A stretch of 64,000 nucleotides of DNA from Vitrella brassicaformis CCMP3155 (taxonomy: Eukaryota; Protista; Chromerida). Made by a program: the position numbers and the translations under genes. The notes under the pieces were generated by a model, which saw only the letters and a program-made list of their open reading frames with translations, had not been told where the DNA came from and ran no database searches. The DNA lies in contig CDMY01000153.1 in the NCBI GenBank assembly GCA_001179505.1, positions 62,001 through 126,000 on the forward strand, in the 5' to 3' direction. This document shows, in pieces, positions 1 through 64,000 of the stretch; position 1 is the stretch's first letter, and every line of letters begins with the position of its first letter.

Positions 1-58
1 CCTCAGAGGTGGAGAGATGAAGGCTGCGGCTGATGTGTCGTGATGCAGTGGGAAGAGG

Positions 59-675
59 TTGGCCAGTGAGGCATCGATGAAGCAGACAAGGGACAGCAGA
101 CACCCCATGGTGGATGGACAGACGTGGGCGTGCAATGACTCGTGCATCTGCAGTCGCACCATCAACAGCCACGTCCTCCCCATGAGTCAGTCAACAGGCC
201 AAATGCCACATCGACACATCAACAGACTTCTTTCGGGCGGCAGATCTGGGAAACAAGGGGTCTCGTCCGCCTGCCTCCCTGGCTCTCTCTCTCTGGTGCT
301 CGCCTCAGGGTCGATCGTAGGTCGATCGGGAAAGAAGGTTGAGATCTGCAGGGAAGTTAAGGACATGCAGTGTATCAGGGGTGTGGGTGCCTCCCGGTAC
401 CCCATTTTGATGAGAGATCTGCCAAAAACGGCTCACTTGAGGCGGCCCTGGGCAGAGATCCGCTGGGCTTGTGCGCGGCAGCAGAGGAGTTTCACCTCTG
501 AGGACCGCCGAGGCGCCAAGGTTGAGATTCAGCTCGACGATGGCAGCGATGGCACAGGCACCAAGGCCACGGATGCCAAGAAGCCCTCCTCATCTCGATT
601 GGGACAACTCAGCATTGACGAGGTTAGGTTTGCCCACGTGGAGAGACAAATGCCACGTGGAGAGACAAATGCAGC

Positions 676-707
<32 letters not shown>

Positions 708-2339
708 GGGAGAGAGACTGTGATGAAGTGCCTGCCTGCCAACATGTCTGTCTGTCTGTCTGTGCATGTGTGAGCAGGTGTTGTATCTGTCCAAGGAGGC
801 CGGCGTCGAGACGACCAAAGAAGTTCAGGCCATCATCATGAAATCGCCGCCTTTCTCACCGGTACACACATGAGCCAACCACGGTACGGGGCCAGAGGGG
901 CTGGTCAAGGAATTAATGTTTGTCCGGCCGTCCCGTCCCGTCCATGTCTTTCAGGACAGGAGTCCGTTTCTGTTGGAGAATTTCTTTGAGTCGTCGGATG
1001 GCGGCGGCGCTGGCAGCCTCGTGACGGAGGCAGATGCGGAGTTTGGGCTCCCCCGGGATGTGGCGGATGGGTTGGACCTCTGCCTTGACAAACATGATGC
1101 CCTCTCGCACCAAGTGTCCGCAGACCTCGAGCCACACGAGAGCGGCCGGGGCGGGGGAGGGCCGTCATCGCCCGTGCATACGGCTGGTGAGGAGGATGAT
1201 TTTGATGATGGTAGTGGTGAGCTGCCCAAGGGCAGCCTGGGTGAGTTGGAGGGGGAGCGTGTGGGTGCGGTGGTCCACCCACCACACACACCACAGGGCA
1301 AGGGCGACACCGTCACGGCACACGTCGTCAACCAGATGATCCTCAAAGCCTTCCACGGCGGCCCTGACCAACAGGCCCACAAGGTAGGTAGGTATGTACG
1401 TACGTACCCACACACCCAGCCAGGCAGCCAGGGGGAGAGAGCAGGCACCATGGTCGATGTTCCTTCCCTTCCCTCTGTCTGTGTCCAATGTGTCTGTCTG
1501 TCTGTCTGTCTGTCTGTGTCTGCGTGTCTGTGTGTCTGTGTGTGTCTGTGTGGTTGCCCCCGTCCAGACGTTTGAGCACAAGGGTCGTGAGTGGCGTTTG
1601 GAGGCGGAGGGCCGAGGCACGCGTGCGCGAGCCGTCGCACATGCCGTCATCAAACGCGGGACGGGACAGGTAAACAGACAGACAGACAGACAGGCAGCCG
1701 GGGACGAGGGGGCGGTCGTGTGTGCGGTGTGTTGTGTAGATATCACATACTTTCAGGTGCTGGTCAATGGCGGCGCCGATGTGTATACATGGTGGAACTA
1801 CTTCTACAACAGGTCCGTCCCGTCCCGTCCACCCCTCCGTCAGTCGCTGGCTGGGGGGGCGTTGCGGCCCTGTCACGTCATGTTACGTCACGCGGGCATT
1901 CGTCCAAATCCACGAGTGTTCTGTCTGTGTTGTGTTAACTGGCTGGCTGCAGGATGGACGTGCTGCAGCCGTTTCTATTGACGGGCACTGCGGGGGTTTA
2001 TGACCTGTTCGTCAATGTCAGGGGCGGAGGGCCCTCAGGTCGGTCAGCCAGCCACACAGACAGCAACGGAGGGAGGGGAGGCTATGTATCTAAATATCAG
2101 TCAGCCACCACTACTGCACTCGCCTGTCCCTCCCTATCTATGCTGTGTGTTGTGTTCATTCAGGTCAGGCGTGTGCGGCTCGTTTGGCGGTGGGTCGTGC
2201 GCTGGTGAGTGCCTGTGGGTCGTGTGCGGGTGACATGCAGGAGGATCTGGTGCTGTATGACGACACACGCCAGAAGTGGCCCAAGATGCCCGGCAGGAGA
2301 GCTGCCAGGAAACAGAGGCAGTGGCGCAAACGAGGATAG
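59..2339 (+). CDS. MRPS9: Mitochondrial ribosomal protein uS9m with a long N-terminal extension (spliced; true 5' end uncertain)
   Basis: Spliced C-terminal exons read EWRLEAEGRGTRARAVAHAVIKRGTGQ|VLVNGGADVYTWWNYFYNR|MDVLQPFLLTGTAGVYDLFVNVRGGGPS|GQACAARLAVGRALV...YDDTRQKWPKMPGRRAARKQRQWRKRG*, which follows the uS9 pattern (V.GGG.SGQA.A.R.A..RAL...RK..Q..KR). Upstream exons join in frame across introns such as 623-777. Confidence 0.85.
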
Positions 2340-2875
2340 ACAGACAGACAGACTCACTGACTCTCTTACTCACCCACGAGGGACATATGTATAGTGAATG
2401 GGCATGCAATGATTGCAGTGCAATGCATGTGGGGAAGCTGACTGAGGATGCGGCGGCGTAGGGTATGGACGGACGGACGTATGTATCTGCCTGCAGCAGA
2501 AATTGACAGATTCAGTACGCACATATGCACGTACGTACGTGCTTGACAGGTACGACAGACGGTACGTACACGTGTCTCACGGGCAGGCAGGCAGGCTAGG
2601 CTAGGCTGTACGTACGCCTTGAAGGGGGACATCCATGCTGGTCGGTTGGCTGGCTGGCGTGTGCCTGTATGTATGTATTGTATGAATTGTGTCCCGTCCC
2701 GTCCCATCATACATACATGTCTGCCTGCCATGCCATGCATAGAGGGATTTATTTGTACAGTTAAGTTGCACAACGTGAGCATTGACTGACTGATGAGAGG
2801 GTACACCCTGGGATGTGTGCATTCCAAACTAACTCAGAGGATCCAACCATTCGGGCCGCCGTGTCCGTCAGCATG

Positions 2876-4820
2876 CTATGCTTCATTCAGCAGCGCCGTC
2901 GCATAGAAGACCGTCTGCATCACACACACACACATTGCCCGACCGGTGGGTGCTGTATGTATGACGTCACCACCTCCATTGAATACCGTGGGCATCATTT
3001 CCAGCTGAGCTCGCCGCTGAAGCGTCTGACAACCAGAATGGGGGCAATCAACCCACCAAACAAAGCAAGCGACCCGACCATCATAACGCCACGCCCAGGA
3101 GAGATTTAAAATGATGGCACCGCACCGCACCTTGATGGCATTCACGGCATTCCTGCGGACCTTATCGCTTATCGGAAGGCATGCAGACAAACACTCACAG
3201 CAGACCTGCAGCGCAGCGCAGCCACCACGGCAGACGTGGATCTATGCATGTAGGCATTTAGCTAACAGCATAGATATCTGTCTGTCTCACGATACATGCA
3301 TACCATGAGGGTGTGTTCATCGACAGGGAGTCGTGCGCCGGTCCATCCGCCCCTGGCTGAGTCGGCAGCGTGTCTATGTCTCGAGGATGCATCCGGCGAG
3401 CGGCCCCGCCGGCCGTCCAAACGGTACTCACTCACACCCACACAGTCCATACCCAACATACTGCACACACACGCACACACGGACACACACACATACACAG
3501 ACAACAGCAATCCAAAACATACCACCAGTCTGTCTGTCTGTCTGTCTGATGCCTTTATGTATGTCAGCCCGACCCGGTGCAGAAGTCGCAGAAGTGGATG
3601 AGGGCACTGGTGGGCAGCAAACTGCACCGCGCATGCACAAGCCGCGCACAACGACCCACCTGCACACAGACAGACAGACAGACAGACACCCAGCCAAACA
3701 GGGACACCATTGAGTGTGTCTTGTCGAGTGAGAGAGAGGGCACTCATTTACGGGCGGGAGTGGCCTGCGTTGCCTTACCAAGTGTGCCTGCATACGGCAG
3801 GTGAGTCTGAGTATTTGGATCCCGTGGGCGGTCGTGGGAGTCGGTGTGTGGTTTGTGGGTGCGTTGAAGGGGATGGTTTTTATGGTGTGTGTGTGTTTGT
3901 GTGGGTGGGGGCCGCCAGTGGTGGGGTGGTGGTAGGGTGACGCCATCGTCTCGGGGGAGGGGTACACACTCAACCCACGACACACAGGGGGGTGGTGGTG
4001 GTCACAGGCCGCCTGATAGGGCACGACAGACACAAGCAAGCAAACAAACAAGGAAGGCAGGCATCCAATCAATCAGCCGACAAACAAGCATTGATTGTTT
4101 CGAACGCCTCCCTACCTGTGGATGGTTGGCCAGTGCGAGTAGGAGCCTTTCCAGCCCCTGTGCGGCTGCGTCTTGGTGGGCGGCCCGGGTGGTCCACCCA
4201 TGCCGCACCCGCTGTGCGATGGTGTGGCTGAGGTACGCCCACAGCGCCAAGGGGAACGCACCGATGGCCATCAGCTCTACCATCGACGTCAACACAGAAG
4301 AGGCCGCCTTTCCTTGTGAGGTGGTCTCAGCCTCGGCTGGTGTGTCGGTGTCCGCTGGTGGATAATGTGATCTAGCCACGGTGCCCTCGAGCCAGTATGC
4401 CAGCAAATCACACACGGCTGGCCCCTGACGGACGGACATGACGGCACCACCAAGACTCATGGCCATGAATGAGTCAATGCAGTCCATGTGTGTGACTGAC
4501 TGACCTGTTGTCCGATGGATGTTTCCCATGCGAAGCTTGAGAATGCGGCATCATCTGTCAAGATGGACTCCATCACGGCCTCCAGATCAGCTGCCTGCAG
4601 CCATCGCAGCGCAAGCAGACAGACAGGTAGATAGAGGGACTGCATGGCATGGCATGCAGTGGGACCACGGGGCGGGCAAACCAAACCAAACCGGATGCAG
4701 ATCACGCCCATGCAGACCAGTAAGCATCCCCTCCCCTAAACCTACCTGTTGGCCGTCGGCCTTGTTGGCTTCCAGCAGCTTCGTGAGCTCAGACGTGCAG
4801 GACGCTGGCGACGACCGCAT
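2876..4820 (-). CDS. Hyccin/FAM126-like protein (putative PI4KIIIalpha complex subunit), multi-exon
   Basis: Exons give MRSSPASCTSELTKLLEANKADGQQ|AADLEAVMESIL...|GPAVCDLLAYWLEG...AFPLALWAYLSH...GLERLLLALANHPQV...SPYHHP...|AVNAIK|TLQRRAQLEMMPT|TVFYATALLNEA*. This resembles hyccin motifs VCHQLFEFY, FLPELIWCYL, IEALLLGVYN, PSVYHEP and YRAQLELYPEPLLVANAI, recalled from memory rather than searched. Confidence 0.7.
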
Positions 4821-5045
4821 CCCTACCTACCAGTGGATGGATCTGGCCAAGGAGGAGAAGAGGGGCTAGGCCCAGGCAGGAGGTTTTCCTTGCGAGCTTT
4901 GATCGAGAGGGGAAGGAGGAAAGAGAAGCAGCAGCCCTGAGGAGAGGGCTGCCAGCACTGCTCAGCACTTCTGACTGACACAGCTGATCTGTGGTGGTCG
5001 GTGTGTGTCTGTTGGTGACCTGGTGGATCTGGTCTGTGTAGACAT

Positions 5046-6208
5046 ATGGCTCGGAAGAAGAAGAACGTGGCGTCGTCGTCATCGGCTGATGCGGGTGGCG
5101 GCCAGAGGGGAGATCAGGCCGCAGGGGGTGCCGACACTGCTGCGTCGGGATCACCGCCCGCTCAGCAACCAGACCAGCAGGCGGCCTCTGCGTCGTCAGC
5201 TTCGCCCGCCGTCTTGTCCAACGGCAAGAAGAGCGGCCACGGTGCCGCTGGCCCCACCAGCACCCCGGCTGCTGCTGCCGACGGAGCTGGGGGGGGCAAG
5301 AAGCAGCCCCCCCCTCCAGACCACCCCCCCGCTGCGGCAGAGGAGGCTGACGATGAGGCGGAGGATGATGGCGTGGATGAGGACGAGGCCAACGGGCACG
5401 CCAGGCCCTACTCGGAGCTCTCGGCCACACAGAAGAAGAACATCAAAAAACGCCGCGCCAAGGCACAGCGCAAGGCACAGCAGGAGCAGGACGCCGCCAC
5501 CGGTGGCAGCGAACAGCCAGACGGCGGTGCTGCAGCGGCCTCCTCGCCCGCCGATGGTCCCAACAAGACCAAAGCGGTAGGCAGGGAACCAGGCAGGCCA
5601 CACAACACACGTCCACCACCCCTCCCCGCGAGAGCCTGCCTGTTGATCGATCGACTAACTGACACCTGTCTGTCGTGTCGTCTTGTGTCGTTCATGTGGT
5701 TGGTCTGTCTGTCTGATCAGAATGGCGTGGTGTCTGGCATGGCGGCGTACGACCCTTTGGACGATGAGAAGAAGGACATCCTGTCTGCCCTGACGTCCAA
5801 GTTGGACGAGTCGGTGGACTTGACGGCCACCAAGGCGACCAACGAACACATCCTACAGATCGCCCCACGCCAACGCATACTCCTGGTTGGTACCTCACCT
5901 GACCTCACCTGACCTGCCTCTCACACACAGCCACCCAGCCACACACGTGTCTGTATGTCTCCCTCCCCCTGTCTGTCTGTCTCTCTGTCCCCTCCCTCCC
6001 TCCCGCTTCGCTTCAGGAGGAGTTGGTGTGTGAGATCAGCGATCGCATGAACACCGGCGTCAAGGCCCGCCGGCCGTCCAGCAAGTCGTCCGCTGAGGAC
6101 CTCATGGCACAAATCGACAACATACGCAAAGGCAGCCAGTCCGTCAGAGAAATGACCCCAGAGGACAAAAAGACCCACCTCGAGTGGCTGCATGTACATA
6201 TTGACACA

Positions 6209-6241
<33 letters not shown>

Positions 6242-8553
6242 GTGGTGTGCGGGTGAGTATGATTGGTCGGTATGGCGCTGGTCCTGTGTGTGTGTGTGTG
6301 CAGAGTGAGTTGGAGATCGCCAAGGAGTTCGAGGGCACCAAGAAGGTAGGTACGGATCAGATCAGATCAGATGCTTGAAGATAATAGTGTCTTGCGACAG
6401 ACAGACAGACAGGCATCATGTCCCTATCTTGCTGTTCTGACTCGATGGTGTCCGGGATGTGTCTTGTGTGTTGTGTGTGCAGTTCCAGACGTTGCTGCGC
6501 GAGTTGAAGGACAAGGTGGAGGACCGGCTCAAGGCGGTACGCTGGCCGCACACACCGATAATATATACAGTATAGGCTCATTGATCAGGGACGTCACGTC
6601 AGTCATGTCACTTACTTGTCTGTCTGTCTGCTCGTGTCTCGTGCGTGTCTCGTGTGTGTGTCAGAATGCGGGTGCGTTTGAGCGTGCCAAGGAGTGGGAG
6701 AAGAACCACAGACTCGTCAAGAAATTTGCCGGTAGGTGTGCGCTGCACTGCACCTGGGTCACTCACTACATACGCACACTGACCACATCGAGGCCATGCA
6801 CATGTGTGTGTGTGTGTGCAGCGTTGAAGGGTGTTGCTTACGAGGATCTGCCTGCGGGAGTGGTGGCCAAGCAGGTTATGGTGGACCTGTCGGCCGAGGT
6901 CGCCAACGCACTGGGCAACGCCGCCACCGTCGCCCGCAAGATCGGCAATACCTACAATGTCGAGATACTCAAACCACTAGACAGAAACAAACCCAGGGTA
7001 CCTAGGTCGATGGGCAGACAAAGGGCGCAAGACAGACATTTACACGTACCTTCCCTACCTTACCTGTGTGTGTGTGTGCTGTGCAGGCTGTGCAGATCTC
7101 TGGCTTTGAGGAAGACGTCACCAAGTGCACCGCATACCTCAAAGTAAGTCATATAAGGACACATATAAGTATCAAGGAAGGAAAGTGCCCACTGGACTGA
7201 CTGACTCAGCAGAAGAGACCCACCCATCCCATCTATCTGCTTACTTGCTGTGTGTGCCTGTGCTGTGTGTGGGCTGCCTGCCTGACACCGCCAGTCGCTG
7301 GACTTTTCTGGCAAGCAGTCGCTGACTGTGGACGCCAAGGGTGCGGCTGCCATCATCGGCCGCCAGGGGGCCAACGCCAGGAAACTCGAGGAGGAATACG
7401 GCGTCTTTGTCCACGCAGAAAAGTATGTATGTGTGTGTATGGAATGTATGTATGTACCCACCCACACAAACCCCACGACATGACAGACATACCTACCGCC
7501 ATACACTCACCCACCTGACCTGCCCTGCACACATCGGTCGGATGGGATGCCACTCTATCCACTGGGTGGGGTGTGTGTGTGGTCTGTTCTTCCCAGGAGT
7601 GAGGTGGGGTTCTACGGCGCCAAGGACAACGTCCAGAAGGCATGCAAATACATCCAAGAGCTCCTCGCAGACGTACGGCAGTCTGGCACACTCACATTAA
7701 TTAAGAGCAGACAGAGCACCTACACAGACAGACAGACAGACAGACACCCACGGATTGAACGGATTCGTGTCTTGGTGTGGGTGTGTGTTGGTGTTGGTGT
7801 GGTGTGTGTCCACCTTCCTCTATGACTGATGTTCAGGCTCAGTCGTTTGATGAGATCAGTGTGTCAGTGGGCATGGGCAAGGCCCTGGTGGGTCTCAACG
7901 GGTCAGTGGTGCGGTCGATCGAGCAGGCCACGGGCAGCCAGATCAAGGTCATCCAGCCCCGTGAGGGCGGCGGCCCCCCGACTGGGGGCGGCCGGGGCGG
8001 GGCCCGCGGACCACAGCAGGACCACGACAACGAGGGCGAGGGTCACGGGATGCTCCCAGCGACTGGAGTGGAGAAGTGCCGTGTGACGATCCGCGGCAAG
8101 GCCGACCAGATCAGCGCCGCCAAGAAGAAGATCAGCGAGTTCATCAAGGGGGTCGTCACGGTGGAGATCCCCTCGGAGCGTCAGGTCCTCAACAAACTCT
8201 ACTCGGGCGTGGGCGGCGGCACCCAGGGCGGCCAGAGGAGACAGCCCGGCGGACCCAGGGGATTCGAGTGAGGAACCCAACTCATAAATGAGATGAATCA
8301 ATTAGCTATGGACCACCTCTGCACTGTACTGTGGGTGTGGATCTTTTCTTTGCGTTGTCTTGTGTTGTGTTGTGTGTCTGACTGATATTAGTGTGGACAA
8401 CGATGAGGGCAGCAACTTCGTGGCGGGTGTGGCGGAGCAGTTTGCGCAGCTGCGGGAAAGCTCGGGGCTGACCATACTCAGGAAGGACAACACCATTCAA
8501 CTCATCGGTACACACACACACACACACCCCGATACTTTACCACAGACCTCACC

Positions 8554-8589
<36 letters not shown>

Positions 8590-10883
8590 CATCGTGTGCA
8601 GGTGCCAAGGAGTTGGTGGACAAGGTGAAGGCTCAGATCACCGAGCTCATCAAGAAGGTGACTTACTTACTGCACACATACAGGGTGTGGTGTTACTTAC
8701 GGGGTTGGCGGGGCGGCTGGACTGGACACCTCCCCTCCCATGTGTGTGAGCTGTTCAGGCCATGTACACGTCCACCCGAGTGTCCATCCAACGCGAGCAA
8801 ATGAAAATCTGGGTGGGTAGCTACCGTAACGTAGCCACACACATTCGACTGCACTGCACCCATCCACACACCCCACCCCACCAGCCCACTGGCGTGCCTC
8901 ACTCGTCCTTTGTGTATGTGTGTATGTGTGTCCAGAGTGCTGAGAGCAAGCACAAGCAGGCGGTAGAGCAGGAGAGCGGCGCCATCCTCACCATCGCACG
9001 CCCACGACCCGACGGATCATCATTCATCACTGTCACTGGAGGTACATACACACACAACCACACACACATGACCGAAAGCTCTCCACGTCAGTCATTGTGT
9101 GTGTCCACCGCCTGTCCCATCCACCCCTGGCTGGTACCGTACCAGACAACGAGCAGAAGGCGGCAGCGCAGAGTCTGATCAACGAGATACTCGACCGCGA
9201 GGGACACGTGGAGTCCATGGAACTCGCCGAAAACGCCGTACGGCCCAATAGACACACGCATGCACATGACATGCATCCCATCCACCTATGGATGGATCCC
9301 TGTCGGTCGGCCTGTGCGTCTGTCGGTCCCATGGGATGGCATATACATATGGCTGCACTGGCTGCATTGCAGATCAATGCGTTGATCCGCAACCGCGGCA
9401 CCAGGATCCAGGAAATCGAGACGAGTGTGTCGCCGCCCGTGAGCGTCTCACTGGACAAGAAGACCAAGACGGCCAAAATCATGGGCGCCAAGGACGCCGT
9501 CGCACAAGTCAAAGAGACACTACAGAAATTCCAGGTCCGTTGACCAGCCGTCTGTCGTGGGATGGACATGACGAGTGGGGGCTGGAGTTCCTTGCTGCTG
9601 TGTCCCTGTCTGTCTGTTTGCCTGTTTGCCTGTTTGGTGTGTTTATGCAGGATGAGTTGGAGGACGACATAGCGCTTCAGACGAGCCGCGATGTCCCCAT
9701 CGACAAGGACAACATCGGTCTCATCATCGGCAAGGCGGGTGCAACCATCAAAAACATCCGAATGACCACAGGGGTGAGGCAACCAGCTGTTACCTCACAC
9801 ACACATGACACGAACCACCACGGCCATGTCTCCGTGACTGCGCTGTGTGTATAAGGTTGATCGCATTGACGTGGTGGATGCGCGTGGCTGCATAGCGTTG
9901 AAGGGCCGCTCAGACTGTGTCGACAAAGCCGCGAAAATGATCGAGGAGATCGTGGCGGTACGACCCATCCACCATATATATACGACGCAGCAAACCAAAT
10001 GTGTGTATCTCTTCCCCCTCCCTCCCTCCCTGTCTGTATGTGTGTGTAGGCTGAGGCCCGTCGCCGCTCACCGGGTGATGGCGGCTCCCCTGCTGAGGCC
10101 CACCAGCCGCCCCTGGGCGGGCCGGACACCACTGCCGCGAGTGACAACGCGTCCCCGTCCACCTTGGGCCGTGCGAGAGGCGCCGGCCGCGGGCGACCTG
10201 ACGACGCTGGCAATGACCAGGGTGGCGCACTGGAGAACGGCCCACGGAGGGGTGGCAATCAGCGGGGCGGCCGGGGCGGCGGTCGGCCCTCTGGCGGCCG
10301 GGGTCGGGGGCGTGGGGGTGGGGAGGATGAGGACGTGGAGATCGAGATTCAGAACGAGCAGATGTTCCCCAGTTTGGGGGACAGCCTCACTGGTGGCAAG
10401 CGCGCGCGCAAGGCCGCGGCCGCACCTGCCACTGTCGACGAACCTACCGCTGAGGAGGAACCACAGGACGAACAGCAGGTCACACACACCACATCACACC
10501 CGGACGGAGGTCTAACTACCACCGCCCATGTCTGGTGTGTGTCCTGTGTTGTCTGCTTCATTCAGGCTGCGGATGATGTGGCCGATGAGAAGGCAGATCT
10601 GTCTGCTGCCGCCCCTGGCGCCGCTGCTGATGATGAGGCCCCGGCCGCCCCCAGCCCAGCTCCAGCTCCAGCGGCAGACGAGGAGGCGCCGGCCAACGAG
10701 CCGACGGCCCAGGACGAGGGGGAGGGGGACCCCACCACACCCGTTGATGCACCCGCTGCAGCAGCTGCTGCTGCAGATGGTGGCGATGATGAGGATGGGA
10801 CGGGCGGTGGTGGAGGCGATACCAGCGCCGAGCCCCCTGCCGCTGCCGTGGCCGAGGAGGCAGAGGGCCAGGACGATACATGA
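5046..10883 (+). CDS. Multi-KH-domain RNA-binding protein (vigilin/Scp160-like) with RGG box and acidic disordered termini
   Basis: Starts MARKKKNVASSSS. Repeated KH motifs in spliced exons: AAAIIGRQGANARKLEEEYGV, KALVGLNGSVVRSIEQATGSQI, NALIRNRGTRIQEIE, IGLIIGKAGATIKNIRMTTGV. C-terminal GGNQRGGRGGGRPSGGRGRGRGGG, stop at 10883. Confidence 0.8.
6194..6303 (+). repeat. Intron with (AC)n near the donor and (TG)n next to the acceptor (type example)
   Basis: GT at 6194, (AC)n at about 6204-6224, (TG)n at about 6285-6300, AG at 6302-6303. Confidence 0.85.
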
Positions 10884-10899
10884 ATCAATCAAGAGGGAG

Positions 10900-12363
10900 G
10901 GGGGCGGGCGGTAGATGGGTAGGTAGGTCGGGGAAGGAAGGAAGGGGTGGGTCGGGTCGGGTCGCTGTGGGCGGTTGGTTGGCTGGCCGGGTCGATGGAT
11001 GGATGGATGACTGGCTGGTGTGTTGATTGCCTCGGAAGGGCAGAGAGTGCAGTCATCCCATCACGCACGCGTTTCTACTGCTTGGTCTTTCTCGTGTGAG
11101 TTGGGGGGAGGGGACAGACAGAGGCCGCGTGTTGTTGGGTTGGGGAATCTTGTCTGTCTTGTTGTCATCATGCGAACGCATCGTAAATGGGGAGAGGAGA
11201 GGGGAGAGGGAGGGGGGTCGCTGATGCGCTGCACGTCCATCGGAGGTTTTAAGAGAGAGTGGATGGCCAAGCGGTCGTTTCTGTGTGTGGGCCTGGATGG
11301 GATGTCTAACACACGTGTTTTGGCCGGGCGGCTCACCTCACACTGTTTTTTCCTGCTGTGCAGCACTTGTTGTGCGTGCGGCCATCTCAATGGACCATGC
11401 CACACACATCCATTCGTGCACCGATAGATACTTGATTGGGTCACATACTCCAACCTACTCGCACCCCTGCCCCGGGCTCCGCCACGCCCTTCTTGTGCAT
11501 GGGATGTGTGTGTGGGTGACTCCCTCCTGACCTGATGGATCGATCGCCCGCTTATCCATCCATCCATCGATGTATGTATGTATGTATGTGTACGGGGAGG
11601 GGAGCCGTGTGGCTTGGCTCCCTCCTCTTACCATTTTTGATATCGTCCAACCATCGCCGTCTGCCTGCCTGCCTGCCTGCCTGTGGGTGGCGATGCGATG
11701 ATGTTGACACATGGATGCTCGACGGGGGCAAGTTTTGCACTCACTCACTGCTGGCTGGGCTCAACACAATTCATTCACATGGATGGACACACCCACTGAC
11801 ACACACACACACACACACACGGCCATCGCTCTCCGCCGACCCGACCTAGGGTGTGGTGCATGCCATGTATGGACTGAGTGAGTGACTTGACGGATGGCTG
11901 ACGGAGAGACAGATAGATACTTGGACGGACGGATGGACGGACGGACGGACGAGTCGCTCGTATTCGATTTTTCCCCAGCCCAGCCCAGCCCAGCCTTGAT
12001 TCCAATGTTGAGAGGCCGATCGGTAGATATCTTGCCCTCATCCATGTGCACACGACGAGTGTGTGTGTTTGGCTGTGATGTTTGTTGAATTGGGGGCTGT
12101 CTGTCTGGTAGCGAATGTATGTGTGTGTGTATGTATTCCTTTCCGCCGGACGCGACAGCGGGGAAGCAGAAAGGATCTCGATAGATGATTGGAGAGGGGG
12201 AAAGAGAGAGAGAGGGTTACTGAGAAACAGAATGCGTGTGGCACATCTGGCGGGCCATGCCGTCCATCCATTCTCTGTCCACATGACGACTCGCTCACCC
12301 ACATCGTCTCCTTTGCACCCTCACCTTCACCTTTCAGCTCTTCCTGCCTGCCTGCCTGCCCGT

Positions 12364-12401
<38 letters not shown>

Positions 12402-13500
12402 NNNNNNNNNNNNNNNNNNNNNNNNNNNNNNNNNNNNNNNNNNNNNNNNNNNNNNNNNNNNNNNNNNNNNNNNNNNNNNNNNNNNNNNNNNNNNNNNNNN
12501 NNNNNNNNNNNNNNNNNNNNNNNNNNNNNNNNNNNNNNNNNNNNNNNNNNNNNNNNNNNNNNNNNNNNNNNNNNNNNNNNNNNNNNNNNNNNNNNNNNNN
12601 NNNNNNNNNNNNNNNNNNNNNNNNNNNNNNNNNNNNNNNNNNNNNNNNNNNNNNNNNNNNNNNNNNNNNNNNNNNNNNNNNNNNNNNNNNNNNNNNNNNN
12701 NTCCCCCGCCCTGTGTTGCTGCCCTCGCCTGTCTGTCTGTCTGTCTTTCAGTTAGTGCGTCAGTCAGTCAATTCGAGTTCGCTCGCGTGCCGGGGATGAG
12801 CGTGTAGACGCGTGTGTGCATCCCTCCCTGTATGTGAATGTGTGGTGTCGCAATCGTCAGTCTGTCGGTGCGGATGGATGGATGGCTGCCGGAGTGTTTC
12901 AAGGGTGTGTGATGGACGCAGGGGGATGGGGCCATGGCGGGCAGCAAGGTAAGGTGAGTATCCATACATCCATCCGATTGGTCCGTCCCCGTGGATGGAT
13001 GGGTGTGGATGGATTGGGTGTGCGGTGCGGTGTGCAATTGATTGATCCACTTGGATTTCAACCTCTACATGACATGCGTGTGCTTGGTGTGCCTCCCACC
13101 CTCATACACCACTACCACCAGTGAGTGAGTGAGCGCCATGTGTGTGTGCGTGTCTGTGTCAATTCGTGGTTGTCCTCCTGACTGACTGACTGCCTGTCTG
13201 CCTGTCTGTCTGTCTGGTCGTCTGTCTGTCTGTCTGTCCGGATATCTATAATATTATATCCCCACTGCCAGTTGCCGGGCAGTTTACCAACTGTGGGTGT
13301 GTGACTGACCGACGAGACAGACACCTACGGTATGCATATGTGCCCCCGTGCATGCATGGCATGACATGATTGATGCCAATGGAACAAACCCATTTCGCCC
13401 AAGCAGGGTTGGCATGTCACGTCACGTCACGTCGTCTCTATCCGTGTTGTTTCCTTCGCCATTCCCTCTGTCTGTCCGTCTTTCTATCTGTCCATCCAGG
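10900..13500. repeat. Microsatellite-mosaic intergenic/3'UTR region between convergent genes
   Basis: Short runs of (GGAT)n, (CTGC)n, (CA)n, (GACG)n, (CCAGC)n, (TCTG)n and a poly-C run. No ORF here looks like a protein. Confidence 0.7.
12402..12701. other. Assembly gap (300 N) preceded by a long poly-C run
   Basis: N run seen directly, with poly-C at about 12366-12401. Confidence 0.99.
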
Positions 13501-13583
13501 GGCCATCACCTCCATCACATTCCGCCTCCAACCTGCACACACACACACACACACACGCTCGTTCGCACGTATCCTTCCTTTCC

Positions 13584-16260
13584 TCAGGGATGGCATGGGA
13601 GGTGACATCTCGGGTGCCGTGCATCAATATAATTACCTTTGTCGTATGCATTGTGGGCGCCAAATGGGTTGAGGGGGTCGTCACGTCGTCCCAGTGTCAG
13701 AATGGTCCACACGCGGACGACAGTCAGCATGTGGCACACAACCAGCCGCAATCCACACTCGTACCAAAACGCCAAACCAAACACCCTGGGGAACAGAGAC
13801 ACCCCCTGACGCCCATCCAGGGACACTTCTCCGCCATCCCCTGTGTGGTTATGCCGTCGACAGTCTCGCCGTCAGTGTCTGTTGTGGTGCGCGTCGACAC
13901 GCCAGACCGTGTCTCGTCACGCACAGGGGACGGTATGCTCCCTTCATCCGCACTGCACACTCGGCGGATGGCACGGGGCGCCCTCTCTCTGCACATAGTG
14001 ACGTGCCATTAGTTACTCATTCGGACGCCTAAGTACGTACGTGCACGCAGGCTTACATGAGGAGTGTGCAGGTGTTGTGTGCCTTGGCGCGTCTGCGTTT
14101 GCAGTACCTACATTCATTCGATTGGACTGACATTTGGATGGAATTGGGTTTGATGTGCAGTGCAGTGTAGTACTCATTGGTTGTCGTGTTGCAGCTTAGG
14201 AGACGGCAGTGGAAGGCCACCAGCCCAGCCATCGACAGGCTCATGTTGAGACACACAAACACACACAGCGCCAGCCCGGGATGCTCCTGAACAGACGCCT
14301 GAACACATGATACAACCCAGTCACACGCACACACACATGATGTTGTCCGTCCAGACCAGCCCCCGCGGCCGCACCGTACCCATGTGAGGATTCCGTTGAC
14401 GAATACCATGCTGATGTCGGGGCTCATCAATCCCGTCTCTGCACACACAACACAGGCAGACATACAAACAGCAAACAACCTCTCGAGACCCTGGAGGCAG
14501 GCAGGCATGGTGGCACATGAGAATTCTCAACGCAACGCACTGCTGTCGTAATCGCCATATGCCTCCATCACTGCACGACATGATAGATAGATACACGAGA
14601 AATATCTATACGTACGTACATATGGGATGCACATACATACATAAAACCGTCCGTGTGTATCGTATCGTGTCCCCTCACCACCCAAGTAACCTGCGAGTAG
14701 GTCTGGGTACAGGAGGGTGTCGATTGTGTGCTGCAGCACTGACCAACCTGCTCAACCAACATGACATGAGCACAGTGGGGAAACAATGTCTCCATTGCTC
14801 GTCGGGCTGCCTGCCTGCCTGCCTGACCAACCGAAATACACGCCATAGATGGCGAGCATCATGTGTAGGGTGCAGTAGAGCATGAGCCACCGCTGATTGT
14901 ACCACCCAATGCACGTCCCCGTCCAAAAGCAGTGGTGGTCATATCTGCAGACAGCGCAACTCACATACATACTGCAACACTGCCCGATGGATCCGCCCGC
15001 CAGCCCCAGGAATGAATGAATGCATCATTCAATGGAACCACCTTGCAACGCAGTGGCCACAAGTCGAGCAATGCTTAGACCGGGCAGGCCTACATGTGGA
15101 AAGCGCACTCAATGATGGGATGCATCGGACGGGGCCCATAGATGTGGATCGGTGTGTGTTTCTCCCGGTAGGCTGGCAAAGCACTTACTTGACGATCTTG
15201 CATGTTTGGCATCCCTCTGACCCCCTCTCCTCCTTGTACAGAAACCCATCATACGGCCACACACGCTGAAACAACTCGACATTAGCACTCGTCACCGCAC
15301 CTACCACGCACGCCAAGTGCGGGGGCCCGGAGGCTCTGCTGTGGCCGTTTCCTTGGCGGCGCNNNNNNNNNNNNNNNNNNNNNNNNNNNNNNNNNNNNNN
15401 NNNNNNNNNNNNNNNNNNNNNNNNNNNNNNNNNNNNNNNNNNNNNNNNNNNNNNNNNNNNNNNNNNNNNNNNNNNNNNNNNNNNNNNNNNNNNNNNNNNN
15501 NNNNNNNNNNNNNNNNNNNNNNNNNNNNNNNNNNNNNNNNNNNNNNNNNNNNNNNNNNNNNNNNNNNNNNNNNNNNNNNNNNNNNNNNNNNNNNNNNNNN
15601 NNNNNNNNNNNNNNNNNNNNNNNNNNNNNNNNNNNNNNNNNNNNNNNNNNNNNNNNNNNNNNCCCCCCCCCCCCCCCCCTTTTCACCTGGGTCCACGGAG
15701 ATGAGTTTGATGAAGGACAGCACGGAGGCCACCAGGTGAGCCGTGCCTATCCAACTGAAGAGGGATCCAAGCAGCGAGGGAACACATCGCATGCAGGTGG
15801 TATCTGCCCAGGTGGTATCTGCCCCCATATATCTCAATGCAATCGAGATATGCCTGGCCGCTTACCAATGGACTCTTGATGCGTACGGGTTCGGCAAGTG
15901 AGAAAAGACTGCACACAGACAGACAATCACCACAACGAACGGGGAGCACAATCACACACAACGGGGAGCAGGGCGCTCGCGCCGGCGCTGCGATCCTTCC
16001 TACCGTTATAACACTGCGAAATAAAGCAGCCACACGTGACGCACAGGTAGAGCACCGGCCCTGACGATGCAAGTACGTGACCGAGCTGCCTTCCCCCCGC
16101 CCGCCTCAGGAAAGCAAAGAAAGACATCCAGCAGTCTCGCACCGTGGGGGATTCCCCCAAGTTAAAACTGGTGAGAACATACAGTGCAACTGACCGTACA
16201 TGCATGTGACACTCATGCGCCCACCAGCAGCACGTCAAAAAGACGGTGCATCCGGACAAA
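13584..16260 (-). CDS. DHHC palmitoyltransferase (Swf1/ZDHHC4-like), interrupted by an assembly gap; 5' end approximate
   Basis: Exons read SFIKLISVDPG|...VWPYDGFLYKEERGSEGCQTCKIVK|PARSKHCSTCGHCVAR|YDHHCFWTGTCIGWYNQRW (DHHC at 14940-14929)...AFHCRLLSCNTTTNEYY (TTxE motif)...NAYDKG. Confidence 0.92.
15363..15662. other. Assembly gap (300 N) inside the DHHC gene, next to a poly-C/poly-G run
   Basis: N run seen directly, followed by poly-C at about 15663-15679. Confidence 0.99.
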
Positions 16261-16318
16261 GCGATGGAAATTGAGACGCCCCCATCACTGTAAACACACG
16301 TGTTCCAAGCGTGCAGAT

Positions 16319-18574
16319 ATGGATGCTACAGTAGCGCGGCTGCATGCGCAAGCCCTCGATAGGTTCATTCGCGGTGCCCTGCCTTCGCCCCCCCTCGTCT
16401 GGCAATTTCATACGAAGCAAAACGGTGAGAAACTGCAGCGTGTGTTGATGAATGGATGGATAGATGGATGGGTATTCTTATGTCCGCAGAGGCCTTCAGG
16501 CATTATGACAGGCTAAGCGACCGCGTTCAGAAGTGCACCGGCGTGTTCAGCCACGAGATTAAGGAAGACGGGAGAAGAGAGTAAGAGAGGAGGGAAGATC
16601 ACGAGAAACGGACGGAAACCCACGCATCGCTCCATTTGTGAAGGTACCTGGTTGCAACGTATCGCGATTTCTGCAGTCGCTACGTTGACCCCGCCGTCAT
16701 GTCGGGAGAACGGTGAGTCCAATGCAGTTGATGACGGACGCTGTTTTGATGCATCCACGGTTGCTGGCGCTCTCTCTCTCTCAGGCACTACTATGAGGTG
16801 ATTAGAGAGGGCCATCCTTGCTGGCTCTACTTCGACATCGACGCCAAGTGGTGCCAGCTTCCCCCTGACGTCAACCGCAGCACCTACACGAAGGGCCTCC
16901 TCGACAGCTTCTACCTCCTCCTGAGGCACTTCCTTTTTTCCAACTACGGCGTTAAAATCGAGGAGAAAGACGTCATCGACATGGACTCATCAACTACTGA
17001 TAAGCTGTCGCGGCACATTATCATCAAGCATCAGGCACACAGCCAGCGGCGGGGCACTACCAGCACGGCATTCGCAAGCAATGCCATGGCGGGATGGGTG
17101 GTGCAGCAGTTTGTCGAATGGGCCACACGGCTCCGTGATGAAGCCGCCGCGGACCAGCAGGCCGGCCGCGGCGCTGACGTCGAGCCCTTCGGCGACGACG
17201 CACCATCAGCCTCGACACTCGCCGGTGCTGCGCGGGCTCTGTTTGTGCGTAGCAAGGTATGGCTGGAGAACCCTGATGGGTGCGAGGAGGGCAGGGAGTG
17301 GGAATGTGTGGTGGACAGAGGGGTGTACAGTCGCAACAGATGTTTTAGGTCAGCTCACGATTCATACGGGGACGAATTGTGCATTTCGATGGTGGTGTCC
17401 TTCAGGATGCTGCACAGCAGCAAGTATGGCAAGGACACAGCGCTCAAGGTGGCAATATGGTCCTGCTACACATACACAGATTGCGTCCTTTGCCTGTCTA
17501 TCAGCTTGACATGGATCGCACGGGCTACCCCATGAAGCATCTGAACACATTCCGTGTGCTGGAGTCACTGGCGTCATTCGTTCCTTCGACCGTGAGCAAG
17601 CACCGAAGGATACCCACACACAAACACACACATGCACACACAGACATTCTGATATGCAGGTGATCTTGTTCGAACACCCCGACGTGCCTCATATGTCCAG
17701 CCAAGAGTACCTCCGTAGCTGCCGACAGCTGTCGGCTCCCCAACCGTCACGGCAGGCGGCATCCAGCTGTGTCGAGGGGTCTGATGGCGACATTCCAGAG
17801 GTCCATCGGGGCCTTATTGACTACATGGTACTTCATTGACGCATGCATGTCTCATGTATGCTTTCATTGCGGTGCATGGTGTTGCCTGGTTGCCTGACAG
17901 GTTGCCTCATGGGACAAAGAGTTTGAGGCATGGAGGGGGTCGCCGGCAACATGGAGGCAGAGTCGACTAGACCTCCTCCTGCAACCACCACAGCCACCAG
18001 AGCCGCCCGATACCTTCAGCACAGACGGCACAGGAGTACGCTCACGTGTCGCAAAGGTCTGCAGGGCGGGGTCTGCCATCGATGTGCACAGTGTCCATGG
18101 ATGTCCATGTTGTTGTCTTTGTACGTGTTAGTGGTGGTTCACGCGACCCGACGCTGGTGCGGTGTACGAGGATAGTGCGGACGACAGGAGCCTTTCAGAT
18201 TCAACGGGCTATGTCTGTGTGTCTTTGGGTGGCGACAACCGTCTGTGTGAACGGATAGGAAGGCCGCACAAATCCAATGGTGAGAATACCAACAGATGAG
18301 AAAACCAAGCCTCAATTCTCTCTCTATGTGTAGGCATCATGTTGGTGGCTGACTTGAGGAGACGTGTATTCTGGCAGAAGTGCTTCGATGTCGACTGCAG
18401 GTACTTCGATGTCCACTGAGGAGATGAGACAACCAGCGCATCTCAATAGACCTGTGTGTTCCTATCAGTGGGTTCCGATCGATCGAGAATGGCCTGCCCG
18501 ACAGTCTGTTTGCCGATGCAACTCCAGGAAGTGGCCCTCCGCCACAAAAGAGAAGCCGCATAGAGACCCCATGA
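16319..18574 (+). CDS. PRIMPOL: PrimPol (archaeo-eukaryotic primase-polymerase) with C-terminal CHCC zinc finger
   Basis: HYYEVIREGHPCWLYFDID (motif I), TTDKLSRHIII (motif II, SxH), VVDRGVYSRNRCFR|MLHSSKYGK (motif III), and zinc finger LCERIGRPHKSN|GIMLVADLRRRVFWQKCFDVDC. Start codon is approximate. Confidence 0.93.
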
Positions 18575-18839
18575 CACTCAGCAGACCGTCTTGTGAGTCG
18601 CGCACTTGGTGGTGAACGGACGCAATCACGAGAGACATGGGGCCCGGGGTAGACGGAATGCATGTCTACGTGAGTACACACATTCTTCGATTGCAATTCG
18701 ACGGCCATTCAGTATATGCGATGCACGACCTGACAGAATGTTTGTCGGTCAGTCAATCAGTCAGTCAGTCAGCAACACGCAATCAACCATGAAGTGAGTG
18801 TCTTCGCTGGGACAGATAGATAAACACGCCAGGCCCCAT

Positions 18840-19265
18840 TCATATACGCACGACAGTGTCACCTGGACAGTCAGCCACTCGGCCGAGAAGTGGTCCACTC
18901 TGCGGCATGAAGTCGTAATAGATGAGGGCCTCCCCGCCCACCACGCCACAGTCGGCCAGCGTCTTCTCGCTGCTGACGACCTCCTCTGGGTGAAACCGAT
19001 TGACGCATATGGACAGCTCGTCGGCCCTTATGGACCCCCCATGTCTGGCAATGATGGCTTCCCCGATGCTGCCGATCTTGGTGCGGGGCGTCACGTCGAC
19101 AACGAACTCCAGCAGCGAGCACACGGGCGCCGCCAGTTTGACCACGGCCTTGATGCGGCGTTCGTCAAGGCGCGCAGGCCGAACCTCGGGGTGTTCATAT
19201 TGGGGCTGATCTGGCACGTCCTCGTCCTTCTCCTTCTTTTTCTTCCCCTTCTTTTTCGGTGCCAT
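18840..19265 (-). CDS. Small single-exon protein with Lys-rich N-terminus and probable ubiquitin-like (beta-grasp) fold
   Basis: MAPKKKGKKKKEKDED...LEFVVDVTPRTKIGSIGEAIIARHGGSIRADELSIC...EKTLADCGVVGGEALIYYDF. The pattern V...TKI..I...I...HG....L.......TL.DCG is typical of ubiquitin-like domains. Confidence 0.65.
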   Translation of the reverse strand: MAPKKKGKKKKEKDEDVPDQPQYEHPEVRPARLDERRIKAVVKLAAPVCSLLEFVVDVTPRTKIGSIGEAIIARHGGSIRADELSICVNRFHPEEVVSSEKTLADCGVVGGEALIYYDFMPQSGPLLGRVADCPGDTVVRI

Positions 19266-19787
19266 TTCAAGAGACGGGCGGGGGGGCCCGGGGGCCAAGC
19301 TCGCTGCAAAAACGATCGCTCGAAGTCAAGGCGTCACCAGACCCACTTGACGCCAGTCGCAGTTACCGACAATGCAGAGCTCACGAGGTTGGTGGAGACC
19401 GATGCAAGGCGACATTCATGAATTGGGTTTGGTTTCATTAACGCATGAATGCTGTGTCTGTGCCCAGCAAAGGCATCGGACGAGCTTGGAGAAGGAAAAA
19501 ACGTGAGGCCGTCTGGATGATCTGTATGCGGTTGTGATTTCGTTTTGTGGCCTAAAGGTCTTGTCATTTCACCCACTGCTTGAAGGTCTCTTCGGCGTCC
19601 TTTGTAAGGCCACAAACAAGCCACACACAGGAGTGTAATTGACTTGATGTAAGGCATCTATCCATGTATGTGTCTGCTGTTTGTGTGTACAGATGTGGTC
19701 GGCGCGAAATGGATTGACAGATCAATCTCAGAACACCACACCAGACCATGGTCGGTCCAGTCCCTTCCTGAGGTTTGCTTGTTGGTC

Positions 19788-22700
19788 ATGAAAACAGGTG
19801 GATTCATCGCGCCGAGACAAGGACGATGCCCATGTGCGGATATCCGGTACACGAAGCCAGACATACTCACGCTTCACCACGGTGAGGCATTCATGTCCGG
19901 CTCCTCGTTTTGCCCGCTGTCAGCCCGCATTCTGGAAGCGTTGCGGCTCGTCATCGAGGGGCTTCAGCTTGTCCCACTGATTCTGCTAAACACAGGGTGC
20001 GCCGAGACAGATAGACTGCTGGTTGCCTGCGGCAATACTGGATGGGTGTGGTCTGTGTGTGCCGGTCTACGGCCCCCCAACCCATGACAGGAACAAACTC
20101 CCCTACTGCGACCACGTCGACCTTTTTGACCCAGATTGCATCTTTGTGTTGGTGACGAATCCCCTGCTGCTGCTGGCTGAGACAACCACAGAAGGCGCCC
20201 ATGGAAGGACTGGCAGCGTATACATGGTGCTCTCCCTAGTTCTGGCAGTCCTTGTCTTTGCCAGCGCTGGCAGCGGGATCCTGGTGGCACAAACCTTTCG
20301 ATCGAGGCAAATCAACCTCGCAGCACCCATCTTTGTCATTAAATTTTTCTGCATCGGTACGCAAGCCGGCGGGGTATGGGAGAATGGCATTGACCGTATT
20401 TTCTCCGTCTTGTTTGACTGACGTCACTTTCTGCAGTGCTGGCTACGACCTATTACACCTCTCTGACTGTGACGCTGATGATGTGCTTCTCCTGTGCCAC
20501 GCTTGAGTCAGTGATAGGTCCAGACTTCCTGTGCAATTCCTACTTGCACATCTTCGCCCAGGCCGCCAGCCTGCTGGCGCTCATTCTTCTGTTGGCCATG
20601 TCAATCGTTGTCGCACTCCTCTACAACAAGTATCAGAACATGCATGCCAGCCAGTCTGTGCACAAATCCGTATGCGGATGTGCGGATGTGCGTGCAGGTT
20701 TGATCAGTTCTCGCAGTCCCAGTCAGCAGCCGCTCATGGGAGGGTCGAGGTCTGGGTGGTCATCATGAAAACGGTCGTAGCGGCCAATAGGATCACTCTC
20801 GATTCGTATGAAGGACACGAGGACTTGGAGACGTGGACGCGGTACTGCAGCGTGGCCAACTTTATTCTTTTGGCCCTCGTGGCTGTCCTCACGGCCGTCC
20901 AGTCACCGAGCTACTGTGACTTTGTCAACAAACTGCGGGTGGCCATCTTCTCCGCACTGGCATTTGGGGCCCTCTATCCCCTCTCACACAATATCTACCT
21001 CACAGCTGCACGTAAGGACCTCGGTGGGCGTCTTGGTCTGATCACTAACTCGTGTCATTTGCTCGACTGTTCAGTCGTAACGCTGGCCCTGCTGATAGGG
21101 TGGGAGGGGAGATGCACCCGGGGGACCGCATCTGGGTGTGTGTACGGTCCCATTCAGGTTGAGCCCTGCGGGTGTGTACCGCAAGTACTACTTCGTTAGG
21201 CTTTTGGAGCGGAGCTGGTCGGAGGTATACGAAAACTACGACGAGGAATATAGGAACCTCCTACTTTCAGTAAACATCAAAAGTCAAGCGACACATTGGG
21301 ACAAGTTTGTGTGATTCGTTTGATTCAGGCACTTTACAGCGAGGTCGAGCGGCCTCGCGGGCAATTTGCTGGCGGCGCTGTGGACAATCTGCAGAGGGAC
21401 AGCATCTCGTTCATGAGAGGTGGCGATGACGACCAGAAGAGTCATGCGACGAGCACGATGGTGAATCGGCTCCAGTCGGGCTACAAGGCGAGGCTAGTAC
21501 GCAAGTCCGTCTACTGGGATACCGACATAGAGCTGATGTTGCGCGCAATCCGAGACAGGTGGTATGACTTCAGTGATAAGGAAAAGGAAGTGAGCATCTG
21601 ATCTAGCAATCTAGTACACCAATCACACATGACATCGATGTGCATACGTACGTGTGGTGTTGCGCGTAGGTCATCCGTGTACTAGTGGATGAACTGTTCT
21701 ACTTCCTCCTTCGCGGTCGATTATCCACTGCACAACGAGCATTCACTTACGCATGGTAACGGAGACAGAGAGAACCTCCCTCTCTGGGACGGCTGTTCTG
21801 TGTCTTTTCCTTCACATGTATATGCGTGTAGGTACGCCCTGACGTGCCGAGTGCTCTTCAACGAGACCTTCGGGGTACGGAAACACAACTGAAGCACACA
21901 CTCAGTCAGTCAGTCACTCACTCACTCAGTCACTGGATATACATACTTACATACATACATACATACATACATGCCTTGCAATTGTGTGTGGGCGGCATGA
22001 CAGGTGTATCGATTCATTCGCTACGCCAATCAGAACTCCAACACGTTTCAGATTGACGTGCCCTATATATGCTACTACCTCTCCAAAGACATCGAGACAG
22101 CAAGACAGGCCACGTACCTCATGGGCGGGCTGGGCACCAGAAAACTCACACTCATCGACCTCATGACTTACAAAGTCCTCACATAGTATTACACACACAG
22201 CCAACACAGTGCTTTGATCTTCACACATGTCCCTGTTTGGTGTCTACTGGCGTCTCTTTGTTTGTGCGCACAGAAATGGTCGGTGGCCGCCAAGGTGAAT
22301 CATCTGAGGGCTCTGGAGCTGCTGGTCAAGTTCTGGCGGATGTCTTCGCAGCATACTGCGCAGATCAAGCCACAGGCAAAGGTAAGGCTCCCTCCCCGTC
22401 TGTTTCTATCTATGTGTAAGTCAGTGTTGCCTGCCATGTAGGTTCTACATAACGCCCTCGTTGCGTTGAGGACGGCCGAGGGGGCTTACATGAACCTGCT
22501 TTCTCGATTTCCGAAAGCCCCTGAGGCCCTCGACCTTTACGCTGCCTTCGTACGGAACGTAATGCTCGATGAAAAGTGAGTATCGAGCAACACGGCTTCG
22601 CCTGGTGGCCTGTGCCTCTTTGCATCGTATCTATCTTTGGTGTGCATGTGCAGGCGCGCGGAAGTTCTTCTGCAAAACGACCTGGCGGAGTCCTCCTCGC

Positions 22701-25700
22701 AGTACAGCTCGTCTCACCACAGCAGCTCTATTGGGAGGAACCTCCTGCTGGTGGGGATGGACCGCAAACTGGAACGAGTAATGACCAAGCACTGGGGAAC
22801 ACGACTGACTGACTGCTCTTCCCTACGCTCGTCCCCACGTCTCCTCCCTCCCTGCCTCCCTCCCTGCCTTGCTCTGGTTGGTGTGTTGTGTTGTGATGTG
22901 ATGTGGATGCATCCAGGTGATGAGCATCGAGCAGAAGAAGATGCGAGCGCTGCACTGGATCAAGGCAATGACCCTGCTCGCATTGGTCGTATTCGTCGTC
23001 ATGTCCTTCGTGTCCCACCACCTCGGCATGACAGTAAGAAAGAATGTGTGATGCACATCGACAAGCTCTCAGTCCTTCGCGTGGTGCAGGAGCAGACATA
23101 CGTCACCGAGAAGATGGTGGAGCTCGACCACCATGGCTCACTCATGAACTCGTGGTCCGAGACATGCATTCACCTCAACAAACTCATCATCTACAAGGTC
23201 GCACATTTCGTGTTGAGTTTCTTGACTTTATAAGATTATGCATCACTTCGTGTCGGTTTCTTTGGTCAGGACACGGATCACCGACTGCATCCCAGGGCAC
23301 GCGAGCTGCTGCTCGAGCAGGACGATGAGCTGCATTCGCATGCAGAAATGATCTCGACCGCCGTATCCGACGTGAGAATATCAGAGCTCAGTCGACGTAC
23401 GCACATGCATGGCCGCCTTGAGTGCATTGTGCAGATATCGACTTTGGCGGCCAAGGACAAAATGGCAGACGTGCTTTCAAAGATCAACAAGGCGTATCTT
23501 AATGTCACTTACTTCAGACAGGACGGATCAAGGTGATCGATCACCTGACTACCCTGCAAATTTATCTCACTGATGGATGGATCGATTGTGGATCATTCAG
23601 GGCGTCACGAGTGATGAATTTCAACGAGCTGGCGAGTAAGTATGCATTCGCCATCCGCACAGTGGCGGACCAGGCCCGCAGGATCCCCGACGAAGAGCCC
23701 CTGCCCGATAGCCCTGAGTTCCGGTTTATTTCCGAAAACTGCGTCGGACCGATACCGGACGAGGGTATGCATATGCGGGGTGGACGAGACGACTTACTTC
23801 ATTGCCCTCACTCACTCAATCCACTCACTGGGTGGTGTGCAGGGTTTCGGATCCTGTTGCTGCAGCTGGCACACGTGCAGGACGCGATCACCACGGCAGT
23901 GCTGGTGCTGTCCCTTGCCAGCACTGCAGTGCTCGTGTTCGGGCTGCTCGTCTGCCTTGGCACACTTAAGGTGGCCTTACTTACAGCCATACACCTCCAT
24001 CCATCGATACGATACGTAGAGGCGGCTCAGTCGATCTTGTTTCACTGTGTCTGTCTGCAGTTGATCCAGGCGCGTTTGCTTGAGTTCGACAGACGGCAGG
24101 AGAACGGGGCACCGGTGGCACTTCAGATATGCCATGAACTCACAGGTGGGAGAGACGGAGACAGGTGCGGCTATGCCTGTCGCGATGCGCACGTGCGGTC
24201 TGCTGGTTGGACGGTGGGCGAGTCAGGGGTACAGAGTCGAAAGCTGCGGCGGCTATACATCAAGAGCTACAGGAAGCCCTTCGGTGAGGATGCAGATGAG
24301 CAGGGCAGCTTGGGCTCAGAGGCCACCGACGCCAAACCGCCCGCACCTGCGAGTGGTATGATCTAATGGAAACACCACAACCAACTTGAATTCTGTGTGG
24401 ACCTATGACTGTGTGCATGAAGCCAAAACGTCCCTTTCACTGCCCGCAAAGCGCAAGAAGGTGGCAGCGGCTGCTGAGGAAGACCAGGGGGGAGGGCTGG
24501 CAGGCCAGTTCGACCACTTCTTCCGAACGGAGCAGAGGAGCCGCGAGGTGGCCCCGCCCGAGGGACACCCACTGCGGGACCGACAGCCAACTGCAAAGAC
24601 CATTGCCACTAATGTCACCAATGTCACACGTGCGTAGGCCGGCTGGGGGATGCAGCCTGTTTGCTTATCACTTGCGCAAGCTGCCTGCCTGCCTGCCTGT
24701 CTGCTCTGCCCGTCTCCTTGTTTGCAGGTGGCGAGAGCACGGAGCAAGATGTGCCTGACCTGCCGGCACCGGCACCATGTGGCCAGGAAGTGTTCCCCTC
24801 GGGACAGGAGGAGGAAGAGGAGAAAGAACGGCCGCATGAGGCTGCCGACCTAGCAGAACCACCAGACCGACTCAGAGGTAGGTAGGTAGTTTGGTGAACT
24901 GACTGTGTGTGGGGCTCGCTCATGGGGGCGTCCGTGCACGTACGTCTCCTTGCTTAGATGCAGCTGTGCCGTCACACCGTGGCGCTTGGGAGCAATCGCC
25001 CCGTGCCGCGCTGGAACCGACATTCGGCGATTTGCTCGGCCTGACGGAGGTCAGTCAGTCAGTCAGTACACATGGATGCGAGGGCCATTGCGCACCATAC
25101 ACGCATACGCCCCCTGTTGTCAGGGCAATCTCAAAGCATATCAGGTTTGTATACCTGTTCAACTTTTCGGCAGAGCTGCTCGCTTCACTGTGGGTGGCAT
25201 CCATGGCATCCTATGATCAGGTTTGGGTTGAGGACATGTGTGGGCCGTGCACAGTGAGGGGCCGGAAGGTTAACTGGCACCTGGCGGAGGTGCTGGGCCT
25301 CAAGACTGACCAAAGTGACACGGGCGAGGACATTGAGTTCAAACTGTGGCTCAGGCAGGCAAAGCACACGCAGGCAGGCACGGTAGACAGGCACGGTAGA
25401 CAGGCAGGGTAGACAGACACCACTGCTGCGTGTCTATATCCATCGCTACACACGCAGTGCAGCCCTCCCTCCCTCCCTCCCTCCTTCCCTCCCTCCTTCC
25501 ATTCCTCACTTGCTGCTTGCTGTATGCATGCATATGCTTTGTAGAGGTCAGGTAGTTGTGGAGGAGGCGGCGGCAGAGACACAGCAGGAGGCCGCTGGAG
25601 GCGGGTTCTTCCGCCGAGCAACATCTCGTGCGTCCACTCTGCAGGCTGCCACTGCAGGTGCCGAGCCTCTGGAGGAGCTCCGGCGCCGCACACGCTCTTA

Positions 25701-28109
25701 CACTGGCGGGGACGAGATAGAACAAAACATCCAGCGGCTAGCGGGCAGCCGCGGGCACTCACAGTCGTCGAGCGCCCGCCCGCCACGGAGAGAGAGCAGC
25801 CCCGAAGATGAGGCGACGGACGGCCATCGGTCTACTTCGGTGGAGAGGCCAAGGAGCGATCGGCAAAGGAGCGGCGGTTTATCGTGTGATCCCGTGTGCC
25901 CCGACGCCAAAATGACAGGGGTCGGTGCCGGCACCCCTTTCTCCACCCCCCCACCAGCCCCAGCCTCACCCACACAAAGACAAGAGCAGCCACACCTACC
26001 TGGGGGGTTTGCCACCAAGCCAATCCCGCCGGCAGCTGTGCATCGTGACAAGGTGGCAAAACCCCCTGTCGTGCCGCCTCGTCCGGAGGAGCACAGGCAC
26101 GAGAAGTACCACCACAGCCACGCCCCCAAGCACCAGCAGGCTGCAGCATCAGCATCCAAGGAACCGCCCATATTGATGGGGCCAGTGTGCTGTCCGAAGC
26201 CGTGCAGACTCATCATGACCAGACTTTACACGTACAGTGCTGCATGTCTCAGTGCTCTTCTGGGCCGCTTCTCGAGGTGAGACAGTGAGCTGCGTAGCTA
26301 GCTACCTGCTGAGCCAGCAGGATGTTCTTTAAAGGCATACACACTAGTGCGGGCACGTTGGCATATATTAGTCTTTGTGTGCGTGTGCAGGTACACGACT
26401 GCTGGCTGGCTGACAATTCTTGTGTTCTTCATGGTGCGTCACATCATCGCCACAGTCCTGCTGCAGGAGATGGGCAGCAAGAAGGTGGAGCTCTCTGAGG
26501 TCAAGGAGCTCCAGCTGCACACCAGACAGGTGGTTGCCCTGCTGCCCGACATTATTTATCCGCCATACAAACCAAGGTAGATAGATATCCACCCAACCAG
26601 ACAGACGTATCGTGCACGCATCGCATACCTTGCCGCGAACGCGCGCGTATGCATCCATGATGGCTGTGGCTCTTGCTCGTGTGGGGCTGCTTGCTTGTTC
26701 AGGCTGCAGTGGCAGGTTGACCAAAGACGGGAGGAGTTCCAGCACACACTCGCACTTGCCAAACACGTACATCCATCGGCGAAGCCAGGCACCGTGGCGC
26801 CTCTCGTCTGAAGAGTAGCTTCCTACCTGTCTCATGGATGTATGCAGGACTTCATCCAGCTGCTGCATGGCCATGTTGACGAAGATCACCTGGAGGCTGA
26901 GGACGCCATGGACCGGCGGCATCCCAGCCGTCGGGAGTTGCTCTATGAGCCGGGCTGCCTCCTCAGCCGCGACAACGTCCACGAGCCTCACGGATGCACT
27001 GACCGCCAGCACCCCTATCTACTCAGCAGGAGGCTGGAGGAAGGTTTGTACGAAGGAGTCGTCATCTGGATGAAGTACGCAGGCCACGTTTACTCCATGT
27101 ACCACGACAAATATGCAGCGGCTCTTGGCACACACCGACGCCGCTTGCTCGACCCGCCAGCAAGACGCCTATCGACGGAGTTCTCTACCCCTCCCCGTGG
27201 CTTCCCGCTGCCGCAATCACTGGTCAACGCGACAATGTCCGCCCTCCAGCCACTCCTCCGCAGATTCAAAGTGAGCCGGCGGCGGACGCGGCCAGCGCGA
27301 CGGGGGACTCGATCAAGAAGGACACGGCGGCAGCTCATGGCCGACCCCTTTGCACAGAATCCATTTGACCCTAGCGAGTTCGCCGATGAGATCAACCTCA
27401 TGTTCCATCGCACCATCGAGTCACTGCCGGAGGACGTGACGTTCACACATCCGCCTGAGTTTTGGTTCCTCACCCAGGTAAGCAAAGCAAAGCAACCAAC
27501 GAATGCGTCAATCAGGAAGACAGCATAGTGTGTCACATATCCCATCTGCGGAAGAATGACACACATATTTACCACCCTTCTGTCTGTCTGTCTGCCTACA
27601 TAGGCACTGTCCTTTGACTTGCGTGACGGGTTGTTTTCTCTTGAGGAGACCATTCTGGAAGAGGCCCGCGACGACGTCAAGGCGAACGACCAGCTGTCCT
27701 GGGTACTCGCCGGGGTGGCCATCGCACTTATCATGGCCGGCATGGCTCTCGTCGAGGTACTGACCAGATCGATGATGACACAGGTGAAAAACGCATGCGC
27801 CGTACTCAAGGTAAGCTGAGCTACCAACAAACAGACAGGGGCCGGCCATACGGCTGCCTGCCTGTTTGCCTTCCTTCCTGTCTGCAGACGATCCCCATTG
27901 ACTCGCAGAAGGCTGTCTTGGCCAAGGTGAGGAGTAAAAGACAGGGAAATCAGACAGCTAGCTGTAGACAGCTGCAGCCATGGATGCCACCCCTGCCTGC
28001 GTGTCTTGGGTGCTTGTTTATTGCATCGCAGGTGTTTGCTGACTACTCTGACGTCGAGAGCGAAGAGGATGCAGACGAGGACGCAGATGAGGACCCCTTC
28101 TCAAGATAA
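19788..28109 (+). CDS. TmcB-like multi-pass membrane protein with TPR region (modelled as one gene)
   Basis: N-terminal TM cluster; TPR-like LLVKFWRM...|VLHNALVALRTAEGAYMNLLSRFPKAPEALDLYAAFVRNVMLDEK; further TM pairs; C-terminal RELLYEPGCLL...HPYLLSRRLEEGLYEG and DLRDGLFSLEETILEEA...VKNACAVLK|TIPID. The apparent stop at 24366 lies just after a GTATGA donor at about 24356, so the two halves can be spliced together. Confidence 0.7.
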
Positions 28110-28507
28110 ATAAACACACGGATGGATGGCTGCTTGTTCGGATGGTGAGTACGAGATTATCCGAATTTGTTATGAGTGGGTGTACAGCCGAGGTGCCCAC
28201 ATGCGTTCATGCGTATGCACAATGCGCACACGGCCGTTTTGCATCCCATGGTTGGACACACATAAGTACAGTACGTATACTGAAAGGTTGATTTCATTTT
28301 GCAATCATCGAACACACCGATGAAGGCAAATTGAATGCATGCACCAGATCTCTGGGACCACCCGCAATCGGCTGCTTCTGCTCTCGTCTCTGGCTGGCGG
28401 CCCTCAATCGAGCAGATTCCCATAGGCACATTCACCTCGATACTGGTAATGAGTTCGATCACGAATCAGCGTGGCAGCTTTCTCAGCTCGCAAGATTTGT
28501 GAACGAC

Positions 28508-29742
28508 ATGGACGCAACAGCCCCATTAGTGACGCTGGTCCTCATCGTAAGCACCTCACTCATCGCCACACTTGTGTGCGATGCACGCCAGCAGCTGCAT
28601 TCCGCTGCCCTCTCCCCCTCCGCGAGGCATCCCCTGGCGTCCTGGCTGCCCAAGGGCAAGAGCCTGTCGTCCATGGGGCGGCGTGTGTTGCCCCGCCTGC
28701 GGAAGAAGTTCAGCTCTCGTCCTATGGACGAGCGGTTGAGCAGTGTGCCCGTCTTCCTCATCACCAACAGCTACGCACTTCCGTACCTCACACAAGTCAG
28801 GCCGGGCGAACAAACAGGTATGTACGTAACATGCAGCCAGCACCCACACATACTCCCACACACCCATCATCTCATCCACGCACGACACACAGCCTGGCGC
28901 GTTGCCTTTCTGCATGGATCTGTCGTGCTTTGCCTGCCTGCAGCACTGATGTTCACAGATCCCGAGGAGGCCAACACAATGCTCAACGAAATGGTGCAGA
29001 CGGCTGGTCCTGGTGCGGACGCCCGTCTGTTTGTAATCAGTCTGGAGAAGGCCTGGGCCTACGCGAGGCGGGCAGAGCCCCGGAGGACGGGAATCGTGGG
29101 GGAGGACGGCAAGGAAGCCGTCATGACATTCAAATTCCACCCACCACAAGTCAGTGAGTCAGTCACTTACTGCGTGAGTCAGTCAGTGAGTGGGATCACA
29201 GCGCATTCACAGATCTGCTACCGGTGCGCTTGTCCATCCCCTCCGTCTGTGTATGATGTGTGCAGCGTCAGGTAGAGAATGCGGGGAACTACGTGACCCT
29301 TCTCGGGCGTCGGACGAAAATGATCCCTGTCTTCGAAGCCACTGGGCTGGACGTCACCAAGAACGGCGACAAGTCAGTGTGCGAGGCCCAACCGACCACT
29401 GCCTTGGCCGGCCAGCACTCCACCGCACTGCTTGGCACAACATAATCTGTATGTATGGTGTTTGTTTGCGTGTGGGTGTTGTGTTGCAGGTTGTGTCCGC
29501 TGTTTATGGATTTGGAGGACCTTGAAGCTGCGTGGGAGAGGATGCACAGGGCCAGGCCCGACACGCCGCCCAAACCCAAGGTGTCGGTGTACAACCTGCT
29601 GGACGTGCTGCTGCACCGCGAGAGGCAAGCCAATGGGCTGGGGCCCTGGGGCATCGTGCCCTCATCTAAGGCCCTAGACTTCGTTAAGAAGAACAGATCA
29701 GGGGGGACCAGGAAGGCCAGAATGATTCGAATAAGACGATAG
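28508..29742 (+). CDS. TIC22: Tic22 plastid protein-import chaperone with bipartite leader
   Basis: Signal peptide MDATAPLVTLVLIVSTSLIATLVCDA followed by a basic Ser-rich transit peptide. Mature region: ERLSSVPVFLITNSYALPYL...FVISLEKAW...FKFHP...IPVFEATGL...CPLFMDLEDLEAAW. Confidence 0.9.
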
Positions 29743-29885
29743 ATGAAGAGATAGATGTTGGTCTGTCCTTATGAGTGCATGGAAGCAGCTGCGACAGACC
29801 GACCGACCGACTGAGTGCGATGCGATGCGATACGAGGAGGTCGATTGATTGACACGGGCGGGCCGTAAGAGTAACACAGCGAGTC

Positions 29886-31117
29886 TCAAGTCGAGAAAGT
29901 GCCGCATTGAACCAACTCTAAAGTGTCGAGCTCCAGCAGCTGACGTGTGAGGTACTCAGGCAGATTCTCTCTGAGAATAGACTGCATCAGTGTGCACGCT
30001 TCTTGCCGTGGAGCACCGACAGCATGACGCACATCCCCCAGACGGATACCTGCGACCAACGAGAACGAATGAGTGTATGACATGACGTATGCAGTGCAGT
30101 CAGCGGCGGCGACCTACCCAGGCGCCGCTCTGCCCACGCAAGCACTGTGTGGTCGACCGACGCGGCATAGTCGATTAGGAAGCGCTGCACAGTGTGCCTG
30201 TCCAGCGTTTGCCGACCGTTGACAGCCAGCAAGAGGCCCTCGACAGGGTTCTTGCTCTCGCTCAAGGGCGGCTGGACATACCTGTATGACCATCATGATG
30301 GATGGCACACGACACACAAGGGGAGCGGAGAAGCAGCACAGCCACCGTTGAGTCTGTCGGTCGGTCGGTCGGTCGGTGTGTCACTTGAATCTGAGTGGTC
30401 TCCATCCGAGCTTGTGCTGTATCTGCTGCCTCGTCCCGGGCGCATCAGCTATCTCGGCAAACAAAGTGCACGGCTCCTCATGATAACCAAAGCGACGACG
30501 GGCAGCATCCAGGATCTGACAGACAGTGAGTGGAGTCAGCGCCACCCTTCACGCCACTGTGCCACCCTACCGTGGCTGGTTGACCAACCGACCTGGTTTC
30601 GTGTGTCGAGTATCCTCCTGGCGAGTCCCTCCCCCCTGTATGGCTCGAGCACCACGGTATAGGATGACAGGCCGCAGTTGCTCCAGCTGTAGTACTCAAA
30701 CAGGCTGCCGCCTGCCACACATTCACCGCCGGCGGCTGCCACGAGCACGTGCAGCTCGGGAGAGACCACATCAGGATGCAGCAGACCCTTCTCTGCACAC
30801 AAAACAAACAACTCTCATGTACACTCAGAGTCATCTATCTGCGTGTGTCAGAACCTCCCTCCCCACTCCCTCCCGTACCTACCGATGTCGGCGAGATCAT
30901 CGAGCAGGTCATCGTCGAAGGAAGGCCTCAGCACCTGCAACGTGCAACGCAACGCAGACAGACAGGGCTGTTATGCATGTGTGATTCCATCCGTCGTTGG
31001 TTGGTTGACCGACAGCATGTGTTGTGTTGTGTGTACCTCAGAGTAGAATCTCCTGGTCCAGTGGATGGCCACATCAGGCGACTCGCCTGCCAGATCTCGC
31101 AAATCGAACAGATCCAT
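29886..31117 (-). CDS. GNAT-family N-acetyltransferase
   Basis: Spliced MDLFDLRDLAGESPDVAIHWTRRFYSE|VLRPSFDDDLLDDLADI...GGSLFEYYSWSNCGLSSYTVVLEPYRGEGLARRILD (acetyl-CoA motif A)...LFAEIAD...LGWRPLRFK|YVQPPLS. Confidence 0.8.
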
Positions 31118-31567
31118 TCGCAGGTGCGCGATTGTCCTGGCCGCAGGCCATCATGGCCTGCTCTTAATGAGACTGCATGCGTGTATCCCATGTGCACTGA
31201 TGCTTGCGTCAGTCTGCTACGTCCATGTAAACCTACCGCCTGGTTCTACGGGCCGACCACAGCACAGAAAGTTGCTGCACGTATCAAAATCACTTCTTGT
31301 GCTGGCTGGGAGCTCTAGCTGGAAAACTGGATCCGCATGTCATGCCTCATAGACGATCCCACAACACAGCACAACACCTCAACAAGCCACAAGACTCACA
31401 GGGGGGGGTGACTGACTGACGGACTCACTGACTGCCATGCAGATGGATGGATGGATGGATGTCGGTGTGCTCGCTAGCTCTGGAAGAAAACGACCATCCT
31501 TCCTTCCCTTCATGGTGCGGTACGCGGATGCGTGGTGTAGAGAGGGTACGACTGGTCAGTCAGTCAG

Positions 31568-32936
31568 TCAGTTGGTGAACGTGGCGCCCCTCTGTATGAG
31601 CTCAACCCAGTACTTGTCGGGATCGTAGGCAAAGGCAATGCCGCGCATCTTGCCATCCTGCACCACAAAAGACAGACAGACAGACAGACCCACACAAGAC
31701 AGATACTCGTACTCGCCCAGTTGGGCACACTCATCTATCTCACGACGGTCTCGTTGACCTACCTGTGGTTTCTTCTTGAAAGGCACGCCTTGCTGCTCGA
31801 GGCTGGCGCACGCCGCCTCCAAATCATCGACCAGAAAGCCGATGTGCCCATACCCTTGCGGCTGATCGTTGCCTGAGGGAGGGAAGCCCACAGAAATGAT
31901 GCGAGTTGGCGAGTGGCGGGTGTATGTAGCGTGTTGGTGTGTGGGTTGGCCGACTGACTGACCGTTGTGGTATGTGAATGTGTCATCCTTCTCGGTGCCG
32001 TGGTTGTGTGTGAGCTCCAACACAGGCTGCCACAGGTTCTTCCTGCACCCCCACACACACACCGACAACAAGCATGAAATAGGGAGAGACAGGGAGAGAG
32101 AGAGAGAGAGAGATGAACCCGTGAAGGTCAGTCAGTCAGGTGTGGTGCGCTCCTTTGAGTGGGCTGACTGACTGACATGTATTCAGCGGCCTCGGGGCTC
32201 TCGGGGTCTGTGGGTACGTTGGCGGCCTCTTCTTTGGGGATGGACGCCATGAAGTAGAGGGAGAAGTCATTGGCATGCATCACACGTACCAGCGTCATGC
32301 CCATGACGTCACGGTAGAACGCAACGCTCTTGGCGGGATCCTTCACACGCTTCTACACACACGCATCCATCATGCACACACACACATACACACACACACA
32401 CATTTACAATGCGGCCGGCCACTTGATACGGTGTGGGGTGTGTCTGTCTGTCTGTCTGTGTGTGTGTTGGTCAGGTGTGTGCACACCTACCATGGTTTGG
32501 CTGAGGTTGAAGGGCTCGTTGTGGACGCCAGGCTTGCCCCGCTTGACAATCTCAATCCTAACGCCCACAACACAGACAGCGCAGCACACTGTCGTCCTGC
32601 GTGTCTCCCTCTCTGTGTGGGTATGTAGTTGTGTGGGCGGACATTACCAGTAGCCCTCTGGCGAGAGGGCAAAGGCGAGGCCTTTCATCCGCCCCTCATC
32701 GGGTTTCTTGCGAAATTGAACACTGACCGATCGGATCGTTCGGGGGTGGGTGGCACATATGGCGTGGGTGGCAGGCACATGGAGGGAGCAGTGAATATAT
32801 GACGTCACGTCGCTGACTGACATGCTGTGCTGCGTGGAGGGCGGTCTCGTCTTGCTCACTCACCCGTTGGCGAGAAGCTCCTCTGTCGCCTTGTACACAT
32901 CGTCGCAGTTGAAGGCTATGTGGCCGAACCTGGTGT

Positions 32937-32970
<34 letters not shown>

Positions 32971-33822
32971 CATATCCAGTATCCATCCATCCATTTCACA
33001 CATGACCAGTAAGTAGAGTATCTATCGGTGCTGTCTGTCTGCCGGCCCAGCCAGCCGCCCACCCGCCCACCCTCTGTGTGGCTCCTCATTGCCGTTATTG
33101 ACGGCGAATGTGTCGTCCTTCTCGCTGCCGTGGTTGTGGGTGAGCTCGAGCGTGGTGTTCTGCATGTTCCACAGATACCTCTCAGACTCGGCCGTGCCGG
33201 CGGGAGGCAGCACGGCAATCTCGCTGTCCTTGGGCCGCTCCAAGAAGTACAAACTGAAGCCGTACTCGTTGAAGTCATACTTGTGCACCGTCTTCATCCC
33301 AAAGTTATCCTGGAAGAATGGCACCTGAGGAGGGAGGGAGAGAGGGCACATGCCATGCACTGCAGCGATGTGTGGTGCACGAGCAGATGCAGATCTGGCG
33401 TGTGTCTGGACGATGGATGCTCACCGTCTTTGCTGGATCTTTGATGCGCAGCATGGTCTGTTGCCAGTTGAAGTTGTACTTACGACCCTGGGCAACACAC
33501 ACCAAACAGGCAGAACACACAGACAGAACGACGCAGGTCGGCAGGTCAATCAACGCCCGTGTGATTCATGCATGCGTGCGGGGATGCGGCCTGTCCCTCT
33601 CTCCCTGCCTCCCTCTCGCTCCTGTGTGTCTTAATTGTCAGTGCGTGTGAGGTGAGTCCCACCTACCACAGCATCGTCCGGCGGCAGTGGTTTGAGGTTG
33701 GTCATGGTGATGCCTCGAGATATGAACCCCGGCCGAGCGACGCGTGTCAAACGAAACGACAGAGATGAACACACACAGCTCGCCACCGTCACAAAGGCGA
33801 TGCACGTGCGAGAAGCGAACAT
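31568..33822 (-). CDS. GLO1: Glyoxalase I (lactoylglutathione lyase), monomeric two-domain type, with an N-terminal leader
   Basis: Two copies of QTM.R.KDP, LELTHNHG, GHI.F and YW.E(I/L), with all metal ligands (Q, E, H, E) present in both halves. In-frame ATGs at 33822 and 33705. Confidence 0.96.
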
Positions 33823-34061
33823 TGCGAGCTGAATAGGAGGGGGGGAGGATGCTTTGCTTTGCACTGGTTGGGTAGCGCTGCATCTCATCTGGCGTGGCAT
33901 TCATAGACAGACATACGTTCACATGAGCAGCGACAAATGCGCAGCAATCCGTAGCAAATACAATAGGGTCCATGACACATGATAGAGAGTTAACCAATCC
34001 ATCCATGGCGTGGCAGACAAGTCAGCCGCACAGAAGTCCTGAGGGCCGGGTGTCTGTTCAA

Positions 34062-37000
34062 TCAAAAGAACTGCCTGCACTTGTTGCTGCCGCAGAGGCA
34101 CCTCTCCTGCTCGTTGTCGTTTTCGGGCAGCGACAGTTTGTAGTCGTAGCACAGCTCCTCGCCGGGCTGGATGTCCCGTTTGGCGTAGATGGCCACACGC
34201 CGACTGGCGTCCTTGGTCGGCCCACCCCTGCCCCTCGACCCGCCCCGCTGCTGCCGCGACATGCCCTGAGACGATCCCTGGACAGACAAACGAGGGGAGG
34301 GGACACACAAACAAGCAAACCACGCAGAAACGAATGGATGGATGGGAGGTTGCCGTGCCGCAAGTGATTGACTGTGTGGTTGGGAGGGAGAGAGGGAGGG
34401 TGGGGTGGCATACGGGTATTGGGTGTGAGTAGCAGTTGGGGTCGCACGAGTGGTTGATGAACCTTGCCAGGTTGCCCTCGAGCGTGGCGTCGATGGTGAA
34501 GTCACCGTTGGCAAACATGTAGGTGCTCGTCTTGCCCAGCCGACTGCGATACGACCGCTCCCTGACAGAACACACAGATGAGGCGAGGCAGCTGGCAGAG
34601 CCCCATGCCACGAGGGTTGGGTGGGTGGGTGGGTTGGGCGGGGGCGTGTGTGTTGACATACGATTGTTGCAACAGTGTGTGTACATAATGTGTGTACCTG
34701 AGGTTCTCCAGTTCGGCGGGAATGAGTTCCCCAGTGTATTCGATGACCATCTCGTCCCGTTTGATGAAATCCAACGCAAACAAACCCAACCTACATACAT
34801 GACACACACCACACCGGACACGTGAGGGACATATGATATGAGAGACACCGACGCAATCCACACACACACACAAGATGTATACATACCAACCCTTCCTCCG
34901 ACTTCCCTCCCTCCCTCCCTCCCCCTTGGCTGCGCTGCGTACCCTGCGATTTTCGACTGGCCGAGGCGCGTGCGTTTGGCGGTGGAGTTCAAGGCGTTGT
35001 ACCCCAGCTTCCCGGCGCCTTGTAGCTGCAGCGCCTTGTCCACACCACGATGCATCTCTGATGGACGATATCAACATACACACACAGGGTCGTGCTGTGC
35101 GGCGGCATGTGTAGACGTCTGTGTGTCGGCCTAGGCCATTGACCGACCGACTCACTTCTTTGTTCTCTGGACTTGTTCTTGTCTGCCTCCCTCAGCCGCG
35201 CCAGCACCTCGCTCTCCTTCTCCCACGCACGGCCCTCCGCCTGCACAACAAACACACACGGCACCGACAGAGCCGCGCCGCATCACAGAGACAGTTCCAC
35301 AAGAGGATCACACGAGAGAGACTCATGCAAGTGCCACGACTCTCTCTCCTTGGATTCATTAATTCTCCGTACGTTACGTACATTCAGGTATGTCCCATCC
35401 TGCAGGCAGCCAGCCAGAAAGACAGAGACAAGAATGCATACACACAACACAGACAGATCGGATCGATCCACACCATACAACACAACACAACACAACACAA
35501 CACGTGTCTGTCGAGTGCATCCAGCCATCCATCCATCCATCCATTGTCCCCACAGTGTCCCACCTGTAGGAGTTCGAGTGGCAGGCGCTCGAGGAGCGAC
35601 AAGTCGACCCGGCCCTCCCGCCTCGCGAGACCAAAGGAGGGATCGAAGGGCAGGTGGCCAGAGATGACGGTGCCGCTGCGGTCCGGGACCGGGTGGCCCA
35701 GGCCCATCCATGTGACCTTCTCAGCGCTCCACTTGCGGAACGGCTCCTTGTCAGGTAAAGCACCGCTGGTGCTGCCCTTGCTCCGCTGGTGGTGCTGGCT
35801 CCTCTTGCGTTTCTTCCCGCCGCCCTCTGTGGCCTTGCTGGCGGCCACCTCAGACGCTCCCACCCCACCCCCCTGGCTGTCCTTGATCTGCCTGTACTCC
35901 CTGTACTGCCGCCAGAAGAAGGGATTGATATACCGGGCACAGGTAGGAGGGGATCCGCCGTAGGCCTCGTTGAAGAGCTCCATGTCGCCCTCACGCAGGA
36001 CCCTCTTCTCATAGCCGTCAGCATCCTCAGATAAAGGAGGAGGATCGAACGACTCGCCATTGTCACCTTTCGCCGCTGCAGCGGGCTTGCATGGCGGCAT
36101 GAGGGCGGTGTGGTGGGTGGGTGGTGCTTTGCCCTGCTCAGAGCTGGTGAAGTCGTCCATCATCAGGGGCTCTTGATTGACGACACGATCTGCCGCTGCC
36201 GGACCCGACACACGCCCGACAGCAGCCGGCAGCTTCCACTGCTCCTCTTCCGCCGAGAGAGGCCATGGGACTGACCGGCCCGTCCCTTCGCCTCGTGTGT
36301 CGGCCGTTGGGAGCATTGCAGAGGCGCTGGAGCTCAGGCAAAGCGGCAGCGACGCGTGCACTTGGCGAGGCGGCTGCGGCAAGGGGGGTGGAGGGGGCTC
36401 GATCACCATGCCGGGCTGGTGGAGATGGATGTCATTCACCTCCTCCTCGGCTGCATCCGCCTCTGCTGGCTGCCTCTTGCTGGCAGAGGCGGCCCCTCTG
36501 GAAGCAGCAGCTGCTGCTTTCTTGCCGCCCTGGGCCTTGGCCTGTGCCCGGGTGGCTGCTCTTGTCGACCTGCCATGACCACCACCTGCCGCAGGCCTGA
36601 AGGTGGACCAACAGTGCAACGCAGATGAATCACTCACTGACTGGTGTGTGTCGGTCGGGGTGTCTGTCTCGCTGGCTGAGTGAATCGGTCGCTCACTTCC
36701 TGACTGACTGACTTACCCATTATCCGGATCATCGTCATCGTGTTCATCCCTCTTGCGATGCGCTGCCCCGCCTTGCGGCTCATCGGATGGCTGCTTGCCA
36801 CGGGTGGTCCTCCGACGCTTGGCGAGTCTCTCGTCCTCTTGATGGTCCTCTTCCTCCTTGGCCTCCTCCTCTTGATGATCATCGTGCTGCTGGTGGTCGG
36901 CCTCGTGGTCACTCCTCTTGCCCACCCCAGTCCCCACGCTGCCCAGGCTGCGCAGACTATACCCCCGTCTGAAGGGCGGCTGTCGCCTGTCGTGCTGCTG

Positions 37001-40000
37001 CATGGCCTCATCGGTGGGCGGCTCATGGCGGCTCATGTCGCCGCCATCGCTCCCGGCGCGCGGCGTCTTGCCTTTGCTCTTGCGTCTTGAAACGAGGTCC
37101 TCCTCCTCGGACCCTTCGTCTGCCTCGTGGGCCGCTGCTGCTGCAGGAGCAGCCGCCTTCTTGGCCTTCTGAGTGGCTGCTTGCGCAAGATCCCGAATTT
37201 TGGACATTGTCAAGCCTCGCTTCGGCCGCGCCACACTGCGACGCTTGGAGGGCGAAGGAACCCCACCGTCGTCATCCTTGTCCTGATCACCGGCACCTGG
37301 TGTGCCAGCATCATCACCCGGTGGTCCTCCTGCTCCTGCTGCCGCAGCAGCTGCGGCCGCCGCAGGTTCGCCCTCAGGTTCGCCCTCAGGTTCATCGCTG
37401 ACTGCCGCATGCTCCTGCTGGTGCCTCTTCGATCTGCGTGGCGCGGGAACTTCACTCTCCAGCGCTGCTGGTGGGGGCTCGTGGATTGCCCTCGCCGCAG
37501 CTCGGACGGCAGGCCTCCTTCCAGCCCGTGAGCTACGGCCAGACGACACAGACGCGGCCGCAGGGAGAACGTCAGCCGGCTCCTCCAAGTGCTGTTGCTG
37601 TGGTGGGGGTGGGGGCTCACTGGCCGCCCGTGGCGGCGCGGGTGGCCCTTCGGGTCTCCTATGTGGCATGGGTGTGCTCCTACTTCTGTCTGGGACATCA
37701 GGCTGGGACTGGATGGACGGCTGCAGGCAGGGGGGCATCGAGGGTGGAAATAGAGCCGACAAGCCATGGACGACCTGCGGGTACTGCACAGGCACCTGTG
37801 GCTGTGCCGCTGCGGCTGCAGCAGCAGCTGCTGCTGCCAGCCGTGGCGGTGGTGCTGGCTGTGTAGCTGGCGGTGCCGCTGCCAGTGCCGGTGGGGCTTT
37901 CTCTTCTTCTTCAGAAGCCGCCTTGTCTGGCTCTTCGGGGGATTGCGGTGGCTCAACTTGTGCGTCTTCGGGCTTTGGCACCGTCGCAGCAGCAGCTGCA
38001 GCTGGCCGTTCTGCCTCAACGACTTGGTCTCTCAACGTCTCGGTGTCCATCGGCACGGCTGCTGGCTTCTTGGATGCGCCTGACTCGTCGACGATGGGCT
38101 GCTGTCGCTCCATCTCGATGTCCTCCTGCCTCTCCGCTGGCACCACCTCAGCCGCCACGGGCTCGACCGCCTTCGTGGGCGAAGGAACACCACCCTCTCT
38201 CTCCTCTGCCGCAATGGGAGCAGCGGCAGCAGTGGCAGCAGCAACGGGCTGTCCCGCCTCCGCCTCGACTTGGGCAGGCGAGGCATTGCCTGGGTGTTCC
38301 GCAGGCTGACTGGACGATGGGGTAGACTGCTTCTTGCCAACAGCTGCTCCCTTGCGCTTCTTCGTCAGGACCGTAGACGCCACTGGATCGTCGCCCAGGA
38401 ACGCAGGCCAGCGGACAGCTGGCGGCCCAACTTGCAGCAACGGCACCTGGTCTGTCGGCCCTTGGAGTGGCGGCATCTCCTGCTCTCTCTTGGTGGGCTG
38501 CACCTGCGGCCCCTTGTTGTCCTTGCCCGGGCTGCCCTTGCCCGCCACGCGACGGCGCTTCTTGCCCTTGGAGAGCTTGTCCAGCGTGACCTCTGGGCTG
38601 GAGTCCTCCCCACCCTCCTTGGCCTTGCTGGCCGCCGCCTCGGCCTTCTGCGGCACGACCCGCTCTTCAGTCTCCTCGTCGATTGGCGCAGCCGACTCGG
38701 CCAGCTGTTCCCTGGCCTTGTCGCCAGCCTCCCTGGCCGCCTTGCGCTGGGGGGGTCGCGAGGGGGCAGACACAGTGGCTGCAGCAGCAGCAGCAGCCGG
38801 CTGCTCCTCAGCCTTGGCCGCAGCTTTGGCTTCAACCTTGGTCTTCTTCTTGGGCGGCTCGGGGATGTCGGGCTCACGCTGCGTCTCCTCTTGCTTGACC
38901 GGTGGAAAGCCCTCCAGGTCAGCAACTGGCTGTTTCTCCGCTGGAGTGCCCTCGACGTCTGCAGCTGGGCCCGCAGGCTGAGCTTTCCTCTTGTCCACGT
39001 CGGGCGGTGGGGGGGCGGGAACAGCGTCATCCTTTGGCTGGGCCGGCTCGAGCACAGCTGCAGGGGCGGGTGCAGGGCCAGGTAGGGGCGGGGGCGGGGC
39101 TGGCGTGGTGTCCTTGTCCTCCTCCTCCGCCTCTTGGTCACGAGGACGCTTTAGACGCTGGACACAACGCAAGAGGAAAGCACATGCATAGACTTATCCG
39201 CCCCCCATGTGACTGACATGATCCATCGGCATGGCTGAGTGACGGACTGACCTTTTTCGGCTTGGCGGCTTTTTCCTCAGCGGGTGGCTCCTTTGCAGCT
39301 GGCGGCCTGGCCTCCTCCTTGGCGGCAGCCTTGCCCCGGGGCTTCTCGGCCGCCTTGGGCTTGGCCTTGCTTTGCACCGCGGCAGGAGCGGCAGGCTTGG
39401 CCCTTTCCTCCTCCTTGGCCTTGGCCTCTGCGAGTTTCTTCCGCCTGTTGTCCCTCTCCTTGTCCTTGGCGGCCTCCTGGTCCTTCCTCTGCTGCTCCCG
39501 CCGCTTGGCCGCCTCCACCTCACGCGCACGCTTCTCCTTGTCCTTGCTAACACCCAGGCCCGCCTTGACTGCCTTCTTGGCCTCAGCCTCGCCCCTCTTG
39601 CCCTGTCTGACTGACGCCCCACCCGCCCCACCCGCTGCTGCTCCGGCCCCAGCAGTTGCCTGTTTGGCCGGCTTCTTCTTGATCTGCGGCACGGCAGTCG
39701 TCTTGGGCTTGGGCTTGACGGCAGCGAGGACGGCCAGCGCAGGAGCGGCCGGCTCCTCCTTCTTGCTTTCCTCCTTCGCCTTCTCCTCGGGCACACGCTT
39801 CTTGGGTGGGGGCCAGACGACGGCCGGCTCGTCCATTGGGGGCCGAATGGACCCCGGCTGCGACAGATACTCGATGGATCGGCGGGCGTCGACAGACAGC
39901 TCGCGCTGGGCGGGGCGGCGAGACCACGGAAGGCCCAGGTCCTCGTCCGATGAGGGCTCGTCACACCGGGTGATGTACGCCGAGTCGGCCGATGCGGCAT

Positions 40001-40356
40001 TGGCGGTGGCACTGATGGCCTCCTGGGGGATGTCGGGCACCTTGAACCCCTCGTCATTGGTCACACCATTGACAAGCTGGTCGGCACCCGAGGATGCGGC
40101 AGCGGCACACGAGTCTTGCGGGAGGTCGAGGCGGGTGATGTCGTCGGGCGTGGGTTGGAAGAAGACGAAGGGCACGTCCTGCAGCGAGCGGGTGTGGTGT
40201 GTGGGGTCCCAGATGTGCATGGTGGCGATGGCGACGATGGTGGCGCGGCCGACGCCCCGCTGGACGGTGTGGAACAGATCCGTGTTGATGATCCTATCCA
40301 CCGTGCTGCTGTCCTCGGCGATGCAGATACCCATCTTGAGCCACTGGTGATACCTG

Positions 40357-40389
<33 letters not shown>

Positions 40390-42285
40390 CCAACGGGCGT
40401 CCAATCTGCCTGCCCATCACATGAAGGGCCCTCCCTCTCTCCCCGTCTGTCTGCACGGTCCCTCCCTTGGCTCACGTCAATTTGAAGTTAGTGATTCTGA
40501 GTTCGTATGTCATTCTCCTCCTGACGTAGAGGCCGAGGATGTCCTTGACCTGCTGCCTGTCGGTGATGGTCGGCAGCAGCCCAACCAGTGCGTCGGCCTT
40601 CCGCTCCTCGCACCGCCACACCGGAATCCTCTCGGCAGGGAGACCCGGCGCGCTCATCATGCAATCCCGTGCCTGACACTCCTCACGCTCCTAACACACA
40701 CAAGACAGAGCGGGAAACTCTCCATCCACCCACCCACGGCTACTTGGCTGACTCATGTGTGACATATATGAGGGGCACCGCACCCACCTGTTTGTCTCCA
40801 AACTTGCGGTCGGCCTCGAGTTTGGCCATAACGAGTCGAGCGGGTGCCAGCAGCTGAAAGGGGTCAGGGTGTGGCGTGATGCGGAAGCGGTAGAGCTCCA
40901 GCTTGCGGCCGTGCATGTGGCTGAAGAAGCGGCCGCAGCGCTTCTCCTTGCGGAAGGTCAGGAGGGCCACGTTGGTCTCGAGCCGCATGCGGGGCCCCCG
41001 GGGGTCGGTGAGGCGAGTGTAGTAGGGGCTGTCCTGGGGCTCCATCAGGGTCAGGCTCGTGATGCCCAGGAACTTGTTGGCCTCCTCACGCAGACTGTCG
41101 TCGGGGAACTGACGCTTCAGACGAATGTTCTTGTCCCGCACCTCCAGAAAATGATACCTTAAGGCACACACATCCAGAGAGAGAGAAAGGGAAGGACCCC
41201 ACAACACCGATCGGTTCATCACGTGTGTGCTCATTGTGGGTGTCCATCCCGTTCTTTGTCCCCTCCGAGGGTGGGTGGTTGCTTACAGGAGTTCTCTGAG
41301 CAGCTGGGTCTCGGTGAGGCAGTAGTAGACATTGACGAGGCAGAGGGACAGGGTGGCATCCGCGAAGGGTGCGGGCCACTCGTCGTGGCACCATGTGGTG
41401 GACCTGTTGGCCAGGGACACCTCCCGCTCCGGCGCACACTCCGCCGGCCACTCGACTTGCATTGGCATCATCAGCGTCCGCGTCTCCTTCTTGCCGCACC
41501 CCACCTCCACCGGACCCAGCAGAAACTTGCGGCAGCCCTCGGGGAACTCGGCGCATGGCCTGGTCTGCGGCAGCTCCTGCTTGCGGGCCTTGGCAAACCG
41601 CACCAAGTCGCTCTGGGGGTTCTGTGCGAGGTGGGTGTCGAGAAGGGCCTCGCACGTCAGCTCCAGCGGGTTGACGTCCGTCAGGACCTGTGACACGCAT
41701 GAGAGGCAACGCACGAGACGACACGACACACATGTTTGCTCGTGACTCCGGCCTGGCCATGAGTGGCGTGCGTCATGGCATGGCCACTCCCTCCCTCACC
41801 CACCCGTGGTGAGTTGAGGGTGTGGGCCATGGGATCTGCCTCACGGCACACGTAGAAGTCCTTTCGGGGCGGCTTGGGTGGCGGGAGCCGGATCTTGGGG
41901 TCGGGATACAGCTCCCTCTTGATTCTCCTGCACTCCTGCACGCGCCGCTCGCTCCAATCCCTGTCTTGGTAGAGGTCTGCCGTCCCTCGAGACCCGAGTG
42001 GGAGCTGTGTGGCAGAAGGCAGGGCGGGCGGCACCGGGGGACTCTGGTGGGACTCCTCCTTGACCTGCACGCTCCCACCAACACCGTCGCGAGGAGCATC
42101 GCCGTTGACAACGGCAGCAGCTGCTGCTGCTGCTGCAGCCACTGCATTCGAAAACGACTTCTGAAGCACAGGAGGGAAACACAGCGAGGGAGAGAGGGCC
42201 ACAGCCAACAGATGGGTGACACTCAATTGCTCTCTGATGATATTGGCTCTCTCTTCGCGGCGTGTGGTACCGGTGGAGGATCCAT
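34062..42285 (-). CDS. SET1-like histone lysine methyltransferase (probably H3K4) with a large disordered middle and an RRM-like N-terminal region
   Basis: C-terminal SET: LGQSKIAG|LGLFALDFIKRDEMVIEYTGELI...[21 protein letters not shown]...VAIYAKRDIQPGEELCYDYKL, then post-SET RCLCGSNKCRQFF*. Large low-complexity exons (35384-36637, 36713-39172, 39194-40350) are linked by GT-AG introns. Start codon is approximate. Confidence 0.85.
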
Positions 42286-42359
42286 GTTATTTTCAAGTTG
42301 TAGTAGGTGGATAGGGAAAGAAAGTCCTGCTTCTCCTTGCAGCAGCGGTTTCTGGGAGG

Positions 42360-42393
42360 ACCCTAACGATAACCCTAACGATCACCACCCTAA
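42360..42393. promoter_or_regulatory. Three ACCCTAA telomere-like (telo-box-like) motifs in the divergent SET1/M48 promoter
   Basis: ACCCTAA at 42360-42366, AACCCTAA at 42371-42378, ACCCTAA at 42387-42393. A regulatory role is inferred only. Confidence 0.4.
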
Positions 42394-42511
42394 GAGCGCG
42401 AGCTTAGACGCCAGTGGTACCGACAAGATCTGCCTCATCTCCCTGTGTCCCTGGGACGAGCAACGCCATAGAGCCGTCACCTCATCTTCTTTGGGCGCTG
42501 CTGCATCGGCC

Positions 42512-44523
42512 ATGGCTGTGCAATCCCGCATCCTTGCTGTTGCTGTGACTGTGGCGTCATTATGCGTCTCATTGAGCAAGGCTGCCGTGCTGGAGCAAGA
42601 CAGCAGGCGACGGGAGGCGGTTGTGACATCTCTGCTGGTCGATGGCGTGGACGCCTACTGCAGTCAGCTGCAGGCCGACGAGTGTGGGGCGTCACAGGTG
42701 TGCGATGTTGTCGACGACGGCGGCTGCCTGTCACAGATGAACATATATGAGCTGTCAACTCGCGGGATCAGCGATGCTCTGGGGGACCTCATGGCGGCCG
42801 AAGCTGATGCTGATCAAGAGCAGGAGGAAGAGAGTGGGTGGGATGCACTATCTCTCGTGGACAGTATGCAGCAGTTCCTTGGTGTGACACCCGGCGCAAC
42901 TGCTCCGGTGAGTGTGTCGTCACTGCACGCAATGTAATGTCGGCACGCCTGTCGGTCTGTCTGGCTATCTATGTGTTGTCCGGCACTGCGGTGGTTGATG
43001 GCTGCAGGTGCGTCAGCCGTCTAGGCGCCGCTATGCGTCACGCCTTGCTCGCCTCTCCGCTTCAGCTACAGCCGCTATCGCAACACAGTGAGTGCGGTCA
43101 TGTACACAGAGCAACAACGCCCTTGAGGGAGATGTGCGCTGCTTTATTGCGTGCACAGGGAGACCGCCGCACTGCCCTCATCTCCCTCTGTGTCTTCATT
43201 GCCATTGCCGGAGGACGGCCGTGTCAAGTTTCCTTTTCTGAAGGCGGAGCGGTTCCAGCATCCTCTGGACGTTCAGGCCTCTCGCCAAGTGAGGGCCGTC
43301 AGGGGCGTCGAGCAGGGCATCAGATTCTTGTTCAGGTAAGCCGAGCGCCCCTCACAAACACATCACACATCCAGCGCGCTTCACGCATACCACACAAGGA
43401 TGTGCGTGTGTGTGCATGGACTGGGCATGTCAGTGCGGTGCTTGAGGATGTGTTGCTGCTGGACAATTTGTCGTCGTCCGTCAAGGTGTCGGCCAAGCAG
43501 ATGCCCCGGCTGCACGCTCTGCTCAAGGAGGCGTGTGAGATACTCGACATGAAGGACATGCCAGACCTCTACGTGCGGCAAAACCCACAGCCAAATGCAT
43601 ACACTGTCGCAATACAGGTAAGTGTGGAACATCCATCGATGGCCTGCACAGCACAGCACACACATACAAAGCAAGCAAAGCACAACCCAGCCCCAGCAGC
43701 GTAGCGTCACGTCACTCGTGCGTGTCTCATTGACTGCATCCACATGATCTGATCTGCCTGGCAGGGTCGGAGGCCGTTCATCGTGGTGCACAGTTCCCTG
43801 GTTGACCTGATGACGCCCGCTGAGGTGCAGACCGTGTTGGCTCACGAGTTGGGTCACCTCAAGTGCGAGCACGGCATCTTCGCACTCTCGTCGGGGCTGC
43901 TTCAACTCATTCTCGACTCGCTCGGCGGCCGGGTGGGCCGGCGACTGGCGGCAGCACTCGAGCTGGCCACTCTCAGGTGGTCAAGGGCCGCAGAGTTCTC
44001 CTGCGACAGGGCTGCACTACTTGTAGCACAGGTGACTGAGTCAGTGAGTGAGTGGGACATAGATGAGAGAGCAGCGCATCTTTATCGATGAGTTATGTCT
44101 GTCGTGTTGATTGACGCAGGACGTGCGTGTGGTGGTGTCGACCTTCCTCAAGCTGGTTGGCGGGAGTGCGTCCATGTCAAACGAGCTGGATGTTGATGAA
44201 TTCCTCGCACAGGTCAGTCAGTCCCAACCGCACCGCGCCCCTCCCCGCCCCTCCACACACACTGTACATCTGGAAGACACCAATCAATGCCATCTGTATG
44301 TCACCTGTGTGTTGGGTGTATGCAGGCCAAGGCGCTAGACGAGTTGGAGCGTGCGCCTTTGATCCGTCTTTTCCGCGAGGCTGTGGCACTGAGGTCCACC
44401 CACCCGCTGCCGGTCCTGAGGGCACAGGAGCTGGAGCGGTGGTCGAGGGAGGCGCAGTACCAGGGGCTGCTCAACCGGGGCGTCCCTTTCACCACTGCTA
44501 CTGCTGACGTGCCAACTTCATGA
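42512..44523 (+). CDS. M48 family zinc metallopeptidase (plastoglobule PGM48/cyanobacterial type) with signal peptide
   Basis: FQHPLDVQAS...DLYVRQNPQPNAYT...RPFIVVHSSLVDLMTPAEVQTVLAHELGHLKCEHG (HExxH), WSRAAEFSCDRAALL (third ligand E), STHPLPVLRAQEL. Hydrophobic leader MAVQSRILAVAVTVASLCVSLSKA. Confidence 0.9.
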
Positions 44524-45448
44524 TGGATGCAGCAGACATGGACGAGTTTTGCGCGGGGGGGTGGGGGGGTGGGCAGGTGGCAGTCAGGTTTGTGCAAAGG
44601 CAGTGGGGGTGGCGGGGGGAAGCAAGGACATCCATATTAGATATCTGTCTGTCTCCCTCGATGAATATCTATCTGAGTCTGTATCCTGTACAGTCAGTCA
44701 TATTGATCAGCTCAACCCGTCAGTCAGGATTGATGATCGTCGATTCGCCGGGTGGTGGGTGGATCGATGCGCACACACATCCATTCCATGTTGTGTTGTC
44801 CGTGAGCGATTTTGTTTTGTGTTGGTGCTGTTTGTCGGTGGGGTGTGAGTGAATGAAGTGCAGTCTGGTCTCTCTGATGGAGAGGGAGGGCTGTGGCATA
44901 CATGTGTCTGTCCAATGCATCGGGTTTAGGCGCTCGGAGAGAGAGGTGAGTAAGATGACTAGAGTGAGTGGGTGGGTGGGTGCGTCAGCCTGCCCTGCCC
45001 GCCTTCCGTCTCCCTCTGTCCTGTTCACACGCAGATGGACAGCATAGCATGGTGCTGGTGGGTGGATGCGATGCGATGCGATGCATGTATTCCGAAACGC
45101 TTCACGAGACAGACACATCCCATGGCAGTCCAGTCAACCGCTTGCCCTCGCATCTCATCCACCCGATGGGTGCATCTTTCTCGTACCTCGACGGTACAAT
45201 TTCTTCCTATATCCATCCCGCCAGGGGATGGCTGACACGGAGCAGGGAAAAACCCTTCGGCACTTGAGCCCTAAAGCCGAACGAACCCTGAACCTGGAAA
45301 TCGGCACACAGCAAAGACGGCGACGTAGCGAGTACATACGTGAATATGTTGGATTCGGTTCTCCATAGCATCCGGCCTCCTCCGGCTGCATTCCATCTAT
45401 CTAGCACTGCAGAGGGCAGGGCACCGACGGTGAGTTAGTTTGAGAGCT

Positions 45449-48400
45449 ATGGTCAAGGCGCAGATTCAAATATACGCCCGCCTCAGGCCGAGAACCAGGT
45501 GACAATTCACAGCCAACTCGTCGCTGTGTGTTGATATATGCATCGAAGCTTCTGCCCTCTCTCTCTCTCTCTCTCTCTCTTTCTCTGTATTTGGTACATG
45601 CAGTCGTCATGTGGCGCGCTACAAGGTGTGCGACAGCGGCTCTCCATCCAACGGCAGCGGCGCCTGCAGCCCAGCAGCCTCTTTGACATTCGAGATACCA
45701 CCCGCATCCACGGCGTCGAACCAGGTACAGTGCAGTCAGCAGGTTGATGGATGAAGGGACGGACGGTACATCCGCTGCAGTGAGTGCCCAGTCCAGTCAT
45801 GCAGGAGGAGATGCACAGTGCATGTCTGTCTGCACTGCAGGCGAGTCTGTCCTTCTCATTTCATGGCGTCTTTGACGAGAGTGCAAGTACGTGAGCGGAC
45901 AGGGATGCACTGTGTATGCAGTGCACATGCCATGCACTCGACACACGCGTGTGTGTGTGTATGTGTGTGTGTGTGCGTCCAGATCAGTCCAGCGTGTTTG
46001 AGAGGGTTGCCTATCCCGTCCTGCTCAGCTGCATTGAAGGCTATAACGGAACGGTGCGTGGCGGGCGGGCGATGGAGGGAGGGAGGGAGCAGGGGCATGG
46101 CAAGGGTGACAGGCAGACAGCCCCTGTCTGAGCGTCCATCTCATGTCCCTCATGCAGATTTTTTGCTACGGGCAGACTGCGAGCGGCAAGACCCACACCA
46201 GTACGTGCCAGGCGTGGCGTGGCGTGGCGTGGCAAGATGGTCCAAGCGATGCATTAATGTGTGTTGCCTTCCTTCTTTGCCCTTGTTCGTTCTTCTACGC
46301 AGTGACGGGCGACGCTTCGTTCGACAACAGGGGGCTCATACCGAGATGCCTAGAGGTGGGTGGGGGAGCTGGCCAGCAGCACAGCACAGCACGGGAACTG
46401 TGGTAGGTATGTGTGCACTGTGTGTGTGTCGCGGCAGGCTCTGTTTGACGAGTTGAAGAATCGTCAGCAGAACACCCTCTACAGCGTGTCGGTCTCCTTC
46501 ATCGAAATATACAACGAAAACTGGTCCGTCCGCATGTCAGTACTATGCAGCGAATCGACGTGCGCACAGGATGACGCACCCAATTGTCCTTCTGTCGTGT
46601 GTGTGTCTATGCGGATGCCCTATCTATATCAGCTACGATTTGTTGGCGGAGGGTCAGGGTCAGGTGCCGATAGAGCAGTGGCCAAAGATCAACTGCTTCG
46701 AGGACGAGACCGCCAACCTCAGACTCAGAGGCCTCACACTCAGGGAGGTATGAGCAGCGCAGCACAGCAGCTGACCCCCCACAGCACACACAACCCACTC
46801 TACTGTGTGTATATGGATGTGTGTGTGTGTGTTGGTGTGTAGGTTGGTGGCACTCGTGAGGGGCTGGATGTGTTGTTTCTGGGCATCGCCAACAGGATGG
46901 TCTCCACCACTCCGGTTGGCAAGTTAATCCCTTTAGAGGCCTGAGAGCCGATACATCCATCCATCATGTGTCTGTCTGTGCCTGTTCCCTCTCTCTGTCT
47001 TGTCCTGTTGGGCGTCGGGCCGGCAGATGAATGAGGCGTCCAGTAGATCTCACTGCATATTCACCATTGCTATTGAGGTGACTCACACACGCCAGCCAGC
47101 CAGCAGAGGGAGAAGAAAAGATGCCGTGACGCGTACGTAGGAAGGATGGTGTGGGTGTGGGTGTGTGTATATATGCCGTCAGGGTCGCTCTCGCGACAAC
47201 GAGCATGTGGTGCGCTACTCGAAGCTGCACCTGGTCGACCTGGCAGGGAGTGAAAGGTATCAACCAAATAAACATACACAGCCAGCCGTGAGCTGGCCAT
47301 CGATGGATGGATGGATGTGACTGATTCGTGCCTTCCTTCCTTGTCACATGTATGTATGTATGTATCAATCCCATCAATCAGGGTGCACAAGATGGGTTTG
47401 GGTGGTGCGATGCTCAACGAGGCCAAGTACATCAACCTTTCACTTCACTTCTTAGAGCAGGTACGTACCTACCTATAGATGGACACAGCCAGGCAGGCAG
47501 CACCGCAAACCAACAGACAGAGCGTTTAACAGACACGTGCTTTCGTTGTGCTCACCTCACACGTGGCAGGTGATAGTCGCTCTGCAGGACAAGGCCAAAG
47601 GCTCTCGGTAAGGGCACATGCATTGCGACCATACACACATCCCTCCGTCCATTCACGCGCTTCCTCGTCCGTGTGTCTGTCAGTTCGCACATCCCATATC
47701 GCAACTCGATGCTGACGTCCATCCTGCGCGACTCCCTCGGCGGGAACTGCAAGACCAACGTCATTGCCAACATGTCAGTCGACATGTCATGCCTCGAGGA
47801 GACCATATCCACTGCTCGCTTCGCCCAGCGGTGCTCGGCGCTCTCCAATGACGTGCGCATCAACGAAACGGTGGACTTGAGGAGGCTGGTCGACCGGCTG
47901 ATGCAGGAGAATCAGGTGTGTGTGGGAGTGTTGCCATGTGTGCCGGCACATGGGCATTATGTGTGTGGTGGTTGTGTGACTGCATGTCAGGATCTGAAGG
48001 CCGAGAATGCGTATCTGCGTGCTCGTGCTGAGGACCCCAACTTCAACACCATCTCCAACACCGACGCTGACAAGGACAACCACACACAGCCTAGCAACAA
48101 CCAAAAGCCAACACAGTAAGCGCCTGCACGGCCTCGCACTGTCTATCACTCTTCCCTTGCTTGCTTCAGGCCCCCAGTCTCGTCTTCTGAGGCCGCTCCC
48201 ATTCCCCCACCCGCCCGTGCAGCAGACGACGATCATCCCGCCCCCATCCCCTCCCCGAGCACCACCACCCGCAACAGCCCCCCATGTGAGACCTTCTACC
48301 GCGTCCCATCACCCATGCTTAACAACGACGACACGCTTCCGCCAAAGGTCAACAGCACGGCAGCGGCACGCGATGGCGACGGCAGCCCGGCTGTGCCAGA

Positions 48401-49923
48401 GGGTAACGGCGGCAACGGGGATGGTGACTCGCCCGCGTCGTTCGAAGGGCTGCTGGGAGAGGAGAGGCGGGGTGCTCAGAGGCCCCACACGCATAGGAGG
48501 GAGAGGGGGGGCAAGCGGAGGGGGGAAAAGATATGGAGACTCTCCGATGTAAGCCGGCATGCATGGATGGACGTCACAATATATTAATTGGCCACAAGTG
48601 CGTTCTTTGCTTTGTGTGTGCACGTTCAGGTGTTGGATCGTGTTGAGCGTAGCGGTCACAAGGAGACCATCCTGGAGAAGCTGCTGAGCGACAGGGGCGG
48701 CACGGGGCGCGGTGGACTCAATGGCCTCGGCATGGACTTTGAGGTCAGCTCACAGGCACATGCATTCATCGAACCGGACACACGCGGCGTGTCTGCGTGT
48801 GTGTGCGCAGTTCAGCTGTGTTGGCGATTTGGCCGTGGTGATCCAGTCCCTTCTTGGGGAGATAGAGCGGCTCAAGGTCAGACAAGCCGCCACTAATTGC
48901 ATCCAGCCATCAGAATAAGCGATGCTGCCCGTCTCATGTGCGTTCCCCTGTTGCCCTCAGGGTGGTCAAGGCCCTCTGCCTCGCCCCATCGCCCCCTCCC
49001 CCCTCAGCCATGGGTCCCATCGCTCGACCTTCATCCCATCCCTCGCACGAGCAGCATCAGGCTCGCGCCTCAGACACCGCACCCAGGACACTGACACACT
49101 CCCGGGGGAGAGGCAAGACTCTAGCCGTGGCAGCAGGAGCCGACTTCCCAGCACCGACCCAAAGGCCCGTCCAGCGAGCGCTGGCAAGCCAATGATGGGC
49201 GGCACCGGCGGCTCGTCCACTGCGAATCGGTCGGGGTCGACGGACAGGGGAGGTGGGCGGCCCTCGCCTCTGTCGGGTGGTGGTGCTGGCAGGGTAGCTG
49301 ACGTGCATCCGCCATCGTACGCCGACTACTGCAAGGGCGGCTGGCGCGATGGTGGCGGCAAGGAGGGCATCATGACACGATCGGATGTGATAGCCGCGAA
49401 AGTCGAGGACAGCGTGGCGGAGGAGAGGAGGGCTCTGCTCGAGTGGAAGAGCCAGCCCCAGCCTGCAGTTGACACTACTGCCGCCTTCCAGCTGACAGCA
49501 GGAAGGGCAGTGGACCATCCGAGCACAGGGCCACACCGCAGCCCGTCTGTCGGCCTTCGCAAGCCGTTGCTAGCCTCTTCGAGCACTGCCCAGCTACAAG
49601 GTGTTCCCCCACCAGCCCTCGCCAGTGCCCGATCGGGCGTCTTCCAGAGGCCGCCCCCCCCCAGCTCACCCATGACCCAACGCCGGAGAGAGCCAGAGAC
49701 AGCCGAGGTGCGGCAGATAGATTTGCGGCAATCAAGACCGTTCCGCTTCGGGGACAGCACCAAGAGCACCCCTTTTGCTGCGGGCAAGGCGGGAGGGAGG
49801 AGGGCCGATCCAGGCGACCGGCATGGCGGTGGATTTAGCGGTGGCATATATGATTCGTCGCCCTCTCTGCCGTCATCGAGCTCCTTTCTGAGAGTGCCTG
49901 CGGGGGGCTGGCGAGATGGATGA
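45449..49923 (+). CDS. KIF6: Kinesin-9 family motor (KIF6-like)
   Basis: MVKAQIQIYARLRP; FCYGQTASGKT; SFIEIYNE; MNEASSRSHCIFTI; KLHLVDLAGSER; EAKYINLSLHFLEQ|VIVAL; HIPYRNSMLTSILRDSLGGNCKT; TARFAQR; disordered tail to 49923. Confidence 0.92.
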
Positions 49924-50260
49924 GTGAGAGGGCTAGGCAGGGAGGATGTGTGTAGTGGATGGGTGAATGAATTTCACGAAAGGCTCGCGTGTGTGTGGAT
50001 AGACGGTGACTTCTGCGTGCTGATGAGCTGTCGGATGAATGGCGTTACACTTCGTGCTCCATCGGGTCACTTACCATGTTCACAATCTACGAAGTCACTA
50101 ACTGCGGAAAGGATTACAAGAACTCAATCTCAAGCTAACGGACTACGCATTCACTCAGTCCGTCGGAGACAGGCCGGTGAGTACAGAGATTGATATTACA
50201 TGACGGATGTCCGTGAGACACAGACGCCTTCACGGTCCCTTGTCATTCAGGATGGGGCAG

Positions 50261-53200
50261 CTAGGAAGCTGCCACATCGGCAGCAGCGCTGAAAACACGA
50301 CATGCATACAGGACATTTAGGCCCTTTGACACACAGGCACAGATGTGAAAATACCTGTCAAGCATGGGCTCCATCTGTCTGATGTATTCTTGCCGTATGT
50401 GGTCGTACGAGGCGATCTTGGCTTCAACGTCGGCTAACTTACGCTCCAACTCACACGAGTAGCTGTACGGACATAGAATACAGACAGAGACTGCATGGGG
50501 CCAACAAGCTGAGACACGGCCAGATGCGGCCTCTCTCACTGGTTGAGAATTGCCGTTTGGTGCTTGACCAGCCTCTGCTTGAGTACGGATTGCCTCCCTA
50601 CGCTTGTGTGGTACTGAGCCTTGGCCTTCATCTGGAGCAGGTCATGCACTCGATCAACCCTGCACGCACCGAAGCGAGAGTCAGTCAGCAAGGGCGTGGG
50701 CGTCCCCCCTTCAAGACCTTTCTTCATAGACTTGTCTCCTCTGCTCTTCTATCTTCTGCTGCCCCTTGTCGCCCCATAATGAGTCTTCAGGAGGCGGCTC
50801 GCACACCTCCCGCAGCAAGTATGTCCCGCGATATCCCTCCAGGGAGGTGATCAAGGCGTCCAGCCAGAACTCATCGGGGGGTATCTCTTGTAAGGCTTCA
50901 CGGTCTTCTATGTCCTCTTGATCGTCAGCCCTTCTATCTTTGACATCTTTGATGCTCTTCATATGTTGCTCCGTCTCCTTGCCGACCGCAAGCTTACGGA
51001 TATGCGTGAACCTCGACTCGATCGTCATTCCAGCCAGAGGGTCATCTCCTATCTCGTTCTGCCCGTCACCTTCAATCCCCTCCTGCAGTCACAATGAATA
51101 TCTTGGTGCTGCAGCTGCTGCGCTTCCATGCTCACCGATTCGTCTTCCCCTCTGTCCTTCGTTCTGCTGTCACGGGTGTCTGGACGGGACGGAGCCTGGC
51201 TCGGCCTCGTGGTCCCATAGCCCACTTTGTCTGCCTGTCTCTCCAGGATGCTAAAGGCCGACCGTCTCTGGAGGTCGCCCATCCTTGTCCTTGAGTGGCC
51301 GGCAACTGCTCGAAGATGAGATGGCACCCCTTCAGCTTTGTAGCTTCAAAAGAAATGTAGGCAAGCAGCATCACGCAGAGGAAGGACGTGATGCGTGTGG
51401 CGTCTTCCGCCCACCCGAGTGCCTTCCTCAGTGCCTGGCGTCTTTTCTTGAGCCAGTCGGATGCTGATTCGACTATGGGGCTGTTGTTGAATATGTCCTT
51501 GGCGTCGTTCCAGTAGTCCACCAAGCTTCGCAGCTGGCCTGAGTCTTCAAACTTGATGTACGTGAACTGAATATGGGCAGCAACACGGGCAACACAGGTA
51601 ACCGACAGACAAATACATCTTTTGCAATCTCCTCATGATTCGTTCACATAGTATTTGGACATGATGGCCGCGAGGAAGACATTGACGATGATGAAGTAGA
51701 AAAAGGTCATGTACAAGATAAAGAAAACCAACGTGAAGGCCGCGTCCACCTCGTACAAACGATCGACTTGCACATCCCCAACCGCAAAGCTGAAGTCGCG
51801 TCATATATGGTACACCATTCATTATTGCTTTGTGTCCGTATATTTTGCGCTCACCGGAAGAGGGTGAGGAAAGCTATTCCAGATGTACTGAACTCTTCCA
51901 GATGTGAGCCATACTTCACATGAAACAGCATGGCGAATCCTGTTTGACCGATTTCATAAAGGTCCATTCTCCACTTGTCTCTTCTCTACTTGTCTCTTTG
52001 TTTTGACGGTCGCTTACCAAATAACAGCAGCCCCTGCATGATGATCATGGTAATTATTTGGTTGGCCACCTCCTGGATGGTCGTTGTCTGCAGCCTCAAC
52101 TGGGGGATCAAATCTGAATGGACAGGGTAAAAGTGAATGCTGCTGCCTTAGGAGGAACGCGTCGGTGTCTCCCTAAGGCATTTACTGAGGTATTTAAGGA
52201 CGCGGATGGAGACAAAATATGTATTACAGGCACCGAACAACAGAAACATGTAATAGACACGTGAAATGTTGCCCATCTGATTACACACAGGCACAGTAGG
52301 GGAGGAGCGCTCTTCCCCACTACCACTACCGCTTTCTGCGCAATTGCACTCACCTGGTCCAGCACGTATGTTTTGATGGACTCCTTTCTTGGCGACGAGA
52401 GCGTCCGAAACACAGTATCAGCCATAGTCCAGTCAGTCCAGTTGTATGCTATACACACAAGCCAAGCAGCACCGCCCGTCGCCTGGATGTGTGTGCACCG
52501 CCTGTCACTTACTGAGACAGAATCCATCCAGCGAAAATCTGGCGTAGTATGCGATGGTAAGCACAGACAGACAGAGAGACACCGCATCAGAAATGTTCCA
52601 TGCATCAGATCGGTAGAAATCGACCACGTAGCTGCAACGGAAAACGCGAGAGACATTGCAGGCGCTCATGGTCTCGTTTGTCCTCTCTCACTTGACACGG
52701 GCGTCTTTCTCCGCAATGCAGATAATCCTGTGCCTTTGAATCTCCTTGACCAGCTTGACAATGTAGTAGATCACAAACAACACGTACACCGCCCCTAGCA
52801 CGGCAGTGAGGATGCGCAAAGGCTGGTACCAGCCACCTCCTGTGTACGGATTAAGAGGGAAGGACTGGCTGGACCTACAGGCCAAGCACAGACATCCATA
52901 CGCACGTCCACACTGCAACCTTCCCCCCCCACCCCCCAGAGTGTCGTGTGCGCCTGCCGCTGCACCTCTTGACTTGTATCATGCCGCTGGCCCTTAGCGA
53001 AAATCGAGCCGTATTGTATGTGAACATGTCGACGTTGCCATTGTATGTCACGTAATCGAATACTATCGATGCCGTGCGGGCCGAGAACACCTGCATCCAA
53101 ATGAAGGAAGGCACAAGAGTGATGCCACAAAGCCTATGTATGCACCAACGGTGAGGGCCAGACTTTCATGGACCTTGGCTCTTCTCAACGCTCCAACTCG

Positions 53201-56200
53201 CTCGAGTGCTTCTTTTTGCGTCTTTCCGAGACTGACGCTAAAGCCGCCTTTCTGTCTATAAGTATTGCGCGCTGAACTGAACTTCACTATCGATTCGGCG
53301 GGATACGCATCGCCCCTGAAGCAAGCGAAGAGTGCAGTGTGTGAGCAATGACCGCCTTCAAGGCAATACCATGCAGCCGACAGATTCGTGCTGTCGCTGA
53401 GGTCATAGACATCCGACGGACAGCTTGATGGGTGCTTCGTAGCGCATTTGTTGTCAGCGCAGAAGGCGTTGCGAGTTACGCGAATTACAGGGTACGCACC
53501 GCGCCAACGCGACTGTACTCACGCAGACAGAAGAAGATGTGCATCTGCGTCGTGAGTCTGTCAGTCTACCTCCGTTAGCTCTTTGTAACACGCAGGCTGA
53601 AAGGTCATCCGGACAAAAGCTTCCTGCGACGAGACAGAGGCCAAAGTAGAGACATCAAACGGCCTAGTCGATCGCTCCTGAGTACCGGCATGAAGCCAAC
53701 GTTCCAAGCGAAATACCGGTTCAGATACACTGACTCCAATGAGTTCCCACGTGGCGGTCGTGAGGACTTAGCATCGACATCACGCACATCGCCGCTTCGA
53801 TACAACTCATTCCCAACTGCAGCCACCGTCCATTCGTAAATGTGGTCCATAATAGCAATTGATGCATGGTTGACATCTCTCGACAGCGACTGGTTGGTTG
53901 TGGGATTGATCGGGTTAAGGCTGCTGGGCCATTGTGGCCGCTCAATCACGAAGTCTTGCACCTCCATCAGCCGATACGAAGATGTCGTACGTGCCTGAGA
54001 ATGAAATGCAAAGCAAAGTTGGTCGGATGTGTCAGCATTTGTATCTTTTCTCCGCATTCCTACTTGTATGGTAATTATGGCGATGAAGAGAGCCATAAAT
54101 ACGAGTATTCCCAAGCAGTCGATAGAGCATACCTGCTCGCGGCTCTGACGCTTCGCACGGATCTTCTCAGCTTGCTGATAGTTGGACGAATGCAGCCAGG
54201 ACGACTTGTTTTGACTTGTGTGGTATACATCCATTAATACCTCTCTTGCCTCTGCCAGTTCTGCGGCGCTGCGAGGCTTGGGCCTGCAAAGAACACTCTA
54301 CACATCAGACAATCTCAATGTACATATCCGCCCGTCGCGTGTTTTCCTTCCTCACAATAATTCTGAATGCTGGCCGTGTCCAAGCAAATCGCCTCGACAA
54401 ATATCCTCCAAGCTCCTTGATGACCTTGGTCAGCGCACCACGCTCACCCAAACTCATCTTCTCGATGCTGAACGCAGGAGCCAAAGATCATCGACAGGCA
54501 GCGAGTGCCATGTCTCCAAGCCAATCCAGCTCACCGATATATCTGAAGGTCGTAGGCAGACATGATGATGCTGAGAAACATATTGAGCAGGATGAAGACG
54601 AAGAACGTGACGAAGGAATAGAAATAGATCGGCGCAATGGTTGGGGCGATCTCCATCATCTCTTGATAGAAGCTCTTGCCGAGCAGCATGGTAAAACAGG
54701 CAAGGACGGTGCGATTGAACGTGCCCATCGCCGCCAACTGGCCACCGAAGGTGAAGAAGCCGAACCAGACGAAGCCCAAGAAGATGATGAAGAACATCAA
54801 GCTGAACCAAACCAGATTGCCGGCACCCTGGACCAAGAATGCGAAGGCCAGTCAGGTTGCGGCCTACTTTGCCTGCTTACTTGTCCGATGGTGTTGATGA
54901 CGAGGCCATACGTTGGCGATACATCAGACATGAGTGAAAGCGTACGAAAGAACACCAGACAGATGTTCACTCCTGCACGAAAAAGTAGGATATGTCAAAA
55001 GAGAGCAGAAGGGTATCCCATGCTGACCGACAAGCGAGTTGAGCGACGCAGACGTCAGTAGAGCATCCAGTTGTTCAAGCGATGACTCCAAGCTGCAAGA
55101 CACAGATGACGAATCGTGCAAATGAGCAGACAGACATGTCCTCATGCTATATTGTGACGTCCATCCGCACTTGTTTTGGTCGATAGGCAACTTGAGCGTC
55201 CAGTATGCCCTTTGGGAAATCATGAAGATATGCATGCTAATGTAGATGCCATTCAACGTCAGCTGGACAACCTGAAGAGAACACAACGGGTAGAATGACA
55301 CACGTCTCGACCACTGTTTGTTTCTCTTCACATCAACGGCCTTGAAGACGCCTGATTGAAGGTAAGAGACAGGCCCTTCAACAAACGCCTTTACCTCCAC
55401 ACCCACAAAATACAGATAGCACACAATGACGACAATCTCCAGAAACAAGCGGAAGACATTAATCGAGGCCTGCATATCGTAGAGCTCCAGTGTGAAGCCA
55501 TGTCCCTCCAGCTGGTGGCTGATCGTGCCTCCAAGCGCCGCCTGAAAGACGACCGCGAAATGAAAGAACTTCTGCAGATTGGCGTTGTAGAAATACATGT
55601 CCGCAACAAAGCTGGCGAGACTCGCTTCAAACCACCCGTCCGCTCTCAGTTCTTCGATCCTCTGGTGCATGGCCGCCTCTCCCCCGTCGAGATTGACGTA
55701 TTCGATGAATCCCCCCGCTCGCGAGTACCCCCTGCCTCGCGAGTAAGTGTACGTCTGGCCTGTCGAGGCGCCATCAAAGCTTGCCGTGTCCTCATGTGAT
55801 TTGAGTGAGAAGGACTTGAGATTCATTGTGCTCGGGTCGATTCGCTGCCTCCCGATGATCCGCGGATAGAAGCCTTTCACATCTTTCGGCGCCAATGTGT
55901 TCTTCTCCACACGATGTCTCTTAAGAGAGAGCCGGGTCGTGAGCAGCACGTTGAAGAAGCCGACGGTGGGCAGCGGCCGGCTCTGATCGGCGACGCCCAG
56001 CTGTATGTCAAACGGCGATTCTTCATCTGTATATAGTGCCTTCAAAAATGCCGATGCCATCCATTCTCCGACCCCTTCCGTGCTGGTGATGTTGGTGATG
56101 AATGTGCCCGACAACGAGGGAATTGAGAGAAATCTGTTCCGCAGCACTTGGTTGACCTGATAGGACGCTGGAATCGTCAGTTGAAGGAGATTCACCGACG

Positions 56201-56720
56201 CAAAGCTGACAGGTAAGAGAGAAGGGCATGAATTGAGATTATCCTCACCGTTGCGCACTGTTGTGCGGCTCACCAGATGGCAAAGACGATGTAGAGGATG
56301 GCATTCACAAGCAAACTGTCAGCCATTATAACCTCCCTCAAAGGGAATATGGCGATGAACCCCCCCGGAAGCTTCCGAGAGCGGACAAGGCAGGCCAGGA
56401 CACCAAATTAGCACTCCATACACAACACACGTGGGCCGTTTGTCGTTTCGTTAAACCCATCTTGCCCTAATTCTTCTGTCTTAGCTCGCGTACGGCGAAG
56501 GAAGAGGAGGAGGGAGAGGGGAGCAGGGGAGAGGTCGGTCACCACTCACCAGCGCCTCGCCATACGTATCCTTCGTCACTTTTTCGGCTTTTGATCTGAC
56601 GCTGATCTGACACCGGCAGGCAGATGGAGCTGACTCGGAGGATTGAGGTCTCACGACACAGTGATGACGACCCCCGCCCCTCTCCTCGGGGATCAAGATC
56701 CCCTCTGACATGGCTGTCAT
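50261..56720 (-). CDS. Polycystin-2/TRPP-like cation channel with two tandem channel repeats
   Basis: Repeat I: S1 MADSLLVNAILYIVFAIW, large extracellular loop, and S5-pore-S6 FSLMFFIIFLGFVWFGFFTFGGQLAAMGTFNRTVLACFTMLLGKSFYQEM...PIYFYSFVTFFVFILLNMFLSIIMSAY. Repeat II: S1 LGILVFMALFIAIITIQ, loop, and GFAMLFHVKYGSHLEEFSTSGIAFLTLFR|FAVGDVQVDRLYEVD...FYFIIVNVFLAAIMSKY, then a coiled-coil-like tail. Confidence 0.85.
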
Positions 56721-58528
56721 CTCGAAGGCAGCCGTGCCCCTCCAGTCCCCCTTCCTCGCCCTGTTTGTTTCTGCTTTCGGACCAGAGCCTGGCGTTCGCC
56801 CTCTACAACGATGAGATCAAGCTGGAGGAGCTGATGGGTGGGCTGCCGAGCCAGGATGACTCGCCCTCCACCACTGGCCGAGCTCCCTCGTCCTCCGACT
56901 CCACCCCTCCCGGCATCTCACCCTCTACATCGACGAGCAACATCGGCATCGCATCGCCGCTTGCATCCTTGGCAATGGTCGTGCAGAAGGGCTTGCTCGA
57001 GGCCGACCTGCAGTACACCCAAGGCTTTCTGTTCGAGACCGCCCCGGTACTACTGTCGCTCCTGCAAATGGGTCCCCATGCGAGGCAATTGGTGTACGCG
57101 AGTCGCGTCTTCCAGCGCACGGTGGCCAAGATGCGTCAGCTGCGGTCATACGTGCGGACCCTGACGTGCGAGAAGGGCTGGATGGACATACCGGCGGAGA
57201 GGGGACTGAAGGTCACATATCGCACAGAAACAGACGCTGCGTTCGGGTGAGCAGACAGACAAGGGGGAGAGAGAAGGAACATGGGTGTTGCACATCATGT
57301 CGTTCCCGTGTTGTCAGGCCCACCACTGTCAAGGTGTGTGGCGAGGTGGATGCCGCATTCAGCCATGTCATCCAGATCTGTACGGACACCACACAACACA
57401 CCGAGGCAGGAATGTGTGTGTGTGTGTGTGTGCACGCGAAGTGGGCCTCTGATCTCCCCTCACATCACATCGCCTCACGAACCTTCGTTGTCCTCTGCGG
57501 TTTCTGCTGCTTTCAGGCTGTGAAGCAGGGATGATCAAGGATTGGATGCCGATGACCTCGTTCTCCGAGAGACTGCCGACAAGCCAGGCGACAGCCGCGG
57601 GCGTGACCCCTGTCTTCGGAGTCTATCAGCTACAGGTGCGTTCGAAGGGGTAGGCACGCACACTCATGTACGCATCCATTCCTGTCCCTCCCGCACAGAT
57701 GAGCATGCCTTTTCTCGCCAAACGTGAGTGGGTGCTGGACTACTATGACGCCCTGGGTGAGTTAGCGCATCCAAATGCATCTACACGTCTGTCATTCGAC
57801 ACTACCTGCCCCTGTCTGTCTGTCTGCCTGCCTACCTGCCTGCCTACCTGCCTGCCTACCTGCCTGCCTGTCTGCCTTATCAGATCGCGAGACAGGTTGC
57901 GCGTGGGCCTTCATGGACAGTGTAGACGGCGATGGTCATCCTGACGTACCGTCGGAGGCTTTCCCACGGCATGATCCCCATGTGGTCAAGGGCACAATGC
58001 CCATCTCATGCTGCCTCATCAAGCCAGTTGGCCCAAACCGCGTCTACATTGAAGCGCTCACCAACGTGGACCTCAAGTTCAAGCTCCCGCACTGGCTGCA
58101 GGTGCTGCTCTCGAAGATCGCCGGTGAGTGAGTGACAGTGGCACGTACGGACCATGTGGACGGTTTTCACATGTAGCCGATGTGTGCGTGTCTGTGCAGG
58201 CGTGAAGGGTTTCCAGGGCATGGTCAAGGCCACCAAGCTCATCAATCGGTCGGCCCATCACTCTGATTCGTGGGTGCAGAGCTACCACAGAAACCTCAGA
58301 TACATCCAACCGTACCAGGTGAGTTCCATTCCTCAGAATGATTAAGCAGCCCGATGCCCATCGGCCCGTCTGCCTGTGTGGTGTGATGTGCAGGAGTGCG
58401 CTGACAGGGCTTTGGCCAGGGCCGGGGGCGTCAGGAGGGCAGGAGTGTCGAGTGAGGACCTCCCCAAGTTCCCCCTGCTCGACCACCTCGATAACACGGC
58501 TCATGAGCCATTGGTGCCTCTTTGTTGA
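56624..58528 (+). CDS. START/SRPBCC-domain lipid-binding protein (start codon uncertain: 56624 or 56834)
   Basis: KGWMDIPAERGLKVTYRTE...VKVCGEVDAAFSHVIQIC|CEAGMIKDWMP...|MSMPFLAKREWVL...CLIKPVGPNRVYIEALTNVDLKFKLPHWLQVLLSKIA follows the START-fold pattern. Confidence 0.75.
57820..57878 (+). repeat. Intronic tandem repeat of (CTGCCTGCCTAC)-type units joined to (TGTC)n
   Basis: Seen directly in a START-gene intron. Confidence 0.8.
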
Positions 58529-59268
58529 CATGCTACTTTGGTAGTCCTGCGTATCTTCTTGATGCTCTATGGCGGTGTCACGTCGTGTGTAGGGGATTAG
58601 GTGGTCCATGGTGGGTGGTAAAGTGAGATTGTCCTGCTCGCCCGATTCCTTTTTGTGTTGTGCAGGAGTGAGGTTGCGTACGTGCGTAGCTTGAAGATGA
58701 GCAGACAGGTGCATGTTTGCGTGGATGCCTCTCTCATGTCGTATGCATGCCGCCCGAAAACGAGAGTGGCGAATGCGAATCTGTGAGTGCAAGTCGTGCA
58801 TTCATGCCTCTGCCTTCGTCCGTCTGCCTATTGCTGCTGCTTCTACTGATCTATAAGCTGACTGCATGAATGATGCGGTGTCAATGCGTGTCTAGATCTG
58901 CATGTGGACCAGGTTCTATCCGTGTGCGTGTGCATTTGAGAGCGGGGGCGGTGCATGCATCTGTGTGGGTGTGCGTCCAACGACGTGGTGTTTGGACACT
59001 GCTAAGTATATTTGATTTGATGATGGCGTCTTTGGCCCCCCACGGCCCCCACTGGCAGTCTCAAGCAGTCTTGGAAACAACCAGGGTCTTTTGCACTTCT
59101 GACCCCGCGGGGAGTGTGAGACCCCGCCATTTCGGACACTGGTCTCAAGCAACCTCACGCAACTATATATGGCGTCCATTGCGCCGCACATCTATCTGCC
59201 CAATGAGGTGACTGTAAGCACTCGTCCTTCACAGATTCCTTCGCCGTGGTTGTTGCCGGGGTGTTTCC

Positions 59269-62200
59269 ATGCAGCCTGAGGTGGACTTGTTGCTGGTTGT
59301 GGTGGCGTATTTGGTCCTCGTTACGGTGCTCATCCTCCTATGCCGTTTGGTCCTCGCCTGCGGCCTCATCGCTACGCATCCCTTCACAAGCCCCGATGTC
59401 ACGAAGAAGGGCCAGACATCGACGAGAAAGAGGCTCCATGACTACCTGTATGTCAAGTCAAACCTCGGCCACAGGTTGGTGGCCATCATGCACGAAGACA
59501 GATCTTTATGGGCATTCATTTCGGCTCGATGGTTGATATCCCCCATTTGTCCACAGAATTGACCTGCTTCAGACGGTGGGGATGGTTGTTAGAAGTGCGG
59601 TGGGGGAAGCCATGAGTTGGTTGTGCGTGTCGATGACAGGTCCTGAGTGGTCTCAGCTGCGTCACGTATGTCGTGAGTAACACACAGACAGAGAGAGAGA
59701 CAGGCTTGTACTCTATCTTTGTACGTCTGTCTGTATGTTACTTAGCTGCAAACGTACAAGATAGACGTCTTCGGGCTGCCAATGGAATTCACCGTCGGCC
59801 TCTGCTTCCTTTTTGATTACATCCTGCGGTCAGTAGCTAGCTCAGCAAACACTCATGGCGCCACTCTCTTGTCTGTCGTTTGCTGCGCAGGTTTTACCTC
59901 GCTCCGAACAGGCTGACCTACTTGTTCTCCTTCTTTGCTATCGTCGATGTGCTCACGGTCGGTGGAATGCAAGGACATATGACATACCACGCCGGACGGC
60001 GGCATGACGAACGGTGTTGTGTGTGGTTAATGAATGTGTGATAGATAGCCCCGGTGTTTATCCAGGTGTTCCTTGTGGGATTCTACAATACGAGCGGGGA
60101 CACCACACACACGCACGGAGACTTCTCGTATCTGCGTCTCATCCGGTTGATGAGGCTGCTGCGCATCTTGCGTGCCTTGAGGATCGTACGCTCTGCGCCC
60201 GAGAGCGGTCTTTGGCGTGAGATATTCCTGCTCGTCTTCACGGCGTTCACTCTGATCTTCACCACGGCCGGCTTCTATCAGGTGGGATTTGCATTCATGA
60301 CCGGCTTTCCGTCATCTTACCCTGTCTCCCTGTGTGGATGCAGGTGATGGAAGAGGGCCTGAGGGGCGTGGCAGACGCCGTTGATTTCCACCAGGCATTC
60401 TACTTCACCCTGATATCCACCGTGGGCAGACCTCGGTGAGACAGACAGACATCAGACGTGCGCTCGGATGACACCTGTCTCTGTGTGTTTGTGTCTCGGT
60501 CTTCAGCATCGAGAGCACTACATGGCGCGGGACGCTGGTGATCATCGGTGTGGTGGCACTGTCGATCATCATCATACCGCAGAAATTGGGGGAATTGTGG
60601 GAGGTCAGACACGACATCCAGTGGCTGGCCGGCCATTCAGTGACGCGCATATGTGTGTGTGTGTGTGTGCAGGTGCTCAAACACGAGAACATCTACACGC
60701 GAAGGTGAGACACAAGACTAACACCATTATGGAGATGACCTGCGGTGCACCCGTCAATTTTCAGGCGTTATAAGGAGCAGAATTTTGCTCCCTCGCACTG
60801 CATAGTGGCAGGGGCAATTGACTTCTCCACCCTCAACGTTTTCCTCTACGAATTCTACCACGAAGACAGGCTCAGCAACCCTCGGGACATCGTAAGTTTC
60901 GCTGAAACGCTAGTGATGCTTTCCCGCGCTTCTCTTCTCATTCAGGTGGTTTTTTCCGAGCACGAGCCCGACAGGCGCATCAATGAGCTTCTTGACCACC
61001 CTGCGTACAATCAGATGGTGTCGTTCATCCAAGGGTCCGTGCACAGCGAGTACGACCTTGATCGCACCTGTGCACACTCGGCAAAGGCGATCTTCCTGTT
61101 TGTGGACAAGAACGCCTCGGACCACTCATTTGAGGACACGAGGATGATCTCCTTTGTGCTGGCACTGAAGAACTATTTCATGACGAGTGAGAAGTGTTTA
61201 AGTGTTCCCCGGCTGTGCGTGCAAGTGCTGCGGCGCGAGACACAGCAGCAGATATCCCGCGTGCTCGATGAAGAGACTAACGACACAGTGCGCAAAAACA
61301 ACAGATGAGTCTTTCTGGCCAGCGGCAATGCCTCTCCGCTGTGTATGTGTGTTCAGGTAGTGTCGGTCGATACCATCACGAGCACCTTGATGGCGTTGAA
61401 TACGGTTAATAGAGGCGTGCCAGCGGTTGTCATGAACCTGGTCCAGAACAAATACAGAGCACAGACGCCGGGATGGCGATTCTCGCCCTTTCTCTTTCTC
61501 TCTCTGTGTGTCCATGTGTGTATATGTGCTTACAGGTGAGTCATGTCGATCGCGGCCATCTGCTTAGCGAGGACGAGGACCAGTGGTTCACAAGCTACTA
61601 CCAAGGCGCAACGTAAGAAGCAAAGACAGTCTGCGGCACACATGCAATGCTCCTGCTTCTCTTCTTGTCGTGGCAAGTCAGGAGATGTACACAGTCCGCT
61701 TTACACAACCATCTCTTCAACATACCAAGAGCCATCCATTGCGAGCGTCGCTGCTCCAGAGCCGGCTGCTGCCCCTGGCCAACGGGGCCGACGGCGTCTT
61801 CCTTTCCGGCATTGTGGACAGCCTGGTATGACATGAGAATGATTCACAACATGGACAGGCGCGACGCGGTAGCCCTGAAACAAATGTCTCCGCTCTTGAT
61901 TTTTGTTCAGATAGGATGCTCAATGACACGAGCGGCTCACTTCCTGCTCTTTCAGTATGGGGTGGTGCTCTTCGCCCTCCAGAAAAGCGAGCAAGAGAGG
62001 CTCGTGCTGTTCCCTGGAAGGCGAGATGACGTGATCGAGGCATCTGACATAGGGTGCGTCATCACAGAGAACAAGCAGCGACTGAACCAGATCAGCTCGC
62101 TGATGCAGAAGGTAATATGCAGAAGGTAATGTTACTAAGAGCTTTCCGAGCGTCATTTGGCTCCTCCTTTGTGCTGCTGTCTGGTGTAGAAAGGCTCATA

Positions 62201-64000
62201 CATGGAGAACGAACCCCCGCCTGAGAGAGAGGGGCCGAACGAGCAGCGCCCCTCGGGCTGGGCAAGAGCCAAGGAGGGTGTAAAGCGACTGCTCAACCGG
62301 AAGTCTTCCGCCGACGTGTCTGATCCTGCTGATCAGCAAGCAGCGCAATCGAGGGCCAACACCAATGATGTGACGCCACCACAGCCCGCCGGAGAGCTCG
62401 CTGACAGCTACCCAGATTGCACAGGTAAGGAAGCGGTCTACAGAAGGCTGTGCACCCATACGTGTCTTTCTCTTTCTGCTCTCAACCTCAGAGACTCTCG
62501 AGGAGCTGGTCGATGAGGATGCACTGAGACACATGATGGTCGAAATTCAAATTGAGGCAGAGACAGAGAAACAGGATGACCAGCCGTCAGAACCGATACC
62601 AAGAGGCATCATCAAGCCAAAGGATGCGCCAGTCAGCAGGTCACCCAACGTGCGCTTTTCGGTCGGACAGAACGAAACACCCGCGGCTGCGAATGAGCGG
62701 GACACGGTATCGTCTCCTTCACTTGAACACTCTCTTGCAAGACCTTCTATACAAGTACGTGGGGAGGAAAGCTGCAGTCCGTCGATACAAGTGTGTCTGC
62801 TCGTGTGCGTCCAGCCTGCTCATTCGGCAGCGCCAGCCTCCCTTCCGCGCCACCAGCGGCGACCATCCTTTGTGTCCCCACCGTCGACTGGGAGGACCAT
62901 CCCCTCCAGTCCGGCATTTTTCCTTGGCGACGACGATGCATCAAGACCTCACAAAGGATCGGTTCAACAGTGGGACTCCGGCAACGCCGTATGCGCATCA
63001 GACTGAGGGAAAGCAAGAGCTGACACTTTGGCTGCCTCTGTGTGTCTTTGTGGGTCCAGGAACCCAAGAAGGTCATTCCGGGGGATGAGAAGCCCCATGC
63101 TGGTGGCATGTGTGTATCTGCGAGGCCGTCCGTGCACCCCCACCATCCGTCGGAGAGCACCTCTGCCTTTCAGGATGTGGGCTCGGATTCAAGGCCATCA
63201 GGGGCAGCCATGCAGCCCATCAGCATGCAGGCATCCACAGACATGCAGGGACAGGGGGAAGGACACGTTCGTGTGTCCCTTCCACCGGCTGGGATGTCAC
63301 GGGAAGGTGCCAAGCGGATGCTGTACAACCTGCTGGGACGCGCATACGGAGGAGATGTGAGGCAGGCACAATTCCCTGAGAAATAGACCCCCAACTTCAC
63401 TGTGTCTCCCTGTGTGTCAGTGTGGCAAGATGATGGAGGACATGAGGCAGCTCATGCCAACCAAGGAACAGCCGCCACGAGAACGAAAGTAGAACAGGGA
63501 AACAACCAGCTGTACGGCGAACGCTTCATTGCTCACCCACTGTCCTGCCTGTTTCCGCCTTTTGCAGGTGGCGCTCCGGTCACGTCCTCGTGTGCGGCAT
63601 CCCCAGCGACCTGCGTGCTTTCATGGAGGGCCTAGGACGGAGACGCGATAAGGATGTCGTCATCCTCGATCCCACACTGAAGCACTTGGACAGGTGGTGC
63701 AGGCACTAAAGGATGGCCTATGCACGTGGCTCATTTTGGCTGCATTGCGATTCAGACGCCGTTCCGCTACAGCCTTTGATGTGGCAGAAGCGACATCCTT
63801 CGCCGACCCTGTTACTGTCCGTGTCCTGTCGAAACTGAAGAAACTCTCTCAAAACGATCGGAAACGGTGAGGGAGACGCCATACAAGGTGACGCGGCAAG
63901 TATCACCACTTCTCCTTATGTCATGTCCAGGATATGGCTAAAGGGCGGCACACCGATGAGCAAGAAGGATCTGCTCGAGGCTGGCGTGCGCACGGCTGAA
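59269..64000 (+). CDS. BK/Slo-like voltage- and ligand-gated channel (S0-S6, RCK1, RCK2), truncated by the window end, with a non-canonical filter
   Basis: S0 hydrophobic leader; FYLAPNRLTYLFSFFAIVDVLT; S4 YLRLIRLMRLLRILRALRIVRS; pore FYFTLISTVGRPR|IESTTWRG; RCK1 SHCIVAGAIDFSTLNVFLYEFYHEDR...IQGSVHSEYDLDRTCAHSAKAIFL; RCK2 SGHVLVCGIPSDLRAFMEGL...DVVILD and WLKGGTPMSKKDLLEAGVRTAE at the window edge. Confidence 0.9.

What the first reader, a model, noticed from the sequence alone, without database searches (positions are those of the whole stretch)
60344..60600. BK/Slo-like channel whose K+ signature TVGYGD is replaced by TVGRPR
The pore exon reads ...DFHQAFYFTLISTVGRP-R across a clean intron (GT 60436, AG 60505-60506) into IESTTWRGTLVIIGVVALSIIIIPQKLGELWE. 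Spacing from TVG to the S6 Gly matches canonical channels, so YGD is substituted by RPR, and the pore helix looks about two residues short. I find no alternative GYG-coding exon in the intron. S4 has seven regularly spaced Arg and both RCK domains are intact, which argues against a pseudogene. It may be a non-selective or anion-permeable pore, a non-conducting voltage/Ca2+ sensor, or a regulatory subunit (inference).
Basis: partly seen in the sequence, partly recalled or inferred. Interest (0 to 1): 0.8.

Follow-up and report, generated by a model that had tools for sequence, protein, structure and literature searches.

The report
Slo-like channel with GRPR pore
This expressed gene of the alga Vitrella encodes a BK/Slo-type ion channel in which the potassium-selecting motif GYGD is replaced by GRPR; the same change is kept unchanged in dinoflagellates, so it defines an undescribed channel subfamily that probably no longer selects potassium.

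Summary
The window is Vitrella brassicaformis CCMP3155. A spliced contig from a public run joins 60435 to 60507 and shows 14 further junctions of this gene. The mRNA therefore reads S-T-V-G-R-P-R / I-E-S-T-T-W. DNA contigs from two studies match the window exactly, and no GYG-coding stretch exists in any frame of 58000-64000.

The new result is that this is not a one-off. Eleven compared proteins carry an invariant G-R-P-R in place of G-Y-G-D and a P-loop two residues shorter. They come from Symbiodinium, Effrenium, Polarella, an MMETSP transcript, a Tara Oceans scaffold, other unnamed contigs and Vitrella. Nine of them form one clade (99/96) on a tree built without the filter columns. The pore helix plus filter is the best-conserved part of these proteins (64% pairwise identity, against 29-39% in the other helices and RCK1).

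Architecture and fold are Slo: an S0-like helix, seven S4 arginines, RCK1 and RCK2. No Ca2+ bowl was found.

I read it as a voltage-gated gating-ring channel with a constrained, reworked filter that is probably not K+-selective. What ion passes, if any, is untested. I found no paper describing it. The public annotation splits the gene in two and misses its first exons. Another window of this scan also noted this stretch (s1-215946).

The parts
59169..64000 (+). Slo-like channel gene: 23 exons in the window, open 1016-codon reading frame, cut by the window end. The gene continues for about 1.3-1.9 kb on the public contig.
   Evidence: Exon model from splice joints of the X5 contig, assembled and translated without stops. 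The continuation is seen in L001.
59169..59207 (+). Exon 1 with the true start codon (ATG at 59169). The 5' intron is 59208-59274. The ATG at 59269 is intronic.
   Evidence: Loose end of the spliced contig before 59273 matches 59178-59207. This is the first ATG of the transcript part seen, and an in-frame stop lies upstream.
59275..59474 (+). Exon 2: a strongly hydrophobic S0-like N-terminal helix (model residues 18-36) and the linker to S1.
   Evidence: Hydropathy 3.28 over 19 residues. The same extra helix is present in five full-length clade members.
60135..60191 (+). S4 voltage sensor: seven Arg at every third position (model R178-R196), within exon 7 (60045-60281).
   Evidence: Translation. 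Pfam Ion_trans on exon 7, weak and below Pfam's cutoff. R87 of P0001, the seventh Arg, is clade-specific.
60344..60435 (+). Exon 8: turret, pore helix and S-T-V-G-R-P plus the first two bases of the second Arg. G is 60425-60427, R is 60428-60430, P is 60431-60433.
   Evidence: Joint confirmed.
60436..60506 (+). Intron 8 (71 nt, GT..AG, phase 2). It splits the second Arg codon of R-P-R.
   Evidence: Joint 60434/60506 (cut +1) in the X5 contig. No GYG-coding frame inside it.
60507..60603 (+). Exon 9: last base of the Arg codon, the I-E-S-T-T linker, and S6 with the conserved I-P motif.
60765..62111 (+). Exons 11-16: RCK1 domain of the gating ring.
   Evidence: Pfam Slo-like_RCK, 1.4e-11 on exon 12. 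PDB sequence hits are Slo1, Slo2.2 and Slo3 gating rings. AF2 model plus Foldseek.
62190..63488 (+). Exons 17-20: long, low-complexity RCK1-RCK2 linker.
   Evidence: Translation. Joints. The public annotation starts a second gene model here.
63568..64000 (+). Exons 21-23: start of RCK2, cut by the window end.
   Evidence: Translation. C-terminal RCK2 motifs found by tblastn on L001 12639-13560, beyond the window.

Best explanation
The gene encodes one subunit of a tetrameric Slo-family channel. It has an S0-like helix, S1-S4 with seven S4 arginines, a pore domain and a tandem RCK gating ring.

It belongs to a distinct clade of chromerids and dinoflagellates. In this clade the filter G-Y-G-D became an invariant G-R-P-R and the P-loop lost two residues. 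This part is shown.

The following part is inferred. The subunits still form a voltage-gated, gating-ring-controlled pore. Without the Tyr-Gly pair, and with Pro where a left-handed Gly is required, the outer K+ sites cannot form, so the pore is not K+-selective. The invariant Arg-Pro-Arg lines or braces a shorter outer filter and sets a different permeation property. That property could be non-selective or anion-favouring conduction, or strong rectification.

A Ca2+ bowl was not found, so the gating-ring ligand is unknown.
For: Real and expressed: spliced contig with 0 mismatches and identical DNA contigs from two studies. The 1016-codon frame is open across 23 exons.

Slo membership by descent and fold:
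- Pfam Slo-like_RCK, 1.4e-11.
- Ion_trans, Slo-like_RCK and BK_channel_a are on record for the public protein P0001, CEL93304.1.
- PDB sequence hits are Slo1, Slo2.2 and Slo3.
- AF2 model has pLDDT 83.3, and the top 50 Foldseek PDB hits are all Slo1 or Slo2.2 over about 520 columns, E 1e-26 to 1e-18.

Clade:
- G-R-P-R-[IL] is present in 8 further representatives under 50% identical to each other.
- G, R, P and R are invariant in a 9-sequence alignment with 28% mean column identity.
- R146, P147 and R148 occur in 11/11 clade rows and 0/23 other Slo-like rows.
- The clade is monophyletic at 99/96 on a tree without the filter columns.
- Named members are Symbiodinium spp., Effrenium voratum and Polarella glacialis. 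There is also an MMETSP transcript and a Tara Oceans scaffold.

Constraint: pore helix plus filter shows 64% mean pairwise identity within the clade, against 29-39% for the other helices (S2-S6) and RCK1. This is the pattern of a working pore. The GYG set shows 58% in the same region.

Established knowledge: the K+ signature T-x-G-[YF]-G supplies the carbonyl sites. The second Gly needs a backbone geometry that Pro cannot adopt.
Against: No electrophysiology or structure exists for any clade member.

Only a monomer AF2 model was possible, without coordinates, so the direction of the Arg side chains is unknown. Eight arginines per tetramer at the outer mouth could equally plug the pore.

Vitrella differs from the other ten compared clade members just before the Gly: it has S-T-V where they have E-[IV]-[LM]. 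The members need not share one permeation property.

The library type of run X5 is not on record. That it is RNA is inferred from the splicing.

Absence of a Ca2+ bowl rests on a simple acidic-run search.
Confidence: 0.5

Rival explanations
1. Non-conducting sensor. The tetramer keeps the voltage sensor and gating ring, but the Arg-Pro-Arg ring closes the outer pore permanently. The protein would signal through conformational change or protein partners rather than ion flux.
For: There are eight basic residues per tetramer where cations should exit. The Tyr-Gly pair is lost. A long S4 with two clade-specific extra Arg, R69 and R87 of P0001, would suit a dedicated voltage sensor.
Against: The P-loop and S6 are as conserved as, or more conserved than, in GYG relatives. 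S6 keeps the family's I-P motif and has a clade-specific invariant Val. A pore that never conducts would be expected to drift, unless the plug itself is the constrained feature.
Confidence: 0.22
2. Obligate heteromeric or modulatory subunit. It co-assembles with GYG-bearing Slo-like paralogues and tunes or suppresses their conductance, as silent Kv subunits do.
For: GYG-type Slo-like proteins are abundant in protists. One to three altered subunits in a tetramer would change selectivity or conductance gradually.
Against: No Vitrella GYG paralogue was identified here; the word searches found none. Known silent Kv subunits keep GYG. Invariance of all three residues over such distances suggests a self-contained four-fold structure.
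Confidence: 0.15
3. Still a K+-selective channel that builds its sites differently. In Vitrella it could use the retained T-V-G plus other ligands.
For: Vitrella keeps S-T-V-G, which can supply the two inner sites.
Against: The other ten compared clade members have lost the Thr and Val. By established knowledge, two-site filters such as NaK and CNG are non-selective. A positive ring disfavours cations.
Confidence: 0.08
4. Artefact or decaying gene: an assembly error, a mis-splice or a pseudogene.
For: None was found.
Against: Identical DNA contigs from two studies and a perfectly matching spliced contig. An open frame over 23 exons. The same motif occurs in independent organisms.
Confidence: 0.02

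Closest known systems
Slo1 / BK (KCNMA1; Aplysia and human structures 5tj6, 6v22)
   Same: An extra N-terminal helix before S1 (S0-like). S1-S6 followed by a tandem RCK gating ring. Pfam Ion_trans, Slo-like_RCK and BK_channel_a. These are the best fold matches over about 520 residues.
   Different: The filter is T-V-G-R-P-R instead of T-V-G-Y-G-D. The P-loop is two residues shorter. S4 has seven Arg. No acidic Ca2+ bowl was found. Identity is only 19-22%.
Slo2.2 (KCNT1) and Slo3 (KCNU1)
   Same: Slo-family members without a Ca2+ bowl mechanism, gated by other ligands (Na+, pH). The RCK1 sequence hits are similar in strength to Slo1.
   Different: Both keep the canonical GYG filter and are K+-selective.
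CNG channels (filter T-I-G-E-T-P-P-P) and the bacterial NaK channel (T-V-G-D-G)
   Same: P-loop tetramers that descend from K+-channel-like filters. They keep the inner T-[VI]-G but lost the outer sites, and conduct non-selectively. CNG filters are also two residues shorter. This is from established knowledge and is a lead, not a test.
   Different: They carry an acidic residue after the Gly, not Arg. They are a different family: a CNBD instead of RCK domains, or no ligand domain at all. In the present clade the gap aligns before the Gly, not at Y-G.
Kickxellomycotina fungal Slo-like proteins (for example Smittium OLY77781.1)
   Same: A second clade of Slo-like proteins found in the same search that also lacks GYG. 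It is monophyletic at 100/100.
   Different: A different replacement, S-S-[VI]-T-G-L-[ST]-S-D, with no length change. It is an independent origin.

Membership tests
Slo (BK-type) channel family | Voltage-sensor plus pore 6TM core (Pfam Ion_trans) | tested here: met
   Ion_trans on exon 7 is weak: E 2.3e-4, 20.9 bits, below Pfam's 25-bit cutoff. PF00520 is on record for the public protein P0001. The AF2 model shows S2-S6 helices.
Slo (BK-type) channel family | Slo-type RCK1 directly after S6 | tested here: met
   PF22614 at 1.4e-11 on exon 12. PF03493 BK_channel_a is on record. PDB hits are Slo1, Slo2.2 and Slo3 gating rings.
Slo (BK-type) channel family | Second RCK domain (tandem gating ring) | tested here: met
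   RCK2 starts in exons 21-23. Its C-terminal motifs were found by tblastn with dinoflagellate members on the same public contig beyond the window. The downstream exon structure is not supported by RNA.
Slo (BK-type) channel family | Overall fold like solved Slo channels | tested here: met
   The top 50 Foldseek PDB hits are all Slo1 or Slo2.2, E 1.5e-26 to 4e-18, TM-score by query 0.45-0.57.
Slo (BK-type) channel family | Ca2+ bowl (acidic run in RCK2). This defines Slo1 only. | tested here: not met
   No run of 4 or more Asp/Glu in seven full-length clade members. None lies before the L-F-A-S-G motif of Vitrella in L001. This was a simple pattern test only.
K+-selective P-loop channels | Signature T-x-G-[YF]-G in the P-loop | tested here: not met
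   The mRNA encodes T-V-G-R-P-R. No GYG-type motif in six frames of 58000-64000.
K+-selective P-loop channels | K+ over Na+ selectivity of the current | not testable with these tools
   Needs electrophysiology.
GRPR-type Slo-like clade (defined here) | Invariant G-R-P-R-[IL], a P-loop two residues short, a seventh S4 Arg, and S6 Val and RCK1 His signatures | tested here: met
   Vitrella has all of them except the clade's Glu three residues before the Gly, where it has Ser. It lies inside the clade at 100/99 and 99/96.

The most novel reading that the evidence does not exclude
The GRPR clade is the first natural anion-permeable member of the tetrameric P-loop (voltage-gated cation channel) superfamily, or at least the first whose charge selectivity is set by a ring of filter arginines. 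It would be a voltage-gated, gating-ring-controlled channel of chromerids and dinoflagellates whose ion preference was inverted by a three-residue swap and a two-residue deletion.
Probability: 0.15. Interest if true: 0.92.

Novelty: new variant of a known kind. Interest (0 to 1): 0.7.

Why it matters
The GYG signature is among the most strictly conserved motifs in membrane biology. Natural departures such as CNG, HCN and NaK have each taught how selectivity works.

Here a whole clade of Slo channels replaces Y-G-D with an invariant R-P-R and shortens the P-loop, while keeping voltage sensor and gating ring. This gives a ready natural experiment: clone the Vitrella or Symbiodinium cDNA and measure what passes.

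The clade occurs in coral symbionts (Symbiodiniaceae) and ocean plankton, so it may bear on membrane excitability and ion homeostasis in ecologically important algae.

The work also corrects the public Vitrella annotation. Two gene models are one gene, and the first four coding exons and the 5' part of the fifth are missing.

Tried and rejected
- Alternative splicing or a hidden GYG exon was rejected. There is no such motif in six frames, and the only donor/acceptor pair that keeps the frame is the one seen in the spliced contig.
- Assembly error was rejected by identical contigs from two studies.
- A PDB sequence search with the S4-S5 exon gave only designed helical repeat proteins and was uninformative.
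- The three word-index protein searches reached only Symbiodiniaceae or the query itself: clade profile, P0007 pore region, and P0001. So no Chromera, perkinsid or apicomplexan member could be shown or excluded, and no Vitrella GYG paralogue was identified.
- I tested the idea that Vitrella's S-T-V-G is an ancestral intermediate. Holding the other eight GRPR rows together as sister to Vitrella costs 14.7 log-likelihood units, AU p = 0.013. The group was named after seeing the tree, and the basal row P0073 is a long, compositionally odd branch. The order of events stays open.
- I compared AF2 secondary structure with a GYG control. In the GRPR protein the helix is 132-144 and the loop 145-153. 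In control P0011 the helix is 147-160 and the loop 161-170. The two missing residues are shared between helix and loop, which is too coarse to place the deletion.
- Inner-mouth charges after the I-P motif do not differ between GRPR and GYG protist sequences, so they give no hint on ion type.
- Literature searches found no description. Pozdnyakov et al. 2020 (PMC7576140) explicitly leave BK channels out. From my own recollection there is a 2021 paper on a 'consensus channelome of dinoflagellates'; it is not in the library and could not be checked.

Full report
**What is in the sequence**

The stretch lies in an intron-rich gene on the + strand. I built the exon model from splice sites. I then checked it against public runs.

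- One 3345-nt contig of run X5 is spliced, GT..AG, at 15 listed junctions of this gene with no mismatch. X5 comes from the same sample as the DNA-like runs X1 and X4.
- One of these junctions is 60435/60507, reported as 60434/60506 'cut +1', skipping 71 nt.
- Seven further joints were not listed. The 60603/60673 junction lies in a (TG)n repeat that the tool skipped.
- DNA-type contigs of X1 and X3, from two studies, cover 59200-64000 without a single difference.
- The library type of X5 is not on record. That it is RNA is inferred from the splicing, and from the fact that the other runs of the sample hold only the unspliced form.

Joining the 23 exons gives an open frame of 1016 codons that runs off the window end. 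The mRNA reads ...F-H-Q-A-F-Y-F-T-L-I-S-T-V-G-R-P-R-I-E-S-T-T-W-R-G... The second Arg codon is split by the intron. No GYG-type motif exists in any of the six frames of 58000-64000.

The true start is ATG 59169, in an exon that the public model lacks. The ATG at 59269 is intronic.

**Organism and annotation**

An exhaustive phmmer search with the 114-residue RCK1 exon returned 103 representatives. The best is P0001, 99% identical. It is CEL93304.1 / A0A0G4EC76 of Vitrella brassicaformis CCMP3155, a 522-residue partial model that already contains S-T-V-G-R-P-R.

On the public contig the next gene model (857 aa) is the continuation of the same gene. The spliced contig bridges the two models at 62111/62190.

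RCK2 motifs lie beyond the window, at L001 12639-13560. These are L-F-A-S-G...D-R-I-V-I-E-S-F-F and P-Y-V-M-T-N-P-P...V-F-V-I-G.

**It is a Slo-family protein**

- Pfam gives Slo-like_RCK at 1.4e-11 on exon 12 and a weak, below-cutoff Ion_trans match on the S4-S5 exon.
- PF00520, PF22614 and PF03493 (BK_channel_a) are on record for P0001.
- A sequence search of the PDB with the RCK1 exon finds only Slo1, Slo2.2 and Slo3 gating rings.
- An AlphaFold2 model of P0001:1-516 with a 34-row family alignment has pLDDT 83.3.
- Its 50 best Foldseek matches in the PDB are all Slo1 or Slo2.2 chains over about 520 columns, E 1.5e-26 to 4e-18.
- S4 carries seven Arg at every third position.
- A strongly hydrophobic helix precedes S1, as S0 does in Slo1. 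The same helix is present in five full-length relatives.

**The main new result: a conserved GRPR clade**

I aligned the S5-S6 part of my model to all hits. Eight further representatives read G-R-P-R-[IL] where the others read G-[YF]-G-D: P0007, P0010, P0015, P0025, P0045, P0073, P0090 and P0094. By construction they are under 50% identical to each other.

Sources:
- Named: Symbiodinium necroappetens, S. microadriaticum and other Symbiodinium (annotated 'slo'), Effrenium voratum, and Polarella glacialis.
- One MMETSP transcript.
- A Tara Oceans metagenome scaffold.
- Transcript-sized Logan and JGI contigs.

Evidence for one constrained clade:
- In a 9-sequence alignment with 28% mean column identity, G, R, P and R are all invariant.
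- Against 23 other Slo-like sequences, R-P-R is 11/11 inside the clade and 0/23 outside.
- The clade also has its own seventh S4 Arg, an Ile-Glu before the filter, a Val in S6 and a His in RCK1.
- All clade members, Vitrella included, have a P-loop two residues shorter. There is no gap from R-P-R through S6 to the family's I-P motif.
- A maximum-likelihood tree of 42 sequences, built with the filter columns removed, puts the nine GRPR rows in one clade (99/96). Vitrella lies inside it (100/99).
- Within the clade the pore helix plus filter is the best-conserved region. It shows 64% mean pairwise identity, against 29-39% for the other helices (S2-S6) and RCK1. GYG relatives show 58% in the same region.

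Vitrella is the only one of the eleven compared clade members that keeps S-T-V before the Gly. The other ten have E-[IV]-[LM].

Whether S-T-V is ancestral is unresolved. An AU test disfavours Vitrella as sister to all the others (p = 0.013). However, the group was chosen after seeing the tree, and the basal row is a long branch.

**What it probably does**

Shown:
- It is an expressed, intact Slo-type subunit.
- Its P-loop is changed, strongly constrained, and shared between chromerids and dinoflagellates.

Inferred from established knowledge of K+ channel filters:
- Without Tyr-Gly, and with Pro at the position of the second Gly, the outer K+ sites cannot form. K+ selectivity is therefore unlikely.
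- The precedents CNG and NaK keep T-[VI]-G, lose the outer sites and conduct cations non-selectively. They place an acidic residue after the Gly, whereas this clade places Arg there.
- High conservation of the P-loop and S6 argues for a working pore whose property depends on R-P-R. I rate this at about 0.5.
- The rivals are a permanently plugged sensor (0.22), an obligate heteromeric modulator (0.15) and residual K+ selectivity (0.08).

No acidic Ca2+-bowl run exists in seven full-length clade members or before the L-F-A-S-G motif of Vitrella. 'Ca2+-activated' is therefore not supported, and the gating-ring ligand is unknown.

AF2 gives a pore helix at 132-144 and a loop at 145-153. A GYG control gives 147-160 and 161-170. 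This confirms a shorter P-loop but cannot place the deletion or orient the side chains.

**Novelty**

Full-text searches found no description of this pore variant. The broad survey of eukaryotic Kv and CNBD channels states that BK channels were not considered (PMC7576140).

The proteins are in databases under 'slo' or 'unnamed'. The family is therefore known, but the variant is not. I file it as a new variant of a known kind.

Noticed in passing
P0003, P0016, P0032, P0038, P0039, P0043, P0052, P0066, P0077, P0081, P0084, P0087, P0093, P0096 (hits): A second clade of Slo-like proteins lacks GYG. All named members are from Kickxellomycotina fungi (Smittium, Furculomyces, Kickxella, Tieghemiomyces, Dispira). 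Their P-loop reads F-F-T-A-V-S-S-[VI]-T-G-L-[ST]-S-D with no length change. The clade is monophyletic at 100/100. Several are annotated 'calcium-activated potassium channel slowpoke'.
   Followed up: partly
window 59169-64000; L001 8001-14168: The public Vitrella annotation splits this gene into CEL93304.1 (522 aa) and a following 857-aa model. It also misses the first four coding exons and the 5' part of the fifth (start codon, S0-like helix, S1). The spliced contig shows one transcript across the split.
   Followed up: yes
P0012, P0042, P0057 (hits): Further Slo-like representatives from unnamed Logan, ENA and JGI contigs have filters S-T-V-G-Y-E-N-P, S-T-V-G-Y-Q-N-P and S-T-I-G-Y-Y-S. The second Gly and the Asp are lost but the Tyr is kept. 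A fourth, P0061, keeps G-Y-G but reads G-Y-G-N, with Asn in place of the Asp.
   Followed up: no
window about 51782-56326 (- strand; L001 1-4545): The upstream neighbour is annotated as a 1440-residue protein with two PKD_channel domains. This is the two-repeat polycystin-like channel noted by another first-stage finding (s1-239550).
   Followed up: no
window 60640-60679 and 61480-61521: Intronic (TG)n and (CT)n/(TG)n microsatellites. Read laying skipped them as repeats, which is why the 60603/60673 joint is not listed. Short GAGA/CAGA-rich intron stretches (59682-59703, 60474-60494) attract unrelated contigs.
   Followed up: no
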